Source: Squalus acanthias (Eukaryota). Taken from it: a DNA stretch of 64,000 bases. A program made the translations under genes and the position numbers. The number at the start of each line of letters is the position of its first letter. Within the stretch, counting starts at the first letter, position 1. Shown here in pieces: positions 1 to 64,000 of the stretch. The notes under the pieces were generated by a model. The model was not told where the DNA came from. It saw nothing but the letters and a program-made list of their open reading frames with translations, and ran no database searches. Where the stretch lies: NCBI GenBank assembly GCA_030390025.1, contig CM059440.1:65720001-65784000 (forward strand), in the 5' to 3' direction.

Positions 1-387
1 GAGGAGGCTGGAGAGAAAGGCCAGCCTGCGATCCCGGAGCACAGTGACACCCAGCTGGTAGAGAACAACCGCCGACAGAACGAAGATCACCGTGTTAAGC
101 AGCACTGCGGCGAACAGCAGCCGACTGTGGAGACTGAGCCGCCATTGGAGGGGTCCAAGCACTGTCTCCACCACTGCCCGCAGGCTCGCCGGAAACAATG
201 GCAGGAAAGCAAAGTTCTGCTCGTAGATGTAGCCAAATTCCGCTATAAACAGGAAGTGCTGTGCGTCCCAGCGAGAGAAACCGCTGAACAGGATCTCCAG
301 CAACACGTCGCCAGCGCTTGGACTGTGCAGTTGGGGCACTCGGAACGCGTCTGCTTTGTGGTCAGGAATCAGAGAATTAAACACCAT
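1..387 (-). CDS. PIGV: GPI mannosyltransferase 2 (PIG-V), second coding exon, truncated at window edge
   Basis: Acceptor ccttttccag at 388-397, then MVFNSLIPDHKADAF...FSRWDAQHFLFIAEFGYIYEQNFAFLPLFP..., matching the PIG-V WDAxHFLxIAxxGY...FAFxP motif; frame open to base 1. Confidence 0.93.
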   Translation of the reverse strand, partial: MVFNSLIPDHKADAFRVPQLHSPSAGDVLLEILFSGFSRWDAQHFLFIAEFGYIYEQNFAFLPLFPASLRAVVETVLGPLQWRLSLHSRLLFAAVLLNTVIFVLSAVVLYQLGVTVLRDRRLAFLSSLL

Positions 388-817
388 CTGGAAAAGGAGC
401 AGTGAGGCAGGGTAAATATTCTCTCCAGCAGGTAAATCCAGCATAAACCCACCCATAAAACTGTGTCAAACATAGAGACTACTGTTGGACAGCACGGATC
501 TTAAAGCATGTGTGCCCCCTTCAATGTTACTGCTTGACAAATCACATCCAGGTACCTCCCCCCAGACTGCAGGTACAAGTGTCTCTGAAGGAGCCACATT
601 TGTAATCAATTAAAAATGTTAATTACTAGAAAAATAGATTCTAAAAAATATCTGATCATAATTGGAGAAAATTGGATTATCTATCGGTTCGAGCCCTGGT
701 TTAGTGCCTGTGGGATCGAGCCACACGAAACTGGAACCTCCTCGTTTCCAGCCAGTCTGTGCTGAGAGAACAGCACTCTGCAGGAGCAGGGCCGAGGAGG
801 TACGCTGGGGTCCAGTT

Positions 818-1013
818 TCCCAGCGAGAGTCAGCCCCCTCAGGAACTGTACCCCAGCGAGAGTCAGCCCCCTCAGGAACTGTACCCCAGCGAGAGTCAGC
901 GCCCTCAGGAACTGTACCCCAGCGAGAGTCAGCGCCCTCAGGAACTGTACCCCAGCGACAATCAGCCCCCTCAGGAATTGTACCCCAGCGAGAGTCAGCA
1001 CCCTCAGGAAGTG
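818..1013. repeat. 33-bp minisatellite, ~6 copies
   Basis: Unit cagcgagagtcagc(c/g)ccctcaggaactgtaccc; explains the QRESAPSGTVP repeat ORFs. Confidence 0.95.
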
Positions 1014-1017
1014 TACA

Positions 1018-1780
1018 ACAACAACACCTTGTATTTATATAGCATCTTTAACATAGTAAAATGTCCCGAAGCACTTCACAGGAGCGTTAGCAAACAAAAA
1101 TTTGACATCGAGCCACATAAGGAGCTATTAGGACAGGTGACCAAAAGCTTGGTCAAAGAGGTAGGTTTTAAGGAGCGTCTTAAAGGAGGAGAGTTAGAGA
1201 GGCGGAGAGGTTCAGGAAGGGAATTCCAGAGCTTAGGGCCTAGGCAGCTGAAGGCTTGGCCGCCAATGGTGGAGCGATTAAAATTGGAGGAGTGCAGAGA
1301 TCTCGGAGGGTTGTAGGGCTGGAGGAGGTTACAGAGATAGGGAGGGCTGAGGCAATGGAGGGATTTGAAAAAAAAGGATGAGAATTTTAAAATCGAGATG
1401 CTGCCGGACTGGGAGCCCGAGGCTCAGCCAGTGTAGGTCAGCGAGCACAGGGGTGATGGCTGAGCGGAAAGAGAAGCCATTCCAGGTGATTCTCTGGCTA
1501 CGACTGGATAGATAGGAATGGAACCAGGCGAGGGCAGTCCCGCCCAGCTGGACAATGGTGGCGAGGCGTTGGAGGAGGATGGTGTGGTCAACCGTGCCAA
1601 TGGCTGCAGACAGGTCGAGAAGGATGAGGAGGCATAGTTTACCACGGTCACAGTCACATAGGATGTCATTTGTGGTTTTGATAAGTGCCATTTCAGTACT
1701 GTGGCAGGGGCGGAATCCTGATTGGAGGGATTCAAACATGGAAAGATAGGCATGGATTTGGGAGGGGACAACACGTTCAA
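1018..1780 (-). mobile_element. L2-clade LINE fragment (RT remnant plus 3' end, internally deleted)
   Basis: ORF 1329-1739 QSGFRPCHSTEMAL...LLDLSAA..TVDH joined to ITPVLADLHWL; tail gctatataaatacaag. Confidence 0.88.
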
Positions 1781-2071
1781 GGACGTGTACCCCAATATTG
1801 CTGTGAATTTCTCAGGCCCAGCACCGAATGGAGAGGAGTGGGGACTAATATAAGTCATGAACAGTCTGCATAACCAGGACCCTGTAAACACTGGTCAGCA
1901 CCCAGAGGGCATTGCCTGCGAAATGTCCCACAATTTAGGGACAGGAAATGAACACAGTCAGTGTTTAGAACACAAATACGTGAGCGTTTTCAATTCTCCT
2001 TGGGGTATTCCTTTAATCCATGAAATCGCGGTGCTGATTGGAACTGTGTGAGGATTGAAGTAGAGACTGAC

Positions 2072-2143
2072 CTGGAAAAGGATGGCCAGAATCCTGGAGC
2101 AAAGGGCAAAGTGCACGACCGATCGGAGGTCAGACGCTGCCAT
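2072..2143 (-). CDS. PIGV: PIG-V first coding exon (MAASDLRSVVHFALCSRILAILFQ)
   Basis: ATG at 2143 (agcATGg), 24 codons, donor CAG|GTCAGT at 2072, phase 0 into the next exon. Resembles human VLRFAVSCRILTLMLQ. Probable upstream acceptor ttcag at 2227. Confidence 0.88.
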
Positions 2144-2489
2144 GCTCCTGGTGCAGGTCTCCAATCAGATCACAGCACTGATCTTCTGCACAGTGACAGC
2201 AAACAATCCCTGTCATCTCACGATTCCTGAAGTTGGATTACAGAACGTTAATGGGAACATCCCAGAACAGAGTCACAAAGCAACAGGAAATGTTGTAAAT
2301 ACTGGCAACACAGCCGGTCAGTCAGGCTCTGAAAGAGAGAGAAGTTAGTGTCCGGTAGAAAATCTTAAACATGCAGCCACAAATGATCATCAGCCCATGG
2401 ACCTTGCTCCTTCCCATAGACGGTGGCTGATCCACACCCACCCCGACACCCCCTCATTCCCCAACCCAACTCTCCCCCAGTCAGTGTCT

Positions 2490-3400
2490 CCCTCTGCTCC
2501 AAGGAGAGCAATCCCAGCTTCTCCAATCTCTCCACGTAAATGAAGTCACTCATCCCTGGTTTCATCCTGGTAAGTCTCCTCTGTACCTTCTCCAAGCCCT
2601 TGACATCCTTCCTAAAGTGTGGTGCCAAAATGTACACAATACTCCAGCTGAGGCCTAACCAGTGATTTGTAAAGGTTTTGCATAACTTCCTTGTTATTAT
2701 ATTCAATGCCCCTATTTACAAAGCCAAGTATGCCATATGCTTTCTTAACTGCCTTATCAACTTGCCCTGCCACCCGCAAGGAATGGTGAATATGCACCCC
2801 CAGGTCCCTCTGCTCCTGCAACCCCCCTCAAAATAGTACCGTTTAGATTATACTGTCTCTCCCAAAGTGCATCACATCACTTATCCACATTAAATTGCAT
2901 CTGCCATGTGTTTGCCCATTGCGCCAATCTGTCTATGTCCTCCTAAAGTCTGCTACTATCCTGCTTACTACGTTGCCAAGTTTTCACACACACACACCCA
3001 CCCCCCCCCCCCAAATGGTCCCAATACTGATCCCCGTGGTACCCCTCTGCATACTTCTCTCCAGTCAGAAAAACATCCGTTCACCACTACTCTCTGCCTT
3101 CTATCCCTTAGCCAATTTCATACCCAAATTACCACCGTCCCTTTAATACCACATGCTTCTATTTTCCGAATAAGTCTGTTATGTGGCACTTTATTAAATG
3201 CCTTTTGAAAGTTCATAAATACAACATCTACTGCACTACCTTCATCAACCCTCTCTGTTACATAATCAAAGAACTCAATCAGGTTAGTCGGACACAATTT
3301 GACTAACAAATCTGTGCTGGCCGTCCCTTATTAACCTATGCTTCTCCAAGTGAGAACTAATTTTGTCCTCGACAATGGTCTCTAGTAGTTTTCCCACCAC
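2490..3400 (-). mobile_element. CR1 LINE fragment
   Basis: CR1 RT peptides FQKAFNKVPHNRL, KSLVRPQLEYCV, ERLEKLGLLSLEQR. Confidence 0.9.
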
Positions 3401-3654
3401 TAACGTTATGTCTTATATTACCCAGTAATCTTTTCTCATACTCTCTTTGGCCCGTCTTATATCTTTTTTCAATTTCCCCTCTGTATTGTGCCTGGTTTTC
3501 AACTGTATTCTGTACCAGACATAAACCTCCTTTTTCGGTTTTATTTTAACCTCTATTTCCTTTATCATTCAGGGAGCTCTAACTTTGGATGCCCCATCTT
3601 TCCTCCTTATGCAAATATGCTTGGTTTGTACCCAAACTATCTCCGCCTTGAAGG

Positions 3655-4010
3655 CCTTATGAAGGGGTTTGATAGGGTAGATGTAGAAAAGATGTTTCCA
3701 CTTGTGGGGGAGTCCAAAGCTAGCGGCCATAAATATAAGATAGTCACTAATAAATCCAATAGGGAATTCAGGAGAAACTTCATTACTCAGAGTGATTAGA
3801 ATGTAGAACTCGCTACCACAAGGAATTGCTGAGGCGAATAGCATATATGCATTTAAGAAGAAGCTAGATAAACACATGAGGGAGAAAGGAGTGGAAGGAT
3901 ATGCAGATAGGGTTAGATGAAGAGGGGTTGGAGGAGGCTCGTGTGAAGCATAAACACAGACAGGGACCAGTTGGGCCGAATGGCCTGTTTCTGTGCTGTA
4001 GATTCTATGC
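3655..4010 (+). mobile_element. CR1 LINE 3' end
   Basis: MKGFDRVDVEKMFPL...FRRNF and tail gggccgaatggcctgtttctgtgctgtagattctatg. Confidence 0.88.
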
Positions 4011-4093
4011 GATATATGCAGGGAGTCCCTGGGAGTGTCAGTATTCACAGGGGCTCCCCAGGACTGTCAATATTTGTAGAGGGTCCCAGGGAG

Positions 4094-4219
4094 TAAAGTT
4101 CCCTGTAAGCTGCCAGGGACCCCGCGCAGCCGTCTTGCCAGCTTTTCAATGAGAAAAACCGCGCATGTGTGGTATTTTGATGGCCCACGCGACGCCAAAC
4201 AAAATTACAGGGAACATTG
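4094..4219. mobile_element. hAT-type MITE (older copy)
   Basis: TIRs taaagttccctgtaa / ttacagggaacattg (13/15); degenerate 8-bp TSD ccagggag / cctgggcg. Confidence 0.65.
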
Positions 4220-4514
4220 CCTGGGCGTCTGTCAATATTGGTACAGGATCCCTGGGAGTGTGTCAATATTTGTAGGGTCTCTGCATGTGACAATATTTCA
4301 AGGGAGCCTCCTATACAGTAAAGCTTGAAAACGACTGGGTCTAAACCGATGTCCTTTCCGGCCAAATTTGAGCTGCTATCTATGAAAGCTGTGGCCTTTT
4401 TGTATTTATTGCAGTCAGCTTCTAAGCTGTAGATAACACAAGCATTACCCTTCTAATTCAGAGGTGAGAGTGTTACCAAAAGTAAATCAGGCAAGAAGGG
4501 AGCTTGCTGTGCAC

Positions 4515-4930
4515 AAATTGAATGTGAGGAGAATTTTTTTTATGCAGCGAGTTGTGATCTGGAATGCACTGCCTGAAAGGCTGGTGGAAGCAGATTCAAT
4601 AATAACTTTCAAAAGGGCATTGGATAAATACATTAAAAGGAATAATTTGCCAGGCTATGGGGAAAGAGCAGGGGAGTGGGACAATGTTCCCCCAAATTTT
4701 AAATTTGGGTGTGCGGTCCCTTTAACGGGCTGCGCAGCCCATTCAAAGTTTCGCGCATGAACGAAATTTCACATTGGAAAAGCCAGTTCCGTGCTGCATG
4801 GGACCAGCAGACTGCTGCGCAACTTAGAGGGAACGTTGGAGTGGGACTAATTGGATAGCTCTTTCAAAGAGCACAGGCACAATGGGCCGAATGGCTGTAT
4901 CCTTTTGTGTTGTATCATTCTATGATTCTA
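4515..4930 (+). mobile_element. CR1 LINE 3' end, interrupted by a MITE
   Basis: QRVVIWNALPERLVEA peptide and attctatgattcta tail. Confidence 0.85.
4682..4838. mobile_element. hAT-type MITE, 157 bp
   Basis: TIRs caatgttccc / gggaacgttg with perfect 8-bp TSD gagtggga (4674-4681, 4839-4846). Confidence 0.85.
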
Positions 4931-5304
4931 AAGCACTTGTGTAAGGCGCTGCATAAATGCAAGTCCTTTTTCCATTTGCAGCTCAATCTTGCACTACTCC
5001 TGCTTTCCCTCACAGTCCAGAATGGCAGCTTTCAATTTCCACAATAACAACTTGCATTTATGTTGTGCCTTTAACGTAGTAAAACATCCCAAGGTAGCAA
5101 TTGATAGCAAAACTCTTCCTGTCCTAGGATTAAAAATTCATTGGTTTGATGAGACATATTTAGGCAGATACCCGAGAGCTGTCGCTGGTTTGTAACCAAT
5201 CTCTACCTCATTCAATCAGATTGCAGCTGGATCTCCCCAGCCCCAGTGATGTGCTGCCGTTGGAACTAGACTCCTGTTGCATGTCCTTCTTGCCAGATTT
5301 AATT

Positions 5305-5820
5305 TTGGTAGCATTCTCACCTCTGAATCAGAAGATTGTGGGTTCAAGCCCCACTCCAGTACTTGAGCACACAGTCTAGGCTGACACTGCAGTTCGGTAC
5401 AGAGAACGCTGCAGTCGGAGGGTCAGTACAGAGGGAGTGCTGCACTGTCGGAGGGTCAGTACTGAGGGAGTGGAGCGCTGAACTGTCGGAGGGTCAATAC
5501 TCAGGGAGCACTGCACTGTCAGAGGGGCCTTCCCTCGAATGAGATGTTAAGCCAAGTCCCGTATGCTGCTCCAATTTCAGTAAAAGATCCCACGGCACTA
5601 TTCGTAAAGCAAATAGTTCTCCACGGTATCCTGGCCAACATTCCTCCCTCAAACACCACCACCAAAAACCAGATTCATCATTTCACTGATCTTTCTGGAA
5701 TCTTGCTGTGTGCGATTTGGTGTCCACAAATCATTAGATAAGAGTGACTACACTTCAAAATAATTTTTCGTACATTAAGGGCTTTGGAATGTTTTAAAGT
5801 GAAGGACACTAGATAAATGT
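5305..5820 (+). mobile_element. tRNA-derived DeuSINE (SacSINE1-like) with internal ~33-bp tandem expansion
   Basis: B-box ggttcaagccc, Deu-like core aaagatcccacggcactatt...cctggccaa; homologous to 11025-11465. Confidence 0.8.
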
Positions 5821-6239
5821 TCACTGTATGAACAGACTCCGAGAGTCTCAGACACAAAGAATCTCAATACAGAGCACTTTACCACAAGAGGCCACTGAGC
5901 TGGAGACAGAAATTGGGGGGAGAATCTGACTGGGAAGAACGTGAAGGGATCCAGGGAAATGGGATTACAGCAGCTCCTGTGAAGCAGCCGCCACTCCACC
6001 CGCCAGGTGCTGGGTGAATGGGATCCTTCTTGTGCTGTGATTTCTCGATGAAAAGCAGCTTTAACGGATCCTGTCAGAGACCTGCAGTTACTGATGGAAC
6101 ATTAACGGGGTCAGAGGCATTCAATGCCTTAGAGGTCTGGAGGTGTGTGTCCGAGTTTGGGGGGGGGAGGGAATTTGGTTTTGGGGGTCTCGGGTTTGTG
6201 GGGGGGGTCCCCTGGGTTTGGACGCTGTTGTTATGGAGA

Positions 6240-6500
6240 CGCTTCGCTTCCTGCGTCGAAGCCGCGCATTGGGCCAGTGTCTGAGGCCCGGCCGCCAGTC
6301 CTCGGTCTCCCGTTTGCCGGCCCCGGTTCCCGCTCACTCACCGCCTCCACTGGACAGCAAAATCGAACTTGACCTTCTGCAATTTCTTCCGGGGGAAACG
6401 CCGCATCGCCTGCTGGGAATTACTGGCAAGTGGCTGCGCAGTAAAGTGAAGGAGGCGGCTGCCATTTTTGTTACTGGCAGTAATTCCAGTGGGAGGAAGA
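6240..6500 (-). promoter_or_regulatory. PIGV: CpG-rich promoter and non-coding first exon of PIGV (exon about 6342-6480)
   Basis: Local CpG enrichment, YY1-like AAAATGGCAGCCGCC (6454-6468), ETS CCGGAAG (~6386-6392), ZNF143-like AATTCCCAGCA (~6411-6421), donor GCG|GTGAGT at 6342. Confidence 0.7.
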
Positions 6501-6595
6501 CATGATCTGAGTGCTGGCACTGGGCATCAGTGGCTCCCACCTCCTGTATTTCTGATGCTCAGAGGCACAGCTGACTCGGGCTCGCTGCTGGAAAA

Positions 6596-6940
6596 AACTT
6601 GCACATACAATGGATTACTCGAAGTGTAGGCAAAGACAGCAGCTAATCTGTGCACAACAAGGTCCCACAAACAGAAATGAGATAAATGACCAGTTAATCT
6701 GTTTTTCATGTTATTGGTTGAGGGAGGATTATTGAACACCCTGCTCTTCTCCCACTAGCCGCATAGCTTCTCTACCTTTCATCTCAAAATGCAGATGGAG
6801 CCTCGGTTTAACAGCTCGCCTCGGTTTAACAGCTCACTTGAAAAATGGCACCTCTGACAATGTAGCATTCCCCCAGTACTGCACTGATCTAGCAGCCTAG
6901 ATCAGTGTTTGAATCAGAGTGGGGCTTGATTCAGAGGGTA
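6596..6940 (-). mobile_element. DeuSINE (SacSINE1-like), degraded
   Basis: Reverse complement similar to 11025-11465; contains an 18-bp duplication gcctcggtttaacagctc. Confidence 0.7.
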
Positions 6941-7521
6941 GTGTTACAGGGAAGAAAACTGAAATATTAAGAAAAGCAACATTTGTGACTGTAAATTAAT
7001 ATTTGTCAAAGCGGGTAGTAGGTGAGGCTGAAACATAATGAAATGTGAAAATAGGGAGCACTTTAAACATACCGTTAGAGGTGCAAATCCACTTGACAGT
7101 GATCGACAGGCTCCTGCAAAGGGCAGTGAGTGGAAACCTCAACAGCCACGACGGGGGCACCTTGGGGTTTTCTTTCCGGATGAGCTAAGATGGGCTGAAT
7201 TGTACTATGTGTAACCACCCAGCAAGTCCTTGTACAAGTCAGTCTGCTCAGAGATTCTTTGATTAAGAATTATTTTTCTTTGTAAAATGGTAAAGCATTC
7301 TCTAATGAGAATGGATCTCTGGAAGGAGCTGCTGAGAGATCCATTCTCTCCATCACTGGCCTGTGAACTTACCCAGTTCTGGGACATCATCAAGTCATCT
7401 GTGGCCAGGATAGAACACTCAATGGTTAAAAAAGATCACCTCACATCTCTCCGTTGGTGCCCCTGACTGAGCTTTCTTTCACTCATACATATTTTCCCCT
7501 CCGACGAACACCTTACTGCAT

Positions 7522-7556
7522 GTTCTGATGAAAGGTCATCGACCTGAAACGTTAAC
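7522..7556 (+). ncRNA. Minimal type I hammerhead ribozyme motif
   Basis: gtt-CTGATGA-a-aggtc(atc)gacct-GAAA-cgtt-aac: both core boxes, 5-bp stem II, palindromic stem III, 3-bp stem I. Confidence 0.65.
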
Positions 7557-7653
7557 TCTCTTTCTCTCTCCACGGATGCTGCCTGGCCTGCTGAGTTTTT
7601 CCAGCGTTTTCTGTTGTTATTTCAGATTTCCAGCATCCGCAGTATTTTGCTAT
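7524..7653 (+). mobile_element. Short Penelope-like non-autonomous element starting at a hammerhead core
   Basis: 15-bp TSD caccttactgcatgt (7509-7523, 7654-7668); homologues near 10113, 41442 and 51621. Confidence 0.8.
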
Positions 7654-8704
7654 CACCTTACTGCATGTACAACATTTCAGGTGCAGGACTCCTTTTGGTG
7701 AGACTGCCTTGCCCCACCTCTGCTGGTCTTGTTCTATATTCATAGACCACAAAAACCTGGGTTTACAAGTCTGGCCGAAAGATAAGACAGATTTCGCACC
7801 AAAAATAGCAAGAGCTGGATCGGAGAATCCAGAATCCGAATTAACCTCGGCCGAGACTAGCACAGCTGTTCCTCCTCATCCACAGCAGAAGAACTGCTGC
7901 TGTTCCCGTTGCTGATGGCACAATCCTTCACACAGCAGTGAACTGCCCATCCCAGGGCCTGAATCACTGCAGGTCAAGAGACACAGAACATAAGAAATAG
8001 GAGCAGGCCCCCTCAAGCCTGCCCCGCCATTCAACAGAACAAGGCGACAGGTACAAAGTAACAATGCTGCTGTTTGGACTGAAACTCCACATCTACTTTT
8101 GGAAATCTAGAAACTTCTTCCAGCAGGGGCATTTCCCACGGTCTGACTGCTACGAAAGAAACAGTATTATCGGGAGGAGTTTGCAGGTGTATTGGAAGTG
8201 AGTTAAGCAAGACCTCCCCCCTCTCTGGAGACTGCAAGCTACAATTTAACAAATCATGGGCGGACATGCAAATCAGTGAAGGTTCAATAAATACCTGAAC
8301 TCTGGGATTCTATCGCTGCCACACAGGAGGGTTGGATGTAGTCCCCGATAGTGACATGGAAGTAGGAACCACAATCAATCCTCATAACAGTAACCTCAGT
8401 GCAGGGCAGTGTAGGCCACATCATGTAGGTTCCCTTTCAGAAGACCATCAGTGAACCCATGGACCTGTCATCTGACGTCAGCTGAGGAATTACCACTGTC
8501 ATAACTCACCCTGGTAGCAGCTAGGTTGTTAGTGCAGCACCATAACCGTGACACTACAATCTCCATTAACTACTGATCTTACTCTTCGGAGCCTTGTATC
8601 TGTCCTGAAATAATTGATGTTATTCTAGCTGCATGGAAGATTTTATACCCCACTCATCCTTGTATCAGATCTGCGCCTATATTTCACCCATTGCACTTGG
8701 TATC

Positions 8705-9366
8705 TGTTGTTCTAGTGTATAATATAATAGGGAAAATAATACAGAAGTCAGTATTAATATCTTTGTATTACGAGAATGTATTCTGTGTAAGAAGCCAACA
8801 TGGTTTAGATTAGGTCGTTTGAATTCCCCCGCGGAATCCTAAGTAAGCAGAAGGTGTTAGGTTAATGCAATTTAAGAAGCACCGGGTTTGTGTAAAAATT
8901 ATAGCTCGTTTGGAGCCAAAATGTTTACATTTTAGCTGTTAGCATTCTATTAAGGTGGGAAGTTTATAACCATGGAAATTTGTCTTATCTCCCAAACAAA
9001 GCCACGTTCCACTGAGAATAAAGCAAATGTGGTATAACATCGCCATCTATTGGTGTTGTAGGGTATGACAAAGATCATGTGACAAGCTCAGAATTGATGG
9101 GATCAGAGCAAGTCACCTGAAATTGTCCATCTAGGTGTATAAATACACTCACTTTCAGTAATTCTTTGGTATTCTGTGCTGAGAACTCGTCTGGATTGGA
9201 ATTAGAGTTGGAGGCAGACCCGAGGGATATCCTACTAGTAAGCGTATAGATGTATTTCTTGCTTGTACTTTCTGTTGATAAAACGAGTAAGCTGATTTAA
9301 CTTTGGCATCCGCACCTATATAATTTGGATTAATCTACTCTGTTGATCTAACAATATATTATACGC
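8705..9366 (+). mobile_element. Solo-LTR-like element, boundaries ambiguous
   Basis: AT-rich ~650 bp with tgttg...ctaaca ends, TATAAATA near 9138 and downstream ataaaa; no clean TSD. Confidence 0.45.
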
Positions 9367-10112
9367 ACGCGAAGAAGTGCTGTATCCTGCACTCTGCATT
9401 AATCAATTTCATTCACTTCACCGCTTTTAGTGCACACAACATCCAATCTTCTTGCAGTGCATTGCCTGAATCACCAAAACTTGATCTTCTCTACATCCTT
9501 TAATGAGGCATGAACATGTTTTTCAATCCTTCATGTGTATTACATGTCTAACTAACAACTACCACTTCTATACATTTAATGGTCCCACACATGGTCGTTC
9601 TTCATCAGTCTTGGCCTCACTATCTCGCCTGACCTTGAATGGGCCTCACTCATCTCCATTGCTAAATCTGCCTCGAAGAAGCTTGGCTCCCCCCTTTTAT
9701 GTCAAACACTTGCTTTCCTTTCAACAATTCTTTCTCTGAAGGCCAAGTCAGTCCAGCCTTGACTACTGCTCCCATAGTTGGGAGGCTCTGCTAATCCCAG
9801 TGTCTCACTCCTGAACAGGTTGTAAGAAAAACCTCTACATGTGATTAGTAATCAGCTCTTTTCTATGTCTAGCCTCCAAACTCCCCCTCTCTTCCCATCA
9901 GAGCTTTCATCTCCATTGCATCAACGCTATGGTCAATGTTGCTCTGAAGTTCCCCTCATTCCTCAAGCTGCAAATACACAACCTTACACATTTCCCCCTC
10001 CTTCCTACAGTCTCATCGTATTATAAGATTTCATCAAATTCTCTTAAACCCTTTAATCTTGAATCTCCACGACTCTTAACCTTTGTTTTTCTTCGTTTTG
10101 CCAGGAAACTAA

Positions 10113-10240
10113 GAGCAAAATGCTGCAGAAGCTAGAAATCTGAAACAGAAACAGAAAAAAAAGATACACTCAGCAAGTTAGACAGCTCCGGTCGAGAGCA
10201 CAAGTCAACGTTTCAGGTGGGTAACCAGCACTCAGAACGG
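10113..10240 (-). mobile_element. Degenerate copy of the Penelope-like hammerhead mini-element
   Basis: Reverse reads gttctgag...cacctgaaacgttgac...ctgagtgt...ttcagatttctagcttctgcagcattttgct. Confidence 0.65.
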
Positions 10241-11024
10241 AGAAAAAACAACTTTGCAAGAGATCAGTGAAATCTCAGCGAGGGGGGCAGGTGTTGCGCT
10301 ATACAAATCGCTGTTGTTGAGTAACCTTTTGGAAGTTGGCCAGATTCAAATTGCTCGACTCATTGGCTTTCACCAACTTTCAGGACTTATGTTTTTGGGA
10401 CAGGAAGTCCACTCAGCCTGTTCACTTTTCTCCTCCATTATTGATGATCTTAGTAAACGTCTCTCCATTGCTCCCTTCTCTAACTATTAAACTGAATCAA
10501 GTTTTATCCCAGATGGTTAGTTTGATCTTAAGCCATCTGGATTCCAGTAAGACCGCTGTTCCTGATGTTATCCCTCCCTTAGCCCCAAGATGTTGCCCCT
10601 GTCCTGTGCCAGCTGACCTTTCCATCCGCTTAGTATTTTGCTCACCTTTTACCTATCCTTAAGAAAAGTTGTCCCCTTACCTTTCAAACTACTGCTTTCA
10701 TTGCTCTCACCTCAGTAATTTCTAGTTATGGAAGCTATTAACTCTCAAATAAGGCTGAATTCATTAGTGAGCAGGCACAAATTTAAAGAACAAGGAGTGG
10801 TGAGAATTATTTTACACAGAGGATCACCTTCAAAGACACCTTTCTTTATGCCCTTTAAAAGTCGACTCAAGGTACAGCAACTTTCCCCTTCCATGGCTCC
10901 ACCCATAGCCTTCATCTATTAACATTCTTGGCCTTACTATCTCCACTAACCTCACGTAGAACACCTCCATCACCAAAGCTGCCTCCAAGCAGCTTCTTCT
11001 TTTGCTCTGAACACTTCTGAACAG

Positions 11025-11465
11025 TGTCAGCTGTGGCTCAGTTGGTAGCACACTCGCTTCTGAGTCAGAAGGTTGTGGGTTCAAGTCCCACTCCAGGGAC
11101 TTGAGCACATAAAGCTAGGCTGAGGGAGTGCTGCACTGTCGGAGGTGCCGTCTTTCGGATGAGACGTTAAACCAAGGCCCTGTCTGCTCTCAGGTGGACG
11201 AAAAAGATCCCATGACACTATTTCGAAGAGATCGGAGTTCTCCCCGGTGTCCTGGCCAATATTTATCCCTCAACCAACATAACAAAAAACAGATTATCTG
11301 GTCATTATCACATTGCTGTTTTGGGACCTTGCTGTGTGTAAATTGGCTGCCGCATTTCCCACATTACAACAGTGACTTCACTTCAAAAGTACTTCATTGA
11401 CTGTGAAGCGCTTTGAGACGTTCGGTGTCGTGAAAGGCGCTATATAAATGCAAGTCTTTCTTTCT
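11025..11465 (+). mobile_element. Full-length tRNA-derived DeuSINE (SacSINE1-like)
   Basis: A-box tggctcagttgg, B-box ggttcaagtcc, Deu core ggatgagacgttaaacc...aagatcccatg...cctggccaatatttatccctcaacc, L2-like tail aaaggcgctatataaatgcaag(tctt)n. Confidence 0.88.
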
Positions 11466-11973
11466 GCTTTGCGCAACTCATCTCTGAATAAAGCACAAGT
11501 CTGTTGAAGACACAAATACTGGTTCCCCCTCTGGAGGGGCTGTTTGAATACATTCTTGCATTCCTACACAAGATACAAGAAAAAGCCTGCCCAATAGGCA
11601 AGCCATCCATCTAGCCTGCAACCACTCTCTTAACTCATTACTTTTCTCTTGTTTTACATGCTATCCCTTCCCTCCCATGCCGGTGAAATCAGATTCATCA
11701 GTCTCCAACTCTTAACTATCTTTGACATAACCTCAAAACTCTAACTCCTTTTTTCCTTCAATCTTTTCTCCATCCTACAGCCTTCAGACTTCCAATCACA
11801 ACTTCCAGATTACCTCAGTCTTCTCTTGTATTCTTTTCAACCTAGTTGGTATCCTGCTATATGAGCCTTAACCCTTCACCTGGATTTCTCTAAAGAAAAT
11901 TAGTATCTGGGGAACCAAGTTCCAAAATCACTGTGTGGGGCGGAGTTTGCGCAGATATTTCTAAAAGGTACTT

Positions 11974-13135
11974 AGAACATAAGAACTAGGAGCAGGAGTA
12001 GGCCATATGGCCCTTCGAGCCTGCTCCGCCATTCAATAAGATCATGGCTGATCATCGACATCAACTCCACTTTCCCACCCGATCCCCATATCCTTCGATT
12101 CCCCTAGAGTCCAAAAATCTATCTCGGGCTTGAATATACTCCATGACTCAGCATCCACACCCCTTTGGGGTAGAGAATTACAAAGATTCGCAACCCTGTG
12201 ATTGAAGAAATTCCTTATCTCAGTCTTAAATGGCAGACCGCTTATCCTGAGACTACGCCCCCTAGTTCTAGACTCTCCAGCCAGGGGAAACAGCCTCTCA
12301 GCATCTACCCGGTCAATCCCCCTCAGTATCTTATATGTTCCAATGAGATCACCTCTCATTCTTCTAAAGTCCAGAGAGTAAAGGCCCAATCTACTCAATC
12401 TCTCCTCATAGAACAACCCTCTCATCCCCGGGATCAATCTAGTGAACCTTCGTTGCACCGTCTCTAAGGCAAGTAGGTCCTTCCCCAGATAAGGAGACCA
12501 GAACTATGCACAGTGTTCCAGGTGTGGTCTCACCAAAGCCCTGTACAATTGTAGTAAGACTTCCTTACTCCTGTACTCCAACCCCCTTGCAATAAAGGCC
12601 AACATGCCATTTGCCTTCCTAATTGCTTGCTGTACCTGCATGCCAACTTTGTGTTTCCTGTACGATGACACCTAAAGCTCTCTGGACACCAACATTTAAT
12701 AGTATCTCACCATTTAAAAAATATTTTGTTTTTCTATTCTTCCTACCAAATTGAATAACCTCACATTTCCCCACATTATACTCCACCTTATTGCCCACTC
12801 ACTTAACCTGTCTATATCCCTTTGCAGGCTCTTTGTGTCCCCCTCACAGCTTACTTTCCCACCTAGCTTTGTATCATCCGCAAACTTGGATACATTGCAC
12901 TCGGTCCCTTCATCGGTCATTAATATAGATTGTAAATAGCTGAGGCCCAAGCACTGATCCTTGCGGCACCCCACTAGTTACAGCCTGTCAACCGGAAAAT
13001 GACCCATTTATCCCTACTCTTGTTTTCTGTCCGTTAACCAATCCTCTATCCATGCTAATATATTACCCCCAACCCCATGAGCCCTTATCTTGCGTAGCAA
13101 CCTTTTATGTGGCACCTTATTGAAAGCCTTTTGGA
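11974..13135 (-). mobile_element. CR1 LINE, 5'-truncated
   Basis: [12 protein letters not shown] and QRRFTRLIPGMRGLFYEERL peptides; CR1 3' tail near 11974. Confidence 0.92.
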
Positions 13136-13269
13136 ATACTTTCCACACAAAGACTAGCCCTTATGAAAAACTTGTAGCTAATTCCGAGGCCATTGCAGTG
13201 GAGGGGAGGGGAGGGCGTGCAGGAACTTCCACAGATTCAGTCAATGGCTTTCATGTTAGACTGACTTTT

Positions 13270-14462
13270 GCAGTAGATGTTGTACGTATGGACTTTCAAA
13301 AAGCATTTGATAAAGTACCACATAACAGACTTCCTCAAAAAATAGAAGTACATGGGATTAAAGGGACGGTGGTAACTTGGGTATGTAATTGGCTACAGGA
13401 TAATAGCCGGCATAGGGACAATGGGCTGAATGGTCTCTTTCTGAGTTGTATCATTCTATGATTCTATAGGAGGCAGAGAGTAGTGGTGAACGGATGTTTC
13501 TGACTGGAGCGAAGTATGCAGTGGGGTCCCCCAGGGATCGGTATTAGGACCATTGCTTTTTTGTTACATATAAATGACCTGGACTTGGGTACAGGGAGTA
13601 CAATTTCAAAGTTTTCAGATGATATAAAACTTGGCAATGTAGTAAATAGTGAGCATGACATCAGACTTCAGGAGGCTAGAGACAGACTGGTGAAATGGGC
13701 TGACACATTATCTAATTTAATGCAGATAAGTGTGAAGTGATACAGTGTGGGAGGAACAACATGGAAAGGCAGTATAATCTAAATGGTATTATTTTGAGGG
13801 GGGGTGCATAGTCACAAATCTTTGAAGGTGACAGGGTCAGTTGATAAAAAGGTTAAGAAAGCGCAAAGATACTTGGCTTTGTAAATAGGGGCATTGAATA
13901 CAATAACAAGTCATGTTAAACCTTTACAAATCACTGTTTAGGATTCAGCTGGAGTATTGTGTACAATTCAGGGCACCACAGTTTAGGATGTCTAGGCCTT
14001 GGAGAGGTTACAGAGGAGCTTTACGAGGGATGAGGTGTCAGTTGTGTGGACAGATTGGAGAAGCTGGGATTGCTCACCTTATAGCAGAGAAAGTTAAGGG
14101 GAGACCTAATAGAGGTATTCAAAATTATAAGGGCTTCTGATAGAGCAAGTAGGGAGAAACGGTTTCCTCTGGCAAGTGGGTCGGTAACCAGAGGTCACAG
14201 ATTTAAAATAATTGGTAAAAGTAATGGGGAAATGAGGAGAAATTTTTTCCCCACACAGAGGGTTGTTAAGATCTGGAACACACTATCTGAATGGGTGGTG
14301 GAAGCAGATTCCATAGGAAATTTCAAAAGGCAATTGGGCATGTATTTGCAGGCTTATGGGGAAAAAGCTGGGGTGTGGGACTAAATTGGATAGCTCTTTC
14401 AAAGAGCCTGCAGAGGCACGACGGGATGAACAGCCTCTTTCTGTGCTGTAATATTCTATGAT
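13270..14462 (+). mobile_element. CR1 LINE, 5'-truncated, with a nested CR1 tail at ~13401-13466
   Basis: MDFQKAFDKVPHNRL, KFSDDIKLG, QLEYCVQF; attctatgatt tail. Confidence 0.9.
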
Positions 14463-16094
14463 TCATCTATTTGATTTCCCAACAGTTGCTTGACAGCTAC
14501 CATAAGTGGTTGAATGCAATTTGTGAATTGAGACATTTAGCCAGGTGTGTTAGCAGAGGTAAGCGTGTCTGGGGCAAATTCGTCCTCAATGTGATTGGCC
14601 AATGGCTACAATGGTAGTCTAGCCAGTTGAAGCCAGTAGCATTTATGAGACAAATTGTAATTGCTGAAAACATACTTTGCTTAGTACTTCTTGTAACCAA
14701 CAATACAAGATTGCCCCAGTACTGTACCTACTCTTCAGTCTGTTTTAAAGCTGGTCAATGACATTCGACTCGTGAAGTGCAGGGCTTTTCCAATAAGGGC
14801 TGCATCTTCTACAAGACCAGGTTATCCAGATAGCTTTGTACAACCACTTGGGACATTCTATGACACTTTCCTGTCATTTCAGAAAGATGGAAAGACCAAA
14901 GTGCCCTTTGTCCCTTAACAGCACCATCCCAAAAGATTGTGTCCAGGCTAAAGTCAGCACCCACCAGAACCAATATGAATCAACAGTTGAGATAAACACC
15001 CATTATATTTTAGTCAACACCTTCAAGATCCTCTCTAGCTGTGCAATGTACTTGGGAGCATCCATCATATCGCATTGGTTTGCTGATTGCTCAAGATGGC
15101 TTCCAGCTTCTGCTGTACTTGAAGCAAATTCAATGCATTCAACTCAGTTAAATGGGATCGCAGTATTAGCAAGAAAAAGTAATGCCGGTGCATCAGGGTG
15201 AAGTAGAACTGTTGCCCTTGGGTACTCTGACATTATTTAGCTTGGGGGGTTTGGAGGGGCGGGGAGACCTGTGGGGTATGTTTCTTAGTTGCTTTACCCA
15301 AGTCTTAGCAATCTCTGAAGACTTAATTCCAAGGGACCCCGTATATTTAATTCTCAGCTGCCCTGTGTGCATTCAAGACAGGTACCAGACCTTGTGCCAA
15401 ATGGTATAACAGAACACTTTGGTTACTGAGCTCGGATATTAGATGCATTGAAGCGGGATGAAGTTACAGTATTGACAGCAATTGGTGCAACAAGGTGCAC
15501 CTATTAGCTGCCAATACAAACCAGGACCCTTCTGATTGGTGTGGTTCAGTGTTAAATCAAGTGGTGCCTTTATCCATTGGGGGAGATGCGAAGGGAAAAA
15601 CTAGGAAATACATACCATGAACATTAGCACGCCGTGCCCTGCCACCTCCGTTGTCATGGTGACATCCTCCCGCACCATTGTTGGCTGTCCTCCAGACTCT
15701 ATACTGCACAGTACCGATGAGAACAGGCTCTATACTGCACAGTACTGATGAGAGCAGAGTCTATACTGGGAAAAGGGAATGGAAAGATAGGCTGAGATGA
15801 GGTAGATGGAATGGGAGTATAAACACCAGCACAGACTAGTTGGGCTGAATGGCCTGTTTCTGTGCTGTACGGAGGAGAGCAGAATCCACACTGCACAGCT
15901 TGAGCATGCAGATTCCTTTTGCAAAATTTGGATTTTAAAACCACCAATAATTCTTACTCCAATTTTATTCCTTCGCCCCTCTTTTCCTGAAGGCAGTAAT
16001 GCTGCATTCACGAGCAACTGTGGTCGTCCAGTATTTCACCCAGTAGCCATTTCCATCAGACCTCGAGGTGGTTTTTCACTCCTTATCAGACAGT

Positions 16095-16450
16095 GAGAAG
16101 CCGAGCCTGGAGACCAGGACAGTCCCAGGTTTGATCAGCAGTCTGTGCGGAGTTAGCTGATCTCAGACAGAGTGGCAGTGAGGGGGCTACAAGTGGCCCG
16201 AGACAAGGGAGGGGTAATCAGCCAGAGTCCCCACTTCAGTGTTGTCCAGTGCCCATCCAACCCCGGTAGAAGCACATACACACGAGCATCAGGCACAGGC
16301 AGGATTTGACTCAGCTGACACCCTGGCCAATAAATAGCTTGCCAGTCAACGCTTACAGATGTATAAGGGTGAGGGGAAAGTGGGCACTCAACACCATGGA
16401 ATAGTATTTCATTAACACCTTCAGGAGCAGAGAGAAAATTGAAGGAAAAA
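16095..16450 (+). mobile_element. Ancient SINE (AmnSINE2-like); similar fragments near 26790-27040, 36430-36620(-), 52930-53060
   Basis: gtcccaggttt...gagttagctgatctcag...aatcagccag...ccttcaggag pattern recurring in the window; family name from memory. Confidence 0.5.
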
Positions 16451-17455
16451 AAAGCATGTGTCAAATTACTGCAGTCGGTATCATTGAAAAAGGACTTCAG
16501 TGGAACAGTTCCCCTTGAACTGGACGTAGATATGCATTGGATGCACTTATAATTCAAGATGTTGCAACACTTGCTGTAGGATCAGAATCAAATCGCTCTG
16601 AAGAGTTTTTAATCCTACAATTGTAGTGGTTTGTTAATCAATCCCCGTGACCTTTGCTGGCGTGCAGTTTCTAGGTGCTCAAGTGGCCATTCTTCCTGTG
16701 TGACCTTGGACAGCAAATATCAGCAGGCTGTGGAAAGCAGCACAAGTGAGCCAGATGCCATCCTCACCAAATATCCACACGGCACTTTCGATGGTGCAGC
16801 CCTGCTCACGTACACAGCTCTGAACACTGAACTGTTCATTTTAGTGTCTGGCCCATTAACGTATTCTCTGCTGCTAATTATTTCTTTTATGTAGTGTTTA
16901 CAAACATTCTCCAATGGTGTGTCTGGATTGGATGAGTGCTTCTTTAGATTCTGCTCAAACACTACAGAGCGGCCACTGATAGCCAGCCAGAGAATGGTGA
17001 GCGAGCAGAGCATCCTGCCCAATACCCCTTCAACAAAAACTGATTCGTACAGTCCGAAATCAAAAGCCAGCATACTTACTGAACCTCTTTTGCCAAGTGT
17101 CTCCCCTCCGCTCCAGGGACATTCCATGGATGTTAGCAGCCCTTGTTCAAGTGGTTAATCTTTGTGTAGAAGCTCTTCCACCCGATGCGGGGAATAGTCA
17201 AGCCCAAACACTAGAGTGCTCAACGCACATACACCTCACTGGGGTGCAGTAAGGGGGCAGGGCACTCGGTTGGTTTTCTCTTTCTATAGGCCAGGGATGC
17301 TGGCATCCCAACACTGGCGCTAGCTAGGACCAGCTGACTCCGCGCAGGCCAGTGATCCAAACTGCCTTGATCTGCACCCTCTATCACTCGTGTACTTTCC
17401 ATAATACATGTCTACAGAAGCATCCCTTCACAGACCTGCGGAAATGAACGAAAAC

Positions 17456-17606
17456 NNNNNNNNNNNNNNNNNNNNNNNNNNNNNNNNNNNNNNNNNNNNN
17501 NNNNNNNNNNNNNNNNNNNNNNNNNNNNNNNNNNNNNNNNNNNNNNNNNNNNNNNNNNNNNNNNNNNNNNNNNNNNNNNNNNNNNNNNNNNNNNNNNNNN
17601 NNNNNN
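17456..17606. other. 151-bp N run (assembly gap or masked segment)
   Basis: Run of Ns. Confidence 0.99.
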
Positions 17607-18589
17607 AATATGCAGATTTCATAGCACTGAAAAATCTCAAATTGTGTTTCTTCATCATTTTTTGTGAGCTTCAACTGAACCTAAACTTTTTTTCCACACC
17701 TTGATTATAAAGGAAAAACGTGATCTGTTGCTCTCCTTGAACTAGAGCACAACTTTATACATACAGAAACTTGTACATTACCCTCGCAGGATATGGCCGA
17801 TGGAAATAAAAGCTATCGTCACTTCTCGCTTGACCATGTCATGAAAATTGTAAACCTCATTCTACAAGAGAAGGAAAAAAACAACCAACTCTGAGGGTAT
17901 GTGCATTGTACAACTTCTATATACAATCACAGCTCAGGGGCTGAGGCTGCAGTTTAAAACCAGTCAGGAAGTGAAAGAGGAAAGTCCATACAATCAAGGG
18001 GAGGTCAGGGTGTTGTAGATACACACATGATACTTTGAGAAGGGGGAAAAGCCTTTTTCACGTTTACTGTAAACTAAAAAGTTTTAAAACTACAGTTTGC
18101 TGCCAAACCAGCATTTCTCAATGTGAAACATTGTTTACAGCTGGTCGAAGGTTACATACGTCTAGGGTCTAATGCGCAGGCTGTCTCCTGCATGGCGTAC
18201 ACAGAGCTTCCGACGAGCCACCTTCCAGTGGTTAAGTTACAATTCAGAGTACAGCACTGAACCACAAAGATTTCCCAAGTCACTTAGGTTCCAAAATTTA
18301 CCATAAAAACCTCGAAGCAGGGCCCTCCAGGAACGAGGCAGTCTCCCAAACTCACTGTAAACGAGACAGCAACTTTGGTTAAAAAATTTCAGACTTATAC
18401 ACAGGCAGCAAACATTCATTGTTTTTTTTCCTCTGGTACTTGATCAAAATGACTACAATATCCTTCCATTGTTAAGAGTGGGTGGGGGCAGATTTTGGGA
18501 ACAGAGGTGGTTTTTGCATAAATAAAGACAGAAACAGTCGATTCAAAGATCTCCACTCACGCACACACACGGTAAGGTTCCCACGGCTG
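17607..18589 (-). other. ARID1A: ARID1A 3' UTR (distal end hidden by N run)
   Basis: Repeat-free sequence after the stop. Blocks such as aaagtatcatgtgtg, ctacaacaccctgacct and taggttcagttgaag...aagaaacacaat resemble the mammalian ARID1A 3' UTR as recalled. Confidence 0.7.
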
Positions 18590-20290
18590 TCATGACTGGC
18601 CTATCATGAAGAGTACATCACAAATTACATTTGTAACCAGCGAGTTCAGGAGAGGCGATACAGAGATATCTAGCAGTCGCGCCTCATGCAACGTGAACTC
18701 AGAGTGGTTTTCTTCTACTTTTGCCATTGCCAGCAGGGCCTTGGCTGCCCGGCGCATCATGTCCATACTTGTTGGCTCAATAGGTGCAGTCTGCAAGTGC
18801 ATCAGGCTGGACTGACTCTGCTGGAGTTGAGTGGCAGCAAGGCTATCTTCCAAAAAGCCCAGCAGGTTACTGATGCTTCCCTTCCGAACGGCGATCGCTC
18901 GGGCAGCCAGGCTATCTCCCTGCGCCAGATTTGCCAACAGCACCACACACATTTCACGGCACACCTGGCTTTTCCGTTCCCCGATGAGCCGGACCAGTAT
19001 CCCATAAAGTTTCTCCAAACGACTAAAAGGAGGCGTCGCCAGGATCAGGTCCACGTTATTGTCCTGGATACTGAGTTTACATAAGCTCTCCAGGACGAGT
19101 CTCTGGGGGGAGAGTATTGCGTTGGGACCTAGCATTGGGAAAGGGTCTTGGGCTTCTGCTGCAGGACACACAGCCCAGTGCAACAATCCATCCAGAATTG
19201 GCAAGCAGATACTTTCCGGGTACAGAGACAGGTCTAGCTGCCCAGAAATGTTGGCCAATGTGACAAGAGTGTTTTCCCGTAATACTTCTAAACAGTCCCA
19301 CCACCACTCATCACTATCACAGCTCACACCTTCATCCTCCTCATCCTCCTTCTCGTACGTTAATGGCGCCTGTTTCCGTTCAGGGTGTTCGTGGTGCTGC
19401 AGGATCAGCTTGCCCAAGATGAGCAGCAAGCCAGGGTGTTTTGACATCTCTGCGTCATTCCCAGGCACAAACGACAAGCTGCGGACGATGTTTGATATAC
19501 AGATACACCGCTTCGCTAAAGAGTCCTGCCAGTCCGCCATCATACATAGCGGCACCTCATCCCGGCTGCAAGGCTCATCCTCAAGAATTTTGATATTTTT
19601 ATGACTTTGTGCCTGGTGAATAGCGAAAGGAAACTTGCTGCTCTCTGTGTTCCCCACTACTGAACCGTTTACTGCCTCCTTGTTCAAGGAGCCAGGCCTC
19701 GCTGACAGAACATCATCCATGGTTGCAGTTATGCTTTTCTCAGGCTCCTCAGCCGTTGCTGTTGTCTCGGTTTCTCCCTCTGCTGTCCCTTTTTTGCTCT
19801 CGGCTGTGTGCCTTTTTGTGGATACTGCACGGGCCGTGGTTCGTTTTCGCAGCGGTACCTGCGTCTTACCCTCAAAGTGTGTTTGGATGTGTTCTGTAGT
19901 GTCACCTCCCCCAATCTGCCAGTGCAGCAAACCACTGTCGAACTCCTGCACCCTGCCCAACTTATCCGAGCGATCCACCACAAACAGGTCACTCTTTCTA
20001 ACTATTTTCACAGGAAGTCTGTCAAACTTGCTGATGTGCTTGGGATTCTCCTCTGTGCTCTCGATGGTCGTGGTATCCTCGGTTGCGTTAGCTGCCATTT
20101 CCTCCTCACTGATGTTGCACTCGTCTTCCTCCGCCTCAAGCTCTGACTGCAGTTTTACTTTCCCAAACTGCTCTGGATCCAGCAGTGTCTTTTGGCCAGG
20201 GTCCCCGATCTCGTACTCTTTCAGAATTCCAAATATTTCAATCAAGCATCGCCGGAAATACTCCACCAGAAGCTCCAGGAATCCAGGTAA
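18590..20290 (-). CDS. ARID1A: ARID1A exon 20 (last; BAF250 C-terminal ARM-like domain)
   Basis: Acceptor cttttcccag, 567 codons [21 protein letters not shown]...[26 protein letters not shown]...[11 protein letters not shown]. The GQS terminus and adjacency to PIGV favour ARID1A over ARID1B. Confidence 0.97.
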
Positions 20291-20769
20291 CTGGGAAAAG
20301 ATAAAACAGAGGTGAGGGGTCGAGTGCAGGCCAGCATCTCTAAGCAGAAAGGTGAGCAGGTTCCAGCAGGACAACATGAAACCCCAGCTTTGTGCCTGTT
20401 CACTTCAGTCCTGGAACAACCAATCCTCAGACCTGAGCCACATTTTGCTTGTGAACCAGCTCTTGGCATTGGCAGCACAAGAAAAGTTTAAAGTCCAGAA
20501 GCACGGACATCTGTGCTGAGGACCAAGAGAGAGACAGGGGCTGTAACAATCCTGCACTGGCACTGTTACACAGCTTTACTGCATAAATTAGCACCAAATA
20601 AACCCAATTACAAACATTTTTACTTTCATTAATTACTTTAAGTTTTTTTTAATATTCTTGGCAACTTCCTCTCCCTTCCTGAAGCCGCTGGCTCTCACTA
20701 ACGTGCAGATTCGCGGGCGATACTTCAATCAAGTGGCCGCTGTTCACGTGAACCCTGATGCTAGTGTTC

Positions 20770-21430
20770 ATTGAATCATACAGCACAGAAGACCATTCGT
20801 CCATTGGGCCTGTGCCGGCTCTTTCAAAGAACTATCCAATTAGTCCCACTTTTCCCTGCTCTTTCATCATAGCCCTGCAAATTTTTCCTATATCTCCAAT
20901 TCCCTTTTTGAATGTACGATTGAATCTGCTTCCACCACCCTTTCAGGTAGTGCATTCCAGATCACAACAACTCGCTGCATAAATAAAATTTCTCATCTCC
21001 CTTCTGGTTCTTTTGTCAATTATTTTAAATCTGCGTCCTCGGATTACAGACCCTCCTGCCACTGGAAACAGTTTCTCCCCATCTACTCTATCAAAACCTT
21101 TCATGACTTTGAACACCTCTCTCAAATCTCCCTTTAACCTACTCTGCTCGAAGGAGAACAACCCTAGTTTCTCCAGTCTCGCCGCATACCACTCATCCCT
21201 GGTACCACTCTAGTAAATCGCCTCTGCACCCTCTCCAAGGCCTTGACAGCCTTCCTAAAGTGTGGAGCCCAGAATTGAACAAAATGCTCTAGCTAAGGCC
21301 TAACCTGTGTTTTATAAAGGTTTAATGCAACTTCCTTGCTTTTGCACTCTATGCCTGTTTATGAAGCCAAGGATCCCGTATGTTTGTCTTTTAAAAATAG
21401 CCTTCTCAACTTGTCCTGCCACCTTCAAAT
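20770..21430 (-). mobile_element. CR1 LINE 3' fragment
   Basis: FSFEQSRLKGDLREVFKVMKGFDRV peptide; CR1 tail. Confidence 0.88.
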
Positions 21431-23094
21431 TGACAACATTTAACCTCTGGAAGCATCACAGAAGAGCTAGCATCAGCACAGACACGATGGGCCAAATGGC
21501 CTGCCAATTGCTGCAAATTCTATGCTTCCAGCTCTGCCAGTGACACTGAATAATTAGAGCATTGCCAACCGATCGGGATGAAAGTTAAAGTGACTAATTG
21601 GTCACTTTCCCCTTCCCTCCTGTGAGGGAAACAACTCGCAACCTGACCTGCAGCATGAACTTGTCAAAGGAAGCCAACTCCAGGCCCTCATGTCTCATCA
21701 CTCCCTCCTATACAAGCTTTTCCATTTTTATTTTTTGGTGAATGTTTGTGTTTGTTAAGACCTGGGATATTAGTACCTGGGAATGGAATGATTTCTCTAT
21801 TTAGGCAGCAAGTCCTAGCACCGGGTATACCCAGATCAGCTATGGTGTGCCAGCCTCTGAACAAAGCTCACTCTGGTCTACCCTAATTAGACTTAACCCC
21901 AACCTCCAAAGACCAGTCCTACTGCAGGACACATTCACTTGGCACTAGCCGTCCTGTGACCCGAGTGAGATGGCCAGTTTGGTGAATGAGGTGCAGCGAA
22001 GAACACATGTCCATCAGGGCTGGGGCTGAGAGGGTCCAAACCAAGGGTTCTGACAGGCAGCAGTGAGGACATTTTTGTCTCAGTTAACTCTGGTCCCAGA
22101 GGCGAAAGGATGATGTAGCACCTAATCTCAGCCTTCCCCCAACCTGTCCTGTGTTCTGTAAAAATATTTCATAATCATTCGGTATTTTGTGGCCACATTG
22201 CGCATGGCCAGTGTTGAAGTTTTAAAACCCATGAAGAAAATAACTGTTACAACCCAGAGTGCAGCATGCTGAGAATATGAAGCATGGAGGAGAGAACACC
22301 TCATTCTCCTTCATTTCAAATGAAAAAGAATAACTAGAATGCTGTATGGGTGGCCTTCCTTGGCGCGGCTCTCCCCGGCCCTCCCCTCTCTCCCCCCGCC
22401 CCGCCAGCCCGGCATGACCGATACTCCGATGCGTGCTCACAGTGTGCGATGCTCACTCACCGCTAGGACCGCCAAAGTTTACAGAATACTGTCAAAAAAT
22501 AAAGTCTCAGCATGATGGATTCAGAGTGCCTGCTGGTGGTGGTGGTGTTCCAATGTGTCTCTGGTGATGTCTAATACAGTTCACAGATTTTACTAAATCA
22601 AGGAGACGCTGTTCCCAAGAGTGGAGAGCATTTTAAGTTTAGATTAAATGTTAAAGGGCCAAATTTCTTTGCATATATTTCAGGTCTCCTCATCTCCAAA
22701 AATGTCAGGGGAAGGACAGCAAGAGTGCATTAGAGTGAGCGAGCGTGAGCACATGCGAGAGTGAGCGAGCAAGAGTGAACGCACACACGAGCCACCTGCA
22801 CCTCAGAGTGGTTTGTTCATTTTCAAAGCCATAAGTTCCGACTGGTGTACAAGCCTTCCAGAGCCACCTGATGCCTGGTCAACACATGACCAGCTGAGAC
22901 ACCATTGCACTAAGTTTATTCTATCTGGATAGGTACCAGACAGCAGAATCCAGGCACTGAGACTATCCTCTAACCGACTGTGCAGGAAGCAAACTCGCAC
23001 GTCAGATTTCAATCCCAAACTCTGCCCCGAGTGACCAGATTCTGTTCCCAGTCTGCAAGGCTTACTCTGAGTCTGGAGAGTGCTGTTTACTCAC

Positions 23095-23225
23095 CTGTGA
23101 GAGTGTGAAGGTGGCTACACTGCTATCATCGTACAGTAAAATATTAATGGTGTCCAAGGCCCAGGTACTTTCAGCCAGGAGGCCAGATTTAAGGGACATC
23201 ATCACCCGCCAAGCCTCTGGGGTGC
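23095..23225 (-). CDS. ARID1A: ARID1A exon 19
   Basis: cccag|..[44 protein letters not shown]|gtgagt; 131 nt. Confidence 0.96.
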
Positions 23226-23463
23226 CTGGGAATGGAACACAAAGAATGATGCTTAAACCACAATCTGGGGACAGCCTATCACATTCACAACACGCCCGTC
23301 CTGAGCATTACACTGCATTTGCAACCTTTCTCCTCTCTCTCTCCTTTAATCAATACTATGGTCAATGATCATCAAAATAATTCTTCCCTTGTTCCCTCCT
23401 CCGCTCAAATACATTGTCTTACACTTTTCCACCTCTCTGCATCTTCACTGTGCTGACTAGACT

Positions 23464-23601
23464 CATCACACCATCTCCACTCTAACTCATTCTTTCCCAT
23501 CACACCATCTCCACTCTAACTCATTCTTTCCCATCACACCATCTCCACTCTAACTCATTCTTTCCCATCACACCATCTCCACTCTAACTCATTCTTTCCC
23601 A
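23464..23601. repeat. 34-bp tandem repeat, 4 copies
   Basis: Unit catcacaccatctccactctaactcattctttcc. Confidence 0.95.
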
Positions 23602-24657
23602 GGACCTCAAATTTCCCAGCTTCCTTTTCCTACAATCTGCAAGCGTTTGAAATCCAAGTTTGGTGTGGCCGTACTATTTCTCAAATCACCTGGTCTGCAC
23701 CCCACTCCAACGTCAGCCTTAATAAAAAGGCAACATTTAGCAAAACTAGCGACTTTGTCTGGTCAACTGAGCAGCATGATTAATGGGATGTGGTCCTCAA
23801 GGCAGCTCGTGGGCCAACACTAAGTTTAGAATCAGAGCACAGAAGGCGGCCATTTGGCCCATTTTGCCTATGCCGGCTCTTTGTAAAGGTATTAATCCCA
23901 CTTGCCCGCTCTTTCCCCACAGCCCTTGTACCCAGGTTTACTTCATGTGTAATTTTTCCTAAAAAGTTGAACATACAAATGCTTGTCAAATTGTTGTCTT
24001 GTAACACTCCTGTGAAGCGCCTTGGGATGTTTTACTACGTTAAAGGTGCTATATAAATACAAGTAGATGTTGTGAAGAAGCAGAATTCTAATGGTATCTT
24101 GGGCTCGCTTGCTTACTTCATGTCTGGCCTTGTGTGCAGGTACATGGCCAGGTTTCCTGCAACAGCAGCTGACCTGGGTCAGTTTTCGGTTTAACCCTAT
24201 TCAGTTGGGGTTACCCAGATCTACAGTGAACCCCTCAATGGAGCTGGACCATAGAAAGGAGCATTGAGCCACATCTATTTTTAAACTTGTGGGAAAGGTC
24301 ACAGCAACATCACCAGTGCAGACAAGGCATACTGTTAAAAGCGGCAAAAACCCAGGACACAGTTCATCCATCTCACACTTAAAGTATCTCAGAGGAAAAA
24401 AAAATCTGACTAGTGATAATTCATCATCACTCGCGCACAATACAACCTCCAGAACACATAACCAGATACATTTCTCTGCTTTGGGCTGCTTACCAAGGCA
24501 ACATTACCTCTGGTTCACGTGGCCACTCTGCTTGGTATCACCATTCCAGGCCTGCCTACCAGAAGTATTCTGACCAAAACCATCCGCACAACCTCTCAAT
24601 TTATACATCCAAAAGTTCACCAAACTCACCCACTCTAATATAGCCCAGTATGCAGTT

Positions 24658-25101
24658 GCACCAGCCCCTGTCTGGGTGGGGATCCCAGCGCACCAGCCCC
24701 TGTCTGGGTGGGGATCCCAGCGCACCAGCCCCTGTCTGGGTGGGGATCCCAGCGCACCAGCCCCTGTCTGGGTGGGGATCCCAGCGCACCAGCCCGTCTG
24801 GGTGGGGATCCCAGCGCACCAGCCCCTGTCTGGGTGGGGATCCCAGCGCACCAGCCCGTCTGGGTGGGGATCCCAGCGCACCAGCCCCTGTCTGGGTGGG
24901 GATCCCAGCGCACCAGCCCCTGTCTGGGTGGAGATCCCAGCGCACCAGCCCCTGTCTGGGTGGGGATCCCAGCGCACCAGCCCCTGTCTGGGTGGGGATC
25001 CCAGCGCACCAGCCCCTGTCTGGGTGGGGATCCCAGCGCACCAGCCCCTGTCTGGGTGGGGATCCCAGCGCACCAGCCCCTGTCTGGGTGGGGATCCCAG
25101 C
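24658..25101. repeat. 32-bp minisatellite, ~14 copies
   Basis: Unit gcaccagcccctgtctgggtggggatcccagc; two copies lack 2 bp. Confidence 0.97.
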
Positions 25102-25827
25102 AACAGGATCCACAATTCTCTTGGGATCCCAGTACGAACCATCAATTGGAAATCTGTTATTCAAATATCCTGCTCAGACATTCAATTTTTTTTTTTTTTT
25201 TTAAACTTTTATATTAAAGTTATTTTCATAAAATTATTGACACAAACATTCCAGAACCACAGATGGACTTAAACAGGCTGGAAATCTTGTGTCCGCACCC
25301 GGTTGGGAATATTTTCACTTTCTGGCTGCGTTTTAAGGATTCATGTTTAAAAACATGTTGGATTGTTGCTGACTCTGGAACACGCCATTAGAACAACCCT
25401 TCACTCCTGGAAGCGTTGGCAAGCACCTCTGCCCCACCACTCTGGGCAAAAGGGTAAGAATACACAGCATCCATAAATCAAAGCTTCACTTTAAACCATT
25501 GAAGCTGCCTGTATAGCAGCATACACACTCGAACACACACAGCAAACTGCCAACCAGTACAGTTACACCAACGCTACACAGGAGCACAGATCAGTTTAAC
25601 TGGAATGTCTCCCCAAGCACACATCTGGTCTGTGCCATTGCCCCACGTGCCAAATTCAGGCAACCCTGCAATGAACTGCTTGTTGCAGTGTTTGTCTGGA
25701 TTTACTAAATTCACCTGTTTACAGACCACACCAGTTCCATTTGGCTTGGACTCGGATTGCAATTATTGAAGAGTTCCCAGTCTAATTGATCTGAGCTTTT
25801 TGAACATTACCGTTTATCACCACTTAC

Positions 25828-26611
25828 CAATGTCCTTGGTGGTGAGTCTCCGCCGGGATTTCAGGACTGGTTGAGATGCCTCAACTGAACCAGGAGGGAA
25901 GGTGATGTCTCGTCTCATCAGTGGTGGCTGCGAAGAGGGTCCGGAAATATGAGATGCAGGCATCGGGGGTCCAACTTTTTGCATCTTCATTCCTGAATGG
26001 AGAAACGGTGACTTGCTGGGTGAGGTACGGTTTTCCAATGGTCGCTGCATGGGAGCTGGGCTGGACACCTGGGAAAGATGGTTTGGCACTGACGGAGGAG
26101 TTTGGTAGGTGGACTGTGATGGCCTTGTGATCGGGGGAAGAGGAGCAGAGGGGGTGAATGATGGCTGGCGTTGGGAAGCCCACTGTCCTTCATGGTTCAT
26201 TCTCTGATCAGGTCCCATCATCTCCTCGGAACGATTCATGCTGTGATATCCTGGAGCTTGTGGTGGGGCCCCAGGACCTTGCCGGTTTGGGTAGTTGTAA
26301 GCCATGTCATTTCGTCCCGGCCACACCGTTCCCTGTGGTCCTTCAGGAGGAGACTGCAATGGACCTCCTATCATCTGTGGGGGCACAGGCTGCTGAGTGG
26401 CTGAGCCAGGAGGACCTTGCATTCTCTCTCTGCCGTACTGAAATGGAAACTGATTCTGCACCGGCCGGCGATCGGTACCAGGATAGGCATTGCTGTATTG
26501 GTTATACAAATCTTGCTGAGACTGCTGGGTCGTGTAGGGCATTCCATACATTTCACCTTCGTGCCGCTTGGCTGGAGGACCGTAAGTCCCATCCATCTGT
26601 CGTTTGAAGTT
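25828..26611 (-). CDS. ARID1A: ARID1A exon 18
   Basis: gtcag|[22 protein letters not shown]...[30 protein letters not shown]|gtaagt; 784 nt. Confidence 0.96.
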
Positions 26612-27068
26612 CTGACAAAAATTAAGAGAATGCTCAGATTTCTTAAACTCCTACAAATAAAAGTATGAGGATAATACTAGCCGGATATTTAAAAAGGAAC
26701 AGGGAGTTGAGCTTTGTCAGAGAGGTCATTTAATGCAGTACCCTCACCCCGCTGACAACTTGTTTTGCTTTAGGAGGCTGGCTGCGAGTACAACAGGCCT
26801 CAGTACCTCTGGGTTTGGGGGAGGAGGAATTGGACCGCTCCCGATAACCACTCACTGACCCAGCCTCCATGGAAATGCCTAATGTTTACACAGATGGAAG
26901 ACAGGATTGGGTTTGGCCAGGTTTTCTCTCATGGTTAATTCGCTTGCTGCACTCACCCATGAATAATGGCCATTTAGTGGTTTATTAGATAGAGGACTGC
27001 CAGCACCTGTGCAACTGCGTCCCAAGAGCAGTTATGCCTCACGTATCAAAGCTGTGCTACACCTAAAT

Positions 27069-27935
27069 TAGAAACATAGGAACAGGAGCAGGCCATTCAG
27101 CCCCTCGAGCCTGTTCCACCATTCAATTAGATCATGGCTGATCTCTACCTCAACCCCATTTACCTGCCTTTGATCCATATCCCTTGATACCCTTTACCCA
27201 ACAAAACTCTATTGATTTCAGTCTTGAAAATTTCAATTGACCCAGCATCCACAGTCTTTTGGGGGAAAGAGAGTTCCACATTTCCACTACCCATAGTGTG
27301 GAAAAAGTGCTTCCTGATTTCACTCCTGAACGACCTAGCTCTAATTTGAAAATTATGCCCTTTTGTTCTGGACTTCCCCCACCATATGAAATAGTTTCTC
27401 TGTATCTACTCTATCGAATCCTTTTATCACTTTAAATAACTCAATCAAATCAGCCCTCAACCTTCTAAACTCAAGGGAATACAAGCCATGTTTATGCAAC
27501 CTGTCCTCATAACTCTTGAAGCCCTGATATCAGTTTGATGAATCTGTGCTGCACCCCCTCCAAGGTCAATATATCCTTCCTGAGGTGCGGTGCCCAGAAC
27601 TGAATGCAATAATCCAGGTGGGGTCTGAACAAGGCTCTGTACAACTGAAGTACAACTTCCTCTCCTTTGTAATCCAACTTCTGAGATAAAGGCCAACATT
27701 TTATTACTGTTTCTACCTCTGTACTAGCTTTTAGTGATGTGTGTACCTGGGCACCTAAATCTCTTTGCTCCACCACAATCTCTTTGCTCCTCTCCAGCAT
27801 CTAGTCTCTCGCCATTAATAAAATATTCCCATTTGCCTTTCTCAGATCCAAAGTGGATGACCTCACACTTTCCCCACATTGAAATCCATCTGCCATAGTT
27901 TTGCCCACTCATTTAGTCTGTCTATGTCCCTTTGT
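27069..27935 (-). mobile_element. CR1 LINE 3' fragment
   Basis: KCEVIHFG, LYRALFRPHLDYCIQFWAPHLRKDI. Confidence 0.9.
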
Positions 27936-28373
27936 GATTGTAGAGAACTCCAGAATAGATTGAAATGGGTGGAAATATATACCCAACTCAAACACCCCTC
28001 AATTCCAGCACAGAAATCCAGCATTAATGCATTAACTAGTGACTAGTCTTGCTGAATGCAGGTCTGGTTATACTGGTCCAGCCTGGCTCTGTTTATACTA
28101 CAACACAGTCAGGGACAGTTAATAGATTTTCTCTCGTTCACTAAAAGCTGTAATCGACTTCTGGTTCTCAATATTTAAGCAACGACACTGAAATCCACAA
28201 ACAGGAACACCAGCTACTGCACATAATAGGATTCAACTGTTCCAACAAACATCAATGTTTTAAAACAGGAACCGCTTGGTTGAGGCTGGCCAGGCCCCAC
28301 ACCTTGCTGGCTTCTTTTGGGAGGGAGTTAGAGCACCACGTGTGTTATCTGCCCAACACCCCATGCCACTTAC

Positions 28374-28473
28374 CTGCTGTTGCTGCTGTGGAAACATTCC
28401 AGGTTGCTGGTTCGAATATGACTGCGCAGCCGGAACGCCCTGTCCAGGGTACTGGTTTCCATAAGGATCGTGC
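28374..28473 (-). CDS. ARID1A: ARID1A exon 17
   Basis: actag|(R)HDPYGNQYPGQG...PQQQQQ|gtaagt; 100 nt, phase consistent. Confidence 0.9.
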
Positions 28474-28594
28474 CTAGTATTATGGTATGAGGTTGGTGAG
28501 AGGAGAACATCAAATTTAGTAGCTGCAGGCATTTAGATTCTATTGTGACAACAGCCTCATACGACAATTTTCCATTTGACCTGTCAGTAACAGT

Positions 28595-28670
28595 TGGCCC
28601 GGAGCCGCTGGTGGGAGCGCGGTGGCCCGGAGCCGCTGGTGGGAGCGCGGTGGCCCGGAGCCGCTGGTGG
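28595..28670. repeat. 28-bp GC-rich tandem repeat, ~2.7 copies
   Basis: Unit tggcccggagccgctggtgggagcgcgg. Confidence 0.9.
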
Positions 28671-29109
28671 ACCCACCTTTAGAGTAATGGCTCTGCTGGG
28701 AAGGAACCGCGAGGAAGGAAAAGATCTCCAATCAACACAGTTTCCAAACCTTCAACCCCAAGCTGAAATATCTAGGCTGATACACGAGTCTGTGTTTGGG
28801 TTGAGCCCCCCCCCAGGTAAACCTGTGCCAGTTTGACACGGAGATCTGAATCAGTCCCCAATACCAATGGTTCACATTTGTTTGGCAAAAATACCAACTG
28901 AGGCTGTTAAATAATCAAACGCAGAACTAAAGATGCAGCAACACATCAGCTCTGCTCCAATTACTGGCTCTCCCTCGAGTTACACAAATTATCTACAAAC
29001 TGGAATACATTCTGCAGAGATTTATTGTAAAAAAAAACATTCTGAAGTTAGACACAAAACTTCCAGCTTTCCGAGATGGGTGAAGTGAAGCGTTCTGATC
29101 CACACTTAC

Positions 29110-29229
29110 CGCTGCTGTCCCGGATAGCGGTTTGGAGAGTACATCCCGGAATCTGCATTCACTGGCACCACACTAGGCTGTGCTGTCGCCGGTCCCAAAG
29201 TCCCCTCTGGGCCCATCCCATGTTCAGAC
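29110..29229 (-). CDS. ARID1A: ARID1A exon 16
   Basis: ttcag|(R)SEHGMGPEG...DSGMYSPNRYPGQQR|gtaagt; 120 nt. Confidence 0.92.
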
Positions 29230-29977
29230 CTGAAGAAATGGAGGTGGGGAAGGAAAGAGCAAGATGAATGAAACACGGAAAACAGAGTGCTGTGAACCTC
29301 CACCGCCACCTGACCACATCAAAGGAGTTGAAGCCCACACCTCTGGCAGAATACCCAGCAGTCCTAACAGCTGCTATTGGAGGCAACACAAGGCCGAGCT
29401 TCACCTTATTGAACCCCGTAAGCAACAGGAGGCACAGTGCAATAAGTAAAGGAAAAGAGGCACCTATAGGTGGTGTCTCCAGGCCACTCTCCCACCACCC
29501 TGTATGGTGGTGAAATGTCCATCCTGTTCCCTTTTGTTTGTTTGACATTGGCCTCGTGTATGAGCAGCAGTGGCCTACAGAATAAAACCAGAGACATTAG
29601 GCTGTGCAACTCGTGAGCCCAAGTACATTGTGCGGTCAGCTTCCAGGATCCTGTACTCCCATCACATCAACCTGGCCACTGCCGCATCTCTCAGATCTAC
29701 AAACTGAGGCATTGCTCTGGTACCAAAAGGTGAACAAGCACACAGCTGGGTTCTTCAGCTCAATTTTGTTCTTAAAGTGTAAGGGATGATATTTTCCTTC
29801 AAGCTCAGGTGGGTGCTGCGCAGACAGTTGGAGACCCCCATGTGTACGCCAATTTGAAGTTGGGTCGCAGGGCTCACAACCATTTCCTACACCACACAAC
29901 TGTCTGAAAACTGTTCAGCTCACCTCCCTAATTGTGCAACTGCCATGCCACAACACACCAAAGCAATAATTTCTCCG

Positions 29978-30165
29978 TGTAATACACCTCCTTTTATAAT
30001 CTAACCCTGTGTAATACACGCCCCCTTACAATATAGCCCCATGTGATACACACACAGCACAATATAACCCCATGTGATACACTCCCCCCTTACAATATAA
30101 CCCCATGTGATACAGTCCTTACTACCCCTGTGTTATACATAATACCTTTTATAATCATGGTGATA
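29978..30165. repeat. Degenerate ~31-bp tandem repeat
   Basis: Recurring caatataaccccatgtgatacac. Confidence 0.7.
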
Positions 30166-30285
30166 CACATGCAGCCTTTGCAATATAATCCCAATTAATA
30201 TACGCACAAAGCAATACAATATACACTTTGTAAAGTGAATCAAAGCTCTAGCGGGATGTTAGACCTGAATTTGGGAGATTTATTG

Positions 30286-31817
30286 ATGTATCCCAGGCTG
30301 TTAAGCGAAGCAAAAGAGGAAATAGCAGAGGTCTTGACCATCATTTTTCAATCCTCTCTGGCTTCAGGTGTGGTGCCAGAGGACTGCTAATGTGGTACCC
30401 TTGTTTAAAAAGGGAGAAAAGGATAGACCGAGTAATTACAGGCCAGTCAGCCTAACCTCGGTGGTGGGAAAATTATTGGAAAGAATTCTGAAGGACAGGA
30501 TAAATCTTCATTTAGAAAGACACGGATTAATCAAGGATAGTCAGCACGGATTTGTTAAGGGAAGGTCATGTCTGACAAACTTGACTGAATTTTTTGAGGA
30601 AGTAACAAGGGGGGTAGATGAGGGTAGTGCGTTTGATGTAGTGTATATGGACTTTAGCAAGGCTTTTGATAAGGTTCCACATGGCAGACTGGTCACGAAG
30701 TTAAAAGCCCATGGGATCCAGGGCAAAGTGTCAAGTTGGATTCAAAACTGGCTCAGAGACAGGAAGCAGAGGGTAATGCTTGATGGGTGTTTTTGTGACG
30801 GGAAGGCTGTTTCCAGTGGGGTTCCACAGGGCTCAGTACTAGGTCCCTTGCTTTTTGTGGTATATATCAATGATCTTAACTTGAATATAGGGGGTATGAT
30901 TAAGAAGTTTGCAGATGATACTAAAATCGGCTGTGTGGTTGATACTGCAGAAGGAAGCTGTAGACTGCAGGAAGATATCAATAAATTGGTCAGGTGGGCA
31001 CAACAGTGGCAAATGGAATTCAATCCGGAGAAGTGTGAGGTAATGCATTTGGGGAGGGCTAACAAGGAAAGGGAATACACACTAAATGGTAGGATACTGA
31101 GTAGTGTAGAGGAACAAAGGAACCTTGGAGTGCATGTCCACAGATCCCTGAAGGTAGCAGACCAAGTAGATAAGGTGGTTAAGGCGGCATACGGAATGCT
31201 TGCCTTTATTAGCCATGGCATAGAATACAAGAGCAGGGGGTTTATGCTTCAACTGTATAAAACACTAGTGAGGCCTCAGCTAGAGTACTGCAGTTCTGGT
31301 CACCACATTACAGGAAAGATGCGATTGCACTAGAGAGGGTACAGAGGAGATTTACAAGGATGTTGCCGGGAGTAGAGAATCTTAGCTATGAGGAAAGACT
31401 GGGTCTGGATTCCTTGGAACAGAGGAGGCTGAGGGGAGACCTTATTGAGGTGTATAAAATTATGAGGGGCATAGATAAAGTGGATAGAAAGGACTTATTT
31501 CCCTTAGCAGAGGGGTCAAAAACCAGGGGGCACAGATTTTAATAATTGGGGGAAGGTTTAGATGGGATTTGAGGGGGAATTTCTTCACCCAGAGGGTTGT
31601 GGGGGTCTGGAACTCACTGCCTGAAAGGGTGGTAGAGGCAGGAACCCTAACCACATTTTAAAAAGTACTTGGATGTGCACTTGGGATGCTCTAACCTGCA
31701 GGGCTACAGACCAAGAGCTGGGAAGTGGGATTAGGCTGGATAGCTCTTTGTTGGCCGGCGCGGATACAATGGGCCGAAATGGCCTCCATCCGTGCTGTAA
31801 CTTTCTATGATTCTATG
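30286..31817 (+). mobile_element. CR1 LINE, 5'-truncated, RT domain frame largely intact
   Basis: ORF 30368-31333 has [41 protein letters not shown]; tail ttctatgattctatga. Confidence 0.95.
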
Positions 31818-31965
31818 AAAAGATCAATATTTATTCCTTACAACATCTTTTCCCAAATCTTTGACTGCTTTCAGTGCCATCCTGTCAAATGAACTGGATA
31901 AAACCTACAATTGAACTGATTTAGAGGGGAACCAGACAAGTAAGTTTACTGTGGATGTGAAGGCT

Positions 31966-32581
31966 ACATAAGAACACAAGAAATAGGATCAGGAGTAGGC
32001 CATTCGGCCCTTCGAGCCTGCTCTGCTATTCAATGAGATCATGGCTGATCTTCTGCTTCAATTCCATTCACCGGCCCTATTGCCATATCCCTTGATGCCC
32101 TTACTAGTCAGAAATCTATCGACTTCTGTTTTGAATATACCCAATGACTGATCCGCCACAGCCCTCTGGGGTAGAGAATTCCAAAGATTCACCACCCTCT
32201 GCGTGAAGAAATTTCTTCTCATCTCAGTCCTGAATGGCCTACCCTTTATCCAGAGGCTGTGGCCCCTCGTTCTAGACTCCCCAGCCAAGGGAAACGTTCT
32301 CCCAGCATCCACCCTATCAAGCCCTGAAATAATTTTGTATGCTTCAATGAGATCCCCTCTCATTCTTCTGAATTCAAGAGAATACAGGCCTAGTTTACTC
32401 AATCTCTTCTCATACGACAATCCCGCCATCCCAGGAATCAATCTCGTGAACCTTCGTTGCACTCCCTCTATGGCAAGTATATCCTTCCTTAGGTAAGGAG
32501 ACCAAAATTGTACTCCAGGTGTGGTCTCACCAAGGCCCTATATAATTGGAATAAGACTTCCTTACTCCTGTACTCAAATCA
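31966..32581 (-). mobile_element. CR1 LINE 3' fragment
   Basis: ORF 32058-32462 QRRFTRLIPGMAGLSYEKRL...RVVNLWNSLP. Confidence 0.92.
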
Positions 32582-33223
32582 TACATGTTCCATTGAAAGC
32601 CCTTCGTCTGGGTCCCTTCTAAACAGCATGCTGAATGTTTTACCTTTCACCCCTCATCCACGCTGAACAAGTCTTGACCCAGCAGCTCTGCACAGCCAAA
32701 TAGGTAGAGCTGAACTAACCAACTAAAATGGTCCCTGCACTCCAGCCACAACACCAGTAACCAATTGTTTTCTTGCTGCTTGCAAAAGACTGGACGACTG
32801 CTAACATTGTGCCATTGTTTAAAAAGGGAGAATGGGATAGACCGAGTAATTACAGGCCAGTCGGCCTAACCTCAGTGATGGGAAAATTATTGGAAAAAAT
32901 TCTGAGGGACAGTATAAAATAATTTAGAAAGTCATGGATTAATCAAGGACAGTCAGCATGGATTTGTTAAGGGAAGGTCGTGTCCGAGTCTAACTTGATT
33001 GAGTTTGCAGATGATACAAAAATTGGCTGTGTAATTGATAGTGAGGAAGATAGTTGTAGACTGCAGGAAGATACCAATGGACTGGTCAGGTGGCAGAACA
33101 GTGACAAATGGAATTCAATCCGGAGAAGTGTGAGGTAATGCTTTTGGGAAGGGCTAACAAGGCAAGGGAAAAATGTGAGAAGTCGCACAACACCAGGTTA
33201 TAGTCCAACAGCTTTATGTGAAA

Positions 33224-33260
33224 TCACAAGCTTTCGGAGCGCTGCTCCTTCGTCAGGTGA
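33224..33260 (-). ncRNA. Minimal hammerhead ribozyme motif (sense to ARID1A pre-mRNA)
   Basis: Reverse strand tcac-CTGACGA-a-ggagc(agc)gctcc-GAAA-gctt-gtga. Confidence 0.65.
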
Positions 33261-33530
33261 AGTGAAGAGATGCATATAGACACAGCATATATAGTCAGAG
33301 AACACTGCCAGATGAAAAAGTTTTTTGTTTTCCATACAGACCCCAGCATCTGCCACATTGTCTTTGATGTAATGTTTTCCTGACTGACCTGTTTGGACAC
33401 CATCCACACCTTTGATTGCCGTGATTATCTCTCTGCCGAGGTGTGATAAAGGGCAGTTGGAAAGATTAACTGTAATCATCTGGCAGTGTTCTCTGACTAT
33501 ATATGCTGTGCCTATATGCATCTCTTCACT

Positions 33531-33567
33531 TCACCTGACGAAGGAGCAGCGCTCCGAAAGCTTGTGA
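33531..33567 (+). ncRNA. Minimal hammerhead ribozyme motif
   Basis: tcac-CTGACGA-a-ggagc(agc)gctcc-GAAA-gctt-gtga; stem I tcac/gtga, palindromic AAGCTT stem III. Confidence 0.65.
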
Positions 33568-34168
33568 TTTCAAATAAAGCTGTTGGACTATAACCTGGTG
33601 TTGTGCGACTTCTCATATTTGTCCACCCCAGTCCAACACCGGCATCTCCACATCAAGGCAAGGGAATGCACAGTAAATGGTAGGATACTGAGAAATGTAG
33701 AGGAACAGAGAACAGAGTGCATATGCACAGATCCCTGAAGGTAGCAGGACAAGTAGATAAGGTGGTTAAAGAAGGCATACGGGATTCTTTCCTTTAATAG
33801 CCGAAGCATAGAATAAGAGCCGGGAGGCTATGCTAGAACTGTATAAACCACTAGTTAGGCCGCAGCTGTGTCAGTGAATAATTGAGCAACTGACTGATCT
33901 AACAGGAGCAAATGAGAAACACCTAATCACTTGTGCTAATTTAAATCTTGGTTTATCCATTTACCTTCGGTTACTTGTAACTGACTCAGAATAAATAGAG
34001 ATCTGATCCCAGCACAAACGGTCAATGGGCCAAACCATTCACTCCAGCTTTATAGATTAAAGGCATCAAGTGTAACCCTGATTATCCTTAAGTTTATAGA
34101 AATGTTGATCCAAGCAGAATATTTTAGGTTTAGCTCATTCCAACTTTCGGAATTCTGTTCAGACCTAC

Positions 34169-34304
34169 CTCCTCTCAAATCCAGATCCGTATGCATACTG
34201 CTGCCGCTGCCCCATACCTGTTGCAGGAGGGCGACTGTAAGGGTCTCCCATTCCAGTATTGGAAGCAGGTCCGGGAGACATGAAAGGGTCAGTCCCAGGA
34301 GCTG
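34169..34304 (-). CDS. ARID1A: ARID1A exon 15 (tandem CAGCAG acceptor: boundary 34304 or 34301)
   Basis: (A)APGTDPFMSPG...GDPYSR...YAYGSGFERR|gtaggt. Confidence 0.9.
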
Positions 34305-34454
34305 CTGGAAGAGAGACGCATTTCACTACATTACAATACAAACACCTCCCCAAAATAATGGCAAGAAAGCTTTTGGCCAATAAGTCAAATTTACTGACCA
34401 AGTCATAAAAAGTTTACATTTCAAGACATAGTTTTAAAAACGAACTATTTCTAC

Positions 34455-34627
34455 CTTTCCTCATCCCACCAAATGGATCCTTGTTCGGCTCGTATGACAT
34501 GCGGGCCATTAAATCTGTGGTGTTCATGCCGGGTGGATACGCAGGGCTTTGAGTCACAGCGGTCCTCTTTTGGAAAGCTGGGTCACTGCTGTCTGCAAAC
34601 GGATCCTGGACACTCACAGAGTTGCTC
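34455..34627 (-). CDS. ARID1A: ARID1A exon 14
   Basis: ttcag|(R)[21 protein letters not shown]...[15 protein letters not shown]|gtagaa; 173 nt. Confidence 0.92.
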
Positions 34628-35132
34628 CTGAATTTTAATACAGCATGTTAGACAGGTGTAAATCATTTGCAAGATGGCAATCCCTTCCTACCAACAATTG
34701 ACACAACTAAATAACATTAGTTAGAAATGTGGGGGAGGAAGCATCACAAAGCAACCAGCTCCTCAGCTGGATGGTCACAGGTTCCATTCCATTGGCTGCC
34801 CATCTCTCAAACCAGCCGATTACACCTGGCACCAGTGCGGCATAAAACCAGTCCGCTCAGTTTTACCTTCTTTCTTTGCTCATGGTCCGATCATCCCCAT
34901 ATCTTCCTCAGAGTTCCCTGCTCGATCTGATACCAGCCCCTCCCCCCACCATCCCTTTCTTTGGGTACAAACCCTAGGCAGTGAGTGAAGCAACAACTGA
35001 AGTGAAGACAACTCCATCATTACTGTAGTCAGCCCACAATCAACACAGTCCCAGGAAATTAGATGCATTGAGAATTTAGCCGCAATTATTCACCATGAAC
35101 TGGTGCACCTTTTACATGACAGTTGGGTTTAC

Positions 35133-35265
35133 CTGGAACCTGGCATTGGCTGCATATGGCTATGGGGTGTTGAGGCGGGCGTTGGTGGCTTTACATCTCC
35201 TCCCTCTGCCATCGAGCTGCTGGTGGACTGTGGGGTCTGAGGACCCTGCAGGGAACCTGAACCAG
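35133..35265 (-). CDS. ARID1A: ARID1A exon 13
   Basis: tgcag|(A)[34 protein letters not shown]...|gtaaac; 133 nt. Confidence 0.93.
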
Positions 35266-35379
35266 CTGCAAGAGAGAGACATGGCTTATGTTACCATTAT
35301 AATAGACACAATGGCCCAGAATTTCCTGAAAACTTGTGCCAATACTAGAGTGTAGTGCTGATTTATGGTGTAAATATCA

Positions 35380-35660
35380 AGGAGAGAGGAGGAGAAAAAA
35401 ACGTCGGGGGGGGGGGGGGGGGGGGGGGGGGGGGAGGAGAAGAGAAAGAAAGACAGAGGGGGAGAGAAAAAGAATGACAGGGTGGGGGGGGAGAGAAAGA
35501 AAGAAAGGGCAGAGTGGGGAGAGAGAGAAAGAAAGACAGAGACAGACGGGGGGGGGGGGGGGGGAGGAAAGAGAAAGCAAGGGGCAGGGGAGGGGGGGTG
35601 GGGGGAGAGAAAGAAAGACAGAGGGGGGGGGAGATAAAGAGAAGGGAGAGGGGGAGAGAA
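35380..35660. repeat. Polypurine/poly-G low-complexity tract
   Basis: G runs up to ~29 nt interspersed with GA-rich units. Confidence 0.95.
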
Positions 35661-37255
35661 ACTGTCACTTTCCAAAGCTGCTAACTGCATACAGTTGGTT
35701 TGAGCTGGAACAGAACGCTGCATTTTCATCAAATCCAATTGTAAACCAAAGACAGGCACATCATTCTCGCTTCATCCTCTTACTCACTATACTCCTCCCT
35801 GCCCGCTAGTAGTGCTGTTCCAAAGTTTTAAGCCCTGCAATCTCCAGCAGCACTGGCAAGGAACGCATATTATCCACCTCAGTTGAGAGGGAGGAGTGAA
35901 GCAGTAACTGCAGCTGCTCTGTCAATCCATAATGAGCTGAAGAAGGGATGGGTGTCTCCACTGAAGACATTCACACACTCAGCACAAGCACGAGGGGCAG
36001 TGAAAAGCAGGATCTGATTGGAGTCTTGTTGTGGAGAGGTACAACTCTGAGACTGACCTTTCGCCCAGATCAGAGAGCCCACAGCAGGGCTTGAAATAAA
36101 TCCAGTCCAACAAAATTAATTCAACATCAAAATAATTATCTTCAGGAGTTCGCTGCTGAAAACTAGCATCACAGTATTAAATTTAAATATTATAGTCAGA
36201 CCCTACCCATTTGAGTCTGACCATTGAAAGCTGTAATGAGAACACGTGTTAATCATCATTGTCTCAGGTTCTGCTGTACACAAGGGGTTATAACGACTCA
36301 TGTCATGGATGGTGCAGTTCAGGTACTCAAGTGACTCTTGTTACTGGTGTACAATACTGTGTTAATCATTATATGCTCTCTCAGGTACTACAGTAGTCCT
36401 GATGACTCATGCTGCTATTCATTAACTGCGAGCAAGGAAGGTCAATAGAAGGGCAGCCTTATTTACACCCAGCCCTGTTTCACCTTTTCACCCTGCTCAG
36501 TCAGGGGATTCCCCTCCTGCTCAGTGACATCTCACTGCCTTAAGAATGTGGCTGGGCTCCCCTTACTCTGCAGCAAGGGGATTAGGTTACATTGCAGTCG
36601 GGCGACTGGGCTCGGTTTCATTCACATTAATAACACTCTCCCCATTCATCAACTTCCTGAATCTGGGAATCTCCAGGGAATCTGGGATGGCAACATGCAA
36701 AGCAGTCAGCTGGAATGTCATTTGAGCCAATGGGCAGGGCCGACATTCCTGGAATTCCTTCCTTTCCCCATGCGATCCTCTGTGCAGTGCTCACACAGAA
36801 TGCCCATGTAAGGACTGACTCTGCCGGCCATGGACAGATCATCGACTCACCCAATCGCCCGACTAGGATGGCTAGTGAAAATTAAAAATCTGCAGTTAGC
36901 CTTCAAGCAAATACCAGCCTCACTAATAAACGATTGTCCCAGACCCTGATGACATTTATTTAAAGTGGCAGAGAGAGGTGGCCCTGAACAGAACAATTCA
37001 GCTGCCGGGGAGACTGGAAGACCTGTAAATGAAGGCAGCTTGACTGCAGAGCGATTCCTCAGTCCCAGGGTTTCCTATTCTGAGAGCCTGTTTATACGGC
37101 TCAAAAACACTCAGCGTCCCTCCATCCTGTTGGTGACAACAGAGGAAGAAAACCAGTGGCAGCAGGTTCAGTTGCTGCCTCCCACGTCTATCCTGACCAG
37201 TTTCTGCAGGGCCATCCTGGCATTTATCACCACCTTGTCACCAATCAAAAGAAAC

Positions 37256-38039
37256 TGCGCACGGCACGCAGGCACAAACGCAGGAACCCGTGCACCGCAC
37301 GCAGGCATAAACGCAGGAACCAGTGCACGGCACGCATGCACAAACGCAGGAACCCGTGCACCGCACGCAGGCACAAACGCAGGAACCAGTGCACCGCACG
37401 CAGGCATAAACACAGGAACCAGTGCACTGCACGCAGGCACAAACGCAGGAACCCGGGCACCGCACGCAGGCACAAACGCAGGAACCCGTGCACCGCACGC
37501 AGGCACAAACGCAGGAACCCGTGCACCGCACGCAGGCACAAACGCAGGAACCCGTGCACCGCACGCAGGCATAAACGCAGGAACCCGTGCACCGCACGCA
37601 GGCACAAACGCAGGAACCAGTGCACCGCACGCAGGCATAAACGCAGGAACCTGTGCACCGCACGCAGGCACAAACGCAGGAACCCGTGCACGGCACGCAG
37701 GCACAAACGCAGGAACCCGTGCACCGCACGCAGGTACAAACGCAGGAACTAGTGCACGGCACGCAGGCACAAACGCAGGAACCCGTGCACGGCACGCAGG
37801 CACAAACACAGGAACCAGTGCACCGCACGCAGGCACAAACGCAGGAACCCGTGCACGGCACGCAGGCACAAACGCAGGAACCAGTGCAGGCACGGGCGCA
37901 GGGACTTGTGCAGGCACGGGCGCAGGGACCTGCGCACGGCACACAGGCACAAACGCAGGGACCTGAGCAGGCACGGGCGCAGGGACTTGTGTAGGCACAG
38001 ACGCAGGAACCTGCGCATGGCATGCAGGCACAAACGCAG
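37256..38039. repeat. 33-bp CpG-rich minisatellite (~19 copies) grading into a 24-bp variant
   Basis: Unit gcacgcaggcacaaacgcaggaacccgtgcacc; gives HAGTNAGTRAP-type ORFs in all frames. Confidence 0.97.
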
Positions 38040-40063
38040 TTCTTTTTAAAAAGTTTCTGTCTTTGCTCACTTGAACAAAGGCCAGGACTAAGAGCAGTAA
38101 TAGGCTGTTTAGTGAGTCTTACCCTTCAGGGTTTCTCAAAAATATACATGCGTATGCAGTTTTAAAAATGAACACAAAGTAATGTCCTCCTAATCAGAGC
38201 TCAAGCTTTGCTTTCAGAGGCTGGGCAGTTGACAGATTTCTTTACTTTGCCTCGGTTAACAGCCTCTCCGGAGCTTGTTGCTTTCAAAGGAGCGTAGGAG
38301 GTGGTGATGGGTTCAGGCAGTGACAATAACATCACATTTCTGCTGCTATCCTCAAAGATGCACAAAAGATGGTCAAGAGTTTGTTTAAATTGCATTTACA
38401 GATCGTACTTGAGGAAGAGCCCAATTTGAGGCTTTATCCCGGAACATTCTTCAACAAGCAACAATCTTAAGAAATGGCTGAGATAAATTATTTCACACAA
38501 ACTGCTATTGTTCTTCTCAAACTGTCTCTAGGTCTTCCTGTATAATGCAAAATACCCAGCCTAAACCTGCTGGAACAGGCTCGAGGGGCTAAATAGCCTA
38601 CTCCTGTTACTATGTAAAGGGCAGCCAGGCAATCAGTTCCCAGGCTTCTGACACTTGTACCTAGTACATACAAACAGCTGAAGGAGACTGCCTCAGAGGG
38701 AAAGCACCTGATCATGTCCAGCTAATCTCTGGTGCTGCATAACCTCACGGCAAGGTAGCGTGGACATGAACCTGATTTATCCAGTATAGCATAGCATTTT
38801 GGGATCATGAATTATCTGCACCAATTCAAATAGATCATTTGTATTAAGTGAAGTTACCAGGTACAAGGTGTGATAACAGTCTGCATCGTTATTCCTCCCA
38901 TCAACGTATAACCAGTGAACAAGTAACAACGGTCCTCATGACCCAGGTAACTAGAGTTCATTTAAATATCATGTGATATATTTTAAGCAGGAGAGATTGA
39001 CGGGGAAACACCTTCGGACACCACCAGGTATGACGTGACCTACTAGCACTGCAATGGAAGGCACCTTAAGAGGAAGCACTTAGAATGGTCATGGATCCGG
39101 AATTGGGGCAGTTTACAATAAGAGATCAGGAAAACAAAAGTTGAAACATTAGAGCAAAAGTCAATATAACAAAAGTGGTCCAGAAGGGGAGAACAAATCT
39201 GTGCTCCAAACCATGGCCATCCCTCCAGGTGTCTGTCACCATACTCCTAATGAGCTGCAAATTCACACTAGCTGTGTGCGCCCTTCTGCTAAATTCAGCT
39301 CATTTACAACCGATACACATGGAAATCCAGCAAGAGTCTGGAAACCAAGTGATGGAGAAATCTTCACAATGCCAGTAAATTTTATTAATCCGTGTTACCT
39401 TCACATTGGCAGTACAGTGTCCCCCACCTAATGACACCATCACAAGCTTATTTCAATAAAAAGCACATGATACAAACAGAATAAGGATGGACTTGTGCAA
39501 CAATGTGAGGTCAGTCACTCGTGAATTATACATGAAATCACATAAACCATTATTTATACCTTTTAGTCTCACACTTCTGGCTATGGCAATGTGTACATCA
39601 GGGGTTCTCAACCAGGGGGCTGCCAGTTGGTTTGTCCCATCAATATATAGAGACTACTGATTATGCCATAAACAATCAGTAGTCTCCCCTGTTTATTAAG
39701 ATGAGTGGAATAGTCTCAACTATAAATTCAGGTTCTTACTGTTGGACACCATTTGAACGCGTACACAGGTCCCTTTGTGTGTCACTGACTTTTACAGCAG
39801 TATTTATCTCGGTACAGTACTTCTTTTTTGATCCAGCCCTATTTGCTTCCACATTCCACTTGCCGCTTTTAACTATTAAATAATGGTGGGAAAATCCACG
39901 AGTTAGTCTGGCATTGCGTGGGCCATGGTAGCACAAGCCTTCCTTGCAACCCTTTTCTTTCCCCTTGTGCGGAGCCACCTGTGTCGGTTGGAAGCCGCTC
40001 GCGCATTTGAAAAGGGTGCAGTCAATGGAAAAAATGCACGCGCCACTTCACCTTTTGTGTGTT

Positions 40064-40079
40064 GGGGGGGGGGGGGGGG

Positions 40080-40120
<41 letters not shown>
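40064..40120. repeat. Poly-G plus (GA)n microsatellite
   Basis: Direct reading. Confidence 0.95.
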
Positions 40121-40123
<3 letters not shown>

Positions 40124-40469
40124 ACAGGGAGGAACAAAAGAACTTCTAGTCTCTGGGCCTGCGGCAAGGCCATAATAATCGGGATCCGGTGAGACTCTCC
40201 TTCAATGTCTTCAGTCCGAGTTAATAAAATGGAAAAATAGCTGAAGGCGTTATCACGATTTTCCTCGCACCTCAGACTCTGAGCTTTATATTCATGGCCA
40301 TGTGATTCTCTGACGGACGGATAGGCCTAGCCTAGGTGCTCCAGTCCTTTGAGATACCACCGGCTATTTGTGAAAGGGGTGGGGAGGAGGAAAGGGGGAG
40401 CTGCCGTTATCACTAAACGATTTATGACGATGAGGTCGGGTGGGTAAAGTCGCTCAGGGTCCTGTTTAC

Positions 40470-41165
40470 AAAGGATTACATAGGATATACGGCACAGAAA
40501 CAGGCCATTCGGCCCAACCAGTCCACACCGGCCTTTATGCTCCACTCGAACCTCCTCCCGTCTTTCCTCATCTAAATCTATCAGCATAACCCTCTATTCC
40601 CTTCTCCCTCATATGCTTGTCCAGCCTCCCCTTAAATGCATCTATACTATTCGCTTCAACCACTCCCTGTGGTAGCGAGTTCCACAATCTCACCACTCTT
40701 TGGGTGAAGAAGTTTCTTCTGAATTCCCTTTTGGATTTGTTGGTGACTATCTTATATTGATGGCCTCTAGTTATGTTCTTCCCCACAAGTGGAAACATAT
40801 TCTCTCTATCCACTCGATCAAAACCTTTCATAATTTTAAAGACCTCTATTAGGTCACCACTCAGCCTTCTTTTTTGGAGAAAAGAGACCCAGCCTGTTCA
40901 TCCTTTCCTGATATGTATACCCTCGCATTTCTGGTATCATCCTTGTAAATCTTTTCTGCACCCTCTCCAGTGCCTCTATATCCTTTGTATAATATGGTGA
41001 CCAGAACTGTACGCAGTACTCCAAGTGTGGTCTAACCAAGGTTCGATGCAGGTTTAGCATAACTTCCCTACTTTTCAATTCTATCCCTCTAGAAATAAAC
41101 CCTAGTGTTTGGTTTGCTTTTTTTTTTTATGGCCTTGCTAACCTCTGGCGCAACTTTTAGTGATG
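40470..41165 (-). mobile_element. CR1 LINE 3' fragment nested in the hAT element
   Basis: LVRPHLEYCVQFWSPYY, QRVVRLWNSLP. Confidence 0.92.
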
Positions 41166-41441
41166 TTTATTTCTCCATTTCTCTCGTGTACCATCCACCG
41201 CTGCCATTACTGGTGCTGTTAATTCAAGTCAAGGCTTTCACCGCCATGTTGGGGTTTGGTATCAAAATAAGAAGGAAGTTCTGTATTCGAAATGGAGGAC
41301 GTGGACCTGGAATTTTAGCCCGGCCAAGTGTGCATAAAACGAGCCTGTAGTGAGCACTGCGCTTGTTGCTCCGGGTTCATTTTCTGTTAAGTAAAATGGT
41401 TGATGGGGTGGAGCAGATGGGCACATAATGTAAATTTAGGA

Positions 41442-41559
41442 TAAAATGTCAGACCTGAAATGTTAACCGTTTCTCTTTCCACAGAAGCTGCCTGACCTGC
41501 TGAGTATTTCCAGCATTTTCTGTTTTTATTTCAGATTTCCAGCATCCGCAATATTTTGT
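41442..41559 (+). mobile_element. Penelope-like mini-element with truncated hammerhead
   Basis: gacctgaaatgttaac...ctgacctgctgagtatttccagc; ~16-bp TSD taatgtaaatttagga / taatgctaatttagga. Confidence 0.75.
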
Positions 41560-41579
41560 TAATGCTAATTTAGGACTTA

Positions 41580-42080
<501 letters not shown>

Positions 42081-42634
42081 TTACACCACGGATCAGCCTC
42101 GCAGCTCCCAGTAAGCAGTATTTGCTGAGCAATCAATTGGAATCTGGGAATGGGTCACAATTCCAGGTCGGAAGCCTGGCGACGTGGAAGCTTGAACCAC
42201 ACAACTCCACTTAGTCAGAGTTGTGCGGAGGTTCCATGACGCATCTCGTCAGCCGCAGGTGAAGTGACGTCGAAATCCCAAACCAAAATCATCAACGTGC
42301 TGGAATTCCACACCCATCAGGACCTGCAACCTTGAATTAACAAATCCAGAGGCAAATCTGACCAGACTGTACCAGCATTTCAAGACACACTTTAGAACAA
42401 GGACTCACAATTACACTCCACATTCCACACACTTAAACCTATAGCACTTAACTGGTATCAGAGTCACAGAAACGACAAAAATTTTTTTTAAACCAAAACC
42501 ATTAAAGGGCTGCATTTGGTCAACAATCAATTCAGATGCTGAAAATCATTCACCCGTCAAGATATTTAACCAACGGTAACAAAAGCACTGCGATCCATGG
42601 AATACGCCCTAACAGGGTCATCACAGTTTAACTG

Positions 42635-42872
42635 ACTCCAGTGCAGTACTGAGGGAGCGCTGCACTGTCGGAGGTGCGGTCTTTCGGATGAGACGTTAAA
42701 CCAAGGCCCTGCCTGCTCTCAGGTGAATGTAAAGATCCCACGGCACAGCGAACAGGAGCAGGGGGGTACTTACATTATAACAGTGACTACACTTCAAAAG
42801 TAATTAATTGGCTAAAAAGCACTTTGGGACGTCCTGAGGTCGTGAAAGGCGCTATATAAATTCAAGTTCTTT
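42635..42872 (+). mobile_element. DeuSINE fragment
   Basis: Homologous to body and tail of 11025-11465. Confidence 0.8.
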
Positions 42873-44085
42873 ATATAACTAAATATCATAGTCCAGGTAT
42901 GTCCTGGGAAGGATCATTGTTGAGTGGCAGATCAATCTTGAGACTTGCCCAGTGGAAGCACTGCTCAACACCACTTGTTCCCACAGTCCTGGTGCACCAC
43001 AATCCCAGCGGTTTTACAGAAACACCCCTGCTGTATTGGTACAATCCCTTCGCGCACCAAAGCTGCTCCTCATTGACATCACTTGATTTAAAGAATGCTG
43101 CAATTTCTTGTATAAAATGTTGTATTTACGTGTTCCCCCCCACCTCACCCAAGTAAGCTATCCTTTTTACAAATCTGCCTGGACTTGTGCCCAGAATGAG
43201 GGTAGCTTTTTGCCAGGCCACCCCCCAAGTCCTCATTTGACTGGCTGCTAGAATACATTAGGTAGCACCAAGGCTGCACTGAGTACTTGGTCTTTCACCA
43301 CACCCCTCTCACTCCTTCCCAATTATGGGGAGGCACCACAGCCCGTTTAGCACCTGCTAGTCAGTACCAATAGATCAACCAGCACACTGTACTCGTCCAC
43401 TCTGCAGCACTGAATGCTCGAGTACTGGCTCCAATTTCTTACTTGAACTGCAAGGAACAGTATCTGAAATATAACCGCTTCACAGAGCTAGGAATCGAAC
43501 CCTGTATTTCTGCTGAGGTGAGAAACACTGCATAGGCCAGCTTATGGACCCGTCTGCCTCTGCACACAGCAGTGTGTTACCTGCATAAGAATATTCACCC
43601 AACAAAAAGTTCAACTGAACCATATTTCATGAGGTGGTGGGAGGAGATGGGCTTGGGATTTTAAAAAAATTCATCTGAGGACACAGTATGGAATTAGCTT
43701 CCACCCTGTTTTTAATCTATAACAACAAGGCTGGAATTACTGATGTGATAGCAATGAGACATACCAGACCTTTGGAATTATTTAATTCCTCAGGAAGGGT
43801 GTTCTCACTGTGCATAAGTGAGTTTCAAGGTGATAGCTTGTTGGAATAATACTATCAGTAAATACTCTCGAGCATCCTGAACTATCAGTAAGTGCTGCTG
43901 TGCAAAAAGAGTTTGCAGAGAAACTAATGATGGGATGGAAACAAGTTGGAGGAGAGCATTAAAAATAAAACAGCCAAGACAGGGCATTTACAGGGGCTTC
44001 AATGCAGAACAATAGTTTAAAAGAAGTCCATGAAGTTGAGCAACCTGAATCCCAGCTGAAGACAAAAGCCATGCTTCACACCCAC

Positions 44086-44295
44086 CTGCGTTAGTCCCCC
44101 AATATCCTTGACGGACATGTAGAGTCGATAAAGGTCCAGTGGTTTCCTGCCGACCGCAGGGAGATTAGTCATCATCATGCCCTTCTCTTCCATAAAGGCA
44201 AAGTACCGATCGATCCATATCTTGCGCTCCGGCTCCACGCCCAGCTCATACAGTTTAGTGATCTTTTCATTAGTGGTCGTGGAAGAGCTGGTCTT
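44086..44295 (-). CDS. ARID1A: ARID1A exon 11 (ARID domain N-terminal half)
   Basis: tgcag|[31 protein letters not shown]...[26 protein letters not shown]|gtgggt; 210 nt. Confidence 0.97.
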
Positions 44296-45369
44296 CTGCA
44301 GAGAGACAGGTTCATCAGTTACTGATGATTAGATACTCAACAAAGCTCCAACTAGAGCCAGGAAACAGTTAGCTTGAGGTTTGCACGGACAGCCCGTACA
44401 GGCTAACCACTTTATCTAAACACGTGAAAATAACAAGCCGAGCGAGACCTGTTGCCCACACAGCCAGTGTTCTGCTACAGTATTCAGGTTCCTCGATGCG
44501 TTGAAACAGTCATCGCAAAAAGTAAAACCACCCTATACATTCAGAACAGATGCAAGACCTGAGACAATCACCAACAGACACATACAGAAGCAAGTGCACG
44601 ACTGGCAAGGCAGACTCAACATAAGCTACTTCAGCACCTCGTGGATTTCCCTGCTCAATGCATCAGGGCTTACATCCAATTGCAAACCCAGGCTGAGAAA
44701 CTGAGTGCTGGAAAAAAAAACACGTACTGCAATCTAATCACAGCGGAAAGTTCCACTGAATTTTCACATACACAGATATTTGAGTGAAGCCCTTTGTAAG
44801 CACAGCCCTGAGGTTCTAAACTTTTTGAAGCTGTACATGCAAGATGATATACTAGCCCTAAACCATCTAAAAAGGGCTCAGCAAAACCAACTGATGTTCT
44901 GGAGTTTAACAGTTCAATGCACAGAATCTTGTTTGATGGATGAAGAGTCTATGGGGTGTATAGAGGAACCCTCAAACTCAGAGGCAGGTTCCAATTGTAC
45001 TGGAGTAACCTCGTTCTCTTTGGACATCTGATAAATCTGTACATTCTATAGGTGATTAACTGAAGACGGGATCAAATACGTAAATCCACAGGTCACATTT
45101 CTTACGAATCCACTCATTTATCCTTTGGGGCGAATCCTTCAGTCCTCAAACAGTAGAGGATTTGCCTGTACAGTGACACTATTTTAGTGACAGTTCTTGA
45201 AGTTACTGCCTAATTAGAATATTGTGCACACTTACCATAACACTCAGTACAAAGCACACAGCCATACATCTGTCCAATGTGGCCGAGGGACAGCTCACCA
45301 GCAGTAAACTCCCCTCCAGGAATTTGGCAATTATCTGAAGGGCAGGGAACTAGGTGGCATGGTGTTATA

Positions 45370-45620
45370 AAAGGACCTTCTTCGAAACCTATCCACAAGT
45401 GGTAGGTGAAGATCTCTGCAAGCATCTTTTGTGAAATTAACTATGACAGTTTCAACCCAGTTCCTAAAGGACATGGCCCCAAAATTCAACACACTCAGGC
45501 AAATACATTCGGAGAGGCCACAAAAGATGATTGGTGTTAAATGGCACATGGATGCACAGCTTTTCAAACTGGGGTCTCTAGACCCAAGGGAATCTGCAAG
45601 GCAATCTTCAAAAGTCCATG
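45370..45620 (+). mobile_element. Ancient LF-SINE-like fragment; similar near 21880-22130(-) and 59300-59550
   Basis: gtgaaatt...caacccagttccta...ttggtgttaaatggcac pattern; family name from memory. Confidence 0.4.
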
Positions 45621-46261
45621 AGGTCATTATGATCTCAGTCAATGCCATCAGATTTCTGAGAGTTTTTTTTTAAACTTACTAGCACATCCCTGCTGCTGTA
45701 TACTGATACCAGTGCACTCCACTTTCCATTGAGTAGATGACATTGTCTTTGGGAAGTTAGGTTGGGGGTCCCCTTGTGCTTGTCAACATTAGCTGGAGGA
45801 CCCCCACTCAAAATAGTTGGACAAACACTGCACTAATACAATGTCTGAGGTTCAATTTAAGGTTAATTGTTGGGACACAGCAAAGGGAGTTTTACTCGCA
45901 TCTACCATGTGCTGTAGTTGACCTGGTGCCAACTGATGCTGACAATGGATGCCAGAAGTATAACATGCTCAATCCTCAACAATGGCAATCCTTCATTCCA
46001 CAAGCTCAAATTATCAGGAATAAATTAAACATAAGGTGTTCATATTGTGGCTCAGGCGAGTGGATCAAAGCCAGAGTCAGGCAGCAGCTGTTCTTTATGT
46101 GAAGCACAGCACCATTAAGTTTTCTCATCTGGTTCCCAAGTAACAGCACAGTGACCCACTAACTGTGTCCACCCCACAGCTTCATGATGAAAATAGAGTG
46201 CAGCGTCAGCCCTGGTTGGCGCCGAGCACCATCCCTGGCACCACCCCACTTGTGTTCTCAC

Positions 46262-46371
46262 CTTCGACTTGGGCTCAGCCTTCGTCATTCCGTCCGCCTT
46301 GTTGTTTGCTTTCTGTGTCGGTGGTAACTTTCCTTCCCCAAGCGCCATCATCTCAGGACTAGGAGTCATAC
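46262..46371 (-). CDS. ARID1A: ARID1A exon 10
   Basis: tgtag|(G)MTPSPEMMALGEGKLPPTQKANNKADGMTKAEPKSK|gtgaga; 110 nt. Confidence 0.92.
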
Positions 46372-46654
46372 CTACAGGAAGGCAAGGGAGTGGTGTTAAA
46401 TACTAGGCCAGTACAGGGTTAATCACTCACCAGAGGCCTAATCTACAAAGATTAGCTATACAGTTTTTTCTTTCGTGCTGAATAAGTTTAGAAGTTTTCC
46501 TCTAGGTTTCCTGCACATACTTTGTAGTCCTTGGTGAATGGACGCAAAGCACGAACCACACCACCAATTTATTACACTGTGCAACATGATGATTAGGTAC
46601 ATTGCAATTACTAAACAGGAGCATTTGTGGTAACCATAGGTTTACCATGGGTTT

Positions 46655-47092
46655 AAATGTTAGCTTGGCTCTGTTGGTAGAACACTCACTCGAGTCAGTA
46701 GGTGGTGTGTTAAAGCCCCATTCCACGCCCTCAGCAAGTAATCTAGGCTGACACTTGAGTGAGGGAGTGCTGCATTGCTGGAGATGCCATTTTTTGATTG
46801 AGATGTTAAACCAAGGCCTCAAATGCCGTTTCTGGTGGATGTAAAATGTCCCATCAAAGAATAGGGAGCTCTCCTCGTGTCTTGGCCAATATTTATCCAC
46901 AAACATCATCAAAATCAGATAAACAGACTGTTCAGCTGATTTGCTGTATGTGGGACCTTGCTGGTTACAAATTGGTTGCTACGTTTGTCTACATAACAAC
47001 AGTGTCGTCACTTCAAAAGTAATTCATTGGCTGTTGAGTGCTTTGGGTTGTCCTAAGGATGTGATTATGGTGCCACAGACGTGCAAGTTCTT
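46655..47092 (+). mobile_element. DeuSINE, near full length, diverged
   Basis: A/B-box remnants, Deu core, tail. Confidence 0.8.
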
Positions 47093-47639
47093 TCGCACCA
47101 TAGTCTTTCCAACAAAATACAGAATCAATATTTCTAACAGACTGAGGCTAGTTTTATTTAGCTTACAGAAAATTCCTTTGTTTAAAGCAAAACTTATATG
47201 GTTCACTGCTACATCAAGCACAGCATACTTCAAAACCTCAGCAACTTGGGGTGCAAGAAGCTCAACCATCCCAGAGCCATTCCGAGCAGTTTACTCAACT
47301 CAAGCTGGCACAGATGAGTACGTGGTACAGGACATGGAGCGGTGGAATTCCAGTGCCCTTACTATGGGCTTGTAACTGTGATCTGACCAACATCCCTCGT
47401 GTCGCACTGGTGTCACGCCTTGCCGCGATCCCTTAAGAGTGCGTTTACATGTCTCTATGCTACTGATTAACATGCAGTCAATCAGTAGCTCCAACACATA
47501 CCCCGAATGTCCAACCCAAATAGCAGCTATCCCCTTAAAAAAATCAGCTTGAATCATTTTAAGACACAATAAGAAAATCAGGAACGAGGAAAGTTGACAA
47601 CTGGTCCCAAATGAATTCTCTTTTCTGAGTCTGTACACT

Positions 47640-47990
47640 AAAGCTGTAAATAAGGCTAGTCCTGCCCTTATGTGCACCTATCCTGTAATCTCTAACCTAG
47701 CACAAAGTATGTGCTTGTGTCCTACAGCCCTATGCTCACTGTCTAAGTTAACGATTCTGCTTACTTTAACCATAACCGTCATTATTTTGAGGACCTGGAC
47801 CAAGTCTTCCTTTGGGCTTTTCTCCAGCAAAAATGAGTGTAATCGTTTGAGCATTTCTTTACAACTTAGACCCCGAGGCCTGGACTCATTCTGCTCAGTC
47901 CTCTCTCTCCTTTGAGGTAGGGCAACCACAATTCTGGCAGTCTACAGTACTGGCCTCACCACTGATCTGTACGATGTCAGTGTAATTTGT
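47640..47990 (-). mobile_element. Old CR1 3' fragment
   Basis: RGLSCKEMLKRLHSFLLEK...DLVQVLKIM. Confidence 0.6.
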
Positions 47991-48049
47991 TCTGACATTT
48001 GCCTTACCTACAGCTAATGAATATATTTCCTTTAATGTACTCTTCAACT

Positions 48050-48482
48050 AAGAAAGACTTGCATTTATATAGCACCTTTTACAACCTCAGGACGTCCAAT
48101 GAAGTACTTTTGAACTGTAGTCACAGTTGTAATGTAGAAAACACGGCAGCCACTTTCTCACAAACATCAATGTGATAAATGACCAGATAATTTGTTTTAA
48201 TGATGTTGGTTGAGGGATAAATATTGGCCAGGACACAAAGGAGAACGTCCCTGCTCATCTTCGAAATAGTACCATGGGATCTTTTTTGTCAACCCGAGAG
48301 AGCAGGCGGGGCCTCGGTTTAACGTCTCATCTGAAAGACGGCACCTCCAACGGTGCAGCGCTCTCTCAGTACTGCACTGAAGTGTCAGCCTAGATTACGT
48401 GCTCAAGTCTCTGGAGTGGAACTTGAACTCTCAACCTTCTGACTCAGAAGCGAGAGTGCGATCCACTGAGCCACGGCTGACA
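48050..48482 (-). mobile_element. Full-length DeuSINE (SacSINE1-like)
   Basis: Reverse complement begins tgtcagccgtggctcagtgg and ends gctatataaatgcaagtctttct. Confidence 0.88.
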
Positions 48483-48655
48483 AATGACTAGTCACTTCTG
48501 CTGGCTTTTAGTAAGTTTGCAATTAGTATTTTGTGGTAACATTTATCTGGCACAACCAGAAATAGTTAAACCAGAAATCATTGAGCATTACAATATTGTC
48601 ACTGTCTTACTGCAATGTGCTCATCCACAGTGGGGTCTGGTACCTGTGCCCTTAC

Positions 48656-48801
48656 CTGCAGAGCTATTTGCCATGTTTCCAGCCATGGAATATGGAGAAC
48701 CCTGTGGATTCATCATCCCAGCCATACTGTTCATGCCTTGACTATAAGGGGAGCCAGTACCCATCATACCTCCCTGATTCAGGGTCGGATAACCGGGTTG
48801 C
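48656..48801 (-). CDS. ARID1A: ARID1A exon 9
   Basis: tgcag|(R)[34 protein letters not shown]...NSSA|gtaagg; 146 nt. Confidence 0.93.
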
Positions 48802-49019
48802 CTGCATTAGAAAAAGGGGAAAACATTTGAGAAACGAAAGAGTTAAGCATCACCTCCAGCTGGTGCACAAATCTTACGCACATTGCAAAAGATTGAAAGT
48901 GCAGTGGTCATAAACCCACTATGCACAAATGGGCACGGATTTAGACTTCCTGGTACCACTTCTAATAAAGATATTCGCGTCCTTGTGGGCTAGCCAACTT
49001 TTAGGAAGGTGTGATGATA

Positions 49020-49410
49020 CAACAAGTATTTATATAGCGCCTTTAACGTAGTAAAACGTCCCACGGTGCTTCACAAGAGCGTTATAAAACAAAATCTGAC
49101 ACCGAGCCACACAAGGAGATATTAGGGCAGATGGCCAAATGCTAGAGGTAGGTTTTAAGGAGTGTCTTTAAAGGAGGAAAGAGAGGTAGAGATGCAGAGA
49201 GGTTTAGGGAGGGAATTCCAGAGTTCAGGCCTTGGCAGCTGAAGGCACGGCCACCAATGGTGGAGCGACTGAAATCAAAGATGCTCAAGAGGCCAGAATT
49301 AGAGGAGCGCAGATATCTTGGAGGGTTGTGTGGCTGGAGGAGATTACAGAGATAGGGAGAGGCGAGGCCATGGAGGGATTTGAAAACAAGGATGAGAATT
49401 TTTAAATCAG
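49020..49410 (-). mobile_element. L2 LINE 3' end
   Basis: Near-copy of 1030-1395. Confidence 0.88.
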
Positions 49411-49602
49411 CTTCTCAGGTCACTGGCCTCCGTGTGTCATTCGAGGACTCTAGCTAATCACATGGTGCACAAAGAGCAAAGGTCAACAGAGCAAGTACAC
49501 CTCACCTCCTGATACCAAAGCTGCAATAATTTAAATATCTTCAGAACGGATTGTGCAATTGGTTAACCACCCCTCACCCAAACACAGAAGTTTAGTATCA
49601 GA

Positions 49603-49908
49603 TAATAGGAACGGGATTAGGCCATTCAGCCCCTTGACCCTGTTCTGTCAATCAATTAAGATCATGGCTGATTGGTCTCTCAACTCCATCTATCCACATT
49701 GGTTCTGTAACCCTTACCCAACAAAAATCTACCTGTTTTGAATTTCACAATTGACCCCGCAGCCTCAACAGATTTTTGGGGAAGAGTTCCAGATTTCCAC
49801 TACCCTTTGTTTGAAGAACTGCTTCCTGACATCACCCCTTAACGGCCTAGCTCTCATTTAAGATTTTGCCCCCTTGTTCTGGACACCCCCAGCAGAGGAA
49901 ATAGTTTT
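49603..49908 (-). mobile_element. CR1 3' end
   Basis: Near-copy of 27075-27400. Confidence 0.85.
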
Positions 49909-51248
49909 GCAGTGTGATTTGTGCTAGCTTGCTGTACAATGTAACAGTAAATAACTGAGAACTACTATGCAAGCACTAAACAAAAAAAGACATTAAAAAA
50001 TTAAACCTACTCAGAACTGTCATTTAGATATCAAACTCTGATAAGAATCATTTTGTATATTTAATATCTTGAACTCCTAGATCCTGTCACTGTACCTAGT
50101 TGTGGGTTTAGTATATTTGACTTCTGTTGAACGACTGGCCAGTTTAATGCCCCTTGCCGCCTCCATCCTGCATCTCATTCTCAATGTACCTTTCAAACGA
50201 CAGTTACTATTGCTACAGCACATTGAAGCTTTGACTCATTTGATATAATAATCAAGGCCATAGATTCATAGTTTTCACAGAAAAACTAGCAAAAATCCCA
50301 GGTAAATCGCATAATCCCAAGTGATACCAAATTTAACTTTTTGAATCATCAAACTGCAGCCCTGACAATCAATTTTATACCAATCATTTTGTTCACATTA
50401 ACTACTGGAACAAATGTGAGTGTAAACTTGATGCACCAACAGTAACATTGTGATTATGAAGATTTCCTGTGCCCTCCACACCCAACGTCGCGTGAGCTGC
50501 CGAGTATGGCATTCCACCCAGGGTCATGGATACTGACGGGTACAATGACTGTCTCCCACTCCCACTTCACCCACCCTCAGGAACCCAGATAAGGCAACGA
50601 CTGGCTGGAAAACTAGCACCGTGCATTACTGCCTGATACACCACACATGGCTGTGATTGGACTGCTCAACCTGCTCGCAGTTGTTTACTTGCTGCAGTTC
50701 ACTCCTGCGAAATCGCACTAATCAATTCCCAGTTCAACTGTCAATCCCAATCCTCCTCATTACCTTCAGCACAGAAACGGAGACTAATTAGAATTCATAC
50801 AATTAAAGATAGTGAACCTGCAGGCCCATGTGCTGGCAACCACAATACCTTCCACTCCACTGCAGCATTCTTCAGACAAATGCACCAGGATATTAATCCC
50901 AGAGATAGATGCATCTATATACACACATATACCATAAACGACCCCCAATTCAAGGATCCCTGCTCCAGCCCCAGTACCTGGTCCCGTTCTGGGACCTGCC
51001 CCCGCCCGCTAACTTTGATCAAATGAATGCTCCAGTAATCTGCTCGCAGCCATTCTGCACAATGAGCTCAGGTTACAGCACCACATCTCACTAACATGTT
51101 AATAAAATACAATATCTCGCATTCAACTTCCCAGTATTCACTCCCCTGAAACTTCCCAGTTCATGCTCTTCTCCATTTTGTTGGTTCCCACTGCAGTGTC
51201 TTCAGTTTTATTTTAATCTTGCAGCCATGCACTCACTGCTCCACTTAC

Positions 51249-51564
51249 CTGTTCTGTACCGAGTTTGCGGCTGCATGCATTGCAGCAACTGCTGCATCCT
51301 GAGCCTTGCGGTTCATAGCTGGTGGTGGGCACATTCCTGAGGTCATTTGTGCCGATAGGTTTGCTGTATTAGGTGTCATATTGCCTCCATACGGCCGGTT
51401 ACCCATCGCCGCAGGGCCCATCCTCCCCGGTGGCATCCCACCGTAAGGCGGTGCTGGACCCTGACCATGCATTTGGTTGCCGGCGGTCATCGCATTCATG
51501 GTGCCTCCTAAGCCGTAGTTTGCGTTGGGCATTGTGTTATAGTTGGGTTGTCTGGGATAGCCCC
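51249..51564 (-). CDS. ARID1A: ARID1A exon 8
   Basis: aacag|(G)[16 protein letters not shown]...SGMCPPP...[13 protein letters not shown]|gtaagt; 316 nt. Confidence 0.93.
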
Positions 51565-51620
51565 CTGTTTAAAAGAGAAGCAGGTGAAAAATAAGCAGAA
51601 CAGAAATGTGCCTCAATCTA

Positions 51621-51731
51621 TTGGAAATAAAAACAGAAAATGCTGGAAATACTCAGCAGGTCAGGCATCATCTGTGGAGAGAGAAACTGAGACAACGTTT
51701 CAGCTCGATGACCTCGTCAGTATTTCGCTTT
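51621..51731 (-). mobile_element. Penelope-like mini-element with decayed hammerhead core
   Basis: Reverse CTGACGA-ggtcatcgagct-GAAA-cgtt; 12-bp TSD tgcctcaatcta (51609-51620, 51732-51743). Confidence 0.78.
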
Positions 51732-52403
51732 TGCCTCAATCTAATCTGCCTCGGTCCAAATAATGAGTTGACCAAAAATACATTTCAACCCTTAGATGAA
51801 GAGGATTTTTAAAAAGTGTCTTGACAACGAGGAAAAGAATCCACAATAACTGAAGAATGTGAATTCGTGATCAGCAGATACATGATTGCACCTCAACACC
51901 CTGTAAACTCAAACACACACTAACCTCACTCTCAGTGGCAACTCAGCACCATTAGCAAAGTAACGGCAAGGGAGAAATACAGCTCAACGCGCTCATGGCC
52001 AGTTTGGCAAGAGACAGCCGACAGTGGTACAATAAAAAGGGAGGAAATCCCTTGAAGCACACTTCCCAAGTGTGGCATTGTACAACATGTGAGCAAAGCG
52101 ACAAAGTTAATTTCTCCAATTCTGTTAATGTTACTAGTACAAGTCCATGATGAATTCACACAGCAAGTGTGCAACTGTCCAACTAAGTATTCACAGCAGA
52201 AAATTGCTGAATTTCATTTGCACACATGCGATTACACTTAAACAGGTGTTTACATCATGGGAGACAAGTAGCCCATCTGCTAAATGCCCTTCCTGTGACA
52301 CAGGGTGCAATCAGTGCAGGTGGCTGGGGAGAGTCACATCGATACACATGGTCAAAGTTCCAACTCTTATACCCCAACTCGTCATACAAAACACCACACT
52401 CAC

Positions 52404-52571
52404 CTTGAGGTCCATACTGGGCACCTTGAGGCCCATAGTTTCCAGAGTTATTCTGCTGATACGAGCTCATCCCAGCATGCATCTGGCCCCCAGAAGATTG
52501 GCGCGGAGACAATGCTGACCCTGTCTGTGGGGAGCTGTACTGAGGCAGCTGGGGGGGTCTCTGCATGTAAC
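52404..52571 (-). CDS. ARID1A: ARID1A exon 7
   Basis: tacag|(G)[31 protein letters not shown]...YGPQ|gtgagt; 168 nt. Confidence 0.93.
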
Positions 52572-53546
52572 CTGTAGACAGAAAAAAGAGACAGTTCAGT
52601 GAAAACCAGGAAAGGCTTTAAACTGAACATGTAAATCACGGCAAAAGTAATTCACTGTCTGAAGCATCTCGAGACATTTTACTTGCACGGTAAAGCCCCT
52701 TATAAAGGGCAAGGATTTCTCCTCTTTTAAACTCAAATGCACCAAACTTGATCAATTTCAACTCAAACTCATAAGACCCATTCCAACTAATTGCCCTCGC
52801 CCAAACAAGTAACTTCTGTGTGCAATTCAATTCACTAATTAGAGATCTGGGGTAAAATATTCATTAAAAGTTTCCCACTTGCACATTTTATCAAAGATAC
52901 TTTCGCCATCATCCCCATCCCACCCCAGACAGCTCAGTGAGTTTGTGTGGAGTATGAGCAAGTCATACAGACCAGAAAGGTCTCGGGTTCAATTCCTGGT
53001 ATGTGCTAAGTTGGCTGGTCTCAGTAGTTGAGGCAGAGACCAATGCACCTTTGAAGGGAGAAGTAGATAAACATTGACAGTTGAGAAAGATACAGGGCCA
53101 TGAGGAGAGAAGAGCCAGTGGAATTAGGTTTTGGATAACTCAAAGGAGCGAGCAGAGACGCGATAAGCTGAATGGCCTCCTTCTGTTCTGTAAGCTCCTG
53201 GACAGCAGTAATTGGTGTGCTCCAATTGGCCAGGTACCAGAGTGTGTGTGACTGGCACCTCATACTGTACCACAGCACGACCAATGCCCTCAGGAGGGGG
53301 AAAGAATTTGCCAGAAATAGAAAAACCTTTCAATTGTAACACTAGTTTAAAAACCATTTCCTGCTAATATCAAGACAACTGTGTTTTGGCAAACTGCAGC
53401 ATGGCACCTCTAGTCCGCATGTTAAGACGTTTACACCTTTTGTGTCCATGGCAGTGAATTATTTTAGCTAGAGTAGTGAACACAGATTGAATATGGTTTG
53501 GTATTCTCACTTTCTAGTCAGCTGCACGGGTTGACTGTGAACTCAC

Positions 53547-53636
53547 CTCGGTCCTGCCCCATAGCAGATGGGTTCATGGCGGGATGTAGAATTCCATCGG
53601 ACTGACCGCTTGGAGGGCGGGGTGGCATCTGATTAC
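53547..53636 (-). CDS. ARID1A: ARID1A exon 6
   Basis: gccag|(G)[29 protein letters not shown]|gtgagt; 90 nt. Confidence 0.93.
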
Positions 53637-54147
53637 CTGGCATGCAAAGAGTTCACAAGTTACTCGTTACCCAAAGGAACGAGGGAGCATTGCTGCAGGA
53701 TGCAGTGGGGTGGGGAATTGGGATTGCAGCCCCTTCAACAAGCAATGGGATAAGCTGAGTTTAGTATTTAACCCAGCTGATGCTAGAGGAACAGATAGGC
53801 GTGCAGCTCGAACACAGGGTGTCCTAGTTGGGAGGCAGATGCCCAGCTGCATCAATTTTTAACACGGGGTTTGAGGTAGAGTCTGGGGTTTCCATTCGTT
53901 TTCTGTAGTCCTCTCGCATAGTTGCTATTTTTTACATTGAGTCCACTTTAGTGCCGTATGTAACTATCAGCAACCATCTGTAAATAAGGCTTTGGGGTCT
54001 GAGCTGCTGAGAAGATGGCAGGACTTATTTCAGAGACAAATTTTTGTCCTCAACCGTTACCATTAACTCGGTTACAAGCAAAATGCAGCTAATTTAGGGA
54101 GTGTGTCCTGGGACATTCTACATGCATGTTCCTGAAGATTGTTCTGC

Positions 54148-54819
54148 TCTCAGTCTCTTGGTCACCATTGACTGGAAACTTAACTGGACCAGCCACATAA
54201 ATACTGTGGCAACAAGAGCAGGTCAGAGGCTGGGTATTCTGCAGCGAGTGTCTCACCTCCTGACTCCCCAAAGCCTTTCCACCATCTGCAAGGCACAAGG
54301 CATGAGTGTGATGGAATACTCTCCACTTGCCTGGATGAGTGCAGCTCCAATAACACTCAAGAAGCTCAACATCATCCAGGACAAAACAGCCCGCTTGATT
54401 GGCACCCCATCCACCACCTTAAACATTCACTCCGTGCACCACCGTGGCTGCAGCGTGTACCATCTACAAGATGCCCTGCAGCAACTCGCCAAGGCTTCTT
54501 CAGCAGCACATCCCAAACCCTCGACCTCTACCACCGAGATGGACAAGGGCAGCAGGCGCATGGGAATACCATCACCTGCAAGTTCCCCTCCAAGTCACAC
54601 ACCATCCTGACTTGGAAATATATCGCCGCGCCTTCATCGTCGCCGGGTCAAAGTCCTGGAACTCCCTCCCCAACAGTACTGTGGGAGTACTACCTTCACC
54701 ACACTGACTGCAGCGGTTCAAGGTGGCGGCTCACCACCACCTTCTCAAGGGCAATTATGGATGGGCAATAAAGGCTGGCCTTGCCAGCGACGCCCACATC
54801 CCAGGAACGAATAAAAAAA
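54148..54819 (+). mobile_element. CR1-group LINE 3' fragment with A-rich tail
   Basis: IDWKLNWTSHINTV...SVMEYSPLAW...KSWNSLP; ends gaataaaaaaaa. Confidence 0.85.
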
Positions 54820-54959
54820 AGAAACCACGTTACAAAGATGTCAATTAACCCTTTCAGTTTTGGCAATCTTGAGCGTTCCAATTTCCCCCTATTGGCAAAG
54901 ATAATAAAACTCAAGTTTTAGTAAGACGTCATGACGCAGAATGGCCGTAAACATTCTCA

Positions 54960-55268
<309 letters not shown>

Positions 55269-58200
55269 CTACAAACCCAGAAGCACAATTAGTTCACCTG
55301 CTCTTCTTGTGTAATAACATTTATGGCAGATTTTTTTTAAACTGATAATCGTGAACTTTTCTCACTTCTGCAAGTACTGAAATGATGAAAATTATTGGTT
55401 AAAGAAATGAAGCAAAGCTGGACAATGCATCATGTGGGAACAGTCTCCTGGGGGACCAAACTCATTAGAAACTATAAAATACAAACCAGTTTCCTTCATT
55501 AATGAGTGGAAGCAATCATCTGAACAGTCTAACAAAACCCCTTTACTGCACAACTCCCAGACCATGCTCTTCCTGTACACTCATCTCCAAACAGCTGCCT
55601 CTAGCTGGTAGAGAACTGCGAGCAAACTGAGCCCCCCGATACCCAGCACCCCCGACAACCCCAATACGAACACTGCTCCATGTTCAATGACTGGAGAAAA
55701 ACCATCAGGTGGACGGCCAATGGGCATGTCCCCCCACACAGTCCAGCTGAAACTGGTCACGTCACACAGTCGGAGAGTCTGAAATTGGGGCAGCAATGTG
55801 TCAGACGTGTGTCTGGCACCAAAATAACTTAACAGATACAAAATAAGGCAAGAAACAGAAATCACCCAATATATATTGGCTGTGGAATAACTCAAAATAT
55901 GTCTTTAGCTTGAAAAAAAGTGAACATATATTTGCTTTGGGAGAGTTGCTGTTACACTACATCAAATACAAAGTTGTGTTTATATAGTGCCCAATTGGGG
56001 GAGGGCGCCGCGCCAGGGGGAGGGGGCGCGTGTCGGGGGGAGCAGCACTGTGGGATGGGGAGTGGAAGCAGTGTGCTGCTGACACAGTCACGTTTTAAAT
56101 GCAGATCTCAGCACACCGTGACCTTTGAGTGTGTTCGAAATGATGGACTTGGAGGGGTGACGCCTCACTGCACATCTTTTAAAACCCAACTCTGGGATAG
56201 GCTGATGTTAAGCTTTCACTTTAAACCGTGGGTGGTGGGGTTGGAGAGTGGGTATTCACGCCTGCTCCTGCCACGTTTTAAGTGTAGCCCTGGCTGGCAC
56301 AGCCTGTCAGTCCGGGATTACCATCCTCTCATGCACAATGACATCATCACATCACATTTAAATTACTGGAACTACTTTTTTCTTGCTCTTTGAAAATGTG
56401 TTCAAAGCATTAGACAACAATCGAGTAATTAGCTATCAGCTGGAGACAGGACAAGGGCCACAGTTAAATCTCCCCATGTGTAGAAGTCCTACTAGAATCA
56501 CCGCACAATCCAAGACCGTGCACAGTTCAAACTCATTTCCCTTTTATAATTTTATTTTTTAGTGTGATAGACAGAGATGCATGAAAGCCCTTACATTTTA
56601 TATCCCACTCACACTGCTGACCATAACCCACGGCTTGGGCCATACACATGCTGTACGAGATTTCATAACGTACCAGTTCCCAACACACACGGGCTGCCCA
56701 AAATTTAATCAGTCCCACCCCACAGACTCAGCCCACTATCCTGCCTCATATCACAGACTCCGCCTGAGAAAGGAGCCTACAGCAAACTTGCCCCATTAGC
56801 CTCAGCCTTCTTCAAATCATTGCGTATTAATTTATTGCTTCCGTTGTCCCCTGAACAGGCCATGACTGAGGCACACTATCAGGCAGCCCTTCAACTGCCA
56901 AGTTTGAATCTCAGCAACACTTTTAATCAGCTCTTCCGACGACACTCAGTAGCTGCATCATCATTTAGCTAGTTACAGGACACAAACTCAAAATCACAAA
57001 CTTCTATCCGCATGTCTACTCCCCACCCCCAGCCCCCATAAACAAGCAGAGACAGTAATCCTGAACAATCATAGAACATTAGGTTGCAAGAACTAACCCG
57101 GCCTGTTTTACACAGTGCTGGCTGCTCCCTAACCATCTTACAAAATGGTGGTTAAACAAGAGAAAATGGCAGCCTCAGTCACCATGTCCATGTAGGGAGG
57201 TTCTGCCCAAGAAATCTAACTTATTCTCGTGACAAAAGCTACCAGGTTATCCCAATACATTGGTTGCAACATGTAATGGGTTAATATCCAAATAAACTGC
57301 TTGTCCTTGAATCAGCAGCATGGGAACTGTTACACACACACACAGAACCAGCTCGCAAGTACTCTCTCAGATTAATACTGCACACCGGGAATCAGCCAAT
57401 GTGTGCACAGTTTCATTCCACACACACCATTGCCCTGCTCCTGTTTTATAGCGAGTTGCTTTCACGGTGACAACAAATTAATTTTTAGTCTTTAGTTGAT
57501 ACGGGCGTCGGCTGCACGCATCTAGATTTGCGATGCTAAAGGTGCTATACTGAAGTTGAGGAGGCAGGGATCACTCAGGGTATTCACACTGCAACCGGGA
57601 GGGAATCTACCATTAACAGGGCTTCACACATAAATATTCCCATTAAGCAGAAGGTTATATTACTGGACAAAAGAAGCCATGCCACTTTGAGAAAACAATT
57701 CCTATTCCTGTGCTTCCACTCCAGTGAAATGTGCAATAAAGATTAGAATTGTTCCTGTGGTCCGATCCCAATATTGTTGATCTGCAGTGAGCGCGGCGCA
57801 AATTCAAAGAGCCTCTTGCTGATGTGACACACTCTCTCCCATCCTGTCAGTGCTCAGCCGGCATTTACATTTGTAAACAATAACAGAATGAGTGGATTGG
57901 TTTGTCTCACGTGTTTTCCATGTGCTTTCGATTTATTGCCCATCTGCCATTACCATCAAAATACTGGAAGCTGTCCAAGTATTTCACACTGAATCTCACA
58001 CTCCTGGCTGGTTCCCTAACAAAAGCCTTGAGCTTTCTTTTGAAATCTTGCCCAGTTTTATTTCGGGCTCTGACCTGATGAATGAGTGTTGATTACTCCA
58101 CGGAGTCTGATGTGTTGAGGTGGTGTCACTATGTATTCGCTGCTCCCTGACATTTCCTACACACTTGGCCACTCCTGCCGCTGCACCCCTCTCCCCCCCC

Positions 58201-59412
58201 ACCCCAGGGGTACACGATGCTGACCTCCGCCCCGCCTTGGGGGTACACTGCACTGCCAAGCGCACATCAAGCAACTCAGCAATTGTGCTTTCTACACTAA
58301 AGCATCTCCTTCAATAAATAATTTGTCTTTAAGCTCCAAGTGTTGCCTTCACCCACATTACACACAGCACCAACCCCGAGACTGGCTCCTCCTTATTCCC
58401 AGTCTCCCGGTGAAAGCTTGTGTCTCCATAAACTACCTCTCACCTTCCCATTTCCATCAGAGCTTAATGCACAAACCTATTTTATTAAAAACTCATTCAG
58501 ATTCACTGAGGCCGGCTGATGGGAACTGGCAACGTATAAATTTAAGCCACTATTCTGGATGTCTGAATCTAGATCTGAACACCAGGCACAGATAGTGTTG
58601 TCACACTGTCTGCCCCCATGGGCACCCTGCACTGGCTCCATTTGTGCAACTGCTTCCATTAAGTACGCATGGTACAGAGGATCTGTACAGAATCTGTCTC
58701 CGGTAAAAGCCACTTTAAACACATTCCAGGGTCATCCATTCACAGAGAGGGGTTCATGCATTAAATTTTCTGCCTCTCCCCTGACAGTGCTCCATCTCCA
58801 GCCCACCTCTCCCAGGCCTCCAACCAGCTGCACAAGACATGCAAGAGCAAACCGAAAATGAGCCTTGCTCTGGTATTCCCTCCCCATCTCCACTTGGAAC
58901 TTCCACAAAAGAGGCATGAAGAAGAGAGCAAGGAGGCACAACCGTGCTGTGCCCACTCCTGGTATGCAGCAATTGCAGCACTAAATGCAACACCTGCACT
59001 TCACAAAAAGTTTTCAATACAGACTCCACTTTCAGTGCAATCTTGACAAAACCAAAATGATCCCAAGTTCTGGGCCACAGAAACCAACACAACCGAGAAA
59101 TAAGAAAGCAGTTAACCCGAAGCAGCAGCAAGTTCATACCGCGCTGGGCATGATACCTGGGAGCTCAGTCTGTGCGACAATCATCAACTAAAGAGTGTGC
59201 AAAACAAGAGCAACTTGCCGATACCAACAACCACAGCACAGCTTCAGAGAACCAGGCACATTATTATTCCAGAGTTAGTGCAGTACTTATGAACACGAGG
59301 TCTGGGTAACTGCGTGCCATAGTGCGCTAGACACTGACCGTTCACTTTTGTGACCTTGGTTCAAATCCAGTCCAGACCAATGGGTTGAAAGCCATCTGCC
59401 TGTTGCTCAGTT

Positions 59413-59545
59413 TAGAGTTTGGCCAGGCTCGGTCCGGTCCAGTTTCTAGAGTTTGGCCAGGCTCGGTCCGGTCCAGTTTCTAGAGTTTGGCCAGGCTCGG
59501 TCCGGTCCAGTTTCTAGAGTTTGGCCAGGCTCGGTCCAGTTTCTC
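59413..59545. repeat. 34-bp tandem repeat, ~3.8 copies
   Basis: Unit tagagtttggccaggctcggtccggtccagtttc. Confidence 0.93.
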
Positions 59546-62500
59546 GAGGGCCTGTAGCATTAAACTGCTCCTAGCTGGCAATCTTCCCCCGAGGGGCCAC
59601 AAGATGACTGGCATAGAGAAATAGATAAAGCTGCCAGACCGGTGCAGTACAGGGCACTCGGGGCAGAGTCCAGGGAGTTTTGTTCTGCATCTTGTTGTGT
59701 AAAACCTGACCTAGGAATACTTGAAGCAGACACCGATTGCCTGAAATGGAAAGTGTTGTCTGTCCAGCACTAACACCGCTGATCTTGATGAGCACAACAG
59801 TTTTTATTAACACAGAACAGAACTTGAGAGAATGACATGAGAAATGCAATAATTAAATCCAAGACATCACTTTCAAAAGGAAAAGTCACTCTTGGTGATG
59901 TATTTTCACTAATGTGTAAAGTTATCAACAGTGTGACAAACATTACTCTGAGCACACTGACTCACACCCAGGAGCTGGAACCCAACAGTGAAACTGGAAG
60001 GGCCCAGTGTTCTAGGATACTTCAACACTACAAGCTGTCTGCTGGGTCATTGGTCATGCAGGAGCCTGCACAGAATAATTTTTCTTTTTGCTCCACAAAC
60101 TGCAAATGATCATAAACTCCATGAAGTGGTGGCCCAGTGCTTTCAAAAATTGGACAGGTGTTCCAAATGCAAACTCCAGGCCAAAGAAAAAACCCAGCGG
60201 GACGCCAGGGTGCCAGCCCGTTTGTTGTTTGCTATCTCCTCTACTCTTTTTTCTCACTTTGTTGTAGTTCCATCTGTTTTTGAACAATGACCAAAACCAC
60301 CCACCCCATTAAATGACACAAGGTACCAGCATTAGCTTCTCATGAAGGAAGGCTCACTGGGTACAATCACCTGAATCTCACTTTCTGTAAGATATAAAGT
60401 CTCAGAATGCAGGTGTACTCTGATGTATTTAAATTTAGAGCTCTCATTTAATCTTTTACTTGTGTCTCAATAGTAACACTTCCCATGCACTGAACATACT
60501 GAGGCTGTAGAACATCAAAGAGGAAGGAGACTATAGGAGGAAGTATTTACTGTGAAGGCACTAATTCCTAATATGTTGGATCATTTTACACAGCTCAACT
60601 ATTCTTTTTAAAAAAAAAGTAAATTCCTCTGGAGAGCCCAGGTGACTGCCACTTGGTGAAAATGCAGTGTCTGCTGACAGGTTCCTCATCAGCTGTCCGG
60701 TTACAGACAGAGCAGAGACCCTGATCATTGTATCCAGGTGAGAGGGTGCAATCATGGTCTGCGGAGTTCAACAGCCGACGCCAGCTTACCACGCCCATTT
60801 TCACTAAGCGCCTATTCCTTGAGCGTTAGAGAATCTTTAATCTCTTTAAAACAAAATGGGATACATGAAGGGGTAAATTGTTCCACTAAAAAAAATTTAA
60901 CCCCCCCCCCCCCTCCCCCCTGTAATCCAAGATCCATTCTCTCCCTCATCATTGACCTTTTACACAACACAGGCGAAGGCTTAATCCCAACTGGATGCAA
61001 GACATCGCTGTAAAACATTTACAACAAGTTTATTTCAGTAAAGATCCATTAGCTCACCCACCCATGTGTGAACACCAACAGACCATTGAAGCACAAGCCC
61101 CCCTCCGAGAGTGGAGTGAACACCCTGCCTTCTCCCTCAAGCAGTTATTCCAGAATCCCCACTCAACAAGCAATGCTTATGAACTGGTAGATAGGCAGGC
61201 AAGGGTGGGGGGGGAAGTACAAGAGACAATTACACATTCTTGCAAAATAAATGTTCCTGTGCAGCTTGAACACGTTAGTCACCCTATGACAGGGAATGGG
61301 ATCGGCTGTGCCAGTCTAAGCAATTCAAAAGGATTTTGTCCTGCTCATTAACTATTTAAAGGGGTTTAAAACAGAAAAATGGCAGCAACAAGCGACTGTT
61401 TCTGTCCCCACTATAATTACAAAGTGACTGCTCGCTCTGTCCCCAAGGCATGTGTGGCTCATCAAGAGGAAGGGCTGAACTATTTAAAGCACACTTACTC
61501 CACAAGAACAATGGAGTATTTTGAGAGAGACAATGAGTCTCTCTACAGGATACTCAGGAACCTGAGAATGGCTCTCTGCAACAGCAGCACTTGCTAGTTG
61601 CTTTCACGCAGAAAGATGCTGAGGGAAAGGAGCAGAAAGAAGCCTCTATTCTGTATTTAAACACTATGCAGTGAGGGATTATTCATCTGTCGAGCATCAT
61701 TATACCTGCACCGCAACTGTAGCCGATCCAACAGCAGGATGTTTACATAGCACAATTTTTAACCCTTAAATAAAGACTGTGCTCCCGCTCTGGCAGTTTG
61801 GGGCATTTGCACGATTGCTGCAACAGCCAGAAATAGCTGAGCCAGTTGCCATAGCAATAGCGTCTGCATGACATCATGTGGTGTCAGTAACCCAATTATA
61901 CAGCAGTTCGTCCCTCAGAGGTGGGTCTGTACGTGTAAATGAGAGGGTGATGTGCACTTAGAAAAAGAATTTTCATTAATTCCACCAGCGGACCACAGAC
62001 TGAATGTGGGGAAACAGAGGCCATCCGTGCCTGCCCCGCAGACTGGGAAAAGGGAGCGATCGCACTGACCCACAAGGGTGTTATGTGCCTTAGTTTTTAT
62101 ATATCAAAACAAGTAGATATATCCTCTCCTTTATCAGTGCAGCTTGGAACAGGTTCCTGGGACTTGCAGAAGTTGATATAAAACATCCAGGATTTCTTAT
62201 TTACCAAAAACAAGATAGTCTGGGAAGATCTAAAACTCACTAAATTTGGAAAAAAAATTCCAGGTATATTCAATTAGCTCCTGCACTTCAGCTTTCAAAA
62301 CAATTAAAGTCAACAAGACAGTCATTATTAGGGATCAATTGACAATATCTGTTCTAGCCCAATGTACGATAGGTGCAACTAATGAGCCTGCAAATGGAAG
62401 TTCAGACATTCTTCCTGCACGTGATGCCCAGTTTTGCTCCCACCTCCAAAACAAGCAACCAATGCCAAACACTATTCCTGGGCAAGAGACGACTTGCTTC

Positions 62501-63554
62501 CAGACATCAGTTGGTGCCACGCTAGGCTGCTGTCATCATTGTGTAATTAGGTGGCCCTTCGTGAGATGCTCATCCTCCCCGTGCATGGCATGCCTGACAT
62601 TTGCAACTCACATAGGAAGGTGAAAGAACAGCCTGCACGCTGGTGATAGGGCGAATCACAAGTTCAATGGATCGGCCAAATTCTGAGCCATAATGGAGAC
62701 AAAGGCCGCCTGTCACTTTAACAATGGATGTCACTAGTCCACCTCCAGTTAAAGAGGACAAAGTCTACTGGTGACATTAGTGAGGGTGAGGAGCAGCAGC
62801 AAGGAAGACCAGGACAGTTGCAGGGCACACATTCAATACAGACCAATAGATTCCAGCCTTTTCTGAGAGTTCCCCATCAGTCACCATGGCTGCGGGAGCA
62901 CAGAACATTCAAATCCTTTCACTTTAACCACGTGCGCTGTTACTGGCAACAATCGTGCTTTCTTCACTGCTAACACCCCCCCTCTCTGAGCAAAGGGCAC
63001 GTACAGGGTCCCAGGGTGAAGTCGGGCTGTAGCTGCAGGTGGGCCCTGTGGCCAGGAGCCAGTTCTCAGGAAGTGACAGGTGGGTATCATTTTAACCCCA
63101 TGTATATAGCACATTGCAGCAATGAAGATACGTCTAATTGCACCCACTGTCTAAATTAGCTGCTAAAACACCAAGAGCCACATTTGTATTTAGTAACAAC
63201 AAAATCATTCAAGTTAGCTCAAGAAGCTCGACACCATCCAAGACAAAGCAGCCCGCTGGCTGGAGCCTGAGCCCAAGCAGCCAAAACCACATTTGAAAGC
63301 TCCAGGCCACAAAGGGACTATGAAGAATTACTGGCTCCACCCTCACAGGCCTAGTCCCTGCCTTCAACCCAGACACAACGGTCAATCGTCACCATTACTC
63401 CAGGATGTCAATCCAATCAGCTCGGATGTTCGGAATTGAGTGGGATCGCTTGATTCATTAATCTGTACCAAATACTTTGAATGAATTGCTAAATGTGCCA
63501 TGTCTAGAGATAGTGAACGATCAAACTGCACGCCAACAACTTCCTGAACTATGC

Positions 63555-64000
63555 TAGTCTCCGAGTAAGTGGGCAAAAACTGTGGCAGATGGAGTTGAAA
63601 GTGTGAGGTCATCCACTTTGGACCCAACAAAAGATAAATCGGAGTATTTTCCAAATGGTGAGAAACTAGGAACTGTACAGGAACAGAGAGATTTGGGAGT
63701 CCAAGTACAGAAATCACTAAAAAGTCATCAGGTACAAAAAGTAATCAAAATGGGAGCTGGAATACAAAAGTGAGGAAGTGATGCTTCAGTTGTAAAGAGC
63801 CTTGGCCAGATCCCATCTGGAGTACCGTGTTCAGTTCTGAGCACCACACCTCAGCAAGGATATATTGGCCATGGAAAAGTGCAGCGTAGATTCACCAGAA
63901 TACCAGGGCTTAAAGGGTTAAATTATGAGAATAGGTTGCATAAATTAGGCTCAAGAAAATTGAGGGGCGATCTGATCAAGGTGTTTAAAATGTTAAAAGA
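63555..64000 (+). mobile_element. CR1 LINE fragment running off the window
   Basis: NGEKLGTVQEQRDLGVQV peptide; same subfamily as 27069-27935. Confidence 0.88.

Follow-up and report, generated by a model that had tools for sequence, protein, structure and literature searches.

Head-to-head pseudo-LTR ends of a Penelope-like element, each with a hammerhead motif, in an ARID1A intron of Squalus acanthias

An intron of ARID1A in Squalus acanthias holds a short palindrome with a hammerhead ribozyme motif in each arm, and it raises the questions of how such a structure is made and whether it matters to the gene that carries it. The origin of the inverted repeats and tails of Penelope-like elements (PLEs) is debated: self-priming has been proposed (PMC3846280), as opposed to internal initiation seen in vitro (PMC11167929). 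A young family with tens of thousands of copies, such as the one described here, makes this origin countable.

In the window (the whole 64,000-nucleotide stretch analysed, positions 65,720,001 to 65,784,000 of contig CM059440.1), the insert is 483 bp long and is bracketed by a target-site duplication (TSD) of 13 bp, 100% identical in its left (33158-33170) and right (33654-33666) copies; its first two bases equal the end of the element too, so that the true TSD is 11-13 bp. The arms (33167-33315 and 33476-33624) are 149 nt long, 97% complementary and separated by 160 nt; counted inside the TSD, they measure 145 nt with three mismatches, at q196, q258 and q301 in the numbering of the direct pseudo-LTR (pLTR) copy (q1-338, where q1 is window position 33316). 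The fold of the insert has a z-score of -27.7, with none of 100 shuffled sequences equally stable. Together the flanks give one contiguous alignment to an intact CR1-like reverse transcriptase (RT) elsewhere in the window (Pfam label RVT_1), with an overlap of exactly 13 bp, and form the 5' part (32793-33170, plus strand) and 3' part (33654-33867, plus strand) of a degenerate fragment that was already dead, with stops, frameshifts and a 313-bp deletion. We take the split RT to be CR1-like from its motifs. An earlier note on this DNA had described a 483-bp insert with a 13-bp TSD, near-perfect arms of about 145 bp and a 160-nt spacing that splits a CR1-like RT, and the repeat and flank alignments confirm it. 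Another CR1-like RT fragment (30338-31333, plus strand) lies in the same intron with a 331-codon open frame, and has an opposite copy at 32058-32537 (66% inverted match).

The two arms are unequal copies of one sequence. The left arm (33171-33315, minus strand) is an inverted, tail-less, 5'-truncated pLTR copy that runs from q305 to q161, while the right one (33316-33653, plus strand) is a direct, 5'-truncated copy (q1-338) that ends in a tail of about 33 nt (33621-33653, plus strand), a segment that leads into the start of the open reading frame (ORF) in full-length copies. The 160-nt 'spacer' (33316-33475, plus strand) matches the upstream pLTR/3'UTR of longer copies, being contiguous with the arm at loci L017, L044 and L050 (about 99%; 99% across all 341 nt in L017) and lying downstream of the ORF stop in L033. 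It is thus not a loop, but upstream sequence of the direct copy, beyond the point where the shorter arm stops. The ORF itself is absent from the window insert. A branch-point-like motif, a pyrimidine tract and CAG occur at 33590-33630, in the tail region just 5' of the ORF start, and possibly mark the 3' splice site of an intron in the PLE.

The same 37-nt motif is found, exactly, in both arms (33531-33567, plus strand; 33224-33260, minus strand), as the earlier note had claimed, and an insert of this kind has two hammerheads because each arm includes the motif. It fits the minimal type I hammerhead, with the core boxes, a 4-bp stem I, a 5-bp stem II, a bulged A, a palindromic stem III and CUU as the NUH triplet; the predicted cut falls after 33563 in the right arm and between 33228 and 33227 in the left, which is the one in sense orientation in ARID1A pre-mRNA. 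The proposed anatomy matches that of metazoan PLE hammerheads (PMC4209133), which likewise lack a helix III loop and have a palindromic 15.2-16.2, a bulged base before G10.1-C11.1 and a 4-bp helix I, and for which pairs of motifs on opposite strands, 100-700 bp from each other, are described. For these, the same study reports no monomer cleavage and low dimer cleavage; their helix II has 7-8 bp, as against 5 bp in the shark motif. When dimers of the shark motif are modelled, an inactive stem II dimer (-30.5 kcal/mol) is favoured over the active form (-20.7 kcal/mol).

Conservation of the motif was examined in 12 diverged, non-independent copies, in which CUGA, GA, GAAA and the stem III palindrome show no changes, as against 22% upstream, and the 48 nt downstream show 3%; such changes as fall within the hammerhead are at N7, loop II and H17. 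The contrast expected between the core boxes and their flanks is seen upstream, but the downstream side is conserved too. A compensatory stem II variant occurs in three of 100 listed sites, and G-U wobble variants are present as well. An Rfam scan of the insert returned no hammerhead match; a match to MIR821 was discarded, since its score falls well short of gathering and merely the hairpin accounts for it. A literature search largely confined to open-access papers found no paper on shark PLE hammerheads.

The right arm, used as query against the species' own genome, has 862 candidate matches, the best 40 of them at 97-100%, and the longer copies run upstream into an ORF that encodes an RT followed by a CX4CXXC linker and closes with a GIY-YIG-like part. 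One locus, L033, is full-length but frameshifted and reads pLTR, tail, ORF (RT) and a pLTR ending at q303, with the hammerhead-carrying arm on both sides of the ORF. The Penelope-like origin proposed in the earlier note, to be checked by looking for an autonomous element with the same arm, was thereby upheld. The source-element ORF (L031, L033) matches RVT_1 at 35 bits, above the cut-off; the C-terminal GIY-YIG (E = 5e-4, 20.7 bits) is below the Pfam cut-off of 22.6, and scanning the longer ORF gave no match to it. Atlas look-alikes stand at 0.95-0.97, and two of the four clusters shown carry GIY-YIG in 18-31% of members. Read as motifs, the L031 ORF has the cysteine linker (CX4CXXC) between the RT and the endonuclease (EN), and two cysteines between GIY and YIG. 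The Neptune clade is described by a CX2-5CXXC linker between RT and EN plus two cysteines between GIY and YIG (PMC8557442), and by these residues the source element shows Neptune-type cysteine motifs, of which the linker is common to Nematis also.

The features of EN+ PLEs were thus found together: an ORF with an RT and then a C-terminal GIY-YIG, hammerhead-bearing pLTRs, an inverted 5'-truncated copy, a one-sided tail and a short TSD. The insert is two 5'-truncated pLTR ends of an autonomous Penelope-like element, head to head within one TSD. In keeping with the recent insertion that the earlier note inferred, the family is young, one other copy being 100% identical over 178 nt. The layout is a textbook one for PLEs and already known: complex insertions of EN+ PLEs comprise a direct pLTR, an adjoining inverted 5'-truncated pLTR, a one-sided tail of 30-40 bp and a TSD (PMC3846280, PMC8557442). 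Our insert resembles them in its head-to-head arms, single-arm tail, short TSD and TATA-like box before a TCACT motif. It differs in that the window copy is ORF-less, ORF-less pairs making up about two thirds of the insertions sampled here (48/72), and in that the pairing of a tailed with a tail-less arm is nearly strict in this genome. Two more minimal hammerhead-like motifs with an unchanged core, a different stem II and a different stem III palindrome occur in the window at 7525-7555 (plus strand) and 51730-51690 (minus strand), and are probably the ends of another PLE family.

The exact 37-mer hammerhead occurs 12,930 times genome-wide (reversed control, 0), a downstream 26-mer 20,101 times and a looser hammerhead pattern 31,811 times; contigs of two further organisms likewise hold many family copies. 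Among the first 100 exact-motif sites listed, a count by eye gave 10 pairs that face head to head within 500 bp and none that face tail to tail; by extrapolation, about 1,300 loci would carry two exact hammerheads in opposition. With these numbers, and with a layout already published, the rarity and ARID1A relevance implied by the earlier note find no support. The locus itself is of little weight, being one of thousands; the genome as a whole carries thousands of near-perfect hairpins of 80-150 bp, a large potential load of double-stranded RNA. To sample the family blind to structure we took all 100 listed 26-mer sites at the start of contig C1 (its first ~26 Mb, with at least one segmental duplicate), leaving out arms of less than 88% identity or ending before q280. 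This gave 120 arms in 72 insertions, namely 48 inverted pairs and 24 solo copies; for pair statistics 38 further C1 loci were added, bringing the pairs to 75.

The outer ends of these pairs follow a simple rule. In 72 of the 75, one arm is tailed and ends near q340 and the other is tail-less and ends near q300 (P = 4e-18 against an expectation of 0.5). The TSD is 12-14 bp in 53 of the 75, and a short TSD around the pair implies that each arose in one event. The inner ends are less regular: an excess of more than 8 nt on the 5' side belongs to the tail-less arm in 19 of 72 pairs (at times 150 nt, as at L021) and to the tailed arm in 18. The arms of a pair are related in sequence, sharing subfamily variants at 4.8/kb as against 1.2/kb when shuffled (0/1000 permutations as high), with 9.2/kb discordance as against 16.8/kb when shuffled, and five private variants are common to both arms of a pair. 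Such sharing rules out two templates drawn independently from the whole family, and implies either that one (tandem) RNA or two closely related ones served as templates, or that the arms were homogenised later.

In our judgement the insert probably consists of two pLTR ends made by separate reverse transcriptions, primed at the two cut ends of the target, at a locus that is neutral. The endonuclease would make a staggered cut of 12-13 nt, after which both cut ends of the target DNA would prime, one 3' end at a distal RT start (q~340), yielding the tail, and the other at a proximal start (q~300-305). The two cDNAs would then stop, in most family members at q206-221, likely the capped 5' end of a pLTR-driven RNA, and be joined with little or no microhomology. 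The mechanism is supplied by a PLE of Anolis for which cutting and extension of both strands, and two RT starts with the tail lying between them, have been shown in vitro (PMC11167929). The wider proposition seems to us evenly balanced: that the family records a dimeric enzyme priming both strands, always from one distal and one proximal RT start and on two pLTR templates (possibly joined via the hammerhead palindrome), and usually copying only ~90-130 nt to the capped 5' end. If true, two-ended priming would explain, without fold-back, why pLTRs are inverted, why the tail is on one side and why short palindromes are so many. A literature search largely confined to open-access papers found no twin-priming or start-site/cap account of PLE inversions.

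The main competitor is a true fold-back, the origin that the earlier note had named, in which a cDNA or antisense template self-primes and is copied back, the centre is trimmed asymmetrically, and the endonuclease resolves the end so as to leave a tail (as modelled in PMC3846280). Self-priming has been published for rotifer PLEs (PMC3846280), and the strong concordance of paired arms, for subfamily and even private variants, is predicted by fold-back as well, so that this reading is no more than weakened. Junctions, too, often overlap by 1-4 nt (23 of the 49 parsed, from 75 pairs, the remainder having no exact seed). Against it, an arm that outruns its template cannot come from simple copy-back unless trimming follows, and in this family the longer arm may be of either kind. 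The arms of the window copy moreover differ at q196 and q301, two non-CpG alleles that are family-wide (31/73 and 46/77 arms, among query-selected loci), although q301 is 4 nt from the end of the left arm. Family-wide, the non-CpG position q264 is discordant between paired arms in 5 of 63 (P = 0.002, the background being 1.3%), and a loop insertion in 14 of 46, a marker whose letter varies and which may therefore be a recurrent RT slip, not inherited. The two RT starts reported in vitro also match the two outer ends (PMC11167929). We accordingly regard fold-back as unlikely. The loop insertion, one base in the stem II loop at q236 (window 33551), is confined to the tailed arm in 12 pairs and to the tail-less one in two, and may be an arm-specific RT slip.

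That the palindrome moves as a whole, as a non-autonomous MITE- or retrozyme-like unit, would account for the few junctions that recur in identical form where the sites are unrelated (four cases of q232/q213, two independent ones of q140/q206), but the inner ends are scattered over more than 40 positions, the q161/q1 junction of the window copy was found nowhere else among the own-genome loci compared, and no tandem retrozyme layout is present; we find such mobility scarcely credible. Like the non-LTR retrozymes (bioRxiv 10.64898/2026.07.22.740005), the insert is non-coding, hammerhead-bearing and pLTR-derived; unlike those head-to-tail tandems, it is a single head-to-head pair with a TSD, and the head-to-tail tandem units that define them are absent from it. 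The four C1 loci with the q232/q213 junction (L151, L152, L186 and L188) share two identical inserted bases in different flanks, reflecting either a favoured way of joining or the re-mobilisation of a small palindrome. At L127 (C1:7560000-7564000), two insertions 1.1 kb apart both have a q211/q249 junction on the 4-nt stem I complement.

Of 120 arms, 68 begin at q206-221 (mode q213-214). A start at q213 lies 30 nt past a TATA-like box, on a TCACT initiator-like motif and just 5' of the ribozyme. Rotifer pLTRs have a TATA-like box ~20 nt before a TCACT initiator-like motif (PMC3846280); D. virilis Penelope is described as TATA-less (PMC2377424). Both arms of the window copy retain the box. On the right arm (33498-33528, plus strand) the box is at 33498-33504 and the initiator-like A, at q213 and the commonest 5' end among family copies, at 33528, antisense to ARID1A; on the left arm (33263-33293, minus strand) the box (33293-33287) and initiator-like A (33263) point downstream in the ARID1A sense, a putative promoter to judge from the family 5' ends and PMC3846280.

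A G directly precedes q213 at 2,631 sites. Among the non-templated junctions listed, G stands before q213 in 51/100 and before q214 in 16/100 (counted by eye; P = 2e-7); about 20 of the remaining listed q213 junctions without G are a sister subfamily, and the extra base at some junctions is found on both arms. The G before q213 suggests copying up to a cap, a signal that is confounded because the partner arm is G-rich; G is also common before other start positions (21/47, in a small unbiased set) and occurs at about 7 of 17 genome-flanked q213 junctions, counted by eye. The window copy is a minority type, since both arms pass q200 in one of 48 unbiased pairs, and its passing q206-221 on both arms makes a read-through or 3'-pLTR RNA its likely template. 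Among loci L001-L064, a long arm (past q165) has an adjacent partner past q200 in 17 of 21 cases (by eye, with one spurious pairing), as against one of eight unbiased pairs with a long arm, possibly an effect of age or of query selection.

Did the ribozyme act on these templates? As many as 106 of the 120 arms read through the cut site, and 5' ends do not pile up there (q249): q247-250 holds five of 120 arms, compared with 19 over q222-246. We rejected a footprint of in vivo cleavage at q249, as the ends are too few and 4-nt stem I microhomology accounts for two of the five. Arms that read through without a pile-up argue that uncleaved RNA was the usual template. In this the family is like the Anolis carolinensis Poseidon element PAc (PMC11167929), which uses uncleaved RNA as template and has its tail between two RT starts. 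The cutting and extension of both target strands was seen in vitro for PAc and is likened here from insertion sequences. The shark family differs from PAc in its CX4CXXC linker, of the Neptune/Nematis type, in a hammerhead ~90 nt upstream of the ORF start where that of PAc overlaps it, and in the asymmetry of its pairs, PAc being described as without strand bias in start site (PMC11167929). For a link to the 'hairpin-tail' Eulor repeats, a literature search largely confined to open-access papers found no paper.

We then ask what the insert means for its host. The gene is ARID1A rather than ARID1B (141 versus 104 bits), on the minus strand; the host intron spans 34168 to 29230 and is preceded by the exon at 34169-34304 (minus strand). 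The earlier note's 'intron 15' fits the observed exon order only under what we take to be the human numbering. The flanking ARID1A exons are spliced in four probable RNA runs, whose contigs pool all family copies; the two exons just upstream are joined to each other there. Empty-site-like ends in contigs of four runs derive from other CR1 copies, and no contig there spanned the insert. In the predicted fold of the pre-mRNA (-344 kcal/mol), the sense ribozyme is paired with the antisense arm at a probability of at least 0.999 and stem II has a probability of ~1e-18; the suggestion that a hairpin would lock the sense ribozyme is thus borne out as a prediction. Because the antisense arm is transcribed before the sense ribozyme and is predicted to capture it, the intron would not self-cleave, and the lock is a by-product of insertion geometry.

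Could the palindrome nonetheless serve ARID1A as a functional RNA element, whether as a substrate of ADAR or Dicer, as a ribozyme switch under regulation or as an outward-facing promoter pair? A near-perfect duplex of 145 bp is predicted in the pre-mRNA ~515 nt from the upstream splice donor, both arms keep a TATA-like box that most short copies lack, and of 16 inverted pairs of at least 100 bp in the window this is the sole one above 90% identity. On the other side, it is one among thousands of like insertions, young and nested in a dead repeat, the flanking exons look normally spliced in RNA contigs, and metazoan minimal hammerheads are reported to cleave little as dimers and not as monomers in vitro (PMC4209133). 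We consider such a function very improbable: the insert is likely neutral at ARID1A, an ordinary locus in which it likely has no special role. Elsewhere in the ARID1A introns, two long minisatellite arrays (24570-25200 and 37090-38050) yield repetitive open frames.
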